From positions 182,191,250 to 182,255,249 of the forward strand of contig NC_092375.1 of the NCBI RefSeq assembly GCF_030028105.1: 64,000 nt of DNA, given 5' to 3'. The notes beneath the pieces were generated by a model. The model searched no databases. It was given only the letters and a program-made list of their open reading frames with translations, and was not told the DNA's origin. Of this stretch, positions 1 to 64,000 are shown one piece after another. Both the position numbers and the translations under genes were made by a program. The DNA comes from Mobula birostris. Lineage: Eukaryota. Every line of letters begins with the position of its first letter. Positions within the stretch are counted from its first letter, which is position 1.

Positions 1-2120
1 AACACTAGTTTATTCTTGTGGGACATCCCATACTAACGGAGTAGGAATTCTTTTGGATGAAAACATGGCAAAAAATGTTTTAGGACATTGGGCAATATCA
101 GTAAGAGTGCTCCTTGTTAGATTCAGAGGACAACCATTGGATTCAGCAATTATACATGTATATGCACCAACAACAGATGAAGCAAATGAAGATATAGATA
201 AATTCTATGAAGAGCTTGAGCAAGCAAAGAATGGATGCAAATCTCAAGATATTGTTATTGTCATGGGAGGTCTAAATGCTAAAGTAGGACAAGGTACTGA
301 TGGAAATACCATAGGAAAATTTGGATTAGGGGAAAGAAATAAACGAGGTGAGAAATGGGTAGAATGATGCACGATGAATAATCAGGTGATTATGAATACC
401 TGCTTTAAAAACCATCCAAGACACTTGTGGATCTGGAAAAGTCCAGGTGATAACACTGGAAATCAAATTGACTTTATTACCATAAACCAAAGATTTTGAA
501 ACTCAGTGACTCAATGCAAAACATATCCAGGTGCACACTGTAATAGTGACTATAACCCAGTAGCATGTCATGTAAAAGTAAAACTTCAAAAAAAAATAAA
601 GAAGCAAAAACCTGAACAATCCCTTAACAACTTGTAATTAAAGAAAACTTAATACAAAAATTTAGAATTGAAGTAAGGAATAGATTTCAAAGTCTAGAAA
701 TAGCATCTGTTGAAGATGATAGCAATCATGTAGAAATGAAATTTAACTCTCTGAAGGATGCCTTGGTAGAATCAGCAAAGTCAGTGATTCCTAAAAATGA
801 AAAAAGCACAAAGAATAAATGGATGACAGATGAAATCAAAAATCTAATGGAAGAAAGGAGACAAAAGAAAGCAAATCCTATAGAATACAAGTCCTAAAAA
901 AAGTTAAAAGCTTATGCCAAAAAGCCAAAGAAGAATGGTTAAACCAGGAATGTGGGCAAATAGAAAGAATCCCTATTACTGATCCAAAAAGGTTACATCA
1001 ACAAGTCAAGAATATTACTGGTAAAAAGCTCCTCTGTTCTTCAGGTGGATGTTTGAAAGCAAAGGACGGTACCATTTTCATGGAAAAAGGTGAGATTATG
1101 ATCAGATGGACTGAGTGTATTCAGGAATTGTTTGAAGATCGAGGCGAAAAACCAGAAATTAAGAAAAACATTGAAGGTCCATGTATTTTAAAATCTGAAG
1201 TTCGTAATGCAATAAATAAGATGAAGAAAGAAAAGGCAGCAGGTCCTGATGAATTAGTAATAGAACAAATTATCGCCCTTGAAGATTATGGAATTGAAAA
1301 ACATACTGATTTAATCAATGACATTTATGAGACTGGAATAATACCAGAAGAGATGAAAAAAATCAGTATTTTTCACTCTTCCTAAGAAAGCTGGAGCAAT
1401 AGAATATCAATTACATAGCACCATAAGTTTAATGAGTCATATCACCAAGATACTTCTAAGAATTTTGATGACAAGAGCTAAAAGTAAGATACAAGCTGAA
1501 ACAGGTAAAGAACAATGTGGTTTTGTGAAAGGCAAAGGTACAAGAAACGCAATATTGATGTTAAAGATACTATCAGAATGAGCTATTCAAGAGCAAAAAG
1601 ATTTGTTTGTTTGTTTTATCGACTACACAAAAGCATTTGATAAAAGTGAAGCACAATAAGTTACTTGAAATATTACAGAAAACTCTAGATATAGATTCGA
1701 AAGACCTCCGCCTAATCAGAAATCTGTACTGGGAACAAACAGCCGCTGTAAGAGTAGATGGAGAAGTGAGTCAGTTTACAAAAGTCAAGGGAGGTGTTAG
1801 ACAAGGGTATGTTTTCTCCCCTGATTTATTTAATGTGTACAGTGAAACAATATTACAAAAAATAAGAGACATCTTGGGAATCAAAGTTGGTGGTGAAAAC
1901 ATCAATAATTTCAGATATGCAGATGACACTGTGTTAATGCAAGTGCAGAGGAAGAACTACAAAATTTAATTGATATAATTGTTGAGGAAAGTGCAAAAAT
2001 GGGTCTATCTATCAATTGCAAAAAGACAGAATGTATGGTGATATCCAAAAAGGAGGATTCTATCTGCAGGCTGAGAATAAATGGGAAAGACATAAAACAA
2101 ATACAGAACTTTTGCTGCTT
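1..2120 (+). mobile_element. RTE-clade LINE, 5' part (APE endonuclease + RT), degenerate
   Basis: VYAPT, GLNAKVG and GKFGLGERN endonuclease motifs; KAAGPDE, GVRQG and RYADD RT motifs; frameshifts and stops. Confidence 0.9.
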
Positions 2121-5100
2121 CAAGTCGTCACTTTTTATTGTCATTTCAACCATAACTGATGGTACAGAACATTGTAAAAATGAGACAATGTTTTCCAGGA
2201 CCATGGTGCTACATGAAACATTACAAAAACGACACGGAACTATGCAAGAAAAACACAAAAAACTACACTAGCCTACAGACCTATCCACGACTGCATAAAG
2301 TGCACAAAACAGTGCAGGCACTACAATAAATAGTAATAAATAATAAACAAGACAGTAGGCACAATAGAGGGTGTAGTAGGTTGGTGTCAAGCCAGGCTCT
2401 GGGTATTGAAGAGTCTGATGGCTTGGGGGAAAAAACTAACTCCCACATCATGAAGACCCTGGAGAGACTTGTTCTGGAGCTGCTCCGGCCTATGGTCAGG
2501 CCACACTTAGATCCCCTCCAATTCACCCACCAGCCCCGACTAGGAGTTGAGGATGCCATCGTCTACCTGCTGAACCGTGTCTACGCCCACCTGGACAAGC
2601 CAACGAGCACTGTGAGGGTCATGTTTTTTGACTTCTTCAGTGCGTTCAACACCATCCGCCCTGCTCTGCTGGGGGAGAAGCTGACAGCGATGCAGGTGGA
2701 TGCTCCCCTGGTGTCATGGATTCTTGATTACCTGACTGGCAGACCACAGTACGTGTGCTTGCAACACTGTGTGTCCGACAGAGTGATCAACAGCACTGGG
2801 GCTCCACAGGGGACTGTCTTGTCTCCCTTTCCCTTCACCATTTACACCTCGGACTTCAACTACTGCACAGAGTCTTGTCATCTTCAGAAGTTTTCGGATG
2901 ACTTTGCCATAGTTGGATGCATCAGCAAGGGAGATGAGGCTGAGTACAGGGCTACAGTAGGAAACTTTGTCACATGGTGTGAGCAGAATTATCTGCAGCT
3001 TAATGTGAAAAAGACTAAGTAGCTGGTGGTAGACCTGAGGAGAGCTAAGGTACCGGTGACCCCTGTTTCCATCCAGGGGGTCAGTGTGGACATGGTGGAG
3101 GATTACAGATACCTGAGGATACAAATTGACAATAAATTGGACTGGTTAAAGAACACTGAGGCTGTCTACAAGAAGGGTCAGAGCCATCTCTATTTCCTGA
3201 GGAGACTGAGGTCCTTTAACATCTGCTGGACGATGTTGAGGTTGTTCTACGAGTCTGTGGTGGCCAGTGCTATCATGTTTGCTGTTTTGTGCTGAGGGTA
3301 GCAGACACCAACAGAATCAACAAACTCATTCGTAAGGCCAGTGATGTTGTGGGGTTGGAACTGGACTCTCAAGGTGGTGTCTGAAAAGAGGATGCTGTCT
3401 CAGTTGCATGCCATCTTGGACAATGTCTCCCATCCGCTACATAATGTACTGGTTGCGCACAGGAGTACATTCAGCCAGAGACTCATTCCACCAAGATGCA
3501 ACACAGAGCAGGATAGGAAGTCATTCCTGCCTGTGGCCATCAAACTTTACAACTCTTCGCTTGGAGGGTCAGACGCCCTGAGTCAATAGGCTGGTCCTGG
3601 ACTTATTTCATAATTTACATATTACTATTTAACTATTTATGGTTTATTACTATTTATTATTTATAGTGCAACTGTAACAAAAATCAATTTCCCCCAGGAT
3701 CAATGAAGTATGACTACGACTATGACTATGACTACATAGTCTGGTTGTGAGAGCCCGAATGCTTCGGTGCCTTTTGCCAGATGGCAGGAGGGAGAAGAGT
3801 TTATATGAGGGGTGCGTGGGGTCCTTCATAATGCTGTTTGCATTAGGGATGCAGCGTTTGGTGTAAATGTCTGTGATGGCGGGAAGAGAGACCTCGATGA
3901 TCTTCTCAGCTGACCTCACTATCCGCTGCAGGGTCTTGCGATCCGAGATGGTGCAATTTCCGAACCAGACAGTGATGCAGCTGCTCAGGATGCTCTCAAT
4001 ACAACCTCTGTAGAATGTGGTGAGGATGGGGGTGTGGGAGATGGACTTTTCTCAGCCTTCGCAGAAATTAGGGACACTGCTGGACTTTCTTTGTTGTGGA
4101 GCTGGTGTTGAGGGACCAGGTGAGATTCTCCGCCAGGTGAACACCAAGAAATTTGGTGCTCTTAACAATCTCTACGGAGGAGTCGTCGATGTTCAGCGGA
4201 GAGTGGTCACCTCGTGTCCTCCTGAAGTCAACAACCATCTCTTTTGTTTTGTTTACATTCAGAGACAGGTTGTTGGCTCTCCACCAGTCCATTAGCTGCT
4301 GCATCTCCTCTCTGTATGCTGACTCATCATTCTTGCTGATGAGACCCACCACAGTCGTATTATCGGCGAACTTGATGATGTGGTTTGAGCTGTGTGTTGC
4401 AGCACAGTCGTGGGTCAGCAGAGTGAACAGCAGTGGACTGAGCACACAGACCTTGGGCACCCCCTGTGCTTAGCGTGATGGTGTTGGAGATGCTGCTTCC
4501 AATCTGGACTGACTTAGGTCTCCCAGTCAGTAAGTCTAGGACCCAGTTGCAGAGGGAGGTGTTCAGGCCCAGTAGGCTCAGCTTTCCAATCAGTTTCTGA
4601 GGAATGATTGTGTTGAATGCTGAACTGAAGTCTATGAACAGCATTCGAACGTACCTGTCTTTTTTGTCCAGGTGGGTTAAGGCCAGGTGGAGGGTGATGG
4701 CAATGGCATTGTCTGTTGAACGGTTGGGATGGTACGCGAACTGCAGGGGGTCCAGTGAGGGGGGCAACAGGGTCTTGATGTGCCTCATGACGAGCCTCTC
4801 GAAATACTAGATGATGATGGATGTGAGTGCAACGGGACGGTAATCATTGAGGCAGGACACTGAAGACTTCTTCGGCACAGGGATGATGGTGGTGGCCTTG
4901 AAGCAGGTAGGAATGATGGTGCTGCTCAAGAAGATGTTGAAGATGTCAGTGAGAATATCTGCTAGCTGGTCTGCACATCCTCTAAGCCAGGAATATTCTG
5001 CCAGGAATATTGTCTGGTCCAGCAGCCTTCCGTGGGTTGACCCTGCGCAGGGTTCTCCTCACATCGGCCACGGTAAGACATAGCACCTGGTCATTTGGAG

Positions 5101-5210
5101 GATGGGTAGTCTTCCTCCCCACCATGTCATTATCCACCTGAAAACCGAGCATAGAAGTTGTTCCGTGTATCTGGGAGGGACGCATCACCTGCATAGTCAG
5201 GCGATGTTGA
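2121..5210 (-). mobile_element. Rex-Babar-like LINE inserted in the RTE (itself interrupted at 2438-3733)
   Basis: [30 protein letters not shown] and IIKFADNTT on the minus strand. 3'UTR and polyA signal at 2121-2437. Possible 5-bp TSD tgctt/tactt. Confidence 0.88.
2438..3733 (+). mobile_element. 5'-truncated Rex1-like LINE with (GACTAT)n tail
   Basis: SHIMKTLERL, FFDFFSAFNTI, GAPQGTVLSP and LQKFSDD motifs; tail tatgactacgactatgactatgact. Confidence 0.9.
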
Positions 5211-5796
5211 TACTTAGGAAGCTGGATAACTTCAGCTGGCAGATGCGACACAGACATCAAAAGAAGAATAGAGATGGCAAAAGACACCTTTATGAGAATG
5301 AAGAGTATACTGACCAATACTAAACGAGACATGACAACCCACCTCAGAGTACTGAAATGTTACGTTTATCCAGTTATGTTATATGGCTCAAAATGTTGGG
5401 CAATATCTAGAAACATGAGGAAAAGAATTGAAGCAGCAGAGTTATGGTTCTTGAGGAGGATGCAAAGAATATCATGGACGAAATGATTATCTAATGAGAT
5501 GTCATGAACAGAGCAAACACAAAAAGAGGAATAATGTATGAGATCATGAAAAGGCAACGTAACTTCATTGGACATGTGATTAGGAAAGAGGAGTTAGAGT
5601 GCATGGTAATTATGGGAAAGATTGAAGGGAAGAATGCAAGAGGAAGACAAAGACAAATGATGATGGAGACAGCCGCCAGAGAACTGGAAATGAATACCAA
5701 TGAATTGATCCACTTGACCCGAAACAGGAGTATGTGGGCCATGGTCGTCAAAGCTCAAACCAGGCACTGCACCTGATGCTGATGATGATGATGATG
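5211..5796 (+). mobile_element. RTE-clade LINE, 3' part with (GAT)n tail
   Basis: Resumes at YLGSWITSAG, the continuation of ...IQNFC at 2115. Contains GKIEGKNARGR and ends in gatgatgatgatgatg. Confidence 0.9.
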
Positions 5797-6393
5797 GGGT
5801 GTTAGCTTTCATAAGTCGAGGGGTAGATTTAAGAGTAGCGATGTAATGATGCTGCTCTATAAAACTCTGGTTAGGCCACACTTGGAGTAATGTGTCCAGT
5901 TCTGATCACCTCACTATAGGAAGGATATGGAAGCATTGGAAAGGTTACAGAGGAGATTTACCATGATGCTGCCTGCTTTAGAGAGTATGCATTATGATCA
6001 GAGATTAAGGGAGCTCGGGCTTTACTCTTTGGAGAGAAGGAGGATGAGAGGAGACATGATAGAGGTATACAAAATATTAAGAGGAATAGATAGAGTGGAC
6101 AGCCAGCACCTCTTCCCCAGGACACCACCGCTCAATACAAGAGGACATGGCTTTAAGGTAAGGGGTGGGAAGTTCAAGGGGGATATTAGAGGAAGGTTTT
6201 TTTATTCAGAGTGGTTGGTGTGTGGAATGCACTGCCTGAGTCAGTGGTGGAGGCAGATACACTAGTGAAATTTAAGAGACTACTAGACAGGTATATGGAG
6301 GAATTTAAGGTGGAGGGTTATACAGGAGGCAGGGTTTAAGGGTCGGCACAACATTGTGGGCCGAAGGGCCTGTACTGTACTATTCTATGTTCT
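5797..6393 (+). mobile_element. CR1 LINE 3' end
   Basis: YKTLVRPHLE, LERRRMRGDMIEVYKI and TRGHGFK motifs; 3'UTR gggccgaagggcctgt with tattctatgttct tail. Confidence 0.9.
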
Positions 6394-6749
6394 GATAAAT
6401 TCCTTCTTTAAGGAAACAATCACACTCCTACCATAGCTACTTGTCAGACGCAAGTTCCAAATCCCAATAAAATGTTAGTAAACTGCTATAGATTCAGAGA
6501 GAAATTAGAGTGGTTAAGTTTTCTATGCTGAGCCAGACAGGCATGGAAGTAAAAGTAGTGCAAAGGAGAAGATGGCATTATCTTCCCGTGGAATCACGGA
6601 CAGTGCTGGCTGTCCACTCCATCTCTACATCTCTTCATTGTGTATAAGATGATGTGTAGACAAAGTGGACACCTAGCACCTTTTTATCCACGGAGGCAGT
6701 GGGTAATACAAGAGGTCATACTTTTAAGGTGATCGGAGGAAAGTCAAAT

Positions 6750-7310
6750 CAAATCACAGAAAACTAGAGCACAGAAAAATGCCATTCAGTCCATCTAGTC
6801 CATGCCAAGCTATTTAACCTGTGTAGTCCACCTGTACCCAGAACATAGCCCTCCATACCCCTCCCATCTGCATACAGACTTCTCTTGAATGTTGAAATGG
6901 AGCTCACATCCACCACTTCCACTAGCAGCTTGTTTCAAATCCCTCCACCCTCTGTGAAGAGGTTTCCCCTCATGTTCCCCTTAACCATTTCACCTTTCAG
7001 CCTTACCCCATGACCTCCAGTCTTAGTTTCACCAAAAAAGCCTGTTTGCATTTACCCTATGTCCCTCATAATTTTGTACACCTCCATCAAATCTCCCCTT
7101 AGTCTTCTATGTTCCAGAGAATAAAGTCCTAATCTCGTCAATGTTTCCTTATTACTCAGGTCCTCCAGTCCCAGCAACATCCTTGTAAATTTTCTCGGTA
7201 CTCTTTCAATCTTTTTGCATCTTTCCTGTCAGTAGGTAACCAAACCTGCATACGATATTACAAATTAGACCCCACCAATGTCTTATACAACTTCAATATA
7301 ACATCCCAAT
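6750..7310 (-). mobile_element. CR1 LINE 3' fragment
   Basis: Reverse complement of the CR1 ORF2 C-terminus and tail. Confidence 0.75.
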
Positions 7311-7669
7311 TCACCCAATAGATGTTCTACGTAGACATAGACAGTTGGGATACCTGTCACAGATTCTGTACACTTTTGGGAGTGCATTTTGAAAACATCT
7401 GTTAGATATATTCTTTTAAAAAAATTCAGAATGATATTAGTTTTAAATATTACCATATTTTAACTTTTGTAGGAACAGTTGTAATATTAACCTAGGGCAA
7501 AAGAAATTATTGTTGATATTAAAAACTGTTTCATCACCAACATTAATTTTCAACTTGATACTGGCATGTTACTAGTACGTGATAACTTTTTTCGTATTTT
7601 TGCACCTTCCTGATCATTGATTTAGCTCAATTACTAACTGCTAAAACTTGTTAATTTGGTGTCTCATTT

Positions 7670-8010
7670 GTAACTCAGTTCATGGCATTTTAATCTGAGT
7701 GGAAAGGTTAAAAGTCCAACTCTAAATATTTGAGTGCAAAAAAAAAGAGACAGCTTCATTTTCGTACATTGGGAGGACTGTATCAAAGATTTGATCTCTG
7801 AGATGTCTGCATTCTTCAGATGAATGAAAAATAAGTTTCTTAATCAACAGAGAAAATAGTCACCTGACCATAACCAAATGCTTCTACCAAATGGAGCTTG
7901 ATGAGTGCAAGTTAGCTTCTGAATTCCCTTCTTGACAACATTATAGCATGCACTGAAAGTAGTTCATTGACTACAAAACCTTTAAAATATGAGGTTGCGA
8001 AAAATAATTA
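7670..8010 (+). mobile_element. Ancient Deu-domain SINE remnant (SacSINE1/AmnSINE1-like)
   Basis: Diverged ggagcttg..tgcaagttagct...aaagtagttcattgact...gaggttgcgaaaa, resembling the DeuSINE 3' region as recalled. Confidence 0.45.
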
Positions 8011-8334
8011 CAGGCACATCCTCAGTAAAGCAGCCAGCAAAATCATACACCCAAACATTCTCTCCTCTCCTCACTCCCATTGGGTAGAAAATACAAAAGC
8101 TTGAAAGCACATACCACCAGGCTGAAACACAACTTCTATCCTACTGTTATAAGAATATTGAATGATCTCTGACCTAACAACCTACCTTGTTGCAAATCTA
8201 CTTAGTTGCAAATATTTTTAAACCACAATATTGATTACATAATGTAAACTGCCTCTTCAGTCCACACTGAAAAATTTCTGTTTTGGAGAGTTACCATCTG
8301 CTGGATAAGTGACTAATCAGAGTTCTATATGCCT

Positions 8335-8636
8335 AATTAAAAATTAAAGTCTGTCCCGAGCCTTGTGGCCCATCAGGCTGGTGCTTATGCCAGTTTCTGT
8401 GGCGTGAGGCAACTGAGAGTACGAGACTTCCCCCCCCCCCCCCCCCCCCGGATAGGATGCCAGTCTATCGCGAGATTAACCCCCTGCACTTGCCGGTACC
8501 CATTTTCAGCTAGGTGGACTGGAACAGTGTGTGTTTAAATGCCTTGCTCAAAGACACAACACGCTGCCTTGGCCGAGTCTCAGACCCACGACCTTCAGAT
8601 CGTGAGCCCAGCGCCCTAACCACTTGAGCACGTGCC
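8335..8636 (-). mobile_element. tRNA-derived SINE with CORE-like body (family A)
   Basis: Head GGCACGTGCTCAAGTGGTTAGG (A box), then GTTGTGTCTTTGAGCAAGGCA...CTGAAAATGGGTACC; TTTAATT tail; TSD atatgcct/atatgctt at 8327-8334 and 8637-8644. Confidence 0.85.
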
Positions 8637-10263
8637 ATATGCTTGGTAGATGGGCAGAAAATACAGTTATATTGTAGAAAGAGTAAGGAAGTTTTCAAAT
8701 GCAATATTTTATGACCAACTTGGTTTTCAGAATGATATTTCATTCGTTGGAGCAAACTTTCTGGCTTCTATCAGTAATTAGCTTCTGATGCTATTGGGTT
8801 TGCTGACTATGAAATTCTAAACTCAGATGAAGAGCTGAAGCCGTATCAGATATAAATAGCCATAAATAGTGCCCCTAAAGGGAGGTTATACTGTAACTAC
8901 CCAATCTTCAATGACTATTACGCTTCTCTGTTTATTCTCCATGGCAAGTTTGGCCGCCAATACCCACTACTCGAGTGGTGGGTCCCCCTTCCCTACCAAT
9001 AAGACAGCACTTCCAGCTAACAAAGTAGATTAAAACACAGTTCATTTATTTTCCGTGATTTGCATTTAAATCCATTTAAAATTCAGAGAATCTCTATCTT
9101 AAACATTTCCAAATTGCAAACAATTTCTAAAACACAAAGCATTTCCTAATCATAAATCATTCCTAAAACAATTTCTATAAACTAAAAAGTTATCCCACGA
9201 TGCAGATGAACAAGTTATCTGTTGCAGAATCCAAAGCGGGAAGAATGGATTCTAACTCAACCCGTATTTCTTCCACATTTCTTCTTGATGCCCCTTACTC
9301 TATTCCTATCATTTGGATGACTTCACACACGTTACATTTCCTCAGATAGCTTTTTAACACAGTCTAAAAGCATCTTGGAGACATACACCTAAACTAATGT
9401 TCAGAGTTCACTATTAATGCTGTAAATGCTGTGAAGTTAATTTCTTTGATTACATAAAGCCTCAGAACTATAAACTCATCAGTTATTGATATACTAAATG
9501 ATTATCCATCTGTTCTGCAAGCTTCCATGAACTAAACAACTTAAGAGTCAGCTTGTCTGTTCGAAACAGACCAAAATAAATAATGCATTGTTTTAAATTA
9601 CACCTTGACTGGCAATAAAGAAGGTGCTGTCAGCTAACATTTTACTTCTCGCTGATAGAGTATCTGTGCTATAAACAGAGCTTTCTTGCAAATCTGTGTT
9701 ATTAACGTCAAGCTGATTTACATATCAGCAATTTACATTTTAAGAACTGAAGACTAACTCCCATTTACAAACAGAAGTTAAACAAAGCAATATTATTTGG
9801 AAGTTTACTTACAACTGTTTGTGATCTAACAAATGGTAGCTGCTGTGTTTAGAAAGCCGAGATTAGTAAACAAACCAGGAATGAATATCCATCACAAGCT
9901 GACATGTAGTATACAAGGTTAGAATAGAAAGTGAAGTGTTAGAATACTCTCTAATGCACAATAAACAATTGTAACTCCAATATACAGAATTTTAAACTTA
10001 TCATAATAATTAGTATTCGGGGAAAAAAGCAGAGAATTTTACATGCATACCTGAAAGTTTGCAGGTACTAATGGGTTAGGAAATACTGTAATTTCAGAGA
10101 TTGGCAGCAGAAAATTGAAAGTATAGACACACCATGAAAAGATAAAACTACCATGCTCTTCAATATTAGTTCATGGATCTTAGAACCATGAATGACAGAT
10201 CAAAATATTATTCCAATTGTTAAGTGACTGGGAGCTGTGGAAGAAGAGTTAACTATTCATGTA

Positions 10264-10688
10264 CAGTACTATGCAAAAGTCTTGGGCACATATATATAGC
10301 TAGGGTGCCTAAGACCTTTGCACAGTACTGTATTTGTTAATGTGGAGCAGAGAGCGAGTTCGTAAATCTGGAGGGAACAAAGGATATTGGGAAGGGTGAG
10401 GGTGGAGTGCTACAGGAGGGGTATGTTACAGGTGGCAGAGGAGTGCCAGAGGTGGGGTGGTGGGTGAGGGTGTGACATGGCCCGAGACACCCGGCAAGGT
10501 CATTTGATTCCAAACAATTGATTTACAGAATGCCTCTGGTGCTTCCCACTCTCTCCCCTCTTCCTTCCCCTTTTCCCAACCATGATTCTCCTCTCCCTGT
10601 TTTTTTGCAACAACAACAATACCATGGAATCCATAAAAGTTCTACAGTACTGTGCAAAAGCTATATAAACGTGCCTAAGACTGCACAC
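10264..10688. mobile_element. Composite Tc1/mariner-type MITE with palindromic TIR modules at both ends
   Basis: TA|CAGTACTATGCAAAAGTCTTGGGCAC...GTGCCTAAGACCTTTGCACAGTACTG|TA module at 10264-10330 and a second decayed module from 10645. Interior is the reverse complement of 23190-23455. Confidence 0.8.
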
Positions 10689-10892
10689 AAATCACCAAGC
10701 TAATGCATAGGTAGAAACAAAAACTAACAGCAAGTCTGCCTTTATCTCGTGGTTCGTAATAACAAAGTGATATTATATTTCAGTAATACAATGTTCAAAC
10801 CTCTAATTATGATTGCTGCATTATGTTTTCTGCACCAATATCAAAAAGGTAATTTAATTATAGGCAGAATGATATCAATATGTGAAAAGGTT

Positions 10893-10933
<41 letters not shown>

Positions 10934-10964
10934 CAAACTGTATAGTCTTCCTAGTCTGCAATGA

Positions 10965-11580
10965 ATGCCATAGATGTGTGGTGGAGAGTGTATTGACTGG
11001 CTGCATCACAGTCTAGTATGGAAACACTAATGCTTTTGAATAGAAAATCCTACAAAAGGTAGTGGAGTCGGCACCGTACATCACAGGTAAAGCCCTACAG
11101 CTATTGTGCGCATTTATGTGAAATGCTGTAGTAGGAAAGCAGTATCCATCATTGGAGATCCTCACCACCCAGGCCATGCTCTTTTCTCACTGCCACCATC
11201 AGGGAGAAAGTACAAGAGCACCAGGACTCACACCAACAGGTTCAAGAACAGTTACTACCCCTCAACCATCAGGCTCTTGGCCAAAAGGGAATGCTACACT
11301 TACTTGCCCATCCATTGAGATGTTCCCACCACAAATGATCTCACTTTAAGAACTCTTTATCTTGTTATTTCATGTTCTCATTATTCATTGCTATTTGTGT
11401 ATATCTGCATCTGCAGCTTGCTGTCTTCTGCACTCCAGTTGACCTTCCATTGATCTCGCTATAGTTGCTATTCTATACTATTCCATAGATTTGCTCAGTA
11501 TGCCTGCAGGAAAATGAATCTCAGGGTTGTATGTACTGTAGTGACATATATGTATTCTGAAAATGAAATTTACATTGATC
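10965..11580 (+). mobile_element. Rex-Babar-like LINE 3' end
   Basis: ESVLTGCIT, DPHHPGHALFSLPPSGRKY and RFKNSYYP motifs; 3'UTR shared with 19330-20250. Confidence 0.8.
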
Positions 11581-12994
11581 TTCGAGTTTTTGATGTTATT
11601 AAATCAGATTTATATGACGATGATAAAAAATTATTTTTCAAGGAAAAAATTCAAATCCTTTGTCTGATAAGCCACAAGTCCCTTGGTACAGAGGGTTAAT
11701 TTCTTTAGCACACCTGTTGCTGCTGTTGTTGTCAGCGTCTCTGAACAGAATGATGAGGGAAGCCTTGAAATCTTGCACCAGGACGACATATGTTCATCAG
11801 CTAATTCTGCTGTATCGCCGTCTGCAGTAGATTCATTGCTTTTGTTAACTCAACAATTGACAACTTTATTGACAGATACCCGTTTCATGGTAGATATCAA
11901 GTAACTGCTGTGTTCAAGGTAGTGGTACCCTCAGTAATCTGAAACAAAATGTTTCAAAGTCATTGTTGAATTTCTGGAACATTGGGCTTATAATATAAGT
12001 TTTATTTTGGTAATATCAGATAGAATTATAGATTAGGATCTAGGGCATACGGTGAAGATAAGTTTAGGAGCATATTGACATCTGAACCACCATATGCATG
12101 CTCTGACTTGTGAAAAAAAAGTTGGAGTAAGGTACCAGTTCAGACTTTGACTACTGAACAGACAAGATACGTTAACGCTGCCAACAATGCCCCTCCTCTC
12201 TATGCCATTTGTAAAAGCTACACATATGGAAAGCATGGCACCGTAGCCTTATCTGAAGCAAAATCTAGAGATAATAACTGCCAAAGGCAATATTTCTTAC
12301 AAAGGTTCTAAGCACATTATCAAAGTATGTATGCAGTATACAACCCTGAGATTCATCTTTCTACAGAGAGCCATGAAACAAAGGAACACCATGGATCCCA
12401 TTGAAAGAAAACATCAAACACCCAACATGCAACAACTACAAATTCTGGTGGAAGCAAAAGACAGGTTGATAGTTTGCATGCCATGTGAACTCTGTAATGT
12501 CCTTTGATATTTGAGCTGGAGTTGTTCTTGAAGGAGAAGTAGGTCTCAGATAAGGCTGACTGCCACTCTCCCAATAGAGGGAACAGTTTCAGAAACTGAC
12601 TTAAGTTGCCAACCAACTTGGTATGTTAAATCCAAGACGAGGATGATCAAACAGAATTTTAATCCTTTTGTGGTTGTTTTTCCCCATAGAACACACATAA
12701 TCATGTTTTGGTTTGTACTCCATTGTAGCAGACAGCCAAAATGCCAGATGCTCATGAATCCATTCAGGCTCTGTTGTTAGGAGGCTTCTCATTCGGCCCC
12801 AAGTCATGGACCCAGAAGATTCTGCTTGCCTCCTAAGCATCATTGCTCATTATTTCCTATTTTCAGTAAATGTAATCACAATAACTCTTACACAATATCC
12901 TAAAATTGTTTCTTTGGCGCAATAGCCAGCCATGTTCATATTGATGACAGGGAAATCAAATACCATGCAGTCAGTCATTAAAACTTTGTCAGTT

Positions 12995-15020
12995 CCAGGC
13001 ACATACACAGCAGATAAGCCTCTCAGTCTGTCCTGTCTGAACATTGCCATGATATTTTTTCTGATGAGTAGAGCCATCCCTCCTACTTTAGTACCTGATC
13101 CTCTCTCAGTCCAAAATAATAGAACCCTGGAACATTGAACTGACAGTCCTGACTCTCCTGCATCCAAGTCTCACTAATGGCTATAATATCATGCTGATCC
13201 GTGCTCAAAGTTCATCTGCCTTACCTACAATATTCATTACATTGAAATAGACACAGCTCAGACCATTATTTCTACTATGCTCAAACCTTCAGTTTCTGCC
13301 TTTGAACATAGGCTCAACATTTACTTTCCCACACAGCCATCTTATGAGTTGCTCTGGTACTCTGTTCAGCACCAGAGCAACACTAGCAAACCTTCTCCAA
13401 GAATATTAGTCCCTGTCCAGTGAAAGTGCCAACTACCCCATCTGTACATATTCCACTCTCTGGAAGAGAGCACCAATGATCCAAAGATCTGAAGTTCTCC
13501 CTCCTGCATTAGCTCCTAAGCTATGTGTTAAGCTGTATTAGCTTTCTATTTCTAGCCTCACTTGCATGCAAAATTGGTAGCAATCCTGGGATCACCACCC
13601 TGGAGACACTGTCCTTTAACTTAGCACCTAACTCTCTGAACTCACTCTGTAGGACCTCATCACCCTACCTGTCTACATCATTGGTGCCAACATGAACCAT
13701 GACCTCTGGCTTCTCACACCTCACCTTAAGAATTCTATAGATTCGATCTGAGATATCGCTGACCCTGTTACCTGGGAGGCAACATACCCTCCGGGAATCT
13801 CGTTGTCGTCACAGAACTTCCTGTCTGTTCCCCTATCACTATCGCTTGCCTCTTTTATGTTTCACATGGCTATAAGCAGCACTGGGGCCCCACAGGAGGG
13901 TATATTGGCTCCCTTTGTTTACCCTGTATACCTCGGACTTTAGACAACACAGTCTTGTCATCTGCAGATATTCTCTGATGACTCAGTAATAGTTGGGTGT
14001 ATAAACGGAGGACGGGAGGATGAAAACAGGGCTCTGGTGGAGTGGTGCAAGATGAATCATGTGCAGCTCATCATTGGTAAGACAAGGGAGATGATGAGGG
14101 ACCTTAGGAAGACCAAGCCTGCACTGCTTCCCGTTATTATTGGTGGTGAGGACATGGATGTGGTGAGGACCTACAAGTTCCTGGGGGTGCACCTGGATGA
14201 CAGACTTGACGTGGAGCACCAACACAGAGGCTGAGTACAAGAAGTGATGGAGCAGTGACATGGCTGATGCCAACATGCTCAGTAAACTGATTCAAAAGGC
14301 TGGCTCCATTATAGGAGTCAAACTGGACACACTGAAGTCTGTGGTAGAACAAAGGACCCTCCATAAAGTCCTGGCAATTCTGGACAATGTTTCTCACCCT
14401 CTGCGTGCCATCTTGGCTGAACAGAGGAGCACATTTAGTAATAGACTGACAACTGTGCTGCTCCAAAGAGCGCTATATGAGGTCATTCTTACCCTCAGAC
14501 ATTAGGCTGTATAGTGAGTCAATCTATAGCTGGGGAAGTGATGACCCCCTCCTGTTACATCGGTTGAGATCACTTGTTTTTTTTTTTATTTTTCTTACTT
14601 CTCTTCTAATATTTATATATCTGGCACTTGTAATGTTACTGTGACACTGTAATTTCCTTGGGATCAATAAAGTAGCTATCTATCTACATTTCGAGTTACG
14701 GAGCCATACTCGGTGGCAGATACCTGACTGCTGTGGCTTTCCATTGCTAGGACATCACCCCAATAGTATCCAAAACTACATACTTGTTACTGAGGGGAAC
14801 AATAGTGGTACCCTGCACTTGCTCTCTATCCTCTTTCACTCTCCTGATGATCACCCTGTTACCTGTGTCCTGCATCTTGGCTATTACTACCTCCCTCTAT
14901 TAACCCTCCATTTCCTGAAAGTCAACCAGCTCTAGTTCCCTAACAGGGTCTGTAAGCAGTTGCAGCCAGTTGCACTTCTTGCAAGTGCAATCACTGGAGG
15001 TCTCCTGGTCTTCCCATTGC
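12995..15020 (-). mobile_element. CR1 5' region (ORF1 zinc-finger/esterase and ORF2 endonuclease remnants), split by a Rex1 insertion
   Basis: YFNV.NIVGKADEL and IAISETW endonuclease motifs; CTCKKCNWLQLLTDPVRELEL, typical of CR1 ORF1. Confidence 0.7.
13860..14686 (+). mobile_element. Rex1-like LINE fragment (internally deleted)
   Basis: STGAPQ, FSDD, YKFLGVHLDD and AILDNVSHPL motifs; aataaa followed by a (tatc)n tail. Confidence 0.85.
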
Positions 15021-15306
15021 ATCTGAATTTGCCCACGTTTATATTTATAGAGACACAGATTATGGAGTCCCAAAGCAGGTACCCAGGCACAATGTGATTT
15101 GAATGGCAACAACACTAATAGGAAGCACTGACAGGACAAACAAAACAATAGAGTTCTATATTGAGAGTCTACCTTTCGAAAACACCTAATATGTGGAATA
15201 AAATGCAAAGTCTTATTCAAATTACTATCTTTCCATCCAAATCCAACAGGTGCAAGTTGTAGACTCATCCCAACCTTTAAAGCATAACTTAAAATTTTAC
15301 ATCACT

Positions 15307-15818
15307 GTGGTGCTTGTCCATTGCATCTGATGATGACAGCAAACCTGTGCAGGAGAGTTTTTAAAGTGGAAAAGCCATTGCATTGGGGGAGTTCCACTCC
15401 CTCGATCTCAGAAGTCTGGATCCAGTCGAACAAGCGTGTATAGCAAACTGGGGTCTTCCTTGATTGCAGTGGATGACCATGACATCTTCTGTGCCTTGCC
15501 ATGCCCTTCACTCTCCATGGAGTGTTACAAAGCCGCCTTCCTGGCTGTTGAATCTCACTGCCGACCTTATTTGCTCAGTTAGCCAGAGCTGATTTTGCAC
15601 GCTGGATAGGCATGTCCCTATCTCACCGGGATATGAGGCCCACCGGTGACCCTCTCCTGGTCTAACCTGCAAAGCAGTGTACCGGGGTATGGCTGCTGTC
15701 ACACACAACAGATACTTGGAGCTACAGGTGAGAGTCAAGTCTCTGGTGGGGACCAAAGGTGAGTGAGCTGCCCCCGAATGGACAGGACAAGCCCCTTCCC
15801 CTCCCTGGATACCCCATA
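15307..15818 (-). mobile_element. Non-coding RTE-derived (bipartite 5'UTR/3'end) non-autonomous element
   Basis: Minus-strand motifs ctctcacctgtagctccaagta and atggtcatccactgcaatcaaggaagacc recalled from RTE 5'UTRs; imperfect TSD tacatcact/tacctcact. Confidence 0.6.
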
Positions 15819-15894
15819 TACCTCACTAAAGTTCTGATACCACCATGTAATCAGTCTCAGTAGTGTGTTCTCAATCAACACATTAATTCAAAGG

Positions 15895-16530
15895 GAAAAG
15901 CAGAAAATACTGGAAACACTTATCAGGTCAGCCAGCAATCATGTAAAAAGTAGTGTTAACGTTTCAGTTTGATGACCCTCTGTCAGAGCTGGAACAGTAA
16001 GAAAATATGGAAGGGCTGTTGGAAAGGATGGGGAATATTGCTGCTCGGGTGCGGCCAAGAATGCAGAGATGATCAGTTATTGATGAGGTTACTTGATTGA
16101 TGGATTAATAAAATGTAATTAGGGAGAAAGAAAAGGCACATGTAAACGTTACAAAATGTCGGACAAGCAGTATGTAGCTACAAGAACTTTTATCTCATTA
16201 GGCATTGTTAATTATTTGAATTCATAATGCAGATGGATAATCTTAGCAGAGCAACACAAACAAAATGCTGAAGAACTCAACAGGTCAGGCAGCACCTACA
16301 GAAGTGAATCAACAGTGGACATTGGAAGCTGAGGTTCTTCCTCAGGACTGCAGAGGAAAGGGGAAGACACTAACTTGTTTTCTTACTGTCTCAGCTTTGA
16401 CGAAGGGTCACCAAACTGCAACATTAACACTATTTTTACCTGATGACCGTTTTCAGTATATTCTGCCATCTTCCCACTTCCTTTCCAGTCCTAATGAAAG
16501 GGCTTGGCCCAAAATGTCGGTTGTTTCTGC
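15895..16530. mobile_element. Decayed Penelope-like terminal fragments with degenerate hammerhead motifs
   Basis: Several diverged copies of the atgctggag-aactcagcaggtcaggcagca and ctgatgaagggtc...gaaacgt module in both orientations. Confidence 0.6.
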
Positions 16531-17379
16531 AGAACCTCTCATGCTTATAATCTTAGCAGAACTGTCCTGCTCTTGTACAACAAGAAAGTGAGATTTTCTG
16601 AAATTGTTGAATTTGATACCGAGTCCTGATATACAGGTAGAGGAGGAAATGCTGATGTTGAGTTTTGTTAGAACAATGCAGGATGGCATAGGCAGATAGA
16701 TCAGATTGGGTGTGATGAGGATGGTAAGGACCCAAGTGCTGGAATATCCGAAACTAAAACTGAGGCACAGTTTCAAGACTGAGATGAGAACAGAGATCTT
16801 GACTAGATGGTAGTCGAGAACCTGGTGAGGCTAGATGGGAATCCAAATGAGACAGAAATCCTGAATATAATTGCAGACTGAACCAAGGTTCTGATGAACG
16901 AGCAGCGAAACTAAGATCAGGTGCTCGTTAAGTAGTCAAACCTTGGTGCCAAAACATGGCCGCCAATTAGCAGAGTGGGCTAGAATATTTAAAGATACGG
17001 TGCCAGCTATTCATATTCCAGAGAATTGGAGCATCTAAACCCCAGAGGTTGGCGTAGTCAGGTGTGTATTGTAATACTGGGACTGGAATGGAAAATTAGA
17101 GCAATTATTTATTCCCTTTATCCAAGCTATCCCTCCCTCACCCTCCTTGTTACTTAAAACTGTTTCATTTTCTCTTTTTCCCAATTCTAACAAAAGACCT
17201 TCAAACTAAACAGTAATGATTTTTGTCTCCATGGGCACTGTCTGACCTGATTGTCTCCAGCAGTTTATGTTTTGTCTGTTGATTTCAAGCATCTGTAATT
17301 TTGATTTAAATTTACATCAGTCTGCAATCCTGCATGGGACATTTAGTCATCATAATGATGGGACAAGGGTTTCTTAGTT

Positions 17380-17595
17380 GGTGAAGCTGTCTCATTGTTC
17401 CATCTCTCTCTGTGGAGTTTGTGAGATCTTTATGTGACTGCATGGAATTTCCCCTGGGTGCTCAGGTTTGCTGTTTGTTAATTAGTTCCTGTAAATTGTC
17501 CCTGGCATAGGTGGCTGGTAGAAGAATTCATGGGGCTGTTAATAGGCATCCTGAGAAAATAGGATATGGGCAAATAGGTGATTGATGGGAGAGCT
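17380..17595 (+). mobile_element. V-SINE (HE1-like) remnant; CR1-type tail displaced to ~18548-18580
   Basis: gtggagtttg...gtgactgcatggaatttcccctgggtgctcaggttt V-domain-like sequence. Confidence 0.6.
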
Positions 17596-17599
17596 CTGA

Positions 17600-18547
17600 A
17601 AGTCTCCGCCTCTCTGACAATCAACCCTGGCGCACCTTAAGGATGTGTGCTTAGCCCACTGCTCTACTATCTGTACATCCATGACTGTGGGGTTAGGCAC
17701 AGTTCAAATGTCATCTACAAATTTGCTGATGGTACAACCATTATTGGCAGAATTTCAAATGGTTATGAGAGGGCATACAGGAGCTAGCTGACTGGTGTCA
17801 CAGCAACAACCTTGTACTTAATGTCAGTAAGACCAAAGTGATTGTGGACTTCAGAAAGGGTAAGACGAGCGAGGGAGCACACGCTGGTCCTCAGAGGGAT
17901 CAGAAGTGGAAAGAGTGAGCATTTTCAATTTCCTTGGTGTTAATATCTCTGAAGATCTTACCTGGGCCCAACATATCGATGCAGCTATATTTCTTTTGGA
18001 GTTTGGGAAGATTTGGCACGTCACCAAAAACACTTGAAATTTTCTGCAGATGTACTATGGAGAGCATTCTAACTGGCTGCATCACTGTCAGGTATGCGGG
18101 GTTGGGGGCGCTGCACAGGATCGAAGTAAGCAGTAGAGTTGAAAATATAGTCAGCTCCATCATGGCCACTAGCCTCCGTAGTATCCAGGACACCGCTGAG
18201 CAGCGATGCCTCCAAATGGTGGCCTCCATCATTAAGAACCTCCATTGCCCAGGTCATGCCTTATTCTCATTGCTACCATGAGAAAGGAGGTAAAGAAGCC
18301 TGAAGGGGTACACTCAATACTTCAGGAACAGCTTCTTCCCTTCTTCCATCAGATTTCTGAATGGACATTGAACCCATGAACGCAACCTCACTAATTTTTT
18401 TATTTCTGTTTTTGCACCATTTAACTATTCAATATACGCACTTACTGTAATTCACATTTTTCCTGTTACTATGTATTGCATTACTCTGCTGCCGCAAAAT
18501 CAACAAATTTCATGCCACATGGCGATGATATTAAACCTGATTCTGAT
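17600..18547 (+). mobile_element. Rex-Babar-like LINE 3' portion
   Basis: GCVLSPLLY, YKFADGTT and ESILTGCIT motifs; tail aaacctgattctgat. Confidence 0.85.
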
Positions 18548-19329
18548 AGGATGGGCTGAATGGTTTCCTGTGTTATGTGAAACTACATGAACTAAAAGAA
18601 CTATGGCACCCTAACAAAAAAAACCCACTCCTTAACTCACATCACTTCAAGTAAAATCAACAAGTTATATCCCACTAGAGCTTGTTGGATTTTGTGTGTG
18701 AACAGGCTTTATTCAAACACTTTACTGGCTAGTGCAAGATTTTGTTCACTCAAAACACAATCATAAATGACTAATTTTAGAGCAGCCATTAAAACCATGC
18801 AATTCTCAGAGCTCTGCAAATTCCTACTTTCCACATAAAGAGTATATGATGCAAGTTAATTTATGCTGAAGGAGCCAAGATTTGGTCAAGGATTTCTTTC
18901 AAACAATCATTTCATTTAGTCAACTTTACTCAACAGCCTATTTGTTAGCTTAATTTTTACTATCCAATTGACTGACACAGTACTTCACGATTCAGGTCTG
19001 TGCCAGTCTGGACTGTAAAATTTAATTTTACAGGCTAAACAGAGGTGCCCACACCACAATCAGAATCACCCCACATCCTCCAAGTTCTGGGAACATGCCA
19101 TATTTTAAGTTTAAAAAATAGTTGTATTTAAAATACATATGAAAAGTGATTGTGAAATGAGACAAAGCAAAAAAAAAAAAAGTGCTGTGGATTATTAGGT
19201 GGAATCAGTTTCTTAGGAACCCAGTTCACTGAGTTTATATTTTCAGGCAAAAATGGTTTTTCAACGGTGAAGCATTCACTTAAAACAGGTTGAATAGTTA
19301 AAATGGTGGCAGTGTCGAGCGTTACTTAT

Positions 19330-20250
19330 GTGACACATCATCAAAACTCTGACAAATCTTCTATAGATGTGTATTGGAGAGTGTATTGACTGGCTGCATC
19401 ATGGCCTGGTTTGGAAACAGGCCTTTGAATGGAAAATCCTACAAAAGGCAGTGGATACAACCCAGTCCATCATGGGTAAAGCTCTCCCCACCACCGTGCA
19501 CATCGACATGAAATGCTGTTGTAGGAAAGCAGCATCCACCAAAGGTCCTCACCACTCAGGCTATGCTCTATTCTCGCAGCTGCCATCAGGTAGATGGTAC
19601 AAGCAGCTCTGAACTCACACCACCGGGTTCACGAATAGTTACTACCCCTCAACCATCAGGCTCGAGAACAAAACGGGATAACTACACTCACTTGCCCATT
19701 TATTAAAATGCTCCCACACCAATTATCTCTTTATCTTGTTATTTCATGTTCTCATTATTTATTGATATTTATTTATATTTGCATAGTTTGGAGTATTCCG
19801 GTCGATCTTTCATTGATCCTGTTCTAGTTACTATTCTATGTGTGGGCACGTGGCCAAGTGGTTAAGGCATTGGACCTGAAGGTCGTGAGTTCGAGCCCCA
19901 GCCGAGGGAACGTGTTGTGTCCTTGAGCAAGGCACTTAATCACACATTGCTCTGCAACGACACTGGTGCCAAGCTGTATGGGTCCTAATGCCCTTCCCTT
20001 GGACAACATTGGTGTCGTGGAGAGGGGAGATTTGCAGCATGGGCAACTGCTGATCTTCCATACAACCTTGCCCAGGCCTGTGCCCTGGAGAGTGAAGACT
20101 TTCCAGGTGCAGATCCATGGTCTCACAAGACTAACGGATGCCTTTAATTTACTATTCTATAAGTTTATTGTGTATGCCCACAGAAAAATGAATCTCAGGG
20201 TTGTATGTGGTGATATATATGTAACTTGATAATAAAATATACTTTGAACT
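19330..20250 (+). mobile_element. Rex-Babar-like LINE 3' end hosting a SINE
   Basis: Same family as 10965-11580; tail tactttgaact. Confidence 0.8.
19840..20148 (+). mobile_element. tRNA-derived SINE (family B) with perfect 12-bp TSD
   Basis: Head GGGCACGTGGCCAAGTGGTTAAGG...GAGTTCGAGCCC (A and B boxes); TSD ttactattctat at 19828-19839 and 20149-20160; TTTAAT tail. Confidence 0.92.
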
Positions 20251-20305
20251 TTTAAATTCTCATACTTCCAAGCCTTTCAATTGATTCTAAGGCATTCATT
20301 TAAAT

Positions 20306-20384
20306 CAGGGGTTCCTAATCTGGGGTGCATGGACCCGTGGTTAATGATAGGGATCCATGGCATTAAAATGGTTGGGAATTCCTG
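20306..20384. mobile_element. hAT (Charlie-like) ~79-bp MITE
   Basis: TIR CAGGGGTTCC(C)AA...TTGGGAATTCCTG; one of five copies in the window. Confidence 0.8.
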
Positions 20385-21054
20385 GTTTGGATTAACCGTG
20401 TTACGATAATTTGGAGAAAAATACATTGAATGTCCTAATAAAGACATCTAATATCTGTCCAATGCAATAATTTTCCATGCATACCTGCTGATCTCTCGTG
20501 GGGCTTAACATGGTGATTCACGTGATGTGTTGATTTGTAAGGTTAGGAATGTATCATGGAACACAAATCTACACATCCCTAAGTAGTCCATTAAACAGCA
20601 CTTACTTGTTGCCAGAGCTGTACAGGGCAAGTTAAATTAAAATTGAATGTTTTCTGTTCAAACTACATGCCAAACTAAATAGTTATTGGCTCCTATTCTT
20701 CTGAAATAAATGTGGTTCTTTATTGTAATCATTGCATAATAGGCAACCAAGATTCTGATTAGTGTGTAATGAGAAACATGTAACTGGCGTAACAGTATTA
20801 CAACTCTAAATTATTTGTATTATCTCTTCTTAAGAGAAGTAATCAATCTACCATAAACAAAACTAATGCAACAAATTTGGCATTATTATGAAGGAAAAAT
20901 TTGAAAGAGGACATTTAACATAAGATATAACTGCCTTATGTAGATTTCTCTTGTAGCATTATTAAGTCAATTTAAGTATTATTTAGGAACATGACATAAT
21001 AAAATATTGGTTCATTAAAATGAGGCAGATTTAATATACGAGAGAATTTCATTG

Positions 21055-21445
21055 TAGACACAAGAGATTCTGTAGATGCTGCAAATTTTGAGCAACAGAC
21101 ACAAAATGCTTGAGATACTCAGCAGGTCAGGCAGCAACTATGGTGAGAAATAAATAGTTGACGTATTCGTAGCTCGGATTGAGGTGTTCACTGAGCTTGG
21201 CAATTAGCCTGCAGACGTTTCATCACCAGTCAAGGTGGCATCCTCGACTGCGCACTAAGGATGTCACCTCAACTAGTGATGAGACGTCGGCCATCTAACT
21301 GCCAAGCTCGGTGAACAGTACAACATCAAATACTCAGTGTTTCGGACCGATGATGTGTCTATGCCAAAATGTTGACTGTTTATTTCAGATGCAGCCTGAC
21401 CTGCTGTCCCTCCAGCATTTTGTGTGTATTGCTCAAAATTTCTTT
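21055..21445. mobile_element. Nested Penelope-like palindromes carrying hammerhead-derived motifs
   Basis: Outer inverted arms 21083-21164 and 21369-21441; inner inverted arms 21185-21317 centred on TGCGCA at 21249-21254. Confidence 0.8.
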
Positions 21446-22469
21446 GCAGTTATTCACTTCACTGACACTTTGAATTTTTTCCTATTTTCAAACACACAAG
21501 GAATTTTTTTCTCCTGTCCTCACAGAAGTCATGTTCCACAGCACACACCTTCCACATTATTCACATATTTTCCCCACTTCCTCTGAAACGGATTGATGGA
21601 ACAACAGCCACTGCTCGATGCCTTCCTCAGTATAGAGCAGTGGAGTATGGTTGGGAGGAAGTGATCAGCACTAGAGAGCTGGGTACTGACAAAACTTAGG
21701 GTAGAGGGTAAAACAGCTGCAAAAGATAATCCAGTACTCTCATTTACCAGCGACACTGACCACCCATGCAACCCTAACTTCTGCAAAGTAATCTTTTCCT
21801 ATGTGTTCTGGCATCTGCTGTAGCCACGAGTTTGAGGGTCAGTAATCATAGTTTGACTAGCTCGCTAGTCAATGAAATTCTGCCTTGTCTTTCAGCAACA
21901 TAACTGTTCTAAAAATTTCACTTTGGAGCAACTTCACAGATATTTCTGCTTTTAATCTGTGAATTGTCCCTCTGTAAAATTGGCTTGCCTCAAGTAAGAA
22001 ATGCAGACACAGATCATGTGTTCAGCAGGGTCAAGGTGTAGGTAAAAAGCAATGCACTTGGCAGATATAAGAGCATATCTTATGTCCCCAACACTTCTGG
22101 CAGGAGTTGACTAAGTTGCTCTACAGGGATAATCTAGAGTTTGGTGTCATGGTTCACAGGTGGAGAATAAATACCTAGATACTTTCTCAGAGACGTCTGT
22201 CATCCACCAAATTACACCTCAGGTTACTTTGAACAAAGATCATGTTTAGGAAGATTCAGCACCTACATCTTGAGGGACAACTTAATTTCACATGATGAAC
22301 AATATTATAACCTCTTGCTGTGCCTGATCAGTAACAACAATTATCCCACATTTATATCCTGGCTTTAACAGGGGACCATGCTTCACAGGAGAGCTACCAA
22401 ATAAATAATTGGAACCACGGAGATATTAAAGTAATTGGAAGTTTGGTTACAACTTGTAGAACAATTATC

Positions 22470-22743
22470 TCAGTGACCTGGGTCCAATCCTGACCTCCAG
22501 TGTAGTCCATGTGAATTTCATACCCTTGTGACCACATGGGTTGCCTCTTTCTAGTTTCCTCCCACAGACATGGGTTGCTAGGTTATTTAGTTATTGTAAA
22601 TTATCTCCAGTGTGAAATGACACTTAGTTTATGAAAGGATGGGGCATAAAACCCAAGTAGGTTTTGTGCATACTGAGTACTTGATGTCAGCATGGATTCA
22701 ATGGGCTGAATGGCCTGTTTCTCTGTTGTCTATTTCTATGATT
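22470..22743 (+). mobile_element. V-SINE (HE1-like) with CR1-derived tail
   Basis: B-box-like ggtccaatcc, V-domain remnants, and tail atgggctgaatggcctgtttct. Confidence 0.65.
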
Positions 22744-22988
22744 CCCAGTATCATTAATTTGAAGTTCCAAAGGAGAAATTTTCAAAGCAGAGTAGTTTAT
22801 GGAGGTAATTCCACAAATAAGAATATTTGGAACTGAAACGACTACCACCAGTCATAATGGGTTAGTGATTAAATCTTTAGACTTGAGTGGGACAGTTTAA
22901 AATTTACTGTGCTGTTGGTGTCTGTGTAGTAGCTATATCTTATATACAGTATACACACACAGACCCCCACACACACACATTAAATGTA

Positions 22989-23895
22989 CAGTACTGTGCA
23001 AAAGTCTTAGGCACATATATAGCTAGGATGTTCAAGATATTTGCACGGTACTGTAATTTTATGTATTGCACTGTACTGCTGCCACAAAAAAAAAATCATG
23101 AACTATGTGAGCGATGATAATCCTGATTCTGATATGGGTCTCTGTTGTGGTCTGAGTGGGATGGGGGGCAGGGAGAGGGGATCATAGTTGGGAAAAGGGG
23201 AATGGAGAGAGAAGGGAGCAGGAAACTCCAGGGAGGTATTTTGTATTAATCAATAAACCAGTTGTTTGGAATCAAATAACCTTGCATGGTGTTTCAGGGC
23301 TGGGTGTGTCTGCAGCCACACCACCCCCCACCCCGGCACGTCTCCTCTGCCATCTGCCCCACACCCCTCCCGCAGTGCTACACCCTCACCATTCCCAAAA
23401 GCCTTTGCTGCTGCCTGATTTACAAATTCGCTCTTCGCTCCACATTGACAAATATAAACACGACACGACCCACCCAGCCAACAGACTTTTCATTCCTCTT
23501 CCCTCCGGGAGAAGGCCCAGGAGCTTGAAGACTCATACGACCAGATTTGGGAACAGCTTCTTTCCAACTGTGATAAGACTGCTGAACAGATCCTAACCCA
23601 GATCCGGGCCGTACCCTCCAAATATCCAGATCTGTCTCTCGGTTTTTTTTACACTACCTTACTTTCCATTTTTCTATTTATGATTTATAATTTAAATTTT
23701 TAATATTTACTAATTTTTACTATTTTTAAATTTAATATTTGTAATCCGTGGAGCAGGAAGCGCAGAATCAAATATCGCTGTGATGATTGTATGTTCTAGT
23801 ATCAATTGTTTGGCGACAATAAAGTATACATAGTATGCAAAAATTCTTAAGCACCCTAGCTACAAATATGCACCTAAGACTTTTGCACAGTACTG
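22989..23895. mobile_element. Composite Tc1/mariner-type MITE (second copy) with an internal Rex 3'-end insertion (~23459-23830)
   Basis: TA|CAGTACTGTGCAAAAGTCTTAGGCAC ... CACCTAAGACTTTTGCACAGTACTG|TA with palindromic modules at both ends. The insert encodes THPANRLFIPLPSGRR...RFGNSFFP. Confidence 0.85.
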
Positions 23896-23949
23896 TATAA
23901 AGTTGAGATGCATTCTATATTGAGTTAATGTTTATAGATAAGCGGGGAG

Positions 23950-24176
23950 TGTGATGTATTTAATATTTGAGTAAAATTGTTTAATGAAGCATTCTTTGTT
24001 GTTACACTAGTTATTATGGGTTATATGTAAAAGTACATAAATGGCATATGTCATTACATCACCAAGTTCTACATGTGCACCTTACTGAAAATAAAAATGA
24101 AACTAAGATACATTATTCCTGGCTCTGTGTTTTTGCTTTCAATTAGTTTAATGTCTTGGTGTTACAAAATATAACA
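23950..24176 (+). mobile_element. Possible solo LTR
   Basis: TG...ACA ends with an internal AATAAA; TSD not convincing. Confidence 0.35.
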
Positions 24177-25366
24177 GAGCTAATTCCAGGGATAAGAATA
24201 TTTGCAGCTGAAGGCACTATCCCAGTCCTGGAATATAAAAATGCTTAATAGGTCAGAAGGAACAATGTAGAAATGGGAGATTGTGGAGATAGAGAGAAGC
24301 ATGTCAAAGGAAGAATTTGAAAACGTGGATTGAGTATTTTTAAAATCTTGCTTAACCCAGCAAGTACAGAAAGCTGGTGATTATGATTGTTGCACGTCAG
24401 TATGTGAGCTCTGTTCCTCAGGCCTCCAAGCAAGAAGTGAATTAAAATATTGAAGCTTTGAGGTAACAAAGGCATGTGTCAGTGTTTCAATAATAGCTGA
24501 ATCAGGGATAGAATCAGGTAGAAATGTAGAAATGAAAGGTGGGCAGTCTTAGTAATGAGCTGAATGTAACACTTAAAATTCAATTTAGGATTAAATAGAG
24601 TAGATTGGTTTGGATTTAGATAAAAAGGAATATGAACCAATGTCTTCTCAAAACTTAGCTGGAAAAATATTCTGTTCATCAATGTTAAATATTGGTCAGT
24701 CTAACAAATTAAAATAGTTAATGAATCAATGGTGAAAGCAAGATAAAATTGAATGTCTTCTGAGTATGATTAGAAACTGATGTCAATCTTTATAATAATG
24801 TTTTTTTCTTGAGACATTGTAAGTGTTGTTTACTTTGATGTACTTTTGCACATTTTGGATAATAATAATAAGATTTGAAAAGGAAGAAAGAAACTGATTT
24901 CATATAGTATATCTTGCTGCTGAGGGACATCATGCAGGTGAGAAGAAAGAAATGTAATTTGTGGTGTGCCAGAATAGCATAGAAGTGGGTAGAGAAGAAC
25001 TCATGTGATTTTCTGACCATGATGGAGAGGTACTATCCCATCTAGCTGAAAAACTAGTGGGCGGAGACTGGAATAGAATGCTTTCATGGTCACTGTAGGC
25101 AGGTTAAGGGTCATCTTGGTAACATTCATAGAGCATGCTAGTTTGGTGCAGTGGCAGGGTAGAAACACGACTGGAGATCTTCAAATATGGAAGTGCAATA
25201 AATATAGCCTCCAACTTAGGAAGTTGGCATATGTTAAGACCCTTAATGAGGAATGGGAGATACAAAATGGGGCCATGGCTTGCAAGAATAGGAGGAAAGA
25301 AAGTACATTTCTGAGGAGAGAGATCAGAGTGATAGATTTGACATAGAAGATAGTTCCTAAGGAGAT

Positions 25367-26290
25367 GAACACACACGAGATGCTGGAGGAACTCAGCAGG
25401 TCATGCAGTATCAATGGAAATGAATAAACAGTCAATGTTTTGGGCTGGACACTTCTAGAAAGGAAGGGGAAAGAAGCCAGAATAAGCAGTTGGGGAGGGG
25501 AAGGGATACAAGCCAGAAGGTGATAGGTGAAGCCAGGTTGGTGAGGAGGAAATGAGAAGCAGGGAGATGATAGAGGGGAAGGTAAAGGGCTGGAGAGGAA
25601 GGAATCTGATAGGAGAGGAGAGTGGACCATGGGAGAAAGGGAAGGAGGACCGATACAAGGGGGAGGTGATAGGCAGGTGAGGAAAAGAGGAGAGGTGAGA
25701 GGGGAGTAGTAGTGGGAATGGAAGAGGGAAAATTACTGGAAGTTGAAGAAATCAATGTTCAGGACATCAGGTTGGAGGCTACCCAGATGGAATATGGTGT
25801 TATTCCTCAAACCTGAGAGTAACCTCATAGTGACAGTAGAGGAGGCCATGAACTGACGTGTCAGAATGGAAATAAGGATAGGAATTAAAATGGTTGGACA
25901 CAGAAATACTGGTTGGACACTGAGAAATACTGATTTTTGCAAATGGAGCAAAAAATGCTCAACAATGTGGTCCCCCAATCTACATTGGGTCTCACCAATA
26001 TAGATCAGACTTCATCGGGAGCACCAGATACATCAGATAATCCCAGTAGATTCACAGGGAAGTGCTGCCTAACCTAGAAGGACTATTTAGGGCCCTGAGT
26101 GGAGGTGAACGGGCAGGTGTAGCACTTCTGCTTACAGGCATAAGTGCCAGGAGGGAGATTAGTGAGGAGGGCCAAATAGTCAAGGGCATCATGGAGGGAG
26201 CAATCTTTGTGGAAAACAGAGCAGGATTGGAGGTGGGGGTGGTAAAGGTATGGCTGGTGGTAAGATCCTGTTGAATGACGTGCTGGATGC
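25367..26290 (-). mobile_element. Penelope-like element 3' region: GIY-YIG endonuclease remnant plus terminal repeat
   Basis: Frameshifted CYTCPF..GPK.SF.VRQHF...YIGETQ..LGD.IVEH...IFHLGSLQPDVLNIDFFNF, followed by a pyrimidine-rich UTR and the decayed hammerhead module. Confidence 0.85.
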
Positions 26291-26505
26291 AAAGGCTCAT
26301 GGGGTGGTAGGTGATTAATGTATTAATAATGTCAGCATACATATGAACAGGACAGCTGGTGGGCATTTCAATGGAGCAGCAACACAGTCTCAGGGGCAAA
26401 AAGAGTTTTCATAGATTGCCACGGAAGAACAACTGAAATAGCAGATATCCTGAGGAACCCATTTCCAAAACTAAAAACACATGGTCATTAATATACACCT
26501 TAATA

Positions 26506-26584
26506 CAGGGGTTCCCAACTTGGGGTCCATGGACCTCTCAGTTAATGTTTAGGCTCCATGCATAGAACAGGTTGGGAACTGCTG
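26506..26584. mobile_element. hAT MITE copy
   Basis: TIR CAGGGGTTCCCAAC; 8-bp TSD ccttaata/cctcaata. Confidence 0.85.
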
Positions 26585-26641
26585 CCTCAATAAGATCTTA
26601 AGACATAGGGGCAGAATTAGGCCATTCAGTCCATCAATTCT

Positions 26642-26707
26642 ACTCTGCCATTCCATCATGGCTGATCCCAACCAACTCTGCCATTCCATCATGGCTGATC
26701 CCAACCA
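26642..26707. repeat. Perfect 33-bp tandem duplication within a CR1 tail fragment
   Basis: actctgccattccatcatggctgatcccaacca x2. Confidence 0.95.
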
Positions 26708-27854
26708 ATACACAAGTTCCTTGCCAACCTTGATGTCAACAGCAAAAATGAGAGTAGTGTGGAATTTAAAAAAATTCTATTTTGAGAATTCTGGTAATTA
26801 ACCCTTGTATAGAGTTATAACGGCTAGTGGAAATTCCTCTGAACACCATGTTGGAGGTGACAATTCCCAGCTTTGCCCCGTGAGAGCTACCCGAACAAAG
26901 AGAATTTAATTGTATTAACAGCAGCCCATTTTTGGCATTAATTTAATAATAAACGTTTCAATTTGCCCCACTTTTGACCCTGACCTGTAATATGGTAAGC
27001 AAAACAATTGCTATAAGTATGCTTTTCCTCACTAGATTTATATTTCCATTCACTATTTTTTTTTAAATTTTCAATGCATATTATCACCATAGTTATTAAA
27101 ATCTGTCCAATAGTGTGTTAACACAATGTTTTCATTGAATTAGTACTTAATGCCAAAGATATTGGAGTGCTCGGCATCCAAAGATCTTTGGCAGAATTTT
27201 ACTTATTTCAAGATTTTTTAAAACCACAATAACTTGCATCCAGCTTGGCTTTTGGCAGAGAGAGAAAAAAAAACATCAAAGACTATTGCTTGATATTTCT
27301 GTAGCAAATTATACTTGAAGGAGCCACTAAAAGGTCAAACTGTTTTTAAACTATTGTCTTGTTCTTTTGTAAAGGTTAAAACTAAGAGTGAATAAAAAAG
27401 GAAGAGAGAATGTAGGCCAATTAGAGTAGAAGCCAGACAGCAAATAAAGAATAAGATTATGTCTACTATTTTTTTTCTGCTGATTACTGCTGTTGCTAAT
27501 TTTTCACTGTACTTTTTAAATGAGTAGCAGTTTCCCCCCCCACCCCCCACCCCCAATATGTTGGCTACCTTCCACCAAGCACAAAAAATGCCCAGTATGG
27601 CAGTATGCCTAGAATTCATTCACTGCTTGTGTTATTATTTGCTTATCCTTCTACACAGTCATGAGTTGGAGAATGGGAAGAACCCCGAGACTGTTGCTGT
27701 GGTGAATAAAACGTTTAAATGATTGCAAACTGGAACAATAATTTAATAAACGAACAACAGAAAGCTGGCGATGGAAATAACTAATTATAGATGAGGGGGG
27801 AAATACAAACATCGCATGAAGTGAAAAGTTGAATGAACAGATTAATAATTGAAA

Positions 27855-28600
27855 AGGACTAGAATATAAAATCAACGATATAATGTTGAGGCTTTATAAA
27901 GAACTGGTATGGACTCACTTAGAGTATAGTGAGCAATTTTGGGCCTGTTATCTAAGAAGGGATATGCTGACATTGGAGAGGGTTCAAAGGAGGTTCACGA
28001 GATGGATTCTGAGATTGAAAGGCTTGTCACATGACAAACGTTTTATAGCTCTGGTCTGTACTCACTGGTAGTCAAAAGAATGAGGGGTGAACTCATTGAA
28101 ACCTATTGAATGTTGAAAGAAACTCAGCGGGCCAGGCAGCGTTTATGGAAAAGAGTAAGCAGTCAGTGTTTCAGGCTGAGACCCTTCAACGGGACTGTCT
28201 TGGACTGAAACATTGACTGTTTACTCTGTTCCATAGAAGCTGCCTGGCCTGCTGAGTTCCTCTAGCATTTTGGATGCGTTGTTTGGATGTCCAGCATCTT
28301 TATATTTTCTCGTGAATGGACACGGAAAGGTTGTTTCCTATCATGGAGGAGTCTAAGACCAGAGGACACAGCCACAGAATAGAGGGGTGTACTTTTAGAA
28401 TGGAGACAAGGAAGAACTTCTTTATCCACAGGCAGCTGTGGAAGCCAAGTTACTTAGAGCAAAGGTTGACAGATTCTTGATTAGTCAGGGCATGAAAGGA
28501 TACAGGGAGAAGGCAGGAGACTGGAGCTGAGAAGGAAATGGCTCAGCAATAATGAAATGGTGGAGTAGACTTCTTCTAGTTCTCCTATATCTTATGATCT
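27855..28600 (+). mobile_element. CR1 3' fragment interrupted by a Penelope-like palindrome (28112-28314)
   Basis: LYKELVWTHLEY and LERVQRRFT motifs; inserted inverted arms aactcagcgggccaggcagc / gctgcctggcctgctgagtt. Confidence 0.8.
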
Positions 28601-29734
28601 TAAGCTGACAGATAGTTTTGCAAAGAATGGTCAGACAAAAAAAAAAGACACTCAACCAAGGGGTTGTTTGGGGAGCAGGTGTATGCAATGCGGTGAATCA
28701 GGGAAGCAGGATGCTTCATGGTAAAATCTAATGCAATCCAGAAGATTGCTATGTTGAGTGAAGTCATCATGCAAGTAGATAAGAATAGGGCACAAGATAA
28801 CATGAAATATAGTCAAAACAGATTGAAAGTGTAGAAATCAAAGTTGTTTACATTAATTGGTTTGAATGGAGTTGGAACACACATCTTTAGATTACAGTCA
28901 AGTTGCTTAATTTGTGGTTAAATGTACTCAATATACAAATACCAGTATGATGTGTAGTTAAGACAATGATCAGATTCTGAAGTCACTTCCAATTTAAATA
29001 TTTCTGTATTTCATGTGGGCAATTGATATACTAGTACTCCCTCCCCATTTACCACCGACATTCTTTCCTGGACAAACGTTTTCTGCTACCGGGATAAACG
29101 GTATAATTTAGCAGCATTAACATGAGGAACTCAAACCCATTGGTCTTTATTGATGCAAACTACAAGAGTACTCATATAAAGGTGGTCAAACAAATCTGAT
29201 TGAGGATACAGTGTCGGTTTGGAGATTAGTACATAGATCTTCCTGTGCTAATCCACATTTTAAACATGTTGAAGTGTAATACTAGAAATATATTTGTAAT
29301 ACTTCGAGAAAAGTATACTTCTATCAATTTCCACATACTTTTAAAAATAATGGCACATTGGAGATGAGGTTCTGAATTTATATCCATTTGTTAAACTCAG
29401 TGGATAATAATAGACGCAATTCTTCCTGTTCCACTAAATGCCAGACACAGATCAATCTAAACAAGTATCCAAGATAGGGCTGTACCATAATGTATCACAC
29501 CTGAATGTTTAAGGCTTTCTATAATGCCAAGTTTATTAGTAGCCTTGCACCCCATTTAGCTCACAGAATAACACTAAAAATACTGAAAATGTTTCAGATT
29601 TAAAGCTTCTGCCGCAGTGCCCACTGGCCTGAACTGTTTACCTCTCCTCAGATGCTGACTGTTCTGTTGAATGTTCGACTTTTATTTCTGATTTCTGACG
29701 TCTGCATTATTTTGCACTTGTGTCAAACCATGGA

Positions 29735-30680
29735 TTAATAAACAGGAGCAGAATTAGGTCATTCAGCTCATTGAGTCTGCTCCACCATTCCATCATGGCT
29801 GATCGCAGAACCTACTCAACCCAGACACCCGCCTTCTCGCCATGTCCTTTGATGCACTGACTGATCAGCAAATGATCAACTTCTGCCTTAAATATATGCA
29901 CAGGCTTGGCCTCCACCGCAGGCCTGTGGCGGAGCATTCCACAGATATACTACTCTCTAGCTAAAAAAAAAACTCCCTACTTCTCTTCTAAAGGATCACC
30001 CCTCAGTTTTGAGGCTGTGCCCCCTAGTTCTGAATACCCCCACCATAGGAAACATCCTCTCTATATCCATCTCATCTAGTCCTTTCAACATTTGGTAGGT
30101 TTCAGTGAGATCCCTCCACATTCACCTAAGTTCCAGTGAGTACAGGCCGAAAGCAGCCAAATGCTCCTCATATGTTAACCACTTCATTCCCAGAATCATC
30201 CTTGTGAACCTCCTCTGGACTCTCTCCAAAGACAATACATCCTTTCTGAGATATGGGGCCCAAAACTGTTGTCAATACTCCAAGTGCAGCCTAACTAGTG
30301 TCTTATAAAGGCTCAGCATTATCTCGTTGCTTTTATATTCTATTCCCCTTGAAATAAATGCTAACATTGCAGTTGCCTTCTTTACCACAGACTCAACCTG
30401 TAAAATAACCTTCTGCAAATTTTGCACGACTCCTAAATCCCTTTGCACCTCTGATGTTTGAACCTTCTCCCCATTTAGATAATAGTTTTCACTATTGTTC
30501 GTTTTACCAAAATGCATTATCATACATTTCTCAATACTGTATTCCATCTGCCACTTTTTTTTTGCCCCTTTTCCAATCTGTCCAACTCCTGCTGCAATAA
30601 CATTGCTTCCTCAGCACTACCTACCCCTCCATCTATCTTCGTATAATCCACAAACTTTGCCACAAAGTTATCAATTCCAT
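29735..30680 (-). mobile_element. CR1 3' fragment
   Basis: AKFVDYTKI, QRDLGV and LYKTLVRLHLEY on the minus strand, plus CR1 tail. Confidence 0.85.
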
Positions 30681-31222
30681 TTAGCTTGAAATTGAAAGCA
30701 TTATGACTAAAAATTTGCAAACTGATGTAGAATAGTGCTCTCATTGTAGAGTGCATCGCACTTCAACATGGTCTATTTTAACTTTCAGTGAAAATATGCA
30801 TTTAAAACATTTGATTTTACTTCTCTATGCTACTAAATCTTTGTGGTGTTATAGGGATTACCCTCAATTGTTGATTATTAAAAATATTGATTTTGAATAT
30901 TTTCAAAAAGTATTTTGACAGGTAGATGGAGCGTAACAATTATTTCATTCTCCTTTACACTTGTGTATAGAAAATTATATTAAACAATTTTGAATCTTTA
31001 TAAGAATTTATCTAGAATTATATTAAATGCTGAGACATCCATAAATCTCATGTTTAGCTCATTTATCATTTAATTTTTCCCATTGGGTTTGGTAATATTT
31101 GACAAATAATCTCTTCATTGAAAATGTTACACTTCCCAGAGCGTAAACCTAACATTATTAAAGCTGTCAAAAGAATATTAGAATAAATATAGTTCCTTCA
31201 TAGTCTTACCCAGGTGACCACT

Positions 31223-31451
31223 TGTGGTAAACCATGTATATATGTTGTAACTGGATTACCTGTCTGGACACCCATCTCTGCTGACTGCCCCTGTGGCTCC
31301 TCCCACAGAGTCCTGTATAAAGGTGTTCACCTTGCCCCTCCCCCTCAGTCCAGGGGCAGACACTCACTGTGGAGGTCGTATTGTACAGCGAATAAAAGCC
31401 TTTCAGTATTTTACCAAACCTCAGTCTCTTGGAGTAATTGAAGGTGCTTCA
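31223..31451 (+). mobile_element. Solo LTR (229 bp)
   Basis: TG...CA termini, perfect 5-bp TSD ccact (31218-31222 and 31452-31456), TATAAA near 31316 and AATAAA at 31391. Confidence 0.85.
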
Positions 31452-32324
31452 CCACTGAAACCATCATGCATACGAATAGTAGAAACTGTTAACTCTTTCA
31501 GAGCAGTTTTTTTTCCCCAAAATTTCTTACATTTTCAGAAAATATGTTGAAACAAGTACACCCCAAAGTTAGAGCAGTTTAGGTAATGGAAATTCACCTT
31601 TGTGGAATTCACAAACTACTACCAAAAATTGTGATGCAGAATACAAGTTCACCCTTACAGCAGTTATATGAAAATAAATACACATAAAATATATACAGAG
31701 AACTGAACCAGTTTAACCGAGGATACATTAAGGATCACAGACAGAATGTGCAAAGTTCACACAGACGGGATCCAGTCAAGATTGAACTCAAGTCACTGGC
31801 ACTCTGAGCATGTGGTTCTATTAGTGCTACATGACTTCTGAGCTGAACTGTACTCTTTGCATTAAACATAAAAACTGCTCTCTTCCAAACACCGATTTTA
31901 TTGCTGACTTCAGCATATTAAAATATGAACTTAATTGACATGGTAGGCTTTAAGGAGTATTCAAAAAGAAGGGCGAACAACAACAAGGAAGGTGATATAC
32001 TAATGAGGGAATTCTTGAATCACTTAGTACTGGAGACTGGTGAATTGATTTGAAGTTACTGAAGTGTAATATTCTAAAATGAAAGAGATACAGAAACTTA
32101 GAAGGATCTAGGGCTAACTAAAGTAACCAAAATTGAAAGATAAAAATTATTTATGTCAATATTTGAATACAGTCAGACTAGGCACGAGTAGAATTTCCAA
32201 AACAACCTACTTATATAATAATTGCAGAGGATCTTTGAAATCTCACTCTCTAGTGTAGGACAGAGTATTTTCCCTACTTTGAGAGGAATTTTATTTCACT
32301 TTCTATGTTGAAGATGGTTTGGAT

Positions 32325-32404
32325 CAGGGATTCCCAACCTTTCTCATGCCATTGACCTTTACCATTAACCGAGCGGTTCATGGACCCCAGGTTGGGAGCC
32401 CCTG
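32325..32404. mobile_element. hAT MITE copy (opposite orientation)
   Basis: TIRs CAGGGATTCCCAACCT / AGGTTGGGAGCCCCTG. Confidence 0.8.
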
Positions 32405-35400
32405 GTCTGGGTGAATGCTTGCAAAGTGAAGGATGCCAGCATTATGGTAATTATCTAGATATTAATTACTATATCCTGAAAAATCAAAAAAAATTTGGAA
32501 TTGTTTACCTAAACGTAAACTGAATTTACAGGGCTTAGCAAATCAGAATCAGATTTAATATCACTGCCACAGGTCATGAAATTTGTTAACTTTGCAGCAG
32601 CAGTACAATGTAATACACAAGAGAAAAAACTGAATTACAGAAGGGAAGAAGCTGATCCTGATTTGTTGAGTATGTGATAAACAGTGATTATTAATCTGCT
32701 TTAAGATGACTGAACAGAGGCCTAACTTTGTTCATCATCCAATAGGTAATTCCCCAGTATTTGTGTCAGTGAATCTTATGTAGCACTGGCCTCCTCTCAA
32801 CCCGGACTTTGTGAGCAGATCAAAACACTAGCAGATTACATATTACAGATCTGTCACCAGACCGAGTTTTCATCTGAAATCCTATATGAAAAGTCCTGGA
32901 CTTAATGCAGTTTAAATAGCTAAATACTGAAAGAACTGTTTAGAACCGCTAGCATTAGCTAGACAGATCCAGCCAGATTATCCATAATAAGATTTGCAAT
33001 GTTAAAAGGAAGTTTCTACATTTCATAGTGTCTATTGTACTTACTAATAATATTCTGTCCTACTGTGCAAAATTTATATGGATGCAGCCAAGCATTGAAC
33101 AACAATTGTATATAAATAGATTTTATTTTCTTATAATGACACCCCTTGATGATTAAGCTAAAGAATGAATGGAGCTGTAGAATTATTGAAACTGCTTTGA
33201 GTTGAAGGTAGCAATTGATTTTAATAAAATCATTGTATGTTGCTATGCTTTCCATGGGCATTCACTTTTGACTCTAACAGTTAGAACAAGCAGCAAGTGC
33301 TACAATAGTAGCAGTCTCAGCTTTAGTAACTAATTTACATCTCATTAACAATGGTGGATGTATAAAGCAGTTTGTGTTGTTTGTGTGTCAAATCTGGTGT
33401 GAGCATCAAGTATATCAAAGTGGAACAGGATACATTAATTTAGAAACTGATCGAGGAAAATGAAATCAATACCTCTAGTATCACTTTAATATCAATAAGC
33501 CAATGGATATATATAGTTATGTTGTGTATTAATTATATTATCAAGATGTTTAATAAAATATTCTTCAACTCTGAAGTTGAACATCAGTATAGGTATAAGG
33601 AATACATGTTCAATAAATTGATATGCTGTGGCCATTTGAATGGCTGTAGAATTGGAGCAATGCTTAAATATTGCCATCTACATTTCTTTCACCCATATAA
33701 GAAAAAAAGTCACACACTAAAATATTTCTTCACAGTCATACTACCACTGGAAGTGAGGGAATCACTAAAAATGTCTTACACTTAAAACCATAAAAGCAAC
33801 AATTGTTGTGACTCCAGTTTTGTATTGAAGATAAACACTTCACCAAGAATAACATTATTACTTTGACCCATAAAAATCTACCCATATTCTTCTTCCTATT
33901 ATGAAATTATTATGGTAACTATCTGAAATGGATTACTACTGTGTAAATGAGGTATGCATCTCCTACATACAAGTTTCAGATTTTGCCTTGCTTAAGCCAA
34001 GGCAAACTCATTAAATGTTACAGAAAACAAGTCATAAATTATGCATTTGCATTCTCAAATCTATTTCTGACAAATATAACACTTCACTGTAGATTTCAAC
34101 ACCACAGAGAGAACTACTTTAATCAAAAAGCGACTACGTTCCACAGAATTGTTTCTATTTTAATATTTCTACAATCGAATTACTTCAAATACAAACTATC
34201 CGATACCTTCATTATAAAAAAAGTTGCATTTTCCAAAATATGATGGGTGAAGTATTCTGTATCTACAAAGAATTCATTTTCGTATTTATTTCCTCTTCAT
34301 TGAAGCAAAAAGGAAACAAAGATCACAGCTGTTTGCTTCTCTACTAACATTTCCAAATGCCCAAATTTGATTAGAAACATATAGACTACATTTACTGACC
34401 ATTTTCATCTGGGCTGGTAGATTTTTTTAGGTATTAGTATAATCAAGGTTTGTGCAGGAAAACAGTGCAAAAATAATGGATGGGGAAAGTGGCCTACTTC
34501 TGTTTGTGTTTCTTACATTCCTACGGTTATGTTGATCAGAAAATGCAATTATTTCCAATGGATTTTGGGGGCTGCATTCTGTAGCTGCATGGATTATCAA
34601 TGATTCAAATGATTTTCCAATGTTGCAATTGAGAAAATCTCTCAAAAGAGGCCACCTTCTAAAGACAATGCCTCAAAAACGTGGTATCCATCAGTAAGGA
34701 TATGTAATATTGGGCCAGTCAAGCCCTTTCTTCCAAGAGCGTCTCGACTATGATGGCTGCTTGTTTAACTGAATAAAGCTTCTATATCCACCAGCTTCAG
34801 TGTTTCTCTGGTGACTTTGTTCAGTCACAACAAACACAACCTCACTACTTATTTAATATCTTGTATATATTTCTTAATGTAATTTATGGTATTCTATGCA
34901 TTGCATTGTATTGCAGCTGCAAAACAAATCTCACAACATGTCAGGGATATTAAATCTGATTCCTTTTTATGATGAGTATAGTTCATTTTGTATCATCAAT
35001 GTATTCATTTCATTTGATTGATGATCCCAGCATATGATCTTATATCCACTGAATTGTGCTGATATTTGACATTTGCAGTCTTGAGCATGGTAGAACTTAT
35101 TTCAAATCCTCATACTTTCATGACTGTGAATGAAGTCGCCAGAGATACACAATGTGTAGATATAAAAGCCTTTATTTGGGACAAGCCTTTGGAGTCACTC
35201 GACAGAGCGAGACACTCCCTGGCCCAACATTACAGCACATTTTTATTTGTTAAAAGAACAAAAGGTATCAGGACAATTACTATAGTTACAATACCCTCAT
35301 AATGCTTCTTTTAGGTTACATGCAATTTTTCCAAATTCCTTGATATTCCTGCCAAAATGAATGTTAATACAGTCCCAGAGTCACATTCATGCATTGCGTT

Positions 35401-37762
35401 GTCGATTGCATTCATGCAAACACAGACATCTCAAGTCAATTAGATGTTTCCTGGTCTGCAATTTACTCTATATAAAAAAAAAATGCAGCTCCAGGAAGAC
35501 TATTGTTCTGAGCTGCATTTTAAATTCAATCTACAATCCATATTCAGACCTGAAGACAGGTTGCTGTTGAAATTAGCATTTGCTATATTGCACCTCCAGA
35601 ATATGCCCTAACAATACCAGCAGGATAAAAGCTTGAAAAGGCTATTCCTACGTTGACTGAGCTGAAAGGCTTCAGTATTTATTTCAATTGTTTGCTTGGC
35701 AATAAACTGAATTATTCAAAGTAAAGGCAATTAGAAATGTAGTGCTGTGGGGCCTCAAACTACAGTTGTGTAAATATATATATATATTTTTCATTTCTTA
35801 TTACCAAATGTTCTATCTACATTAGGATTTCACTGACAATGGAGTTCTATAAATAAACTTCCAAAGCAGTATGAAAACAAATTCATCTGATTCATCTGCC
35901 TAGCTATATACAAGATGAATCAATCTGAATGTATTTAAATGTAGTAGCCATTAATTTAATGGGTGGAAAAATACAGGTTAAAATGAAAACACATGATAAT
36001 TTAAAAGAAATGCAACTACAAGAGTTTACTTGAAGCAAAGTGTCAATCTATCTGTGCCATACATAATCATCCTAAAAATACAATGTACTTGACTAACAAA
36101 CTGCTGTGTAAATGTATTTGTGAATGACAAGGCTATGGCAAAACCAATATTCTAGCAACTCATTTTAAACAGCTATTAGCTTTTACTTGCTATTTTGCTG
36201 TGAATAAACTGTCTTTAAACTGAACATTAGCGTAAGAGTAAGTACCTAAATATATCACTGTATGAGTCCCCAAATGGTAGGTTTCAAAAAAAAAACAGAC
36301 TCGTATTTCAATCTCTGTTTCAATAAAGAAAGGTGGTTGTAGTGATTCCCACCACCCCCACCCCCCAAGTTCTAGAAGCTGTTGAAGTAAATGAAATTTT
36401 CTTTGCCTGCTCTACATTTAATGCGTTTAAGCATTACTAATCAGCTTCTATTTCATTCAGATTTGCCTGCTTATATTTATACTTTGACAGTAACCCAAGA
36501 GCCTGACTCAGCAAAGATAGTGATTACTTTTTAGGTAACTTAAACATTACATCACTGTTAGGGCGTGTAGTCTTCTGAGAATGATGCCTAGGCATATTCC
36601 TGAGTTAGGGGAAGGTGAAATTTATTTCCCATATGATCTCTGATGCATCACTGACAATGTTTTTCCCAGAGATGAAGATTATTCTAGTCCTCAGCATTTA
36701 TATTTCTCATCACAATGAAATCACCTGCTGCAAACATAGTTCAAAAGAAATATGATGGATGATATTGAGTTTCTGAAGCTCTTGGAATTTATGTGTTCTT
36801 CAAGCTGCTCAATACATACACACTACTTTCTCAGTGTGCATATTTACTTTTTTATCATTCATGTTCTTTGACATAGATCATGAATTAAAATTAGATTTTA
36901 CATTAAATTGTAGGAATAACTAATTTCACAGTATTCTACTCACTGAATAAACCTCAAAATTTTAATACTCGGGGTGGCTACATGCATTGTACAAGCAGAT
37001 ATTTCTACATTCAGTGTTCTACATTGAGGAAATTACAATTCCATCATTTTAATTACAATTCCATCTTAGCAGGTAAATAAGCTGAGGTAATGAATTATAT
37101 AAAATAATTTAATTTTAGGCTTGACCAGTGCTGAGTTAGTTTGCCTCAATTGGAATGATAATGGTGCACAATGATCATGTCTTCCAGGTATATGTTAATC
37201 AACGTATACGTTGATACGTTAATCAAAGTATCTTCCTTTAATAATCATCCTGCTGGAAGGAAACTGCATAAAGGCAAGATCTGATTCATTTGACTTGCAA
37301 TCCCACATGGTTGAAAGTCTTGCTGCTTCCTTTCTATGGGTATGTACACGAAATATGACAGCCAGCACTAAGGGAATTGTTCTAAGCACTTTTCGGAAAT
37401 GTTAGACAAAATTAGTAGAGAATTAAAAGCTAGGAAGCAGCAGGCTTGTTTCTGAAACTCAGAATTCATGGACATGTTAAAATTCACTAATAACAGAATT
37501 GAAAGTGGAAAAAAAACCTATACAGCTTCAATCTATGCTGTAGAATTTTCATAAGTATATTATGAATAATTTCACATCATAACCAACCACAGTTAAAAGA
37601 ATAAACTTCAATGATGCATTTCAAAAATAGCAGTCATTCATAAAGTTAACTAAACCTTCTAACTCAGATACCCAATCTTAGCAGTAGATTTAGTTGAGAC
37701 ATATTTTGTGAAAGCTGCTAACAAATACATTTTCTCATTTTCCACTGAATTATCAACTAGAG

Positions 37763-37833
37763 CAGAGGTTCCCAACCTGTAGTCGATGGAGCTCTGTAGA
37801 GGTCCATGGAATAAAAAAGGTTGGGAATCACCA
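37763..37833. mobile_element. hAT MITE copy
   Basis: TIR CAGAGGTTCCCAACCT; TSD aactagag/aacaagag. Confidence 0.8.
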
Positions 37834-38309
37834 AACAAGAGGGAAAGACAAGGAGTGGATGCTCATCTATTAATATTGATAGATACAACTGTAGAAATCA
37901 GAAGCTCTTTTTAAATACCTCGCATAGAAGCATTAGGAACAGTACCATTCAGTCCATTGGGTTTGCTCAGCCATTTGACACGATTGATGCAATGCACTAG
38001 CTTTCTTTTCCTGTATTTTGATGCTCTTACCCACTGTACAAGAAAAAATCTAGTCTTGCAAGCACCAGTTTAGAAAAAGTTTCTAATTGCTGCTCTGTTA
38101 CAGGGACAGTATGTGTGAAGGGCATTTTTCCGATTTTTATCTCTGATTTTCAGATTACATTATTTATTCTTGATTTAACCACCAGACAAAATATAATCTT
38201 TGTTACCCTAGCAAATTCCTTAACATTTTAAACATTTCAATCAGATTACCCCATGATCTCCAGTACTCAGGGGGGGTAGAAGATAAACTTTATACTGTAC
38301 AGTCAGAAT

Positions 38310-39180
38310 TTAGAACATAGAACAGAAGAGCACAGTACAGACACTTGGTCCCTAATGTTACACCAACTTATATAAACCCACTCCATGATTAATTTAATCC
38401 TTTCCTCCTACACAGTCCATGACCTTCCATTTTCTTACATCCATGTGCTTATCTCAAAGTTCCAAGTAAAATTTATAATCAGAGGACATGCAAGTCACCA
38501 CATACGACACTGCGAATCTCCTTCTGCAGGCATACTTAGCAAATCTATAGAACAGTAACTGTAAACAGGATCAGTGGACAGCAAACTGTGCAAACACAGA
38601 TAATATATATTAATAAATAACGAGCATGAAACAATAAGATAAAGAGTCCTTAAAGTGAGACCATCCGTTGCGAGAATGCCAGAAGTAGAATGAGTGTGGC
38701 TATCACCTTTTGTTCAAGAGCCTGATGATTGAGGGGTAGTAACTGTTCTTGAACCTGGTGGTTCAAGTACTGAGGCTCTTTCACCTTCTACCCGATAGCA
38801 GCAGCAAGGAAAGGGCATGGCCTGGGTGGTGAGGATCTTTGATGCTGGATGCTGCTTTTTTTATCTCATTTGAAATGTTCCCTCATTCTCAACTACTACC
38901 CCCAGCAGTGTGTTCCAAGCACCCACCATTCTGTGTAAAAAAAAACCTACCTTTGACTCTCCCCTAAACTTTAGTCCACTCACCTTAAACAGATGTCCTT
39001 TGGATTTGACTATGACCACACTGGGGAAAAAAGGAGCTTGCTGTCCATTCTACCTATGCCTCTCATAATCTTATACCCCTCTATCAAGTTGTCTTTCATC
39101 CCCCGTCACTCCAAAGGGATAATCCATTGTTACCCTCATAATTTAAGTCTCAGTCTTATTCTGATGAATCTGTACTGCAT
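38310..39180 (-). mobile_element. CR1 3' fragment interrupted by a Rex 3' fragment (~38455-38860)
   Basis: (tagaaca)n CR1 tail; Rex motif aactgttcttgaacctggtg. Confidence 0.7.
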
Positions 39181-40269
39181 GCCTTTCTTGAATATTAGTG
39201 TACAATATCAAAACAATACAGAAATCAAAAACTAGACATATCATGGTTAATTTCCTCACTTAGCGGGCTTGAGGTTAAAGCAAACCTTCCATTTCATTTT
39301 TGACCACTGTTTATACCAGTTCATTGGTTTGAGGTGTTATGCTTACTTAGAAACACATTTTACAGCTCCTAAACATCTTCCATGAAAATATTTCAATTCT
39401 TTGCCGAATTCAAAGTTGACAACCAAAGCCTTCCTCATATTCTACTTTATTTGCCAGAGACTTGTCCACTCATCTTACCCATGTTTCTTTGAAACTAATT
39501 GCTTGTATTACCTAATGCCCTTCCATACAGAGTGTTACCTGTAAAATCCCAAGCTATTAACAAACATAGTGGAAAGCTGAGGCCAAGGGTCTCATCGTAT
39601 CCCATCTTGTCTTCCCATTATCTCCATCTCTATTCCTGGAATCCAAAACTGAGGATCCCAATTTCAAATACAAATACAAGCACTTTGCTAATTCAGTTGT
39701 ATGGATGAGATGTTTGTCTCCAAATATTACACAAGATATCTACTCTGGAAACTCTGCCAGTTCTTTTCATAACTGTAATACAGACAACAATAGGTACATT
39801 AGAAATTCTGCTTTTGGAAAAATTGATCTTGTCTGTTTTATTCTGAATTAACTAAGCCCCATGTGACTTGATTTAGGACATTACTAAGGAGGGTCCTTGT
39901 GGTGCTTGAACCTAATTTGCACCATATTAATTCCACAAGCTAAATAAGCGATGCTGGAATTACAACCAACATTTCAATCACCCACAGCAGGAAAACTGGC
40001 TCAAAGTGCCAACTCCCAAATTCACAGTGGATAACTTCAATATTTCATTCTGACTTTTAACTAATTAAGAAAGACGCTTACTACTTATTACATTAACTAT
40101 TGTGCCTATGATTGAAATTACTGAAAAAAATTATGCATGACTTCAAACGTATCTTCATCACAAAATTGTAATATAAATCTATAGCAGTAGCAAATAGAAA
40201 TTTATTGTTATAAGGGCACAGGATAGTATTAGAAATAGGATACAGACTAACCCACGTTTAAAATTAATT

Positions 40270-40617
40270 TCTCTACAGCTCAGGAGGGGGCCATTTGGCC
40301 AATCAAGTCCACGCCAGCTCTCAACACAGTAATCCTAGTCCTGATATTCTTCCCTTTAGTTCCCTGTAATCCAACAATGATTCTCTCTCCCCCAAGGCCA
40401 CCAACTGCAATTTTCCCCATAAAGTAGTAATTTCTAAGAACCAATTAATCTACTAGCTCATTTTGGTGATGTGGATGGCCTTGGGGACTAACCTGGACTA
40501 GGAGAAGCCTGCACAACCATAAGCAGAATATACAAAGTTGACACAAGAAGCAACGAGTCTGGGACTAAACCTAGCTCCTTGAGATGGTTAAATACTGACT
40601 GCCACATCATCACACCA
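40270..40617 (-). mobile_element. V-SINE (HE1-like) remnant
   Basis: Reverse-complement head and V-domain remnants with a CR1-like tail. Confidence 0.5.
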
Positions 40618-40815
40618 GAAGTTTATTTTGTGCTTTCCATCTTAGATGCTATTGAATTTTAGACAGTTAAGCTATTACTTCTATTCAGATAGGTTCAATA
40701 TTTCAAACTAGTGTTGGTATGTGCATTCATTTCATTAAAATTCCTGTCACAAACATGAGTAGAGATTAATTCCACGCATTGTAGATAAAAAAGAAAGAAA
40801 ACTTCTTTATCCTAC

Positions 40816-41046
40816 CATCTTTGCGATAGTATATGACATTGACTTTCCTTTCTTCTGAGCCTAGCAGAGCCTGAGCAATCTGGGCAATAGCATTCCGCTT
40901 GCTTTCTGGGCCATGCAGAAAATCACATGTACATGGCTTCTGCATGATATCTGGCCTTGAGAAGCCCGTCATTTCACAAAATCCATCATTGCAGTAAATA
41001 ATTGCACAGTTCTGTACCCTTGCGTTCGCAATGATGAATTTTCTAT
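40816..41046 (-). CDS. KCNH7: KCNH7 exon 2, PAS domain
   Basis: Polypyrimidine tract plus cacag acceptor, 231 nt, gtagga donor. Translates (N)[76 protein letters not shown](G). Phase joins exon 1 (A|AT = Asn). [16 protein letters not shown] and QKP match ERG3 rather than ERG1. Confidence 0.96.
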
Positions 41047-41306
41047 CTGTGAAGAAAGAAGAGATAAAAAAAAAACAAATTAAGGGAGCTATAATACACT
41101 AGTGTTGCTACTCCTCTTGGCTAATGATTAGCAAACTGTCATCAGTTACAAGTAACATTAACAATAGGCCACACCACAAGGATTTTACAAGAGGTCTTTA
41201 TTGCTTGCAAATTTTATTAAATCCTTAAAATAACAGTAGAAAAAATACATTTTATACTTAACAGATATTCACTATCAATGAAGATAAATGAAATCAAATT
41301 TCAGTA

Positions 41307-42113
41307 CAGTAGATTCCAGTTAATTGGGACACATTAGGACCAGTACATTTTGGCCCAATTAAGTGGCTGTCTCAAATAGTCAAAATTTCATGGAAATAGC
41401 TAAAAACATTAAAAAAAAGACAAACTACTGCTTAACTGAGTAATTGATTATGTAATTAAATGAAATGTAGAACAAATTAGAACACCAACAGTACTATAAA
41501 ACTGCAGTTCCCAATTGGAGGAATTCATCCAATGTATGCTGTCCTAGTCTTTTGATTGACTGTAAATGAACAAAACCAGCGCAAACAGCTAGTGCAGATA
41601 ATGGACTGCCTTCTTACATTGCTTTCAATGATTGTATACTCTAAATCTTAGTTTTCATAGTAACATTCAAGATTATATTCCATACCTTCAAATTCTTTGT
41701 AATTCTTAACACTGAAGTAGGGAAATAGTTTTATTTTCACTCAAGACCATTTCTGGCATCTCCAAGCCTGAAGATTTGAAACTGCAATGAGCAAATCAGT
41801 TCTGAAATGTCTTACTGTTTATTTCTTGTCAACTATCAGTGGCAAAAATCACTGCCTTTTGAAGGCAAAGACATGCAACTGACACTATTTTAAAACTGTT
41901 CACTCTAAGTACTATGTAGTGTACCACAAGTGCAGTGTGAACTGACGCCACTTAGAAACTTCGACAATAGTTTCCTGTCTTGCTACGGTGCCTGGTGTCC
42001 CAAATAAATTAAGAGAATCACAGCTATTTTCAAATAGTTTTTGTTCTTTAAGGGTTGTCCCAAATAAGCAGCTGTCCTGATTAACTGAAGGCCCAATTAA
42101 TCAGAATTCATTG
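41307..42113. mobile_element. pogo/Tigger-like non-autonomous DNA transposon
   Basis: TA|CAGTAGATTCCAGTTAATTGGG ... CCCAATTAATCAGAATTCATTG|TA with subterminal repeats. Confidence 0.8.
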
Positions 42114-42974
42114 TATATGTTATACTTATTTTAATATTCACAATAGTGGATTTTAAAGTGAGTACATCAACTGCAAAGTAAAAGCCATTTGAAAACATTC
42201 CATGTGTTTTGTCACTGTTCAGTAACGCATGGGATAATAAACTGAGGAATGGGAGATAATTCTTCTGTGCAGTCATTGATGGCAAATTTGAAAGGTAGGG
42301 TGCATCTAGAGTATTCCATTCCAAGCTAGGACTAAAATATATCTCTGATCTATTATAAATGCAACATTTGTAACTGAACAGATTATAAAGTTGGAACAAA
42401 TATACAAACAATTTAAAAGCTGAAAGCCACCTCAATTATCTAGTTAGAATAATTTACAAATACATGTTTACTTAAAATGCCATTCATTTCAAATATTGCT
42501 GCAGCTTTCTTATGTGAAAGTATGCTGCAGATTTATAAGAGTAAGCTTTCTCTGTGCACTTTTCACATTATATTGACGATGTCCTGACATGTAATTATGT
42601 AATTGGAAGCATAAAGGAGAATATAGTTCTTCATGCTTAAATAATGTTATTTGTACTTGGTGGCAACTGGACGAGCTATTATCATGAAGTGGATTTTTTG
42701 AAAATGAAAAAAAGTTTGTTACAAATCCATCCCTACAAACCTACCATTCCTACACACATTACAACAATAGGAAGAATAAGATACAGGTACATGTACAAGT
42801 TGTGCCGAATGCCATCTGGGAGTAATGATGGCCCTCACAAAGTTTTACAACTTGATGTGATTATAAATTCTTTGTTATCACAGTTGGTCTCATTTGAACT
42901 TTCACCCTAAACATGATCAGGCTGCATCAATGAACACTGGTAATTATATTTGGAACTAGATATTTATTGAAATA

Positions 42975-44266
42975 AGCACCAACAATAATGAAGTGCTTTG
43001 TTTGGCTGGTTTTGAATCACATTAAATCCCATCTTCCTCCTATATTGGACCCCTTCCAAATCACTTGTCACTCAAATCAGTTGATAGATGGAGCCATAGC
43101 CTCTGCACTCCACTCTATCCTGTCCCACCTGGAAAATAGACCCTCATATGGCATGATGCTGTTTATTTATTTCAGCTCAGCATTTAATATGATGGTAGAT
43201 CTGAAGCTGGTGGGTAAACTGTCCTTCTTCAGTCTCAACAACTCTCTTTGTGAATAGAACCTGGACTTCTTAACAAAAAGGCCACCATCACTCCATGTTG
43301 GAAGAAACATCTCTAGCTCCAGCACACTGAGCACTGGTGCTCCCCAGAGCTGCATGCTCACCCAGCTGGGGTTTACAACACTGATGCATGACTGCTTTGC
43401 TAGATCCAGTTCAAACAGAATTATCAAATTCACTGATGACAACAGTGGTTGGCCTCATCAACAACAACGAGATGGTGTACGGAGATGAGGTAAAGCAGCT
43501 GGTAGAATGCTGCAAACACAACAACTTGAGTCTTAACATGGACAAGAACGGAGGTGATTGTGAACTTAAGGAAGCTGCAAGCTAACCCTTCCTCACTGTA
43601 CATATACAGCTCCTTCGTGGAGAGAGCTAGATGCTCCAGGTATCTGGAAGTGCTCGCAATGGATGATCTCACCTGATCCTTCAACACCTCTTTAGCCAAA
43701 AAAAAGCACAGCAGTGTCTCCACTTCCTGAGGAGATCGAGGTGAGTGAGGCTCCCCCCATTCTAACCAATGTCTACAGGTGTAACATCGAAGTGTCCTAA
43801 CCAGCTGCATCACTATCTGTTACAGGAATTGGAAGGCATCTGGCTGCAAATCCTGGAAAAGTTTGAGAGGCCTGTCGAGGTGATCATCGGGACTCCTCTT
43901 CCACCCACCATTTATCAGGAGCACGGCATATGCAAGGCCCTTAGCAATGTCGGTGATGCCTCCTATCTGACAATTGCTTTGACACGATCATCAGCAAGGA
44001 TGTACTGTAGCATTAGGACATTAACTACTAGGATGGAAAACAGCTTTCCCCCAGCCAGGCAAATAGACTACTGAACTCACTGCCACCACCCAGGTCTCCA
44101 CACTTAAGCGTCAGCAGTGTTATAGTATTTATTTTTTAAACTTGTAACATATATGCAATTTATTGTGTTAATATTATCATATGTGTTGTGCACCATGGTC
44201 TGGAGGAACATTGTCTTGTTTGGCAGAATACATGTGTACAGTTAAATGACAATAAACTTAAAGTTG
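42975..44266 (+). mobile_element. Rex-Babar-like LINE, degenerate
   Basis: MKCF..LVL.HIK, LDPFQ, FSSAFN, GAPQ and IIKF.DD motifs; aataaacttaaagttgaa tail. Confidence 0.85.
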
Positions 44267-44467
44267 AATATAACTGATTTGATGAAAATTCCTTTCAAAA
44301 GACAAGGATTATCCTTACTTTCTTCCTTGTAGGAAACTAGCAGCTGCTTTGGTTTTGGTACATTGACTGGTGGGATAATTTATTGTAGCCATATCCTCTG
44401 ATGATTGGGTCAAGCTCCACTAGAAAAATCTGCCAAGTTAATCAAAGCTAAAACATCAGCTTCTTAC

Positions 44468-45088
44468 TCCCTACGAGGCCCTCCTTAGGTCAAAGTCAAC
44501 CACAAATGTTGCATCCTAGCTGTGTAGCCAGTACGCAAGCCAGGGCTCTAGGAAATGGAGAGCAAACTGTTGCCCATGCAGTAGGCTCCCCCACTTCACA
44601 CAGCTGATGAATCCAAAGGACTGGCAGAGACTGATAGAGTTTGGCACCAGTGGCATCTCAGCAGCTGCCAGTCAGCATTGAACCTCAACATAGGACTCGC
44701 TTAGGGACCCAAGCTCCAGATCTTTCCTTGGAGTTTACTCCCAAAGCCTTCCCTCGTGAGTGGGTGGAGGCCACGAGATCAGAGTTTTCCCTCTCCTAGA
44801 TGAACTGCCAACCACAACTGACAAGCCCCAAATGCCCAAAGCAACTGGTTTTAAGGTACCAGTAACCCACCCTTGCCACATCTCCTGTCAGTAGAAAAGG
44901 TTTTGCTGGGCTTTGTAGCTAAGCCACACATGAAGGCCAGGAGCTAGGCTTGGTTGTCAGAGGCTATTTGAGGTGTATTATTAAATGCTTGTAATATATG
45001 CAGTGGAAGCTTATACCCACTACAACCTCCTCCCCCCCCCCCCACCAACCGCATCCCCCCAGCTATGACAAAATTATGAAACCCAACA
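44468..45088 (-). mobile_element. Non-coding RTE/RTEX-derived non-autonomous element
   Basis: RTE-5'UTR-like ggcagttcatctaggagagggaaaactctgatc; shares the cactggtgccaa...gcatgggcaac block with SINE B; possible TSD tcttact. Confidence 0.6.
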
Positions 45089-45089
45089 T

Positions 45090-45390
45090 CTTACTGCACA
45101 GTTGGAAATCTTAGATTTGAGATGAGACTTCAAACTCAGGGAACTAAGGGTGCCCATTCAGGTGAACCTCACGGACACTAATCTATTATTTAAAGAGGAA
45201 TCAAAAAGATTTCTCTCTCTTTTGGCAAATATTTGTCACCTAAGTTACACCACCAAAAATTGATTCATTCTGATTGCTGCCAGTGGGACCATCCAATTAC
45301 AAAATGGATCTTGAATTTGTGTACAATAGTTTTGAATGCTATCAATGTTCAACGAAAGGCCTTGATTGTTCAAAACTGCCTGTATATCTT
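45090..45390 (+). mobile_element. Ancient Deu-domain SINE remnant
   Basis: gatgagacttcaaactcagg...tcaggtgaac...tatttaaagagga...tggcaaatattt...attgctgccagtggga parallels the Deu domain as recalled. Confidence 0.5.
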
Positions 45391-45964
45391 ATTATTTGAT
45401 TCAGTGGAAGACATGCCTGAAAAAGAGGAATGAATAATATTATAAATGTACTGTACACCGTCTTTGTTAGTAACATTGTGAAGAAAATATCTTAATGCAT
45501 AGGAGCTAATTTGTGGTTGTAAGAATATACCCATGTTCCAGTTGACCCAGGGCAAAACTTCATCTCTAGTTTTGATTATCAAGATTACTCACTGAGCTCA
45601 TGAATTCCAAACGTTTGAACTACTTAAATATGACTATGCATCTACACCATGACATTTGTATTTTTTTTCTTTATACTATCTAATGTCATCCCACACAATG
45701 TTTGATGTTTGTAGTAACAGTTTCAGCCAGGATAAGCCCAGCAAGTTTACGAATTTAGCACACAGAAAAATACTCATTGGGTATCCGTTATGAGCATAAT
45801 CTACAAATTTGTTCATTTACTTGCTACGTGTCAAATTTTACCTTAGATGTGCTGAAGCAGAACAGAAATATCAATTACATCATGAATCTTAACATTTGAA
45901 CTGCTGTGTATGTGACAATGAACTTTGTACTGAAGTCTGATTAAGGGCCACACCAACCACCACA

Positions 45965-46560
45965 AATGGGACTTCCTAGTGGCCAAACATTTCAATTCCG
46001 ATTCCCACCCTTGTTCCACAAGATGATCCATGGCCTCATCTTGGCACAAGAGGAGGCCACCCGGATGGTGGAGGAGCCGCACCTTAAATTCCATCTGGGT
46101 ACAGTACCCTCAACCCTGATGGCATGAGTATTCATTTCTCCTTCCAGGGAATAAATTTCAGCCCCCTTCCCTTCTCTATTTCCCACTCTGACCTCTTACT
46201 TCTTCTCACCTGCCTATTACTTCCCCCTGGGTCCCCTCCTCCTCTTTCTTCAATTGTCCACTCTCCACTTCTTTCAGATTCTTTCTTCTTTGCCCCTCAA
46301 CTTTTCCCACCCACCTGGCTTCACCCATCAACTTCTGGCTCGCCTCTGTACCCTCCCCCTACCCTTTCATTCCGGCGCCTTCCATTTCCGTCTCAGTCCT
46401 AAAGAAGGATCTCGGTCGACTGTTTACTCTTCTCCATAGATACTACCTGACCAGTTGAGTTCCTCCAACACTTTGTGTGCGCTATTGACTTCAACTGGTA
46501 ACTTTGTTTCCTACTCTGTGGGCACTGCATTTACTGAGCACTTCCTGTTTTTATTTGAGA
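45965..46560 (+). mobile_element. Penelope-like 3' region (GIY-YIG C-terminus + decayed hammerhead module)
   Basis: VAKHFNS...HGLI...RMVEEPHLKFHLG...PDGMSI, then pyrimidine-rich UTR and cagtcctaaagaaggatctcggtcgactg. Confidence 0.8.
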
Positions 46561-46759
46561 TTTTCAATGGTCATAACATTTTACCTCAGTAAATTTTAAA
46601 ATAAAATTATGAAGAAAATTGTCAGGGAAATGGACAAGGTGCATTGTTAATTGAGGAGAAGTATTGCATCTGTTTTGAATATTTTCAGCTAAGCTTCTCT
46701 AATGTTATCTCATGAAAACTTGTAATTTTTAAATCTCGGTTTGATCATTTTTGACGGAG

Positions 46760-47900
46760 CAAGCACAGAATAGGTCCATCATATCCATGCTGACCTTACT
46801 GCCCAGCTACACCAATTCTACTTGCCCACACTAACCCATATTCTTCTATGCCTTGCCTATTAAAGTGTCCATCTAAATGTCCTTTAAACAGACTGATTGT
46901 ACCAGGCAATTACCTCATATAGTAGTGAGTTCTAGATACTCTCTGTAAAGAAAGTTACCCTCAAACCTCTTTGAAACTCCTACCTCTCAACTTAAACCTA
47001 TGCTTTATTTATTTTTGATTCCCTAACCATGGAGATAAGATTTTGATTATCTACCTCATCAATGCCACTTATAATTTTACACACCTCCGATTTCCACCCC
47101 TATAGAGACGAGTCTCAAGGCTGTATAATGTATACACACATTGATAATAAATGTACTTTGAACTTTGATAAGTGAAGACCTGTAGTCCAGGCACTGTCCT
47201 GGTGAAACTCCTCTGCACTCTCCCCAACGCAACAACAGCATTTCTATAGTGTGGCAACCAGAACACTCCCAAGCAAAGTCTAACCACTGCTTTGTAATGT
47301 TGAAATGTAACACCCTATATTCCATGCTCTTATCACACAAGGACAGGCATGCAATATGCCTTCTTCACCATCCTATTTGTTTGTGTTGACTTTGCATGGA
47401 ACTATGGATTTGAGTCAAATGTCTCTGTTCATCAACAGTGCTCAGAGCCTCATCATATACTGAATATGAACCTAACTATATACTGGATATGGCCTACATC
47501 TATCTGACTTCCCAAAATACATAACCTCACACTTGTTAGGATTAAACTCCATCTGCCAATGCTCTACTCAAATTTCCACCTGACCTATATTCAGTTGTAG
47601 CCTTTGTAATCTTCCTCACTATTCACAAAACCCCAATAATGTTTGTGTCGTCTGCACACTAACGGACCATACCTCCGAGATTCACATTCTAGTCGTTATG
47701 GTACATTCTGAGCAACAAGGATCCCAGCACCAATTCCTGTGGTATACCACTTAAGACTTCTCATCCTTTAACCACTAACCTCTGCATCTATCACCAAGCC
47801 ATTTGTGGATACAATTAGCTAACTATCCTTGAATCCCATGTGTTGAAACAGGCTCCATTACCTTTACAAAAAACTCAAATTTGTGAGACAGGTTTTGCCC
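46760..47900 (-). mobile_element. Old CR1 fragment
   Basis: VRLCLG..W.PHYR, VQRSFTR and ADDT motifs. Confidence 0.7.
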
Positions 47901-49034
47901 AAGTGGTATTGGACTTAAGGTTCCTATACCTCTATCGTGATGGCAGCAGTGAGAAGGGAACATGATCTAGATGGTGGGGGGCCCTCGATGATGAATGCTG
48001 TTTTCTTGTAGGAGTGCTCCTTGTAGATGTGATCAATAGTTGGAAGGATTTTTCCTGTGGTGGTCTGGGCTGTATCCACCACCTCTCAAAGTGGTTGACC
48101 ATCGACCCTTACACCATCTGCCCAGTTTCATTTCCCAAGATAAAATCAAGTATTGTCCTGCCTCTTGCAGTTCACATAGTCTTAAGTATTTCTGGAATGA
48201 ATTTAACAAAATTTCACCCTTTCTCAGCCCCTTCTACTAAGGTAATATAATTAATAGAGAAAATTAAAAATCCTAACTAAAACAACCCTATTGCACTTAA
48301 GTTCTGTTGATTTGTTATCCATTTCTCTAGTTCCTGCTGAATATTGGCAGCCCGATTATATAACGCCAACAAAATGATTGCCTCTTTCTTATTCCTAAGT
48401 CTTATTCATATGGCTTCATTGGATGATCTCTTCAGGATGTTCTCTAAAAAGTGTGTAATGCTGTTCCTGAACAATAGTGTGAATTACTCTATTGTAATTA
48501 CTTTATTGTATTCCCGTCACACCTGAAAATTCTATATCCTGGAATGTAAACCGCCAGTCCTGCCTTTCCCTCAATCAAATTTCTGTGATATAATGATGTC
48601 ATAATTCCAAATGCTGATGGACGACCTAAACTCATCTGACTTGTGTGTGGAACTCTTATCTATTAGCATTGATGCCGTTAAGCCTTTTCATTCCTCTAAC
48701 CTGCCTGTCTCCTATTCCCAGTGAACTGTCTGAATTACTTTCTACTTTTTTCTTCACCATTGTATAGTGATAATGTTTCTTTTCTACCTGCTAAATTAGT
48801 GTAAAACCTTTGAGTAGCATAATCAAAATTCCATGCAAGGATATTGATCCCCTTCCAGTTCAGGTGTAACCTGTCCTCCTTCCATGCATTACACCTACCC
48901 CACAAGTAATGCCAAAGATCCACACATTAAAGCCCTTCTTATATTTAAAGTTATAGAGATATGGAAGGCCCTTGCATGCAGCTAACAACCTGAGTGTATA
49001 TCAATTACTCAAATTGAAATATGTGCAATATCTA

Positions 49035-50452
49035 ACTAATTCCAGAGGACTGGAAAATTGCAAATGTTACTCCACTCTTGAAGGGAGAGAGGCAGGATAA
49101 AGGAAATAATAGGCCAGTTAATCTGTCCTCGGTAATTGGGAAGATATTGGGGTTGATTGTTAAGGATGTGGTTTCGGGGTACTTGGAGGCACACAATAAA
49201 ATAGGTTGAAGCGTGTATGGTTCCTTAAGGGAAAACTTTGCCTAACAAATCTGTTGAAATACTTAGAAGAAATAAGCAAAATAGAAAAAGGAGGATCGGT
49301 GGATGTTGTGTACTTGGATTTTCAGAAGACCTTGACAAGGCGCCACACATGAGATTGCTTAACAAAATTAGAGCCCATGGTATTACGGGAAATATACTAG
49401 CATGGATAGAGTATTGGATGATTGGCAGGATACAAGGAGCGGGAATAAAGGAATCCTTTTCTGATTGGCTGCTGGTGACTAGTGGTGTTTTACAGGGGTC
49501 TGTGTTCAGGCCATTTCTTTTTACGTTATATGTCAATGGATGATGGAATGATGGCTTTATGGCAAAGTTTGTGGATGATACAATGATAAGTGGAGGGGCA
49601 GGTAGTGTTGAGGAAGCAAAGAGGCTACAGAAGAACTTGGACAGAGTAGGAGAATGGGCAAAAAATGGCAAATGGAATACAGTTTCAGGAAGTGTATAGT
49701 CTAAATTTTCTAAATGCTGAGAAAATTTGAGATGCAAAGGGTCTTCAGAGTCCTCATGCAGGATTTCCTAAAAGTTGATTTGCAGTTTGAATTTGTGGTG
49801 AAGAAGGCAAGTGCAATGTTAGCATTCATTTCGAGGGGACTAGAATATAAAAACAAGGATATAATGTTGAGGTTAAATAAGGCACTAGTGAGGCCTCACT
49901 AGGAGTACTATGAGCAGTTTGGGCCCCTTATAGAAGAAATCATGTGCTGACATTGGAAGGGTTCAATGGAGGTGAACAAAAATTATTCCAGGACTGAAAA
50001 CCTCATCATATAGGGAGTATTTGATGGGTTTGGGCCTGTACTCAATGGAATTCAAAAGAATGGTGGGGGGGGGGGGGTGGAATCTCATTAAAGCCTACTG
50101 AACATTGGAAGGCCTCAATAGAGCAGACATTTCTTATAGTAGGGGAGTACAAGACCAGAGGACAATTACTCAAAATAGAAGGATTTTAATTTAGAATAGA
50201 GGTGAGGAAGAATATCTTTAGCCAGAGAGTGGTGAATCTGTGGAATGCATGGACACAGGCAGCCTTGGAGGCCAAGTCATCGAGTATATTTAAGGAAGAT
50301 GTTGCTAGATTCTTGATTAGTCGGGGCAAGAAGAGATACAGGGAGAAGGCATGAGATTGGGGCTGAAAAGTAAATGGATCAGCTATAATGAAATGGTAGA
50401 GCAGACTTGATGGGTCAACTAGCCTAATTCTACTTATACATCTTATGATCTT
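49035..50452 (+). mobile_element. CR1 LINE ORF2 remnant with tail
   Basis: WKIANVTPL, NRPVNL, SGVLQGSV, KFVDDT and ALVRPH motifs; tcttatgatctta tail. Confidence 0.85.
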
Positions 50453-50705
50453 AATACTGATTTGTGGAAAGGAATCACCTTCTCTGCATTATCATTAATT
50501 CTATTGCTGTGCTGTGTTTCACTGGGTAGTGTGCTATGTCAGTTGCTGGATCAGCAGGAAAAACATGATTATGCTATTTCAGTCATGCAGATATGACAGC
50601 TAACTGACTTAATGACAACTGAGGATGTAGTGAAGAGTTTCAGGCACCATAGAAAACAGGAACTGAAGGTAAGATTGCAATATACTCCATAAAATGAGTC
50701 TACAA

Positions 50706-50780
50706 CAAGCTTTCCCAAACTGGGATCCACTGACCCCTTGCTCAGTAGTACTAATCCATGGCATAAGGTAGGGAACCCTG
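50706..50780. mobile_element. hAT MITE copy
   Basis: Perfect 8-bp TSD gtctacaa on both sides. Confidence 0.8.
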
Positions 50781-52500
50781 GTCTACAACATTGACAGTGA
50801 CCAAGCATTAACAACTTTTTCAAGCCACGTAGCATTGTACACTCCTTTGAGAGTAACATTTTCAAGTAGCAAAACTTCCTGCCTAGCTGAATACAATAAG
50901 CACTGAACTGTCGGAACCCAGGAGATCCAACTGCTGTGCACCTGTTGGTGACTGGGAAGCCAGCCAACCATGTCATGTGAGAAGGGACAAAGAGCTCATG
51001 TGCTTTTTCACAGCCCAAGTTAAACTTCATAATGCACTGAAAAAGCAAAATGACTGAGCATTTGTTCAAAACAACACAGATGAAATTCGCTTGCACAATA
51101 GACTGGTTTGATAATGGGGCTTCAACATAATTTAGTTGTACAGGCCCCTTTAGAACAGTCTCTTTCAAAATGCTAGGATGGATTCTCCTACAGCTGAAGC
51201 TGTTGACAGCAATCAGCAATGGACTTGTTCAGAAACAGCCATGGTTGCCAAATATGAGAAACAGAAGGGGGAAATCAGCTGAAGTTTTTAAACAAATGTT
51301 ATGAGATTTAATTTAGTATCTAACAATGCTGTAATTTAGTAGAACTGTTTGGTGCTGAAATAAGGAAAATTCTCCTATGCTTAGTAATAACACCTCTTTA
51401 ATGATCTTGAATATTTAACACCTTCAACATCAATTTTAGAAGACTTTTAGATGAACAATGTAACACAGTAATGAACAGGGCAGATGTCTGCCTACAGGCG
51501 ACTTGTGCTATTCCTCGTTTTACCCTGACAGATAGGTTAACATGAAAACTGAGTCAACTTTCTTGTAATGTTTATGAAGTTGACATCATAAGGTTCAGAT
51601 GTTGAAGCTCTTGCATGCTTTCATAAGTATTGGCAAAGATATCATAATAATGCCAAAAAATATTGGAAGTACTCAACAAATCAGCCAATAGTAGTGGTGA
51701 GAAATAGGATAAACATTTCAGGCTGATGCCCTTTCTTCTAGAAGGAAGAACTGTGTTCCCTGTTTGTTCACAGAAAATATAATGAACCTGAGTTTACATT
51801 CAAAGAACTTGCATTTAGTATAGGTCAATGATTCTGGAAGTCATCTTATCTCATATAGGCAAAGATTATGTGGGAAATTTTATACTCCTCATCCATATTC
51901 TTAGTCATGGACCAACATTGCCAAACCTTTAACTATCATAAAGAGAAGATACATATTACTTCTGTTTAGCTGGGCTAGTTGTAACCTTGGGAACAAATCC
52001 TGGATGTAAATCCACTGTATCACTTAATTTACTTGGTGAAAAAATGGTACAACTTTGTTTATAACTAAAGTGTCATTAGAGAAAAAAAAATCCTCCTGTT
52101 TTATATAGAAGCACATGGCATAATAGTCTTCACTTGTCAGGGAGTACCGTTTGCTAATGCTCAGTTTGTATTTATACTCTTTCAAATTAGAGTTTATTCC
52201 TGGAAACTGGTTGGTTTCGTCGTCTGGTGGGACTGATGCTAAATTATATAAACGATACAGAGACGTAGCGACTTACGTTGGATTTCCAAAACAATAGTGA
52301 TATGGCCGATTATTATTTGAATTTTGTAAAGAAAGCCAAACATAAAAATAAAGCTATATTGACAATACTACCCCGCCTTTACAATAATCTTTGTATTTTC
52401 TCAAACACCGAAAGATTAATTGCCGAAGGACGCAAAACCTGCCGCCACACATTCAGATTAATTGGACCTTGAAATTTTGCAGAAAGTATGTTTATTTTTA

Positions 52501-52653
<153 letters not shown>

Positions 52654-52675
52654 TCAGCCACTCTGCCTCCCTTTG

Positions 52676-52830
52676 TCAGAAAAGCATCATCAACAACACA
52701 GCCTTTTTCCGCTCTCCAAAACCAGACCGCCCGCCAACATCTACAACTCAGGGTCCCCCAGCAGAGCCAGGCACCGGCGCAGAGGACAATTAACAATATA
52801 TCCCGATCCACACTCTCGGAACAAAAGCAT
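52676..52830 (-). other. Three consecutive upstream ORFs in the putative 5'UTR
   Basis: uORF1 52830-52741 (MLLFRECGSGYIVNCPLRRCLALLGDPEL*), uORF2 52740-52690 (MLAGGLVLESGKRLCC*), uORF3 52690-52676 (MMLF*). Only relevant if the TSS lies upstream of them. Confidence 0.5.
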
Positions 52831-53124
52831 TGCAAATGTTCGGAAGGAGCTACTCCTTTCAAAACGCTGAGGTGCTGCTGAACGGAAGATATCAGCAGTT
52901 CTGAGCCTGGGCGACGCTTCCCTTAGCTCTACACGCAGCTCTGATTACCAAAGCGTATCTCTGTACAACTGATCGCTACCCATTCTACTTAACGTTGGAA
53001 ATCAGATTCAGCGATCAGTACATGGGATTAAAAGCAAAGAAGGGAAAAGGGGTGGCCACACCATTGGTTCGCAAAGTCAAGGCAGTAAATACTTGTGAAA
53101 ACAATCACCGCTGTTAATTTGCTG

Positions 53125-53145
53125 ATAGCTGTCCATGGTGCTGAA
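53125..53145 (-). promoter_or_regulatory. RE1/NRSE (REST-binding) element
   Basis: Minus strand TTCAGCACC-AT-GGACAG-CTAT: both half-sites perfect with the canonical 2-bp spacer, about 550 bp upstream of the ATG of a neuronal channel gene. Confidence 0.88.
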
Positions 53146-54018
53146 CACAACTCCAATTTAATTTGAAATGGCGCAGGTGTTTCAGAAAAGTAAAGTAGAT
53201 CTATCCATACATAAGCAGTTAAAACATACAAGCAACTAAATAGAAATGTGCTATTAATATGTAAACGAAATAGGGCTGTCTTTGGAGTAGGAGAATAGGA
53301 ATGGCGTCAAGTGTAATCTTGAGAACACGTTCGATCCCCAAATAAAGGAGATGAATTTAGCAATTAAGAACAAGTTAAAAATCGTAGACCAGGAACTGCT
53401 AAACAAATTGACATTGATGAATGTTATTTAGCCGTGTGCTATTCAAGTAATCTGATGGAATTTAGAGTTTAATATGTATGTTATTCCATGTGAACCAAGA
53501 AACCAATTGCAAGTGCTATCTCGATTGTACCTTCAGGTAAAACAGTTCAGCTGAGTGTTGTTAGAAATGAAACGCCACCAAGGTGCTGGCAATAAATAAT
53601 CAATTAAAGGAATAATCATAACGTTGTCGCGCCCAGGCTTAAGAATTACCGATAGTTTAGAACACTTAAAAATGAACTTCACTTAAAAATTCCCCAAGTC
53701 GCCAATGATAGGCAACTTAGATTGAATCACTGGATTGTTTAAATGATGCGATAGATTCGAAGGCATAAATTGATACAGTTCTCATCTTGCTAAATGGGAA
53801 TGTAGATGTAGCAAGACATTCGAGTGTACTTTGAGAGTGTAATTTTCTGTTTGCTTCAGTCTCCGACCTTTTAGGGAAAATCCCGAATGATTCAAATACA
53901 CTTTCCATTTCAGTAGTGGAAGTTGAAGTAAATATAACAGAGAAGCCAATGATAGAAGTTGATTTTTTTCTGAATAAAGGGTGATAGAGCAGTCTGAACC
54001 CGATCACTGTTGAAACCT

Positions 54019-54058
54019 CAAACATGAGGAAATCTGCAGATGCTGGAATTTCAAGCAA
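54019..54058 (-). mobile_element. 40-bp Penelope-like 3'-terminal insertion with 14-bp TSD
   Basis: caaacatgaggaaatctgcagatgctggaatttcaagcaa flanked by cactgttgaaacct at 54005-54018 and 54059-54072. Confidence 0.85.
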
Positions 54059-54213
54059 CACTGTTGAAACCTGTTTTTTTTCTTTCTAATAATCTGCCTC
54101 ATCTTTCTTAAACTATTTTCTCACTTTTTATTGGCAGTGTCAAATTTATGATTCCCTGTCAGGATGAAATTATATCTTTATCTCTATTTCAGTTTCAAAG
54201 CTTAAAAAAGTTG

Positions 54214-54421
54214 AATAACACATACAAAATGGTGAAGGAACTTGGCAGTTCAGGCAGCATCTGTGGCAAGAAATAGAATCCACATTTTGGGTAGAGACAT
54301 TTCATCAGGACTGGAAAGGAAGGGGGAAGAAGCCAGAATACGAAAGAGCATTAATATGAGATGTCGCTTCTCTAACCTGAGAGTGGCCTCTTCTTGGCAG
54401 TAGAGGAAGCCATGGATTGGC
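54214..54421 (-). mobile_element. Penelope-like terminal fragment
   Basis: Diverged terminal module including ttcatcaggactgg (reverse complement of the CUGAUGA core). Confidence 0.7.
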
Positions 54422-54850
54422 ATAGAACATAGAAAATCTACAGCACATTACAAGCCCTTTGGCCCACACTGTTGTGCCGACCATGTAACCTACTCTAGAA
54501 ACTGCCTAGAATTTCCCTACTGCATAGCCCTGTATTTTTCTAAGTTCCATGTACTTATCTAAGAGTCTCTTAAAAGACCTTATTGTATCTGCCTCTACCA
54601 CCTTTGCTGGCAGTGCATTCCACTCACCCACTACTTTCTGTGTGAAAAGCTGATCTCCAACATCCCCTTTGAACCTACTTCTAAGCACCTTAAAACTACA
54701 CACCCTCGTGTTAGCCATTTCAGCCCTGGGGAAAAGCCTCTGGCTAACCACTTGATCAATACCTCTCATCATCTTACACACCTCTTTCAGGTCACCTCTC
54801 ATCCTTCATTGCTTCAAGGAGAAAAGATCAAGTTCACTCAATGTATTCTT
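54422..54850 (-). mobile_element. CR1 3' end
   Basis: MRGDLKEVCKMMRG...RVCSFKV; atagaacatagaa tail. Confidence 0.85.
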
Positions 54851-54879
54851 ATAGTCGAAGTGAAATCCAGAAGAAGTAT

Positions 54880-55540
54880 TCTAACATATACACACCTTGT
54901 TTTCTAGGTGTGTCAGAGTCAGGTGAACGACAGATGATATGGCATTGGTTGTAGACTGGTTCTGTAGGTAAGCATATTGGTGAGTGTCCAGTGTGGCAGG
55001 AATGGAAGTTTTAGTATGTGCCATTACCAGACTTTCAAAGCACAAGGTGATTGCCATCAGTGCCACTAGGAGTTCATTTCTGAAGATGTAGAGCTCTCTA
55101 GTACAGGGATGATGGTGGCTGATTTAAAGCACGTGGGACCAGCATCCTGGATGAGTGAAGTGTTGAAGATGCCCGTGAAGACATCAGTGAGCTGGGGTGC
55201 ACACTCCCTGAGTTCTTGGCATGGGATGTTGTCTGGTCCAGCTGCCTTATGGGAGTTGACTCTCTGCAGAGTTCTTCTCATGTCTGCTGCTGTTATAGAG
55301 AGTGGCTGCTCACCTAGAAGAGGGGTAGCTTTTGTGGCTGGTATTGTATTGTAGGCTTCGAAGCATGAATAAAAGTTTAGAAAGTCAGGGAGGGAGATGT
55401 CATTGGCACAGTTGACACCGTTATTCCTTCCCTAGTCAGTAATGCCTTTGATGCTCAGCCAGATATGCTGGGGATCGTTCTTGGACAGGTGTTCCTGAAT
55501 TTTTTGATTGTAGGTGGTCTTTCTCCTGTTGATGCATTTG
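54880..55540 (-). mobile_element. Rex-Babar-like LINE internal fragment
   Basis: [19 protein letters not shown] and LDTHQYAY motifs. Confidence 0.85.
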
Positions 55541-57667
55541 GTGACATACCAAATCTGCTCACATTCCTAATGAAGTAGAGCCTCTGCTGTGCCTTCTTCA
55601 TGACTGTGTCAATGTGTTTGGCTCAGGATAGATCCTCCGAGACATGGAAGGAAAGTCATGCTTGACTTATCTCCTTGAGGTGTGACTGGTAAAATGGACA
55701 AGAGAGAAACCAGTGGTGGTCTGTTGAGATTTTTAAAAAGGTTTTAATGATATCCCACACAGGAGGTTGGAACATATGCAATTACACGTGCAGGTTCAGG
55801 AACAGTTATTGCCCCTCAACCATCAGGCTTTGAACTTGAGATGTCAGAATGGGAATGGGGATTCGAATGAAAATGGTTGGCCACCAGGAAATCCTGCTTG
55901 TTGTGGATGGAGCAAAGGTGCTCATTATAAAATGCTGAATTCTCTTTTCTCTGGAAATATTTCTAATATCATAAGCCCATCCCAAAGGTATAGTTTCCAA
56001 TCCTGAGCCTGGAGATTTTGTGCCATATACTTTGACTCAATTATGAATTCTATACTGCTGAAAGAAGGGGGCAATCCAGTCAGTTGCCATTTAATGTGTG
56101 TTCTTATTTCTAGTTGCCTTCACTCTCCCAAAGGTAGATCATTACTATTATTAACACTGATTTGCACATGCTACCTGCATCCCTATTCTACTGCTCTGTC
56201 TTTGTCAACCTCATGTCCTCTTCAACTAAAGACTATTAACTTCCAGCTGCACTAACACATTCATCCTCAGTCCTGTCTCAGTCTGTCTGCCACTGTCATC
56301 TATACTATTGTTACTTCCAGTCTCCACTATTTTAATGTTTTTTTGGTCAGTATTCCCATTACTATTCTGATGATTTAAGTTCATCCAAAATTCTATAGTT
56401 CTGCTCAGCAGTTCTCTATTTGCTGATCTACAATGAAACTCGGTCGTTTTTAATAAGTATAACATCATGTGCAAATTCTGCCATATCTTCAACTACAGCA
56501 ACCTATTATCTTGTAAGTCACACTGAAATTCCCATTGACATCCTTATCTTGAAAACTGGCCTTCAAATTTGACCTCTTTGAACAAGATTTAATCCATCTC
56601 CTGCTTATATCTGTGAAGTAACATTGAATATGTTACCCCATTAGAGATCCCAATGAAGAAACTGTCATTAAACATTCCCGAAATCTTTCATTCTCTTTAG
56701 TAATAGCTTTTGTTGTTATAAGAATGGAAATTGCATTCCTTATTTCCAAATCCAAATCCTCAAATGTATTGAGAATAAACTTAGACTTTGCACTGACATC
56801 TAGGAAAATTAATCTGTGCAAGGTTTCCATTAGCAAGGTCTCTCATTCTATTTTAAAAAGATATTCTATCTCAAAAACTATTAGATTCCTTTAGCAGCAA
56901 TTACTAGAAGCAGTGTTATTAAGTTCCATCATATAATACTACTCAGGAAGCAGATATACTAATATCCTGCTCTAGTCGCATGTATCTTCTCAGCTTTGAC
57001 CTTAGAAAGCAGCTCTTAAAGGGTCACACCACAAAGCAAGCAGCACTTTTTCAGCTTCTGAAGAATATTTCAAGGAATGATTGAAGATGATAATATCATC
57101 TTTCCTTTGGTATCATGCAGTCTGTACAGAATAGTGTGTGCAACAGGAATCCTTCTCATGCAAAGACATTTCTGGCAGAAATCTCTACCAATTAGCTATC
57201 TTTCCAGTGCAGTCGACAGCTCCTTCCAGCTCTGAGTACAAAATTGCAATAACCAAAACTTGAAGGCTCCCCATAGTTATGGTTGAGATTAAAACAAAAA
57301 TCTACAATGCGTCAGTGGGCAGCAAAACTTGATCTCCTGTCAGAGGTAACAGTTCAGACTTCTCAGAGGGCAAGTGATTTTGAAAGTTGTCCGGGTTCCT
57401 GTGTAAGCTTGTGGTTGAGCTTTTGTGATCACACGTGCCAGGAATGACTTCCCTTATAGGCATTATTCAGAAGTGTTGATAATACCTAGCCAGTTTTGTA
57501 TCCATGGTATTAAAGTCCCTTTTATTCCATGGTCTTCAATATTAAAGATAAATATAGTTTGCATCATTTTATCAGTTATCTTTTTCGAAGTTCACATCAA
57601 CTGCATTGCTCCATTGACACTCTGTTTCTTCAACCAGAATTTCCATCAGGTTTGTTATTACTGTTTT

Positions 57668-58060
57668 ACATAGAAACCATAGACACCACAGCACAGAAAC
57701 AGGCCTTTTGGCCCTTTTTGGCTGTGCCGAACCATTTTCTGCCTAGTCCCACTGACCTGCACACGGATCATATCCCTCTATACACCTCCCATCCATGTAT
57801 CTGTCCAATTTATTCTTAAATGTTAAAAAAGAACCCGCACTTACCACCTCGTCTGGCAGCTCATTCCACACTCCCACAACTCTTTGTGTGAAGAAGCCCC
57901 CGCTAATATTCCCTTTAAACTTTTCCCCCCTCACCCTTAACCCATGTCCTCTGGTTTTTTTCTCCCCTTGCCTCAGTGGAAAAAGCCTGCTTGCATTCAC
58001 TCTATCTATACTCATCATAATTTTATATACCTCTATCAAATCTCCCCTCATTCTTCTAAA
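57668..58060 (-). mobile_element. Young CR1 3' end nested in an older CR1 remnant
   Basis: RRMRGDLIEVYKIM...TRGHGLRV...FTQRVVGVWN. Confidence 0.9.
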
Positions 58061-58589
58061 TGACGTGAAAAATGTTGAAACTCTGTGAAAATAGAATGAC
58101 ATGACTTATCTTTAACAAATCCATGCTGGCTTTCTTACATCAAACCACACTTACCAAGATAATTGTGAATATTGTCCCTGACTACTCCTTCAGCATCAGA
58201 ATCAGGTTTATTATTACTGTACTGACGTATGCCATGAACTTTGTTGTTTTGTGGCAGTACAGTGCAATACATAAACTATACTAAACATTACAATAAGAAA
58301 AATATATAAAAGAAAATTTGAAATGTAATGTAAAAATGGAGCAAAATCATGCGCTAGTGTTCCTGGGTTCAGGAACATTCAGAAATCTGAATAGTAGAAG
58401 GGAAGAAGCTGCTGATGAAATCTTGAACGTGTGCCTCTGTTGGTAGTAATGAGAAGAGGGCAGATCCTGGGTGGTGGGGATTCTTAATGACAGGTGCTGC
58501 CTTTTTAAGGCATCACCTTTTGAAAATGCAACACACATCAAAGTTGCTGGTGAACACAGCAGGCCAGGCAGCATCTCTAGGAAGAGGTA

Positions 58590-58627
58590 CAGTCAACGTT
58601 TCAGGCCGAGACCCTTCGTCAGGACTA
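58590..58627 (-). ncRNA. Minimal type I hammerhead ribozyme, inverted copy
   Basis: UAGUC-CUGACGA-A-GGGU(CUCG)GCCU-GAAA-CG-UU^GACUG; core intact, GUU triplet, G-U closing pair in stem II. Confidence 0.65.
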
Positions 58628-59149
58628 ACTGAAAGAAGAGCTAGTAAGAGATTTGACAGTGGGAAGGGGAGGGAAGATCTGAAATGACCACACATTTTAA
58701 TTCCACGTCCCATTCCCATTCTGATATGTCTATCACGGCCTCCTCTACTGTAAAGATGAAGCCACGCTCAGGTTGGAGGAACAACACCTTATATTCCGTC
58801 TCGGTAGCCTCCAACCTGATGGCATGAACATTGACTTCTCAAACTTCCGCTAATGCCCCACTTCCCCCTCGTACCCCATCTGTTATTTATTTACATACAC
58901 ACATTCTTTTTGTCGCTCTCCTTTTCTCCCTCTGTCCCTCTCACTATACCCCTTGCCCTTCCTCTGTGCTTTCCCCCCTCCCCCTTTTCTTTCTCCCTAG
59001 GCCTCCTGTCCCATGATCCTCTCATAACGCTTTTGCCAATCACCTGTCCAGCTCTTGGCTCTATCCCTCCCCTTCCATTCTTCTCCTATCTTTTTGGATC
59101 TCCCCCTCCCCCTCCCACTTTCAAATCTCTCACTAGCCCTTCCTTCAGT

Positions 59150-59187
59150 TAGTCCTGATGAAGGGTCTCGGCCCGAAACGTCGACTG
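59150..59187 (+). ncRNA. Minimal type I hammerhead ribozyme (Penelope-type)
   Basis: UAGUC-CUGAUGA-A-GGGU(CUCG)GCCC-GAAA-CG-UC^GACUG: intact core, stem I, stem II with tetraloop, and a palindromic ACGU stem III suited to dimer formation. Predicted cleavage after 59182. Confidence 0.8.
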
Positions 59188-60242
59188 TACCTCTTCCTAG
59201 AGGTGCTGCCTGGCCTGCTGTGTTCACCAGCAACTTTTATGTGTGTTGCTTGAATTTCCAGTATCTGCAGATTTCCTTGTGTTTGACCTTTTGAAAATGT
59301 CCTCAATGGAGGGGGTGGGGGTCTAGTGCCTATGATGAAGCTGGCTGAGTTTACAACTCTCTGCAGCTTTTTCTAATCCAGTGTAAAGGCTCCCCCATTC
59401 CAGATGGTGATGCAACCAGCTAGAATGCTCTCCACAGTATAGACTGAATCTCTTCAAAGTCGTAATAGAATATAGCCACTGCTGTGCCTGCTCGGTAATT
59501 GCATTAATATGTTTGGCCCAGGATAGGTCCTCAGAGATGTTGACACCCAGGAACTTGAAGTTGCTCACCTCTCCACTGCTGGCCCCTCAGTGAGGATTGG
59601 TGTGTGTTCCATCGGCTTCACCTTCCTGAAGTACACAATCAATTCCTTAGTATTACTGAGCTGAGTGCAAGGTTGTTGTTGTGGCAGCATTCAACTAGCC
59701 GATCTACCTTAAACATGAGAAAATCTGCAGATGCTGGAAAGAAAGAAATAATAATAATAAATAAATAAACAATAAATATTGAGAACATGAGGTGTCCTTG
59801 AAAGTGAGTCCATAGCTTATGTGAACATCTCAATGATGGGCAAGTGAGGTTGAGTGAAGTTATCCCCTTTGGTTCAAGAAGGTTGAGGGGTAATAACTCT
59901 TTTTGAAACTGGTGGTGTGAGGACTATTGTACCTTCTTCCTGATGATGGATGCTGCTTTCCTGTGACAGTGTTTCATGCAGAGGTGATGTGCTCAATGGT
60001 TGGGAGAGCTTTACCTATAATGTGCTAGGCTGTATTCATTACTTTTCGTAATGTTAAGGTATAAGAAAATTCTGCACCCTAAGCAGGCTAACTTCCTAAG
60101 AGATGTAAAATAAATGTTTAATATCATTTTAGCATGATTTTTTGTCTTTTAAAATATTCCAATATGTTGGAAAATAATTTATAGGCCATGATTTCCAGCC
60201 ATTCTCCAATGCAAAAAAAAACATTGATTTAACAGCCAGTCA

Positions 60243-60600
60243 TAAACACAAGAAATTCTGCCTATGCTGGATATCCAAAGCGACACACACAAAATGCTGG
60301 AGAAAATCAGCAGTTTGACAGCATCTATGATAATGAATAACCAGTCAACATTTCAGGCTGAGACCCTTCTTCAAGACTGAAAAGGAAGGGGGAAGGCACC
60401 AGGATAAAAGTAATAAAATAATAAAAAGGAGAAGGGAAGGGGGCTTGCTGGAAGTTGATAGGTGAAGCCAAGTGGGTGGGAAAGGTAATGGGCTGGAGAA
60501 GAAGGAATCTGATAGGAGAGGGGAGTGGACCACAGGAGAAAGGGAAGGAAATGGGGCACCAGAGGGAGGTGATAGGCAGGTGAGAAGAGGTAAGAGGCCA
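60243..60600 (-). mobile_element. Penelope-like terminal repeat, hammerhead degenerate
   Basis: Same module as 25367 and 59285; core reads ttgaagaa...gaaatgtt. Confidence 0.8.
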
Positions 60601-61226
60601 GCCTACTCACCTGTCTATCATCTCTCCTTCATGCCCCTCCCCCTGGCCCATGTACTTCTAAACATCTGCAGATTTTATCATATGTTAGATATTTTGATTG
60701 TTTACATGTAAATAACACGAGACATAATTGATTAGAGTTACCCAACTTTTTTTTCCCCTTCGCTTCAAAGAAGTTTATCATTGGTTTGAACTTTAATTGA
60801 TATGTTTAATATTTTGGAGAAAAAATCTTTTTCAAGAACATTTCACATGCTCCTCCTTTATAGACTCTTGTAAAAAGCCATCAAAATACAAGGAATTTTA
60901 ACTCCTTACATGTAAAACGAGAGGATGGAATTACTACCCAACAAGCGAGAAACATTATTTTACTGATGGTATACCTTACTTGGGTAACCTTAATTCTGCA
61001 GCAGTCTGTGCGCAGTTAAAAGTTTATTGAAAGCATTCCCTTTCATGCACTTGAAGGCGGATTAGTTGCAGACATGAGCAATAAATTGTAATGCTCCACT
61101 TATGAAGTCAATGTTAGTAATGGTTTAATGAACACAGTACATTCATCATCACCCTGATGTGCATAATACTCCAACACTGTCAAACTGACCATTTACCTGT
61201 ACTGCAAACATCAATCTTCACACCAA

Positions 61227-61368
61227 ACAAAAGGAATTCTGCAGATGCTGGAAATTCAAGCAACACACATAAAAGTTGCTGGTGAACGCAGCAGGCCAGG
61301 CAGCATCTCTAGGAAGAGGTGCTGCCCGGCCTGCTGCGTTCACCAGCAACTTTTATGTGTGTTGCTTG
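61227..61368. mobile_element. Penelope-derived fold-back mini-element with 14-bp TSD
   Basis: ~56-bp arms with 2 mismatches around an AGGA loop; TSD aatcttcacaccaa at 61213-61226 and 61369-61382. Confidence 0.92.
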
Positions 61369-61411
61369 AATCTTCACACCAACTTAGTTTGCACATGCAT
61401 ATAAGATGAGT

Positions 61412-61817
61412 TGTAGAATACACCTTCTGGTGCTACTTGGACACGTCTTCAGTGATGAACCCGGGGTCATAGGGTGTTTAGGGTCTATAGTCATCAGTCA
61501 CCCTCGCCCGGTCGACCCAGCCAGGGGTGATCAGCTCCTGACTTGTGTCCAAGTGGCGCACTAATCCACGGATCCCCCCATCGGATCCACAGCCACCGCA
61601 AGGCCTTTTCAGCATCCTCCAGAATGTTCTTGGTGGCTTTTCTGCACTGCAGTCCTTTAACTCCAAGGAGTTTTAGAGTCCACTGTAATGAATGGCCAGC
61701 AAAGCCCTGGCACCCAACTTCGACTGGCTCACAGCGAGCTCTCCAGCCATTGCTCCAGCGTACTGCAACAAGATCTGTGTATTTAGCCCTCCTTCGCTCG
61801 TTGGCTCCGCTCCTCTG
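61412..61817 (-). mobile_element. HERO-like (R2-group, restriction-like endonuclease) non-LTR retrotransposon 3' end
   Basis: Minus frame ANERRRAKYTDL...GWRARCEPVEVGCQGFAG...AEKALRWLWIR, followed by a HERO-type 3'UTR. Confidence 0.8.
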
Positions 61818-63830
61818 CCATTGAATAAAATCAGGCCGAAAATTAACCTTTTTCTAAGGTTCAACCCGATTGAAAGCCTTCTCAGCGTCTAAAGATATCA
61901 GACATTCTGATATCTCCTTAGAAGGAGAATAAATAAAATTTAATAAGCGACAAGTATTAAAGTGGGAATATCAATTTTTAATAAATCCAGTCTGACCATC
62001 AGAAATGATAGATAGTAAAATATTTTCAACCTTACGGGCCAAAACTTTGAATAGAACTTTAGTATCAACATTAAGTAAGGAAATTGGTCTGTGTGAAGAG
62101 CATTCATATAACCATATAACAATTACAGCACGGAAACAGACCATCTCGGCCCTTCTGGTCCGTGCCGACTCTTACTCTCACCTAGTCCCACCGACCTGCA
62201 CTCAGCCCATAACCCTCCATTCCTTTCCTGTCCATATATCTATCCAATTTAACTTTAAATGACAGCATTGAACCTGCCTCAACCACTTCTGCTGGAAGCT
62301 CCTTCCACACAGCTACCACTCTCTGAGTACAGAAGTTCCTCCTCATGTTACCCCTAAACTTTTGCCCTTTAACTCTCAACTTGTGTCCTCTTGTTTGAAT
62401 CTCCCCCACTCTCAATGGAAAAAGCCTATCCATGTTCACACTATCTATCCCCCTCATAATTTTAAATACCTCTATCAAGTCACCCCTCAATCTTCTATGC
62501 TCCAAAGAATAAAGACCTGACTTTTTCAACCTTTCTCTGTAACTTAGGAGATGAAGCCCAGGTAACATTCTAGTAAATCTTCTCTGTACTCTCTCAATTT
62601 TGTTGACATCTTTCCTATAATTTGGTGACCAGAACTGTACACAATACTCCAAATTTGGCCTTACCAATGCCTTGTACAACTTCAACATTACATCCCAACA
62701 CCTATACTCAATGCTCTGATTTATAAAGGCCCGCATACCAAAAACTTTCTTCACCACCCTATCCACATGAGATTCTACCTTCAGGGAACTATGCACCATT
62801 ATTCCTAGATCCCTCTGTTCTACTGCATTCTTCACTGCCCTACCATTTACCATGTATGTCCTATTTTCATTAGTCCTACCAAAATGTAGCACCTCACATT
62901 TATCAGCATTAAACTCCATCTGCCATCTTTCAGCCCACTCTTCTAACTGGCCTAAATCCCTCTGCAAGCGTTTAAAACTTACTTCATTATCCACAACTCT
63001 ACCTATCTTAGTATTATCTGCATACTGACTTATCCAATTTACCATCCCATCATCCAGATCATTAATATAATTCAGTTGGGTTCTTATTCTTTTTAAGGAT
63101 AAGTGAAATAGAGGCTTCATAGAAAGATTGCGGCAACCTACCCAACTTAAATGAATCCGAAAAAATTGAACATAAATGAGGTATAAGCAGTAAGGAAGAT
63201 GCCTTATAAAATTCTACAGAAAATCCATCAGGACCCGGAACCTTCCCGGAGTGCAACAAGCGTACAGCCTCGGCAATTTCCTCATTAGAAATGGTTGATC
63301 CAACTGTTTACGGTTATCAACAGGAAGTGTAGGAATGCTTAGCTGGTCTAAAAAATTATTCATGATAGTATTATCTTTAGGAGGGTCAGAACTATAAAGT
63401 TTAGAATAGAATTCTCTGAAGCTATCGTTTATTTCTGAATGGTCAATTGTCCTATTACCATTTACTTTTACAAATTTCTTTAATTCGCCGTTTAGCTATA
63501 AAGGTTTTTAATTGGTTAGCCAGTAATTTACCTGTTTTGCCTCCATGAATATAAAGTTGACTTTTATCTTTTAGGAGTTGAGTTTCAATGGGATAAGTTA
63601 AAAGAAGATCACATTTAGTTTGAATTTCAACACACCTTTGATATAAAATAGGATCTGGAACTAAGGCATACTTTTGGTCTAGTTGTTTCAACTGATTAGC
63701 TAACTCAATTCCCTCTTTATTAGCTTTCTTCTTGACACTTGCAGTATATGAAATAATTTGTCCTCTAATATAGGCCTTAAAAGCATCCCATATAATAAGA
63801 CTAGAAGTCTCTTCCGGTGTATTCTCTTAA
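61818..63830 (-). mobile_element. L1-clade LINE ORF2 fragment split by CR1
   Basis: WDAFKAYIRG, SGKVPGPDGFSVEFYK, KNPTE|CSSHRPISLLNVD, QTGF and SLDAEKAF motifs. Confidence 0.88.
62107..63069 (-). mobile_element. Young 5'-truncated CR1 with an uninterrupted ORF2 C-terminal frame
   Basis: Open frame from YINDLDDG through LVRPNLEYCVQFWSP to the stop; 5-bp duplication attca (62102-62106 and 63070-63074). Confidence 0.93.
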
Positions 63831-64000
63831 AAGAAGGGCTGAGATGGCCTGTTTCCATGCTGTAATTGTTATATGTTCATATGGTTATATCTCTGATTGA
63901 AAACTGCTTCATTTCCATTCATTTATTCAATGCTTGGCATAGCTAGCCCTTGATAATCTTTCTTGCCTTACTCCAGAAGGGAGTGCTGAACACCAGGTTG

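Follow-up and report, generated by a model that had tools for sequence, protein, structure and literature searches.

A putative Penelope/Poseidon-type palindrome nested in a Neptune-like palindrome in the genome of Mobula birostris

Structure of the locus

The window, by which we mean the whole 64-kb stretch of Mobula birostris DNA that was analysed, contains at positions 21055–21445 two palindromes, one inside the other. An inverted-repeat search of the window gives inner arms at 21185–21244 and 21258–21317, which are 82% complementary over 60 nt. They are enclosed by outer arms at 21083–21167 and 21366–21441; there are three outer arm pairs in all. The alignment score of the inner arms is 89, against a maximum of 48 among 2000 shuffles, and the complete 391-nt stretch folds at z = -12.2. 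The components of the locus are given in Table 1.

The first-pass annotation of this DNA had described an outer palindrome split at its core by an inner one, with an insert at about 21165–21337. The nesting is real, but the host core has been partly duplicated rather than simply cut, because positions 21328–21340 duplicate positions 21152–21164. The left end of the insert stays at 21165; its right end moves to 21327, since the following 13 bp are the second copy of the target duplication. The sequences quoted for the two inner arms were found again on re-reading.

Table 1. Components of the nested palindromes, with their positions in the window
Feature	Positions	Strand	Observations
Outer target-site duplication, left copy	21045..21057	.	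11/13 match to 21437–21449, chance 7.8e-5 per position
Outer (Neptune-like) left arm with tail of ~30 nt	21058..21164	-	73% match to the best outer copy, 59140–59285; its end is the 3' part of the outer hammerhead core
Inner target-site duplication, left copy	21152..21164	.	Outer-family sequence, including the cleavage triplet and a helix I strand
Inner left arm	21165..21245	-	Tail-bearing end; internal deletion of ~11–12 nt; ATG at 21241; hammerhead without C3 and U4; tblastn matches to P0017 and P0052
Inner right arm	21246..21327	+	Native leader (likely); hammerhead 21252–21291 (G5A, A14G and a helix I change in this genome); ATG at 21261; short tail-less end
Inner target-site duplication, right copy, decayed	21328..21340	.	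8/13 in the window; 10/13 with the letters of organisms B and E
Rest of the outer left-arm hammerhead (GAAA and 3' strand of helix II), up to the centre of the outer palindrome	21341..21350	-	Sequence; same as the continuation of other outer copies at 21158–21162
Outer right arm, degenerate hammerhead, tail-less end	21351..21436	+	69% match to 59140–59285
Outer target-site duplication, right copy	21437..21449	.	Pairs with 21045–21057

A degenerate hammerhead pattern matched both inner arms with 3 mismatches each and nothing else in the window, with 0 matches in 100 shuffles; it was derived partly from these arms, so that it is informative only on the absence of a third copy. A pattern scan and BLAST gave no second copy of the inner family in the 64-kb window, nor does the window contain a reverse transcriptase (RT) of this family. 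An Rfam scan of the window at E values up to 5 gave 18 matches, none of them to a hammerhead family. All are hairpin-driven matches to microRNA families, far below gathering scores, and we reject a microRNA reading.

Limits of the insert

The insert comprises 163 bp, with an ambiguity of 1–3 nt at either end from microhomology. The chance of the 8/13 match between its flanking 13-bp copies is 0.008 per position, in a register set beforehand by the outer sequence, which resumes at 21341. A G at both 21333 and 21336, as read by organisms B and E (see below), raises the match to 10/13 (chance 0.00013). The duplication is weak in this genome by itself and depends on these two letters. Both copies have a T where the consensus of the outer-family loose ends has a C, which fits a mutation of the target preceding the duplication.

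The minus strand to the right of the insert keeps the host GAAA, cleavage triplet and helix I strand contiguous, though decayed; to the left there is only a partial duplicate of the host hammerhead. When the insert and one copy of the duplication are excised, the locus fits the outer reference with a score of 82 and 5 gaps; excision of the other copy gives 73. The cut of the first-pass annotation gives 75 with 8 gaps, so the gain of the corrected cut is modest.

The limits of the host can be defined in the same way. Position 21058 is a common terminus of the outer family, with loose ends in 355–453 contigs per run, and the tail of the outer element is found on the left side only. Three other outer palindromes were tested: two are flanked by perfect 14-bp duplications and are younger, and one, at 28118, has no convincing duplication.

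The motif TGCGCA had been taken as the centre of the inner palindrome. We reject it as a symmetric axis, since the leaders in Clonorchis and Opisthorchis point to native right-arm sequence. The 8 nt preceding the right-arm core are those found in one Clonorchis hammerhead row in the available part of PMC4209133 (Fig. S3), and the leader peptide reads NCALM in two Opisthorchis gene models against DCALR in the window. Judging from these sequences, TGCGCA likely belongs to the right arm by origin, and the core of the left arm is likely truncated.

The outer family

The outer copy at 58725–58850 has a 95% match to a protein of Mobula hypostoma and an 82% match to a protein of Hypanus sabinus. These outer-type proteins contain the C-terminal part of the RT and a GIY-YIG region with a Pfam score of 20.9 (cut-off 22.6), and that of Mobula hypostoma has the motif YIDD; a 42-aa outer peptide gave no Pfam match. 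A CX2-5CxxC linker is present in protein P0001 at position 236, and the window copy 25736–26318 matches the linker region. In the available part of PMC8557442 this linker is given for Neptune and Nematis. The outer family resembles the Neptune clade described there by the CX2-5CxxC linker before GIY-YIG: it appears to be Neptune-like, as judged by a motif which is common with Nematis. P0001 is only 36% identical in the RT stretch to P0052, a relative of the inner family described below, so the two families are distant.

Other outer copies in the window are in variable states of conservation. The stretch 58515–59299 is a young insertion, about 760 bp long, whose arms stand head to head within a perfect 14-bp duplication; it has a near-intact hammerhead at 59155–59182 and the C-terminus of a GIY-YIG ORF (95% to the Mobula protein). 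The palindrome at 61213–61382 also has a perfect 14-bp duplication; being centred downstream of the hammerhead, it has no core. A longer decayed copy, 25368–26333, retains the region which codes for the CxxC linker and for GIY-YIG and matches P0001 by tblastn (E 2e-28), and in the copy 46415–46478 some 9 nt are missing from the hammerhead core region. At 15900–16030 and 16378–16450 there is a variant terminal repeat whose hammerhead-like stretch is spaced differently; it is interrupted by an ordinary outer copy (16247–16370), a second case of nested Penelope-type ends.

Abundance of the two families and age of the nesting

Contigs from four runs (X3, X5, X13 and X14, from organisms A, B, D and E) were mapped on positions 20750–21750 at 80% likeness. 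Run X3 may derive from the same source as the window and is not independent of it. In this run the depth rises from about 9 in the flanks to as much as 17,448 in the inner family (21192–21225) and to 703,581 in the outer family (21090–21123); summed contig depth is not a copy number. The inner family is high-copy and the outer one is far commoner.

One contig of organism E runs through 21117–21750 with 84 other letters and 6 gaps, and it continues over 289 nt of the left flank, where it differs by 21 letters and has 7 gaps. In organism B one contig covers 21202–21423 with 9 differences. The nesting predates the splits from B and E, because contigs of both organisms carry it. Distances to the contig end suggest that the copy in E keeps G5 and A14 in its right arm. 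Organism D has no contig across the right junction among the rows listed.

The hammerhead of the inner family

The first-pass annotation had proposed that the inner element carries a different hammerhead with a longer stem II, and the letters found in the majority of the family agree with it. Among the rows listed, the majority has all 10 core positions (CUGAGGA / GAAA) and a GUC cleavage triplet, so that an intact core does exist in the family. Helix I has 3 of 3 pairs, helix III is palindromic (ACGT) and helix II has 6 of 6, its closing pair being scored as G-U with the window letter at 21280; there is an extra nucleotide at 9/10.1. The majority letters restore G5, A14, both strands of helix II and helix I. 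At this locus, as had been noted, both arms are mutated, each retaining 8 of the 10 core positions.

In the available part of PMC4209133 the consensus of the minimal hammerheads (min-HHRs) of metazoan Penelope-like elements is CUGANGA, of which CUGAGGA is a permitted form. The inner family resembles these type I min-HHRs in its CUGANGA core, the extra nucleotide before helix II, G at 10.1, the palindromic helix III and the short helix I; it has a G at the variable position 7, and both of its copies at the locus are mutated. Its majority sequence is identical to two Clonorchis sinensis rows of Fig. S3 at 49 of 57 and 46 of 52 nt, counted by hand; the other 54 of the 56 rows are less close, as judged by eye. 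One of the Clonorchis rows is tied to a partial Cercyon element in Table S1 of that paper, and a Cercyon label for the inner family would derive from this one entry. The inner family differs from the 56 rows, where cartilaginous fish are absent, by its presence in a ray-type vertebrate genome.

Folded as monomers, neither arm gives a hammerhead shape nor does better than its shuffles (z = 0.51 and -1.06). We predict that the ribozymes at this locus are inactive: their cores are mutated, a min-HHR requires a second unit in tandem, and any transcript would pair each arm with its antisense copy. We propose that the hammerheads are here passengers of the pseudo-LTR.

Protein relatives of the inner family

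An ATG opens helix II of the inner hammerhead, so that the ORF starts inside the hammerhead-bearing repeat, and the inner arms encode the N-terminus of a Penelope/Poseidon-type ORF. A word-based protein search with the two arms gave nothing at E values up to 10. A profile search with the same arms, with X at the stops, gave 47 proteins at E values up to 0.001. Of these we identified 33: 16 are from Opisthorchis, 14 from Clonorchis and one from Echinostoma, while two have no organism label. Trematode gene models are thus 31 of the 33 and vertebrates are absent (0 of 33). Pfam families were found in two of the 47 proteins (a kinase and a CUB domain) and retroelement domains in none.

By tblastn the arms match residues 1–24 of protein P0017, and the left arm also matches residues 2–21 of P0052. 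P0017 leads in turn to P0052, which has 832 aa and is 64% identical to it over the aligned region. P0052 has an RVT_1 domain (E 3.5e-10) and the motif YVDD; the Neptune-type CX2-5CxxC linker is absent, and a GIY-YIG-like motif is found at the C-terminus by pattern, with no Pfam match. A parent-type ORF can therefore be named through P0017, in relatives rather than in this genome's own copy. From these sequences the inner family appears to be an endonuclease-bearing (EN+) Penelope-like element of Penelope/Poseidon type, with its nearest named relatives in liver flukes. The two hammerhead-bearing Penelope-like families which the first-pass annotation had suggested would then be a Neptune-like outer family and a Penelope/Poseidon-type inner one.

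No inner-family stretches were found in pattern scans of metagenome, viral and genome contigs (0). Scans for related loci with P0052 and P0017 confirmed 0 of 10 and 0 of 95 pattern matches.

In ten of the 47 protein models, as in the window, an antisense arm is followed by a centre that varies and then by a sense arm. The inner family makes this kind of stub routinely, because these models read through the same micro-palindrome. Many Clonorchis and Opisthorchis "hypothetical proteins" (among P0005–P0051) have the same Penelope N-terminus, so these gene models were likely built on repeat stubs.

Origin of the nested insertion

We consider it likely that ordinary target-primed reverse transcription brought a 163-bp head-to-head stub of Penelope/Poseidon type into the older Neptune-like stub, and that the host ribozyme was no particular target. 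The parts which are directly supported are the duplication, the structure of the arms, the core of the family majority, the protein relatives and the presence of the nesting in organisms B and E.

In such an event the GIY-YIG endonuclease of the inner element would nick both strands, with a stagger of about 13 nt. On the minus strand the nick would fall just before ATT, in the AT-rich run found 8–9 nt beyond the cleavage site of the host; on the plus strand it would lie inside the host GAAA-C, where there is no ATT. Either 3' end would then serve as primer for a short cDNA starting at one of the two internal sites which bound the tail, and the tail would be present on one arm only because each cDNA begins at a different one of the two start sites. 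Both cDNAs would stop near the 5' edge of the hammerhead and join head to head; repair would then yield the 13-bp duplication. The nick and priming steps are borrowed by analogy from a different element, and the contigs revealed no empty site.

Similar structures have been described. The available part of PMC3846280 reports head-to-head inverted pseudo-LTRs with a tail at one end, duplications of 8–10 bp and Penelope elements inserted within Penelope. The locus resembles these endonuclease-bearing units, including Pen2a in Pen3, by its inverted pseudo-LTRs, one-sided tail, duplication and nesting. It differs from them in three features: both elements are terminal stubs with no RT, the duplications have 13 bp instead of 8–10 bp and it is the hammerhead region of the host which has been struck.

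The anole Poseidon protein, according to the portion of PMC11167929 available, cuts and extends both strands and prefers ATT or AT-rich DNA; two RT starts bound its tail and ribozyme cleavage is not required. The ORF of this element begins at helix II, with its start codon 26 bp before the cut. In the inner element the cleavage site is found 25 nt past the start codon. The inner family is thus like the Poseidon element PAc of Anolis carolinensis in the start of its ORF at helix II, a cut 25–26 nt past the codon, two termini which bound a tail and an AT-rich target. This likeness concerns the features described in that source, and an activity of the inner family is putative. The 13-bp stagger, the tail on one arm and the arms which end at the 5' edge of the hammerhead fit a two-primer model of Penelope integration.

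Alternatively, the inner palindrome might itself have been mobile, a non-autonomous element of MITE-like or retrozyme-like kind, instead of being built at insertion. It is indeed small, palindromic, flanked by a duplication and high-copy. Its ends are unequal, with a tail on one side only, its centre is asymmetric and the centres differ among the ten fluke models which read through it. The depth also falls at the centre, from 17,448 at 21192–21225 to 986 at 21260–21293 in X3, partly through the mutations of the right arm, and there is no tandem array as described for retrozymes in the available part of bioRxiv 10.64898/2026.07.22.740005. We find movement as a unit very unlikely. A non-LTR retrozyme is rejected: the arms stand head to head on opposite strands, with no second copy in the window.

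The first-pass annotation had also raised the possibility that one family targets the core of the other or recombines with it. In favour of recombination or a template switch at the shared GAAACGTC core are the presence of this 8-nt core in both families and a left junction within the outer core. A crossover in the core would place the junction in the inner core as well. Instead, the insert ends with a tail end and a short end, which lie 49 nt (left) and 39 nt (right) downstream of its own cleavage sites, and a 13-bp duplication of the host flanks it. Recombination at ACGT is ruled out because the insert ends at its own termini and not in the core; we reject a mechanism which the positions of the junctions already contradict and which we regard as extremely improbable.

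Targeting would mean that the inner endonuclease prefers a site in the outer terminal repeat, either the AT-rich run past the cleavage site or the ACGT core, and that such nestings are enriched genome-wide. The depth at 21336 is 8.78, 13.3, 0 and 7.7 in X3, X5, X13 and X14, which corresponds to one contig in X3, X5 and X14 and to zero in X13. At the adjoining arm end, 21299, it is 455–769. The right junction is therefore not repeated, which argues against a preferred site. Outer copies which diverge from the window at 21158–21162 also speak against it, since they continue into an uninterrupted core (292–432 contigs per listed row). In the window, 9 of the 14 outer matches span an uninterrupted core, one of them being the right arm of the nested host itself; the other five are the host left arm, two tail fragments and the two arms of a core-less palindrome.

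One nick inside the host GAAA-C would suit targeting, and there is a possible second junction. A joint of 21152 with 21330 on opposite strands is found in one contig each in X3, X5 and X13 (organisms A, B and D), thus in three of the four runs, with a short side of 30–31 nt, among the 15 of 159 joints listed. The joint may mark another inner-family end at the same AT-rich position of the outer element; the test is weakened by clipping and by the shortness of the contigs. Two events fall within chance: if there are 8 cores in every 64 kb and the inner copies number 2,000, a figure which is a depth ratio and not a copy number, the nestings expected by chance are 2.0 for an 8-nt target and 5.2 for a 21-nt target. 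With 500 inner copies the expectation is 0.5 to 1.3.

Sequence-targeted Penelope-like elements do exist, in 28S rDNA of spike mosses and in microsatellites (PMC8557442, in the part available), and the anole Poseidon protein nicks its own pseudo-LTR region in vitro, as stated in the available text of PMC11167929. At this locus the one ambiguous second junction is the only positive support for targeting, with a right-junction depth of one contig or none and about 2–5 nestings expected by chance, and we consider such a preference unlikely. It would be a surprise if one ribozyme-bearing element really targeted another; the evidence leans against it. Ordinary target-primed insertion remains our preferred reading. 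The nesting itself then matters little: it is a textbook insertion in an abundant repeat and could serve at most as a dated marker for related rays.

A fluke-like family in a ray

The structure, the type of ribozyme and the nesting are already known. In the open-licence literature we found no printed account of a fluke-like Penelope family in a ray.

A fluke-type Penelope may have been transferred horizontally between the ancestors of rays and their trematode parasites and then amplified to thousands of copies before the split of organisms A, B and E. We put this forward tentatively, as a possibility which is somewhat doubtful. In its favour are the nucleotide identity of 86–88% to the Clonorchis hammerheads, leader and 3' flank included, as compared with the rows in the available part of PMC4209133, and the 31 trematode proteins among the 33 identified, with no vertebrate. 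Against it, the stretch compared has only about 55 nt and is doubly constrained, as ribozyme and as coding sequence; it is identical at 14 of 17 positions even between P0017 and P0052. Furthermore, gene models of vertebrates usually mask repeats, and the protein library presumably over-represents fluke gene models built on repeats. A high-copy fluke-like Penelope in ray genomes would be a candidate for horizontal transfer between host and parasite. A preference of the transferred family for a site beside the resident Neptune hammerhead appears improbable.

Other repeats in the window

A family of palindromes of about 75 bp, 84% alike, is found at 10258–10337, 22984–23058 and 23826–23897, each adjoining a longer repeat. 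Decayed fragments of RT-bearing non-LTR retrotransposons of several kinds occupy positions 834–1969, 2330–3022, 3650–5359 and 62182–63213; by their resemblance we take them to be RTE-, Rex/L2- and CR1-like.

Follow-up and report, generated by a model that had tools for sequence, protein, structure and literature searches.

The locus at positions 58515-59299 of the window, i.e. of the whole 64,000-nucleotide stretch that was analysed, is the truncated end of a Penelope-like retrotransposon (PLE) in a ray genome, a real but ordinary fossil. The neighbouring gene is KCNH7, with exons 1 and 2 on the minus strand at 52506-52581 and 40790-41050. The features of the insertion are the following:

58515-58528, no strand: left TSD, 14 bp, its last base common to the arm end
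58529-58687, minus: inverted, 5'-truncated pLTR copy without tail
58590-58627, minus: left minimal type I hammerhead motif with complete core, G10.1.U11.1 and GUU triplet (CpG decay); predicted cut after 58595
58684-58853, plus: end of the PLE ORF, about 56 codons and stop, C-terminal endonuclease part; GIY-YIG motif absent, frame change at about 58734
58854-59149, plus: pyrimidine-rich 3' UTR or 5' part of the pLTR, matched by read-through residues 370-412 of the PLE protein P0001
59089-59249, plus: direct pLTR arm, counterpart of the inverted copy
59136-59166, plus: predicted local hairpin, in which the tract 59136-59148 pairs with 59155-59166 (catalytic core and 5' strand of stem II)
59150-59187, plus: right minimal type I hammerhead motif with every consensus feature; predicted cut between 59182 and 59183
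59250-59285, plus: PLE tail of 36 nt, on the right end only, 33/36 identical to the tail of a sister insertion at 61224-61259
59286-59299, no strand: right TSD

Anatomy and surroundings of the insertion

The TSD, ACCTTTTGAAAATG, matches at 14 of 14 positions between 58515-58528 and 59286-59299, which upholds the claim of a perfect 14-bp repeat at both ends. Inside it, the inverted arms 58528-58673 and 59104-59249 are identical at 136 of 146 positions when compared without gaps, and a single gap extends the match to 58687/59089 (90.7% of 161). Of the ten differences (10/146, 6.8%), five are clustered in the 40 nt at the 5' end of the arm. At the head-to-head junction, the start of the ORF remnant overlaps the end of the inverted arm by a few bases (58684-58687). 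The right arm extends 36 nt beyond the left one (59250-59285), which is the one-sided tail of 30-40 nt of EN+ Penelope-like elements, and the direct and inverted pLTR copies and the 5' truncation at 58515-59299 also have the layout of this group. The original reading of the locus as an inserted Penelope-like element that carries minimal type I hammerheads is borne out. In both arms an open frame runs across the hammerhead, the pLTR end and the tail (59028-59294 on plus, 58513-58767 on minus); it has no protein match and may be due to chance.

The insertion had also been called young, and this can be kept in a relative sense only: the arms differ at those ten positions, and the 14-bp TSD is just as perfect in the insertion at 16237-16560, which is much more decayed. 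We dropped the perfect TSD as proof of youth. It says little on age, because at the arm divergence a 14/14 match has a chance of 0.37 and because the far more decayed insertion has one too.

In the 422-aa protein P0001, the ORF remnant (58684-58853) corresponds to residues 314-369, a part that follows the GIY-YIG motif; the remnant shifts frame at about 58734. Its best protein matches come from Mobula hypostoma and Hypanus sabinus, and it is 88-91% identical to P0001 and to the Mobula hypostoma PLE protein. It has no Pfam match of its own, and RT and the GIY-YIG motif are missing from the copy. Thus, of the GIY-YIG C-terminus read at this place, the C-terminal endonuclease codons (about 56) are present, but they are frameshifted and the GIY-YIG motif itself is absent. 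The GIY-YIG Pfam stretch of P0001 covers residues 272-346 and is a weak match (E 4.6e-4, under the curated cut-off). P0001 has 85 longer relatives, most of them with an RT (PF00078); among the tblastn matches listed (best 40), their N-termini show no match to pLTR or tail. A CX4CxxC linker, outside the truncated copy itself, precedes the endonuclease in P0001 and P0002, and the linker pattern occurs in 60 of 87 scanned proteins. In the account of PMC8557442, a CX2-5CxxC linker between RT and EN defines the Neptune (or Nematis) clade. The linker sequence points to a place of the ray family toward Neptune or Nematis, which it does not separate from one another.

Concerning KCNH7, the exon 2 region is 99% identical to Mobula birostris KCNH7-like and to a Pristis protein; together with the matches of the ORF remnant, this makes a myliobatiform ray the likely host. 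Between the element, which is upstream of the gene, and the exon 1 ATG at 52581 on the minus strand are 5,934 bp, in line with the distance of about 6 kb that had been given. The CpG observed/expected ratio of 0.6-0.9 over 52001-54000 likely marks the KCNH7 promoter (island at 52-54 kb). The element, with the ATG 5.9 kb downstream of it, lies about 4.5 kb past this CpG island and so is likely outside the KCNH7 transcript. A word search of sequencing runs matched 24 runs, four of them with at least half of the words, and no RNA run was among the matches listed. A bacterial promoter and terminator scan of the locus was disregarded, as it addresses the wrong kind of organism.

Hammerhead motifs and their decay in older copies

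Each strand holds one motif, at 59150-59187 (plus) and 58590-58627 (minus), with the 5-bp stem I and at the coordinates originally predicted. Both contain 11/11 invariant core letters (CUGANGA...GAAA...UH), a stem I whose outer pair is U.G, a 4-bp stem II with the loop CUCG and one additional A in front of it, and an ACGU palindrome that replaces helix III. The right motif has stems I and II, the G10.1-C11.1 pair, the base between 9 and 10.1 and the palindromic 15.2-16.2. Its predicted cut after C59182 gives a 3' product from 59183, the product start that had been expected. In the left motif, G10.1.U11.1 stands for G-C and the cleavage triplet is GUU instead of GUC; both changes are C-to-T at CpG (C11.1 and C17). 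Therefore, of the two hammerheads described as intact, the right one is so in full and both cores are complete, but the left one carries these two changes. The G10.1-C11.1 pair is described as highly conserved (PMC4209133), and GUC and AUC are rated the most effective triplets, yet a GUU ribozyme was the best in the same study (PMC9217987). Because of its G.U pair at 10.1-11.1 and its GUU triplet, the left hammerhead is probably weakened, judging from the sequence, and not certainly dead.

Within the 64 kb a relaxed descriptor picked out exactly these two motifs, against zero in 30 Markov controls. When up to three mismatches were allowed, the family pattern matched three times, with 0.00 expected. 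An Rfam search of 57500-60500 (E up to 1) returned no hammerhead family and one chance match to a CRISPR repeat, a negative that has no weight against a minimal motif. The arrangement of a retrozyme, with at least two head-to-tail units and hammerheads on the same strand, was absent from the 64 kb. Scanning of viral contigs with the family pattern gave 0 copies. Twelve metagenome-contig loci with the pattern were dropped, as none aligned to the element (blastn) or to P0001 and P0002 (tblastn). Four of the metagenome loci (L002, L004, L007 and L009) show CUGANGA-hairpin-GAAAC motifs that are unrelated to the element, and some of these may be bacterial or phage hammerheads.

A lack of core conservation and of stem covariation across copies had been named as a refuting condition, and within the window the older copies tend to speak against the proposal. 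Ten older copies in the window span the hammerhead region, and an intact core is present in 0/10. Among their 90 stem cells, which come from decayed copies of the window only, 47 were the same, 10 changed on one side, 3 on both sides, 20 were broken and 10 were gaps. Core cells deviated from the column majority in 14/96 cases and downstream cells in 37/231 (non-CpG; Fisher p=0.87). The ten copies are few, belong to several subfamilies and were aligned pairwise by script, and these family statistics cover the 64 kb only; five further pieces were left out of the count, namely three in which the motif is incomplete, the left arm of the young insertion and one arm, the second, of its sister. The hammerhead decay of the older copies looks neutral and has the same rate as that of the neighbouring sequence. 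Decay of the kind that destroyed the older copies has taken its first CpG steps in the left copy. As far as the sequences indicate, a hammerhead common to the subfamilies fits constraint in active masters, with decay of the inserted copies. Over 61 nt the arms at 58515-59299 are only about 3% from the sister copy, so that their complete cores could reflect age as well as constraint, which a single locus does not distinguish.

Predicted folding of the transcripts

Read-through RNA of the full element folds to a long hairpin on both strands, with predicted MFE values of -336 and -379 kcal/mol and z of about -19 and -20 (20 shuffles each). This supports the claim that such an RNA carries its own antisense arm and would fold back. 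Whichever strand is transcribed, the antisense arm precedes the sense motif. In nearest-neighbour energies, which omit tertiary contacts, Mg2+ and proteins, the duplex of motif and antisense reached -67.7 and -71.6 kcal/mol versus -8.9 and -7.0 kcal/mol for the hammerhead fold. The predicted probability of stems I and II was 0.000 in all five read-through constructs and prefixes. One motif per strand precludes a dimer in cis. In trans, two bare 38-mers are predicted to be less stable when paired as a double hammerhead (-16.7) than as two monomers (-22.2). A decayed copy at 60342-60378 was considered as a minus-strand dimer partner and judged unlikely, as it has C3U and would also follow the antisense arm.

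These predictions bear directly on the proposal that, in read-through RNA, fold-back competes with dimeric self-cleavage and thereby tunes something near KCNH7. The complete cores, the strongly predicted fold-back and an ATG only 5.9 kb off are in line with it. However, such a competition would be one-sided and finds no support as a meaningful one: the 64 kb contain no intact partner on the same strand, and the antisense arm is made first on both strands, at the stem probability of zero given above. Moreover, the element is beyond the CpG island, the older copies decay at background rate, and minimal hammerheads cut poorly even when designed as dimers or trimers, as reported in PMC4209133. We regard this proposal as extremely improbable. 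The hammerheads are predicted to be locked in the long hairpin and are likely inert passengers rather than a KCNH7 switch.

If transcribed, the locus might instead matter as dsRNA of about 146 bp, a substrate of ADAR or siRNA that could silence the family, and not as a ribozyme. The duplex is long and nearly perfect in prediction on both strands, and several such fold-backs occur per 64 kb. Against this, the 10/146 arm differences weaken the duplex and nothing singles out this copy among many, so that we give this role an outside chance.

Escape from the fold-back is predicted solely for RNAs that start inside the element. Taken by itself, the right 38-mer folds as a hammerhead (predicted stem II P 0.90-1.00). 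Minus-strand RNA from 59080, one of two internal starts for the left copy, gave a stem II P of about 0.29 and a stem I P of about 0.16. It is conceivable that the right hammerhead cuts in such RNAs, aided by the family protein or by a partner copy in trans, as the fold of the 38-mer would allow. Promoter-like motifs are reported in pLTRs (PMC3846280), and the Anolis hammerhead is assisted by protein, cleaving only with its own (PMC11167929). Nevertheless, as soon as at least 14 nt of native 5' flank are included the core is predicted to be masked, the copy at 58515-59299 makes no protein, and the Anolis RNA-seq described in PMC11167929 has no reads starting or ending at the cut site. Such cleavage appears very unlikely to us.

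The masking comes from the upstream pyrimidine tract. When the 5' end is moved from 59136 to 59144-59146, the predicted stem II probability rises from about 0 to over 0.9. Of 1000 composition shuffles of the 20 nt upstream, 8 masked as strongly and 115 were under 0.05, and 4 of 51 other 20-mers of the UTR gave a stem II probability under 0.05. Pairing of tract and core is part of the minimum-energy fold in 5 of 9 related copies, which are non-independent. The tract ends in CAG/TAG, resembling a 3' splice acceptor; in Penelope of D. virilis, an intron is described as ending at the helix I 5' strand of the hammerhead (PMC4209133). The tract may act as a safety catch of the ray PLE, masking the catalytic core until splicing or protein binding would unmask the ribozyme. 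This is speculative and rather unlikely; the idea was formed post hoc, on one family, and it concerns the master element rather than the 58515-59299 locus. The masking hairpin bears on the open question of minimal PLE hammerheads that barely cut in vitro, and the safety catch, if true, would explain why they look dead there.

Related insertions and the origin of the inverted arms

Among the seven insertions examined in the window, four have an exact 14-bp TSD (16237, 54005, 58515 and 61213), and the other three have no TSD of at least 7 bp. One of these, the sister insertion at 61224-61368, belongs to the same young family and shows the same fold-back; it is identical to each arm at 59/61 positions and has no hammerhead. 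Its span of 61213-61382 consists of the tail and a near-perfect palindrome of the pLTR end, with a 14-bp TSD: AATCTTCACACCAA. At 54005-54072, a tail-only insertion (about 40 nt) lies between exact 14-bp TSDs; it borders the KCNH7 CpG island, and the ATG follows about 1.4 kb downstream. The insertion at 16237-16560 is an older fold-back that has a 14-bp TSD, and hammerheads in a decayed state are present in its two arms; between these arms is a third hammerhead-like piece, which resembles a copy at 15958-15986. Decayed fold-back insertions with a one-sided tail and no TSD of at least 7 bp were found at 28112-28315 and 21057-21442, the latter holding an unrelated inverted repeat at about 21185-21317. 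Longer and older remnants of related PLEs occupy 25184-26333 and 60244-60600; the remnant at 25-26 kb retains a degraded GIY-YIG motif and the cysteine linker (tblastn).

The point of inversion varies: it lies before the hammerhead at 61224-61368, inside the hammerhead at about 28197, and inside the ORF in the 58515 insertion. The short arm stops a few bases from the tail boundary in the 58515 insertion, at 16250 and at about 61371. The window contains a decay series of PLE hammerheads together with a recurring 14-bp TSD and a fixed tail boundary, and the latter two fit priming from both target strands. The locus itself is minor, being one of several such fossils per 64 kb.

A sequence of events that would produce this structure can be proposed. 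Firstly, the PLE endonuclease would nick both target strands 14 nt apart. Secondly, the 3'-OH of each flank would prime RT from one of two adjacent start sites on the pLTR RNA, one with the tail and one without it. The protein of the Anolis PLE is reported to cleave and extend both DNA strands, its RT begins at two neighbouring sites inside the RNA, which delimit the tail, and hammerhead mutants still insert (PMC11167929). One cDNA would have extended over about 600 nt, into the end of the ORF, and the second over about 160 nt; they would then have been joined head to head at about 58684-58687 over the few shared bases. The hammerhead is situated about 60-100 nt from the 3' end, and both cDNAs presumably happened to extend past it, leaving one motif per arm. 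Since the hammerheads lie in the pLTR and the pLTR is inverted, opposed pairs follow. A read-through transcript would then make the antisense arm first and trap the motif in a duplex of about 146 bp, and a transcript starting inside the element would have one motif, no cis partner and the local hairpin over its core, both according to the predicted folds.

Alternatively, the inverted arm may stem from self-priming on the antisense template, or from a second RNA molecule, and not from priming of one template at both flanks. Self-priming is favoured for head-to-head PLE junctions by Arkhipova et al. (PMC3846280), and half of the arm differences are in the 5'-most 40 nt. In addition, at the rate of 7e-10 per generation reported for the epaulette shark (PMC10587355), a 6.8% arm difference needs about 4-5e7 generations. 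This seems too long, so that some arm differences may predate the insertion and the templates may have been partly different; the figure, implausible as it is, was not adopted as an age. On the other side, two fixed RT starts predict a short arm that ends near the tail boundary, as in the three insertions named above, and the arms have in common a CpG-to-TpG state that is absent from the sister copy. We consider self-priming or a second template a real possibility, if on balance not the expected one; it alters the origin only and leaves the verdict unchanged.

Altogether, it is very probable that the locus is a 5'-truncated PLE insertion, made of an inverted repeat, a one-sided 36-nt tail and a 14-bp TSD, and that its opposed hammerheads are a likely inert by-product of insertion.

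Comparison with known systems

Non-LTR retrozymes, as presented in a preprint (bioRxiv 10.64898/2026.07.22.740005), have a type I hammerhead from the PLE pLTR like the ray locus, and one chondrichthyan is reported among them. They differ in forming head-to-tail tandems with at least two hammerheads on the same strand, whereas the ray locus, with one per strand, could not release unit-length RNA. In the case of the minimal type I hammerheads of metazoan PLEs (PMC4209133), the core, the extra base between 9 and 10.1, the short stem I, the palindromic 15.2-16.2 and the missing loop III are the same. Stem II is shorter in the ray, with 4 bp compared to 7-8 bp in Schistosoma, and the left ray copy is without G10.1-C11.1. 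The portion of PMC4209133 considered names no cartilaginous fish among the hosts of PLE hammerheads. Our search of the open literature found no paper on the ray family; a PLE hammerhead from a ray or shark may be among those listed in the supplements of PMC4209133 or of the 2026 preprint.

With the Poseidon element PAc of Anolis carolinensis (Frangieh et al. 2024, PMC11167929), the ray family has in common the tail signature, a hammerhead about 100 nt from the 3' end and an AT-rich target. It differs by its CX4CxxC linker, a Neptune/Nematis trait, and by an AUG in the right hammerhead that opens only 31 codons.

In layout, the ray insertion equals the published EN+ PLE form, in which a TSD encloses an inverted pLTR and one of the two ends bears a tail of 30-40 nt (Arkhipova et al. 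2013, PMC3846280; Craig et al. 2021, PMC8557442). The complex insertions described there have the same head-to-head inverted pLTR, 5' truncation, one-end tail (36 nt in the ray), TSD and pLTR hammerhead. In contrast to the rotifer examples, in which the TSD has 8-10 bp, that of the ray has 14 bp (4/7 insertions), and the ray copy is without nearly all of the ORF. In Schistosoma, dual minimal hammerheads on opposite strands, 100-700 bp apart, are described by Cervera and de la Pena (2014, PMC4209133). The opposed arrangement of hammerheads is therefore already in print in these three reports (PMC4209133, PMC3846280, PMC8557442).
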